This document shows positions 1 to 11,250 of a DNA stretch of 11,250 nucleotides, piece after piece. The notes under the pieces were generated by a model that was not told the origin of the DNA, searched no databases, and was given only the letters and a program-made list of their open reading frames with translations. The position numbers and the translations under genes are program-made. Position 1 is the first letter of the stretch. The number at the start of each line of letters is the position of its first letter. This stretch comes from a bacterium. GTDB taxonomy: Bacteria > Fidelibacterota > Marinisomatia > Marinisomatales > UBA1611. The stretch lies in NCBI GenBank assembly GCA_038127595.1, contig JAYPIC010000056.1, positions 1 through 11,250 of the forward strand. The letters run 5' to 3'.

Positions 1-1062
1 TGACTTTCCAGTTGAGCCTAAATCAGCGAACGCCTCATCAAGTCTCTCGACCATACTAAGTTCCGCATTTCTCAATACTTTTCTGGGGTCATATAACTTC
101 TTGTAAGGCGTACCATCGTCAGGATCTATCTGGTGAAGGAATGCCCGAGGATTGTCATTTACATATTTCCCAATAGCTTTTGAAAACGCAAACTGGGTGT
201 CAGTATCAATGTTCATTTTGAAAACGCCATAGCTGATTGCAGTAGAAATCTTTTCTTTTTCAGATCCAGAACCACCATGGAAAACCAAATCAAGCGGTTT
301 GCTTTCAGTTCCACATTTTTCTTCAATAAGATCTTGAGAATTTTTAAGGATCTCTGGACGGAGTTTGACATTTCCTGGTTTATAAACCCCATGTACGTTA
401 CCAAATGAGGCAGCTAGGCTGAAATGACCAACTGGTGATAGTAGTTCCCACGCCTGCAAACAATCTTCCGGTTGAGTGTATAGAAGAGGATTGTCTGCAC
501 CTATATCATCATCAGATCCGACTCCATCTTCCTCGCCGCCAGTAACGCCAAGTTCTATTTCTAAACTAAGTCCAATTTTGGACATTCTTTCTAAAAGTCT
601 TTTACTTTCAGATAAATTAAAATCTATTTCTTCCGCAGATAGATCTAGCATATGCGAACTGAAAAGAGGTTTACCATGTAATTCAAAATGCTTCTCACTA
701 TGGCCTACTAGCGCTTCTACCCATGGAATAAGTGCTTTATTTGCATGATCCGTGTGTAAAATAACACAAATGCCATATTTTTCTGCAAGAAGATGAACAT
801 GATGAGCAGCTGAAACAGTGCCAAGTACCTTAGCTTCAAAACTATTCTCTAAGCCAAAACCTGCAAAAAATTGTCCACCACTATTTGAAAATTGAATTAT
901 AATATCTGAATTATTTTTCGCAGCAGCTTCCATAGCTGAGTTAATCGAATTTGTTCCAACCACATTAACTGCTGGAAGAGCATATTCTCCATTTTTTGCA
1001 GCGCTTACTAGTTTTAAATAATCATCGCCTGTTACGACTCCTGGTTTTAGAGATTCTGACAT
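1..1062 (-). CDS. fbaA: Class II (Zn-dependent, FbaA-type) fructose-bisphosphate aldolase; stop codon lies just beyond the left edge
   Basis: Manual minus-strand translation from ATG at 1062 is open to base 1: MSESLKPGVVTGDDY...ALPAVNV...VILHTDHA...FSSHMLDLS...LEIELGVTGGEEDGV...FGNVHGVYKPGNVKLRP...VFHGGSGS...KMNIDTDTQ...YDPR...GSTGKS. The catalytic Asp and metal-ligand His motifs (HTDH, GNVHG, FHGGSG) are present. AGGA SD at 1073-1070. Confidence 0.96.
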   Translation of the reverse strand, partial: MSESLKPGVVTGDDYLKLVSAAKNGEYALPAVNVVGTNSINSAMEAAAKNNSDIIIQFSNSGGQFFAGFGLENSFEAKVLGTVSAAHHVHLLAEKYGICVILHTDHANKALIPWVEALVGHSEKHFELHGKPLFSSHMLDLSAEEIDFNLSESKRLLERMSKIGLSLEIELGVTGGEEDGVGSDDDIGADNPLLYTQPEDCLQAWELLSPVGHFSLAASFGNVHGVYKPGNVKLRPEILKNSQDLIEEKCGTESKPLDLVFHGGSGSEKEKISTAISYGVFKMNIDTDTQFAFSKAIGKYVNDNPRAFLHQIDPDDGTPYKKLYDPRKVLRNAELSMVERLDEAFADLGSTGKS

Positions 1063-1216
1063 GTTTGGTTCCTAAATTTTTATTATTGTTAGTAAATCAA
1101 GTAATGATTTTAGCAATGAATTAGGCTGATTTTACATTATTTTTAAATATTTAATTAAATAACGTTTGAGAAATTAAAATAAGCTATTAATTTTAATTGC
1201 GTTTTAAATAATTAAA

Positions 1217-1330
1217 ATGATAACAAATAAGATCAGTATGGAAGTTCCATTACATAATATAATTAGCATTAAAGAATGCATCTGGGTGTTTTTGATCTTA
1301 TCAATTATTATTCATATTATTATCGCTTAG
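1217..1330 (+). CDS. Putative ilv operon leader peptide, 37 aa (alternative start at ATG 1238, 30 aa)
   Basis: MITNKISMEVPLHNIISIKECIWVFLILSIIIHIIIA*: 13 Ile, 3 Leu and 2 Val, ending in IIIHIII. It stops 110 nt upstream of ilvD, and the stop codon overlaps a hairpin arm. Confidence 0.7.
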   Translation: MITNKISMEVPLHNIISIKECIWVFLILSIIIHIIIA

Positions 1331-1403
1331 CAGGTTGCCGAAAAATTAAAATTCAAAAGGCGACCAGTTAAGCATACTAAACACCACTTAACCTTTCCCT
1401 ATT
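1285..1403 (+). promoter_or_regulatory. Putative attenuator-like structured leader RNA
   Basis: GCTTAGC-A-GGTTGCC (1325-1339) pairs with GGCGACC-A-GTTAAGC (1359-1373). A competing helix can form between GTTAAG (1367-1372) and CTTAAC (1387-1392). A long-range helix can form between GGTGTTT (1285-1291) and AAACACC (1379-1385). Confidence 0.55.
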
Positions 1404-1440
1404 GAATTTTAATCTTAATTTTTAAAAGTATGGTTGCATA

Positions 1441-3114
1441 ATGAGATCAGATTTAGTAAAAAAAGGATTTGATAAAGCTCCGCATCGAAGTTTGCTTCGG
1501 GCTACAGGTCAAATCAAAGGTGATAGTGATTTTGAAAAACCTTTTATTGGTATTGCGAATTCATACATTGATTTAATACCAGGTCATGTTCATCTTCAAA
1601 AATTTGGCGCGACTGCAAAAGATGCTGTAAGATTAGCAGGAGGTGTTCCATTTGAGTTCAATACCATTGGTGTCGATGATGGTATAGCTATGGGGCATAT
1701 AGGCATGAGATATTCCTTAGCCAGCCGTGAACTCATAGCTGATAGTGTTGAAACTGTAGCTGAATCTCATCGTTTGGATGGTCTTATTTGTATTTCAAAC
1801 TGTGATAAGATTGTTCCTGGAATGCTTATGGCGGCTATGCGGATTAACATACCAACAATCTTTGTTTCTGGTGGTCCAATGCAAGCAGGGGTTGATAAAA
1901 GTGGTCAAAAAATAGATCTTGTATCTGTTTTCGAGGGAGTTGGTAAATATAATGCTGGTCAAATAAATGAAGATGAGCTTAAAGATCTTGAGGAAAATGG
2001 TTGTCCAACATGTGGTTCATGTTCAGGTATGTTTACAGCAAACTCAATGAATTGCCTTATGGAAGTATTGGGTTTGGCGCTCCCTGGTAATGGAACGATA
2101 CTGGCTACAGACCCCTCCAGACTTAAATTGGTTCAAAAAGCTGGTGAAATAATTATGGATTTAGTAGACAAAGATATTAAACCTAGAGATATTGTTAATA
2201 ATGATACGATTTCGAATGCTTTTGCTCTAGATATGGCGATGGGAGGTAGTACGAATACTGTACTTCATACTTTAGCTGCATCTATTGAAGGGGATCTTAC
2301 TTTCGATATGTCAATGATTAATGAAATTAGTTCTAAAACACCATATTTATGTAAAGTAAGTCCTGCAACTCCTAATGTCCACATGGAGGACGTTTTAAAT
2401 GCAGGCGGTATTTCTGCCATATTAAAAGAATTATCAAAGAAAGATGGTGTTTTAAATCTAGACAGACCTACTATAACAGGAAAAACTTTGGGCGAAACTA
2501 TCGAACCAGCAAAAAATCTTAATGAAAATATTATTCGCACTGTTGAAAATCCATTTTCTAATGAAGGCGGATTAGCTGTGTTGTATGGTAACATTGCTCC
2601 AAATGGCTCTATCGTAAAAACCGGTGCTGTAGCTGAAAATATGCTGTATCACAAAGGTCCAGCAAGAATTTATGAGTCTCAAGATGATGCTATAAAAGCT
2701 ATACATGATGGAAAGGTTCAACCTGGTGATGTTGTTGTAATTCGCTATGAAGGTCCAAAAGGAGGTCCTGGAATGCCTGAAATGCTAGCACCGACAAGCG
2801 CGATTATGGGCATGGGGCTTGGTTCTAAAGTAGCTTTAATCACTGATGGGCGTTTCTCTGGTGGGACTAGAGGCGCATGTATTGGGCATATTTCGCCCGA
2901 AGCAGCATCTGGCGGACCTATAGCTATCATAAAGGAAAAAGATGAAATTGAAATTGATATAGCAAATCGAAAAATCAATTTAAATATTGATCAAAAAACT
3001 TTTGATTTTCGTATGAAAAGTATCGAAAAATTTGAACCAAAAATTAATAAAGGGTATTTGGGCAGGTATGCTAGACTAGTCACCTCTGCAAATACAGGAG
3101 CAGTCTTAAAATAA
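1441..3114 (+). CDS. ilvD: Dihydroxy-acid dehydratase
   Basis: 557 aa with [81 protein letters not shown] and GHISPEA. PGHVH rather than PCNxH suggests the E. coli-like [4Fe-4S] group (inference). Confidence 0.98.
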
Positions 3115-3129
3115 ATAAATGAGTCCATT

Positions 3130-4854
3130 ATGAAAAAAAATAAATTAACTGGTGCTGAAATAATTTGGGAATGTCTAATAAGAGAAGGGGTAGATGTCGT
3201 GTTCGGTTACCCCGGAGGAGCGATACTGCCCACTTATGATGCATTAAGCAAGTACAAAGATAATATTCACCATGTATTAACTAGGCATGAACAAGGTGCT
3301 ACACATATGGCAGATGGCTATGCCCGCACCTCTGGTAAAGTCGGTGTTGCGATGGCCACATCAGGGCCAGGAGCAGCTAATATGGTTACTGGACTGGCTA
3401 CTGCAATGATGGACTCTGTTCCGATTGTTTGCATTACAGGGCAAGTGCCTAGGCCTGCAATTGGTAGTGATGCATTTCAAGAGATGGATATATCTGGAGC
3501 TGTAATTCCTGTAACGAAACATAGCTATCTAGTAATGGATATAAGAAATCTTGCAAAGACCATTAAAGAAGCTTTTGCGATTGCGAGGTCCGGAAGACCT
3601 GGTCCTGTATTGATTGATATTCCCAAGGACGTACAAGCAGAGGAATATGATTTCATTTACCCAGAGGAGCCTGTAAAGCTTCCAGGAAAAAACCCTCTTG
3701 ATAAAGAAATAGACAAAAAAAGTTTAGGAGATGCAGCAGACCTTATTGCTAATGCAAAGAGGCCTGTTATTTTAGCTGGTCATGGTATACTCCTTTCTGG
3801 AGCTTCGAAAGAAGTAATTGAGCTATCTGAAAAAGGTGATATACCACTTAGTTGGACATTGTTAGGTTCTGGTGCGGTTCCTGCAAGTCACGACTTAAAT
3901 ATGGGTATGATGGGTATGCACGGCGAATTTGCAGCAAACAATGCTATTCAAAAGGCGGATTTATTGATTGCCTGTGGAATGAGATTTGATGACAGAGTAA
4001 CGGGTAATACAAAAACATATTCTTTAGATTCAAAAAAAATCCATATCGAGATTGACCCATCTGAGATAAATAAAAATGTCCCAGTAGATGTTGCCTTGGT
4101 TGGAGATTTGAAATTAGTTCTAAAAAAATTAATTCCAATCCTAAAAGATCAGCAGAATACAGATTGGATTAATGAAATCGAAAAATGGAAAAAAGAATCG
4201 CAATCTAGAGATATTATAAATGCTGATACTCAAATGTTGTATGGAGCTCAGGTAATTAGTGATATATGGAAAGAGACGAATGGAGACGCTATTGTGGTTT
4301 CTGATGTTGGTCAACATCAAATGTTAGAGGCTCAATACTACAAACATGATGAGCCAAACACTCTTCTAACTTCAGGTGGGCTTGGAACGATGGGCTTTAG
4401 CTTACCCGCTGCAATAGGAGCAAGTTTTTATAACAGAAACAAAGACATTTGGGTTATTGTTGGAGATGGTAGTATCCAGATGACAATTACGGAGTTAGCT
4501 ACTGCGGTCCAGGAGAATGCAAATATTAAAATTGCTATCATAAATAATGGATATTTAGGAATGGTTAGGCAATGGCAACAGCTCTTTTATGATTCAAGAT
4601 ATAACGAAACTCCGATTAGTAGCCCAGATTACGTTAAGCTATCTGAAGCCTATGGTTTAAAAGGTATAAGAGTAATTTCTAGACCTGAGATTCCTGGCGC
4701 AATTGAAGAGGCACAAAATATAAACGGTCCAGTTTTAGTAGAATTCGTCGTTGAACAGCATGATATGGTTTATCCAATGGTCCCTGCGGGAGCAGATCTC
4801 GATGCTATGATTAGTCGTCCGGTTCATGAACAGTTCAAAGATGCAGAAATGTAA
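3130..4854 (+). CDS. ilvB: Acetolactate synthase (AHAS) large catalytic subunit
   Basis: 574 aa with FGYPGGAILP, RHEQGA (catalytic Glu), ATSGPGA, SGRPGPVLIDIPKD, GMHG, RFDDRVTG, DVGQHQM, SGGLGTMG and the ThDP motif GDGS...NNGYLGMVRQWQ. Confidence 0.97.
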   Translation: MKKNKLTGAEIIWECLIREGVDVVFGYPGGAILPTYDALSKYKDNIHHVLTRHEQGATHMADGYARTSGKVGVAMATSGPGAANMVTGLATAMMDSVPIVCITGQVPRPAIGSDAFQEMDISGAVIPVTKHSYLVMDIRNLAKTIKEAFAIARSGRPGPVLIDIPKDVQAEEYDFIYPEEPVKLPGKNPLDKEIDKKSLGDAADLIANAKRPVILAGHGILLSGASKEVIELSEKGDIPLSWTLLGSGAVPASHDLNMGMMGMHGEFAANNAIQKADLLIACGMRFDDRVTGNTKTYSLDSKKIHIEIDPSEINKNVPVDVALVGDLKLVLKKLIPILKDQQNTDWINEIEKWKKESQSRDIINADTQMLYGAQVISDIWKETNGDAIVVSDVGQHQMLEAQYYKHDEPNTLLTSGGLGTMGFSLPAAIGASFYNRNKDIWVIVGDGSIQMTITELATAVQENANIKIAIINNGYLGMVRQWQQLFYDSRYNETPISSPDYVKLSEAYGLKGIRVISRPEIPGAIEEAQNINGPVLVEFVVEQHDMVYPMVPAGADLDAMISRPVHEQFKDAEM

Positions 4855-4866
4855 TAAGGTCATATA

Positions 4867-5385
4867 ATGAAACAAACACTAATATTATTTATGCAGGATG
4901 AGCCAGGGGTTCTTAATAGAATTTCTAGTTTAGTTAGAAGAAGGAATTTCAATATCGAAAGTATTGTTGCTGGTAGAACTGAAATAAATGGAATTACTAG
5001 AATGACTTTGGTAGTTAATGAGCCTAATGAAGCAAAGCGGGTTAATATCTATAATAACCTCAAAAGATTGGTTGATGTCTATGATGTAGTCGATGCTACT
5101 AAAGAAAATTGTCATGTCAGGGAGCATGCTTTAATGAAGATTTCACTTAAGTCAGACGAGATTCATGAAATTGAAAAATTAGTTTCAGAAGGAAATTGCA
5201 AGATATTAGATCAAGACCCAAAATGCATGATACTCGAAATATCTGGCGATGAGTCCACTGTTGAAGAGAATATCAATATTTTAAGCAAGTTTGAAGTGCT
5301 AGAACTTTTACGCTCAGGTAAGATGGCTATGATATCAGGAGACCAAGAGAGAAATAAGCCAGTTCTTACAAGATCAGAGCCATAA
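4867..5385 (+). CDS. ilvN: Acetolactate synthase small regulatory subunit (ACT domain)
   Basis: 172 aa with DEPGVLNRISSLVRRRNFNIESI, TRMTLVV, RE(H)ALMKI and ELLRSGKMAM. It starts 12 nt after ilvB, with TAAGGT SD upstream. Confidence 0.93.
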   Translation: MKQTLILFMQDEPGVLNRISSLVRRRNFNIESIVAGRTEINGITRMTLVVNEPNEAKRVNIYNNLKRLVDVYDVVDATKENCHVREHALMKISLKSDEIHEIEKLVSEGNCKILDQDPKCMILEISGDESTVEENINILSKFEVLELLRSGKMAMISGDQERNKPVLTRSEP

Positions 5386-5418
5386 AAGTTAAATTTAAAA
5401 TTAAAAGAGAGATTTATA

Positions 5419-6468
5419 ATGAAAGAACTGAATATTAATGGTTATAAAGAGCAAATCATCGAGCGTTCTGATTATCCAATTGAAAAATGTAAAGAAATAT
5501 TAAATAAAAAGATTACAGCTATCCTTGGTTATGGCCCTCAAGGAAGAGGACAGAGTCTAAATATGCGAGATCAAGGTTTTAATGTTATTGTAGGTTTAAG
5601 AAGGGGGTCAAGTTGGAATAAAGCAATCAAAGATGGCTGGATAGAGGGTAAAAATCTTTTTGAAATTAATGAAGCGACAAAAAAAGGAGATATAATCCAG
5701 TTTTTGTTATCTGATGCAGGTCAAATCCAAGCCTGGCCAGAAGTCAAAGAAAATTTGAGCGAAGGTAATACACTTTATTTTTCTCATGGGTTTGGTGTTG
5801 TTTTTCATTCTGATACTAATATCATACCTCCTAATGATATAAATGTAGTTTTGGTTGCCCCCAAAGGAAGTGGGTTAACTGTGCGCAATCATTTTCTTGA
5901 GGGAAGAGGAATAAACTCATCATATGCTGTATTCCAAGATTACGATGGTGCTGCAAAAGACATAGCAATCGCTACTGCTTTTGCTATAGGCTCTGGACAT
6001 CTATTTGAAACAACCTTCGAAAAGGAAGTACATAGTGATCTTACTGGCGAAAGATGTGTTTTAATGGGTCTTATACAAGGAGCTTTCCTTGCTCAATACG
6101 AAGTTTTACGTGAAAAAGGTCACTCTCCATCTGAGGCATATAATGAAACAATAGAAGAGGCACTTGAAAGTTTGTATCCTCTAGTTTCTGAAAAGGGAAT
6201 GGACTGGATGTATAGTAATTGCTCTACTACAGCTCAAAGAGGAGCTCTTGATTGGGCGCCAAAATTTAAAAAAGTTTTAAAGCCGGTAATTAATGATTGC
6301 TATGAAAAAGTAGTAAGTGGTGAAGAAGCCAAAATTTCAATATTATCAAATTCTAAGGATGATTACAGGCTTCAATTAGATAAAGAATTAGACGAGATAA
6401 ATAATCAAGAGATGTGGCTAGCTGGAAAACAATTAAGGCCATTGAGACCTGAAAACTCAAATAAATAA
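5419..6468 (+). CDS. ilvC: Ketol-acid reductoisomerase, fungal Ilv5/Bacteroidota-like type
   Basis: 349 aa with GYGPQG, LYFSHGF, VAPKGSG, EVHSDLTGERCVLMG, GHSPSEAYNETIEE and MYSNCSTTAQRGALDW. Confidence 0.96.
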   Translation: MKELNINGYKEQIIERSDYPIEKCKEILNKKITAILGYGPQGRGQSLNMRDQGFNVIVGLRRGSSWNKAIKDGWIEGKNLFEINEATKKGDIIQFLLSDAGQIQAWPEVKENLSEGNTLYFSHGFGVVFHSDTNIIPPNDINVVLVAPKGSGLTVRNHFLEGRGINSSYAVFQDYDGAAKDIAIATAFAIGSGHLFETTFEKEVHSDLTGERCVLMGLIQGAFLAQYEVLREKGHSPSEAYNETIEEALESLYPLVSEKGMDWMYSNCSTTAQRGALDWAPKFKKVLKPVINDCYEKVVSGEEAKISILSNSKDDYRLQLDKELDEINNQEMWLAGKQLRPLRPENSNK

Positions 6469-6553
6469 ATTCTTATTTTATTTACTATAATTACAAATAT
6501 TCCTAATTAATTAAGTAAAAACTCATTTTTTATTTAAAAGTTTAAACAAATTA

Positions 6554-6582
6554 TTGCTTTTGAATAAATCAATATATACATT
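6554..6582 (+). promoter_or_regulatory. Candidate sigma70-type promoter for amtB-glnK
   Basis: TTGCTT (6554-6559), 17-nt spacer, TACATT (6577-6582). The AT-rich background makes chance matches likely. Confidence 0.35.
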
Positions 6583-6602
6583 TACACGTTGATAATGTAA
6601 AT
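6580..6602. promoter_or_regulatory. Inverted repeat, candidate operator
   Basis: ATTTACA-cgttgataa-TGTAAAT, with perfect 7-bp arms overlapping the candidate -10/+1. Confidence 0.35.
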
Positions 6603-6664
6603 ATTTAATATATTTAATTATTATCAGATTTTATTTTAATAAATTAAAAATATAAAGGGTGTAT

Positions 6665-7963
6665 ATGAATATTATAAGATTAATAACATTAATTGGTGTA
6701 TTTTTTTCATTTGCATTTGCTGGAGAAGCTTCAGGCGTGAGTGAAGCTTTGTTTACAGCAAATAATACATGGATGCTAGTTTCAACATTTTTAGTTTTTA
6801 TCATGCATCTCGGTTTTGCAAGCTTGGAGACCGGTCTAACTCAATCCAAAAATACTGTAAATATATTATTTAAAAACGTAAGCATAATCGCTATTGGAAT
6901 TTTGACTTATGCTTTGTGTGGTTTTAATTTAATGTATCCGGGTGATTTTAATGGTTACTTTGGTTTTGCTGGATTTGGAATTAGCAGTCCAGATGGAGCA
7001 GCAGGCTTAATCGACTATGCTGGTGGTGCATATACATATTATACAGATTTTATATTCCAGGCCATGTTTGCTGCTACAGCTGCTACCATTGTCTCTGGAG
7101 CAGTGGCTGAAAGGATAAAATTACCTTCTTTTTTGGTTTTTTCTACAATATATGTTGCCATTATATATCCGATAGCTGGCTCCTGGAAATGGGGAGGAGG
7201 GTGGCTTCACCAAATGGGTTTTTATGATTTTGCTGGTTCAACTCTAGTGCACAGTGTAGGTGGATGGGCAGCTTTAGTAGGTGCAATTATTTTAGGGCCT
7301 AGGCTAGGTAAATATGCTAAAGATGGTTCAATTAAGCCAATAAGAGGTCATAATCTTCCTCTTGCTTCAATAGGTGTCTTCCTACTTTGGTTCGGCTGGT
7401 ATGGTTTTAATGGCGGTTCAGTTTTATCAGCTGATCCAGGTGGTGTTTCCTTAGTTTTTGTGACTACCACTCTTGCAGGAGCAGCTGGAATAATAGGGGC
7501 TATGGTTGCATCATGGTCTATAAGCAAAAAGCCAGATCTATCAATGATATTGAATGGCTCTTTAGCAGGTTTAGTTGGAATCACAGCAGGTGCTGATGTT
7601 ATAAGTCCAATTAACTCTATTATTGTTGGTTTCATTGCTGGGCTCATTGTTGTGGTAGCTGTAATTCAACTGGATAAGGCTAAAATCGATGATCCTGTCG
7701 GAGCTATTTCAGTTCATTTAGTATGTGGTATTTGGGGAACTCTAGCAGTCGGTATTTTTAGTTCTAGTCACAGCATTGTTACTCAATTAATTGGTGTTTT
7801 AGCTTATGGAGTATTCTGTTTGGTCTCATCGCTAGGTTTATTCTCAGTTATCAAATCATTAATGGGATTAAGAGTATCTGAGGAAGAAGAAATTATTGGT
7901 CTTGATATTGGCGAGCATGATATGGAATCATACGCTGGATTTCAAATTTTTACAGTTGAATAA
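6665..7963 (+). CDS. amtB: Ammonium transporter (Amt family) with probable cleavable signal peptide
   Basis: FQAMFA, GAVAER, WKWGGGWL, DFAGSTLVH, GPRLGKY, LWFGWYGFNGGS, NGSLAGLVGITA, DDPVGAISVH (twin His intact) and LRVSEEEEIIGLD. ATG 6665 is slightly preferred over GTG 6659 because the purine run AAAGGG directly abuts the GTG. The N-terminus MNIIRLITLIGVFFSFAFA looks like a signal peptide. Confidence 0.96.
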   Translation: MNIIRLITLIGVFFSFAFAGEASGVSEALFTANNTWMLVSTFLVFIMHLGFASLETGLTQSKNTVNILFKNVSIIAIGILTYALCGFNLMYPGDFNGYFGFAGFGISSPDGAAGLIDYAGGAYTYYTDFIFQAMFAATAATIVSGAVAERIKLPSFLVFSTIYVAIIYPIAGSWKWGGGWLHQMGFYDFAGSTLVHSVGGWAALVGAIILGPRLGKYAKDGSIKPIRGHNLPLASIGVFLLWFGWYGFNGGSVLSADPGGVSLVFVTTTLAGAAGIIGAMVASWSISKKPDLSMILNGSLAGLVGITAGADVISPINSIIVGFIAGLIVVVAVIQLDKAKIDDPVGAISVHLVCGIWGTLAVGIFSSSHSIVTQLIGVLAYGVFCLVSSLGLFSVIKSLMGLRVSEEEEIIGLDIGEHDMESYAGFQIFTVE

Positions 7964-7974
7964 AGGAGGATTTT

Positions 7975-8319
7975 ATGAAATTAATTATAGCTATAGTACA
8001 ACCTGAAGAATTACCTGATATTAAAGAGGAATTATTAAAGAGGAAGATATACAAATTCACCGTTAGCTCTGCTAAAGGTCAGGGCAAGGAAATTCCTGTC
8101 CAGGAAGTTTACAGAGGTATCTCTCATGAGATATCTCTGCTTACAAAAATACGATTAGAGATTGCAGTTAACGATGATTACGTAGATAATGCAGTTGAGG
8201 CTATTACTGCGGTGGCTAAAAAGCCTGATAATAAAGGCAGAGGAAAAATTTTCGTATTGCCTATTGAACAATGCATACGTATCAGAACTGATGAGAAAGG
8301 ACCTGAGGCTATAGGTTAA
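7975..8319 (+). CDS. glnK: P-II family nitrogen regulator (GlnK-like, divergent)
   Basis: 114 aa with KGQG, EVYRG, LLTKIRLEIAV, GKIFV and IRIRT. Strong SD AAGGAGG at 7963-7969; 11 nt after amtB. Confidence 0.9.
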   Translation: MKLIIAIVQPEELPDIKEELLKRKIYKFTVSSAKGQGKEIPVQEVYRGISHEISLLTKIRLEIAVNDDYVDNAVEAITAVAKKPDNKGRGKIFVLPIEQCIRIRTDEKGPEAIG

Positions 8320-8439
8320 TATTTTGTCAATTTAATAATTTATTGATTAGGAAAAATTAATTATTTAAGTTATGAATCTTAATTGTTTTATCTTTTTAAG
8401 ATAAGAATACTTAATAATTAACAAAAAGTAGATATTAAA

Positions 8440-9459
8440 TTGGCAAATAAATCGAAAAAAATAAATGTAGCCATTTTTGGCTTTGGTAGAATTGGTAGAA
8501 ATATATTCAGGCTCGCTTTTAATGATCCTAGATTTAACATTGTAGCAATAAGCGAATTTGGTCCAGCTGAGGCATTGCATTACTTGCTTGCCAGGGATTC
8601 TGTTCATGGTAAGCTGAATGAGCCCATAGAGCTTGATGGAAATCAGCTTGTTATCGGAGATCAAAGAGTATCTATCCTTCCAGGTGCAAAGCCTGGAATG
8701 ATCCCATGGTCCACAATGGACGTAGACTTTGTCATTGACGCGACTGGAGCATATCTAGAAAGAAATGAGCTTGATAAGCATATTCAGGCAGGTGCGAAAA
8801 GAGTTATAGTTTCTAGGACTCCGGACGACAGAATTGATCGAATGATTATTCATGGAATTAATGAAGAATCAGCTGAAGATTCTGATAAAATTATATCTGC
8901 TACTTCCTCAACTACTCAGGCATTTGGTTTGATGTTGCGGATACTTGATGATAATTTTAATGTGAAGAAAGCTATGATGACAACAGTTCATGCTTACACC
9001 GCTGATCAACCATTAACTGATGCTATTGGTTTAGACCTTAGAAGAAGTAGGTCGGCGGTTGAAAATATCATTCCCAATACAACCGGTGCTCCAAAAATTA
9101 TTGAAAAGTTAATGCCAGAATTTGAAGGCAAACTTGATGGTATTGCTTTTAACGTTCCAGTGCCTAATGGTTCATGCGTTGATATGACCACCGAATTGGA
9201 AAAAGTACCTTCTCCTGAAGAAGTTAATGAAGTTCTTAAAGAAGCTTCAAATGGAAAGTACAAAAATTTTATAGGTTATACAGATGATCCAATAGTGTCT
9301 AGTGATGTAATTGGTCGAGAGGAAACAATGGTTTTCGACTCAAAGGCTACTATGGTTACTGCTGATAACCTTTTAAAAACCCTATGTTGGTACGACAATG
9401 GCTGGGGTTTTTCAAAACGAATTCTTGATACAATTAAAACTTACCATAAGGATGTTTAG
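8440..9459 (+). CDS. GAPDH-family paralog lacking the catalytic cysteine (probable pseudoenzyme)
   Basis: 339 aa, TTG start. Contains GFGRIGR, DSVHG, PW...VDFVIDATG, AGAKRVIVS, TTVHAYTADQ, DLRRSRSAVENIIP, PIVSSDVIG and WYDN. The active-site motif reads SATSSTTQAF instead of SNASCTTNCL. Confidence 0.9.
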   Translation: MANKSKKINVAIFGFGRIGRNIFRLAFNDPRFNIVAISEFGPAEALHYLLARDSVHGKLNEPIELDGNQLVIGDQRVSILPGAKPGMIPWSTMDVDFVIDATGAYLERNELDKHIQAGAKRVIVSRTPDDRIDRMIIHGINEESAEDSDKIISATSSTTQAFGLMLRILDDNFNVKKAMMTTVHAYTADQPLTDAIGLDLRRSRSAVENIIPNTTGAPKIIEKLMPEFEGKLDGIAFNVPVPNGSCVDMTTELEKVPSPEEVNEVLKEASNGKYKNFIGYTDDPIVSSDVIGREETMVFDSKATMVTADNLLKTLCWYDNGWGFSKRILDTIKTYHKDV

Positions 9460-9462
9460 AAG

Positions 9463-10470
9463 ATGAAAACTCGTATAGGAATTAATGGCTTTGGCCGTAT
9501 TGGTAGATCAGTTTTTAGAGTTTTAAACTCAAGAGATGATATTGAGATTGTAGCAATAAACGATATTTTTGATAAAGAAGCTCTTACTTATCTTTTAAAA
9601 TATGATACGGTAATGGGTAGATTTCCATCTGAGGTCTCATTGGATGGTGACATGTTAAAAGCAGGTCAGCAAAATGTAAAACTTATCGCTGAGAGGGTTC
9701 CATCTGAACTACCTTGGGGAGAGCTAGGTGTAGATATCGTTGTAGAATCGACTGGTATTTTTAGACAAAGAGAGCAGTTAGAGCAGCACTTAAATGCGGG
9801 TAGCAAGAAAGTTGTATTAACTGTACCTGCAAAAGATGCGATTGATTATACAGTTGTTTTAGGAGTAAACGATAGTGGCCTTAAGTCAGAACACAAAATT
9901 GTATCAAACGCAAGTTGTACGACTAATTGTTTAGCCCCAATGGCTAAGGTTTTAAATGAGAATTTTGGTATTCAGCTGGGCGTAATTAATACCATACATG
10001 CATACACAAATGATCAAAGGCTTGCAGATGTACCACACTCTGATTGGAGAAGAAGTAGAGCTGCCGCCGAAAATGTTATACCCACTACGACTGGTGCTGC
10101 TAGGGCAGTGGGTGTTGTTCTTCCCGAGCTTAATGGGAAGTTGGATGGAATTGCTATGCGCGTACCAGTACCTGATGGTTCAGTCGTTGACTTTAATGTT
10201 CAACTCAATACAGACGTTACTGTAGATCAGGTTAATGAAGCTGTGAGAGAAGCTTCTAAAAATGGATCTCTGAAAGGTATTCTAGAATATTCTACATTAC
10301 CTGTTGTTTCATCTGATATTATTGGTAATAGTCACTCTTCTATTTTTGATGCTCCATTTACCAGAGTAATTGGTGGTAATTATGTGAAGACTCTCAATTG
10401 GTATGATAATGAATGGGGGTATTCAAATAGAGTTGTTGACCTTGTTGCTCTTCTTGGAAGCATCGGTTAA
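9463..10470 (+). CDS. gap: Type I glyceraldehyde-3-phosphate dehydrogenase, intact, probably NAD-dependent
   Basis: 335 aa with GINGFGRIGR, AIND, VESTG, SNASCTTNCLAP, TIHAYTNDQ, DVPHSDWRRSRAAA, GIAMRVP and WYDNEWGYSNR. TAAGGA SD at 9447-9452 lies inside the upstream gene. Confidence 0.98.
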   Translation: MKTRIGINGFGRIGRSVFRVLNSRDDIEIVAINDIFDKEALTYLLKYDTVMGRFPSEVSLDGDMLKAGQQNVKLIAERVPSELPWGELGVDIVVESTGIFRQREQLEQHLNAGSKKVVLTVPAKDAIDYTVVLGVNDSGLKSEHKIVSNASCTTNCLAPMAKVLNENFGIQLGVINTIHAYTNDQRLADVPHSDWRRSRAAAENVIPTTTGAARAVGVVLPELNGKLDGIAMRVPVPDGSVVDFNVQLNTDVTVDQVNEAVREASKNGSLKGILEYSTLPVVSSDIIGNSHSSIFDAPFTRVIGGNYVKTLNWYDNEWGYSNRVVDLVALLGSIG

Positions 10471-10476
10471 TTCCAT

Positions 10477-11250
10477 TTGACTAAAAATAGAACTAAAATA
10501 ATTGCAACAGTAGGCCCTAGTTGCTCTGATGCTAATGTTTTAAGTTCTATGATTGAAAGCGGTGTCAATTGTTTTCGTGTAAATCTCTCCCATGGCACTC
10601 AAAATGAAAAAAAATCATATTTTGAACTGATAAATTCTGTTTCTGACGCCAGCAATAAAACTCGTCCAGCAATCTTAGCAGATCTTGCTGGTCCAAAAGT
10701 TAGAATTAGAAATATTGATAAAACATTTAAATTATCTGAAGGTCAAATAGTAACTGTTAGCAGTGCTGAAAAAGGCGACGCAATAATTCCTATATCAAAG
10801 GGTTTAGTTTTCAAAAATCATGATCCTGATGCAAAAATAATGATAAACGATGGCAAGGTATGTCTAGAAATCATTGAATTATTAAATGAGTCTTCATTTA
10901 AGTGTAAAACTATAGTACCCGGGAAAATTAAGAGTAAGAAGGGTGTAAACTTTTTAGGGGTGACCTTAAATGTTCCAAGTTTGACGTCTCAGGATGAAAA
11001 TGATTTAGCTCTAGCTCTTGAAAATGGCGCTGATTGGGTTGCCTTATCCTTTACGAGGACAGCAATTGATTTTAGTTTAGTCAAATCAAAAATAAAAGAA
11101 CATGGTTATAATACCCCCGTAATGGCAAAAATTGAAAAATGGGAAGCTGTTAAAAACCTTGATTCAATTGTACAAGCCTTTGATGGAGTTATGGTTGCTA
11201 GAGGCGATCTTGGAGTAGAGCTTCCTCTAGAGCAGGTACCTGTCATACAG
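10477..11250 (+). CDS. pyk: Pyruvate kinase, 3' truncated by the window edge
   Basis: Manual translation from TTG 10477 is open to the end: MTKNRTKIIATVGPS...FRVNLSHG...AILADLAGPKVR...INDGKV...KGVNF...DWVALSF...MAKIEK...DGVMVARGDLGVELPLEQVPVIQ. Confidence 0.96.
   Translation, partial: MTKNRTKIIATVGPSCSDANVLSSMIESGVNCFRVNLSHGTQNEKKSYFELINSVSDASNKTRPAILADLAGPKVRIRNIDKTFKLSEGQIVTVSSAEKGDAIIPISKGLVFKNHDPDAKIMINDGKVCLEIIELLNESSFKCKTIVPGKIKSKKGVNFLGVTLNVPSLTSQDENDLALALENGADWVALSFTRTAIDFSLVKSKIKEHGYNTPVMAKIEKWEAVKNLDSIVQAFDGVMVARGDLGVELPLEQVPVIQ

Follow-up and report, generated by a model that had tools for sequence, protein, structure and literature searches.

A GAPDH-fold paralog without the catalytic Cys, encoded directly upstream of a distinct bacterial GAPDH subfamily: a candidate enzyme-pseudoenzyme pair

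To our knowledge, GAPDH (glyceraldehyde-3-phosphate dehydrogenase) of bacteria is taken to be a homotetramer encoded by one gene, and half-of-the-sites behaviour is known for GAPDH tetramers. In the chloroplast A2B2 GAPDH, both subunits are catalytic. This enzyme (GapA/GapB, PDB 2PKQ) contains two paralogous subunits per tetramer, as described in the available parts of the sources (bioRxiv 10.1101/2021.11.21.469434; PMC3728087), and illustrates that the fold is able to form such tetramers (bioRxiv 10.1101/2021.11.21.469434). A pseudoenzyme of this fold is GAPDHL of the trypanosomatids, which lacks the catalytic Cys and has possibly kept the cofactor pocket, while a relative from Bodo keeps the Cys (PMC4106842, available part). 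Another GAPDH paralog with altered phosphate sites is Epd/GapB (TIGR01532), which requires Cys and His according to the available part of PMC12041015. The pair presented here is known from its genes and consists of a GAPDH-like copy A, predicted to be non-catalytic, and an intact type I GAPDH, copy B, encoded directly downstream. In the literature searched, which comprised few subscription papers and main texts without supplements, no account of such a pair was found.

The locus and its two GAPDH-like copies

The window, i.e. the whole stretch of 11,250 nucleotides analysed, stems from a Marinimicrobia genome (G000, 96% complete), in which a tblastn search returned two GAPDH-like copies only, A and B (Table 1), with B as the sole intact gap found. 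The genes pgk and pfk are present in this genome, and CP12 and pdxJ were not found in it. Both open reading frames are intact and share 41% identity; they are separated by 3 nt, and the word TAAGGA lies 10 nt ahead of the ATG of B. A previous sequence-only reading of the window had described A as full length and free of frameshifts, with a 3-nt gap to B, a Shine-Dalgarno sequence inside A, Ser157, the catalytic His, the Asn of AFNVP and DNGWGF, and all of these residues and coordinates were confirmed.

Table 1. Features of the A-B locus in the window.
Feature	Position	Strand	Remark
Copy 1 (A)	8440-9459	+	GAPDH-fold paralog, 339 aa, TTG start, predicted non-catalytic
Ser157 at the catalytic Cys149 position of A	8908-8910	+	codon TCA
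His184 at the catalytic His176 position of A	8989-8991	+	codon CAT; kept
Asn238 at the phosphate-binding Arg231 position of A	9151-9153	+	codon AAC; strongest family mark
Gly321 at the Glu314 position of A	9400-9402	+	DNEWGY changed to DNGWGF
Putative Shine-Dalgarno-like TAAGGA for B	9447-9452	+	in the last codons of A; presumed function
Copy 2 (B)	9463-10470	+	type I GAPDH, 335 aa, ATG start, intact
B-subfamily mark YDTVMG	9601-9618	+	YDS[VI]H in lone Marinisomatota GAPDHs
Catalytic Cys152 (Cys149) of B	9916-9918	+	
B-subfamily S-loop mark DQRLADVPH	10012-10038	+	served as search motif
Pyruvate kinase	10477-11250	+	gene cut by contig end; adjoins the pair in close relatives only

The in-frame TTG start of A is also present in the related loci L001-L004, and ATG starts A in most relatives. 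Several close relatives (L007, L008, L014, L016, L009-L017) have no ATG at the expected start, and this subclade seems to use TTG, CTG or ATT-like start codons often. A simple scan detected no promoter-like sites on the plus strand between or just before A and B; the combined promoter and terminator scan gave numbers near those of shuffled sequences (6 vs 8.3 and 3 vs 1.2) and nothing useful at the A-B junction. Contigs from RNA libraries (four libraries, four studies) cover A and B, and two of them span the junction (9178-9977, X4; 9082-10067, X9), although these may originate from DNA and do not imply a single transcript. Upstream of A, the window contains an amt-glnK pair (6659-8319) whose P-II protein is divergent (NCBIfam score 76 bits, cut-off 202), an ilvD-ilvB-ilvH-ilvC cluster (1441-6468), named from translations with KARI alone checked in a relative, and a divergent class II aldolase (1-1062).

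The best PDB matches of both copies are type I GAPDHs (Thermotoga 1HDG, Geobacillus 1GD1). Residues are numbered according to the E. coli/Geobacillus scheme and were positioned via motif anchors; apart from Cys149, His176, Ser148, Thr179 and Arg231, these numbers are presumably those in common use. The five exceptions are GAPDH positions named in the available part of PMC12041015. Copy A comprises the Pfam domains Gp_dh_N and Gp_dh_C and scores 335.6 bits with TIGR01534, under the cut-off of 367.2, while B scores 435.7 bits, above the cut-off, and has Cys149, His176, Arg231 and Glu314. Of the Pi site, the A copy of the window retains Ser148, Thr150, Thr208 and Gly209. At the Ps site, formed by Thr179, residue 181 and Arg231 (PMC12041015, available part), it has kept Thr179 and Asp181 and exchanged Arg231 for Asn. 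Its Rossmann motif GFGRIG is intact and residue 32 is Glu; it retains the NAD contacts Arg10 and Asn313 and probably binds NAD.

Linkage, age and active-site residues of the pair

In the best 80 of 83 confirmed A loci, B lies directly downstream of A in 79; the contig of the remaining locus, L061, ends inside A, and the 79 include L037, which shows the start of B at the contig end. The reverse search was possible independently of A with a motif specific to B, since lone gap sequences differ from it: nine lone copies from other classes carry YDS[VI]H and the S-loop LDLPH/LDFPH...RARAAA, whereas B sequences carry YDTVMG and LADVPH...RSRAAAEN. This motif retrieved at least 123 metagenome stretches, 80 of them with flanks, 78 after the removal of two duplicates and 58 with at least 200 nt upstream. 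Among the matches listed, 57 of these 58 informative loci have the end of a GAPDH paralog immediately upstream of B, the exception being L116, a frameshift-ridden contig. The B motif also occurs in 18 of 201 Acidobacteriota genomes, and the paralog is found upstream in 17/17 with the centre genome left out; two of the 17 genomes, G354 and G226, are unpublished and are included in the trees and column counts. Copy B, which the sequence-only reading had treated as a generic intact gap, belongs instead to a distinct GAPDH subfamily, whose members are hardly ever found apart from A. The spacing is tight as well: among 153 pairs, 91 overlap by 4 nt and 36 by 1 nt, and 152 are at most 30 nt apart or overlapping. 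The few large negative spacings are probably mis-called starts.

The flanks of the pair vary. Among 32 flanking proteins scanned, those downstream include pyk, pfk, pgk, fba, glucokinase, PEP carboxylase and many unrelated ones, and the pyruvate kinase neighbour is outside the conserved A-B unit. The 64 genomes of the window's order contain 2 or 4 gap-like matches in 48 cases, none in 16 and 1 or 3 in no case. As a separate observation, all 13 small genomes of family f3 of this order (0.8-1.1 Mb, 92-99% complete) are without a type I GAPDH match to this query. In family f22, the pair precedes the GH57 gene that in f23, f24 and f26 follows the lone gap, and thus fills the slot of the lone gene. 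The pair is absent from the four genomes checked of the Marinisomatota families f20 and f25, which have two matches, so match counts alone overstate its spread. Three genomes of these families (G007, G014, G001) have a second, different Cys-less paralog (L252, L253 and L254, respectively), in which Gly occupies the Cys position, Arg231 and Glu314 are retained and Gly209 is exchanged, with no gap within 1.5 kb; a lone intact gap lies elsewhere in these genomes. Two further genomes, G067 (L257, L262) and G083 (L258, L266), each contain two different A-B pairs, which suggests that the unit moves or duplicates together, or that the bins are contaminated; the second B of G083 has an in-frame TGA. 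Viral contigs yielded no relative.

The pair was seen directly in named genomes of Marinisomatota and Acidobacteriota. Source labels of A-clade proteins add Actinomycetota/Acidimicrobiia, Planctomycetota and Gammaproteobacteria. Ten B proteins of paired metagenome loci comprise one labelled Bacteroidota, two that cluster with Gammaproteobacteria or Binatia/Verrucomicrobiae entries, and the rest without a taxon. All these labels are taken from binned genomes and could be in error. In a FastTree phylogeny of 296 rows, 86/86 A copies and 15 database representatives fall on one side of a branch (support 0.975), and 86/86 B copies with four representatives on one side of another (0.855); A plus B as one group was not recovered in this tree. 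A quick IQ-TREE analysis (54 of these rows, LG+G4) places A on one side (18/18, support 99) and separates A and B from other GAPDHs with a support of 92, B not being on one side owing to L155. One old duplication behind A and B is plausible. The trees of A and B agree (r 0.81), with 37 of the 50 well-supported splits of A recurring in the B tree, as expected for any linked genes.

In the best 80 of 83 confirmed A loci, taken from contigs of one genome per species, the Cys is absent in all 80 and replaced by Ser (76), Thr (2), Ala (1) or Val (1), and Asn231 and Gly314 occur throughout. The Ser codon, scored in 75 relatives, is TCC in 26, TCA in 23, TCT in 16 and TCG in 10; the use of all four TCN codons indicates an old change from Cys to Ser followed by synonymous drift, which accounts for the two substitutions between TCA and a Cys codon pointed out in the sequence-only reading. 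The median dN/dS is 0.060 for A and 0.052 for B (Nei-Gojobori), based on those 46 of 95 close pairs with dS of 0.05-1.5 in both genes, which are not independent of each other; between the window and L001, dN is 0.015 and dS 0.230. With a total tree length of 27.2 against 18.6, A evolves faster than B. Copy A is an old paralog under purifying selection and is not decaying. The sequence-only reading had rejected a single sequencing error as the origin of Ser157, which is borne out by Ser in 76/80 related loci through all four TCN codons. An old, maintained paralog in tight linkage to an intact gap is likewise supported: the 80 nearest relatives all lack the Cys, dN/dS is about 0.06 and near that of B, adjacency holds in both directions (79/80 from A; 57/58, among the matches listed, and 17/17 Acidobacteriota from B), and A forms one side of a branch in both trees. 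The pair is real, old and selected, and apparently undescribed in the literature searched.

The loss of the Cys noted in that reading holds for these nearest relatives but does not define the family. Across 144 A copies, position 149 is Ser in 97, Cys in 23, Ala in 15, Asn in 4, Thr in 2, Ile in 2 and Val in 1, and 62 of 120 relatives of a Thermoanaerobaculia A keep the Cys, with Asn231 in 120/120. Position 231 is Asn in 138 and Arg in 4 of the 144 A copies, compared with Arg in 144/144 B copies; Glu314 is absent from all 144 A copies and Gly209 is retained in just 8. The 23 Cys-keeping copies have lost Gly209 in 23/23 and Arg231 in 20/23, and no A copy combines Cys149, Arg231 and Gly209 (0/144), so that the phosphate sites were lost family-wide and the Cys in many branches. 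The family marks of A are the exchange of Arg231 for Asn, the loss of Glu314 and a drifting phosphate loop, not the loss of the Cys. His176 is kept in 97% of 86 A copies. In a subclade (L110, L111, L126, L145, L152, L153 and the P0185 group; labels include Gammaproteobacteria), the NAD-binding motifs and the 46-52 loop are decayed and RRSR..NIIP and NVP are kept. A Cys-to-Ser mutant of GAPDH was about 450-fold less active (PMC2662861, available part), so "dead" should be read as strongly impaired; in A, Arg231 is lost as well.

Oligomer faces and candidate functions of copy A

In the GAPDH tetramer, the O-P interface is large, the O-R interface medium and the O-Q interface small, and the S-loop touches the cofactor across R (PMC5385343, available part). 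Averaging 0.59 over 144 pairs, the conservation of A is 0.59 in the Cys loop and 0.49 in the Pi loop, and the best-kept stretches are 194-205 (0.89), 229-241 (0.79) and 276-283 (0.86). These stretches presumably form the P-axis face of the tetramer, most residue ranges being allotted to the P, Q and R faces provisionally. Two regions, 43-53 and 182-193, drift in A (0.58 and 0.61) and are fixed in B (0.88 and 0.91), which fits contacts of like with like across R; with the presumed faces, the overall pattern fits pairing of A with B across P. Going by its title, a 2003 study by Roitel cited in PMC5385343 reportedly connects the cooperativity of NAD with the P interface, so that a role of A in scaffolding and allostery is plausible. 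The A-B covariation signal, based on 144 pairs (effectively about 77), seemed enriched in the P face, with 10 of the top 100 against 1.65, but under controls it was at background, with 16/200 against 11.3 expected from the margins and 14 after nearest-neighbour swaps. The conserved oligomer faces fit an A4 homotetramer equally well. The idea that the S-loop of A lends B the use of NADP in trans was set aside because Pro188 is present in 35/144 A copies and the pattern favours B-B contacts across R; Pro188 is absent from all 80 scored copies near that of the window. Residue 188 touches the cofactor across the R axis (PMC3728087, available part).

As the two genes keep together across several phyla of bacteria, A likely codes for a non-catalytic partner subunit: it is a conserved homolog without the catalytic residues, under purifying selection and linked to an active partner. 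We consider an enzyme-pseudoenzyme heteromer, an A2B2 tetramer with two dead subunits, the probable explanation. Translational coupling would provide A and B in matched amounts, and A would co-assemble with active B through the large P-axis interface, leaving B-B and A-A contacts across R. All oxidation of G3P would be carried out by B, with A as scaffold and allosteric partner, and most A copies, including that of the window, would still bind NAD. The most speculative step is that the half-of-the-sites behaviour of GAPDH tetramers would have become fixed in the genome. Against an A2B2 tetramer, B has every catalytic residue and, as far as its sequence tells, no obvious lesion that would block a B4 tetramer, and the window's A, with its TTG start and a weak ribosome site, could be made in smaller amounts than B. 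The far-reaching version, an obligate A2B2 GAPDH in at least six bacterial phyla, whose active subunit is inadequate alone and whose dead P-axis partner makes half-of-the-sites behaviour genome-encoded, is put forward tentatively and may well be wrong.

If A were an assembly factor, or else a poison subunit lowering GAPDH activity, and bound B transiently, the same linkage, selection and interface conservation would be expected, and the possibly weaker start of the window's A would suit this role. However, tight coupling fixes the A:B ratio and leaves little scope for regulation by amount, no promoter-like plus-strand site was detected between or just before the genes in the simple scan, and A starts with ATG in most relatives, which makes transient binding improbable. 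Only a little more credible is an NAD(H)-binding oligomer of A by itself, serving as redox sensor or moonlighting binder and simply co-expressed with B. The Rossmann motif of A is highly conserved (0.90), Asp/Glu32 and Asn313 are mostly retained, and in trypanosome GAPDHL, a dead GAPDH has a structural role of its own (PMC4106842, available part). Yet the NAD contacts have decayed in whole subclades: Arg10 is replaced by Glu, Gln, His or Asn in 18/124 A copies and is Gln in all 119 scored relatives of a gammaproteobacterial A, and Asn313 is replaced in 13/144. The sensor proposed in the sequence-only reading is thereby weakened as a family-wide function, and it leaves unexplained why B's own subfamily is almost never alone and why the genes overlap by 1-4 nt.

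Copy A could also be an enzyme with changed chemistry or substrate, like erythrose-4-phosphate dehydrogenase (E4PDH), with the Cys-keeping copies active. His176, Ser148, Thr150 and Thr179 are kept, the Cys is present in 23/144, Asn231 and Gly314 are fixed replacements and not free drift, and some clades of the GAPDH superfamily function without the Cys (PMC12041015, available part). With Cys and His in 23/144 copies, some may indeed be enzymes. As a general explanation, this is rather unlikely, since the nucleophile position holds S, C, A, N, T, I or V, the Cys loop is conserved at the protein average, no pathway genes accompany the pair, A is far under the cut-offs of E4PDH models and pdxJ was not found in G000. 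A decaying duplicate or sequencing artefact, to which the faster evolution of A overall (tree length 27.2 vs 18.6) might point, is refuted by the dN/dS of 0.02-0.19 in 46 pairs and by the 80 relatives with intact frames and the same substitutions, and the RNA-library contigs covering A speak against it; we give it practically no credence.

If the A2B2 assembly were true, a conserved two-gene GAPDH in which one partner is dead would constitute a new architecture among Marinimicrobia, Acidobacteriota, Acidimicrobiia and other abundant uncultured groups, and the partners, ranging from Cys-keeping to NAD-site-less, would be a living record of half an enzyme becoming a scaffold. The cooperativity of subunits could be studied with the pair as a natural tool, and a graded series would be at hand for the origin of pseudoenzyme subunits. 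There is also a consequence for annotation, as the databases label A "glyceraldehyde-3-phosphate dehydrogenase".

Comparison with known GAPDH systems

Both copies share the two Pfam domains and similar length of type I GAPDHs (TIGR01534), but only B meets the cut-off of this family, whereas A is under it and without Cys149, Arg231 and Glu314. Like Epd/GapB, A is a GAPDH paralog with altered phosphate sites. However, it scores 262.7 against the TIGR01532 cut-off of 530.55, the window's A is without the Cys that Epd requires, and in place of the Epd marks, the Cys nucleophile and the exchange of Thr179 for Met, it has Ser and Thr.

The chloroplast A2B2 enzyme is regulated via the CP12-like C-terminal extension of GapB, while A (339 aa) and B (335 aa) are without an extension and CP12 was not found in G000. 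In addition, one partner is predicted to be dead here. The plant GapB subunits are located at O and Q, whereas the conservation pattern of the present pair suggests like subunits across R. GAPDHL, in turn, is eukaryotic and flagellar, shares about 25% identity with active GAPDHs and shows poor conservation, and the available part of the source describes no linked partner gene (PMC4106842). Copy A, by comparison, is 41% identical to B, has a similar dN/dS and is coupled to its partner at the gene level.
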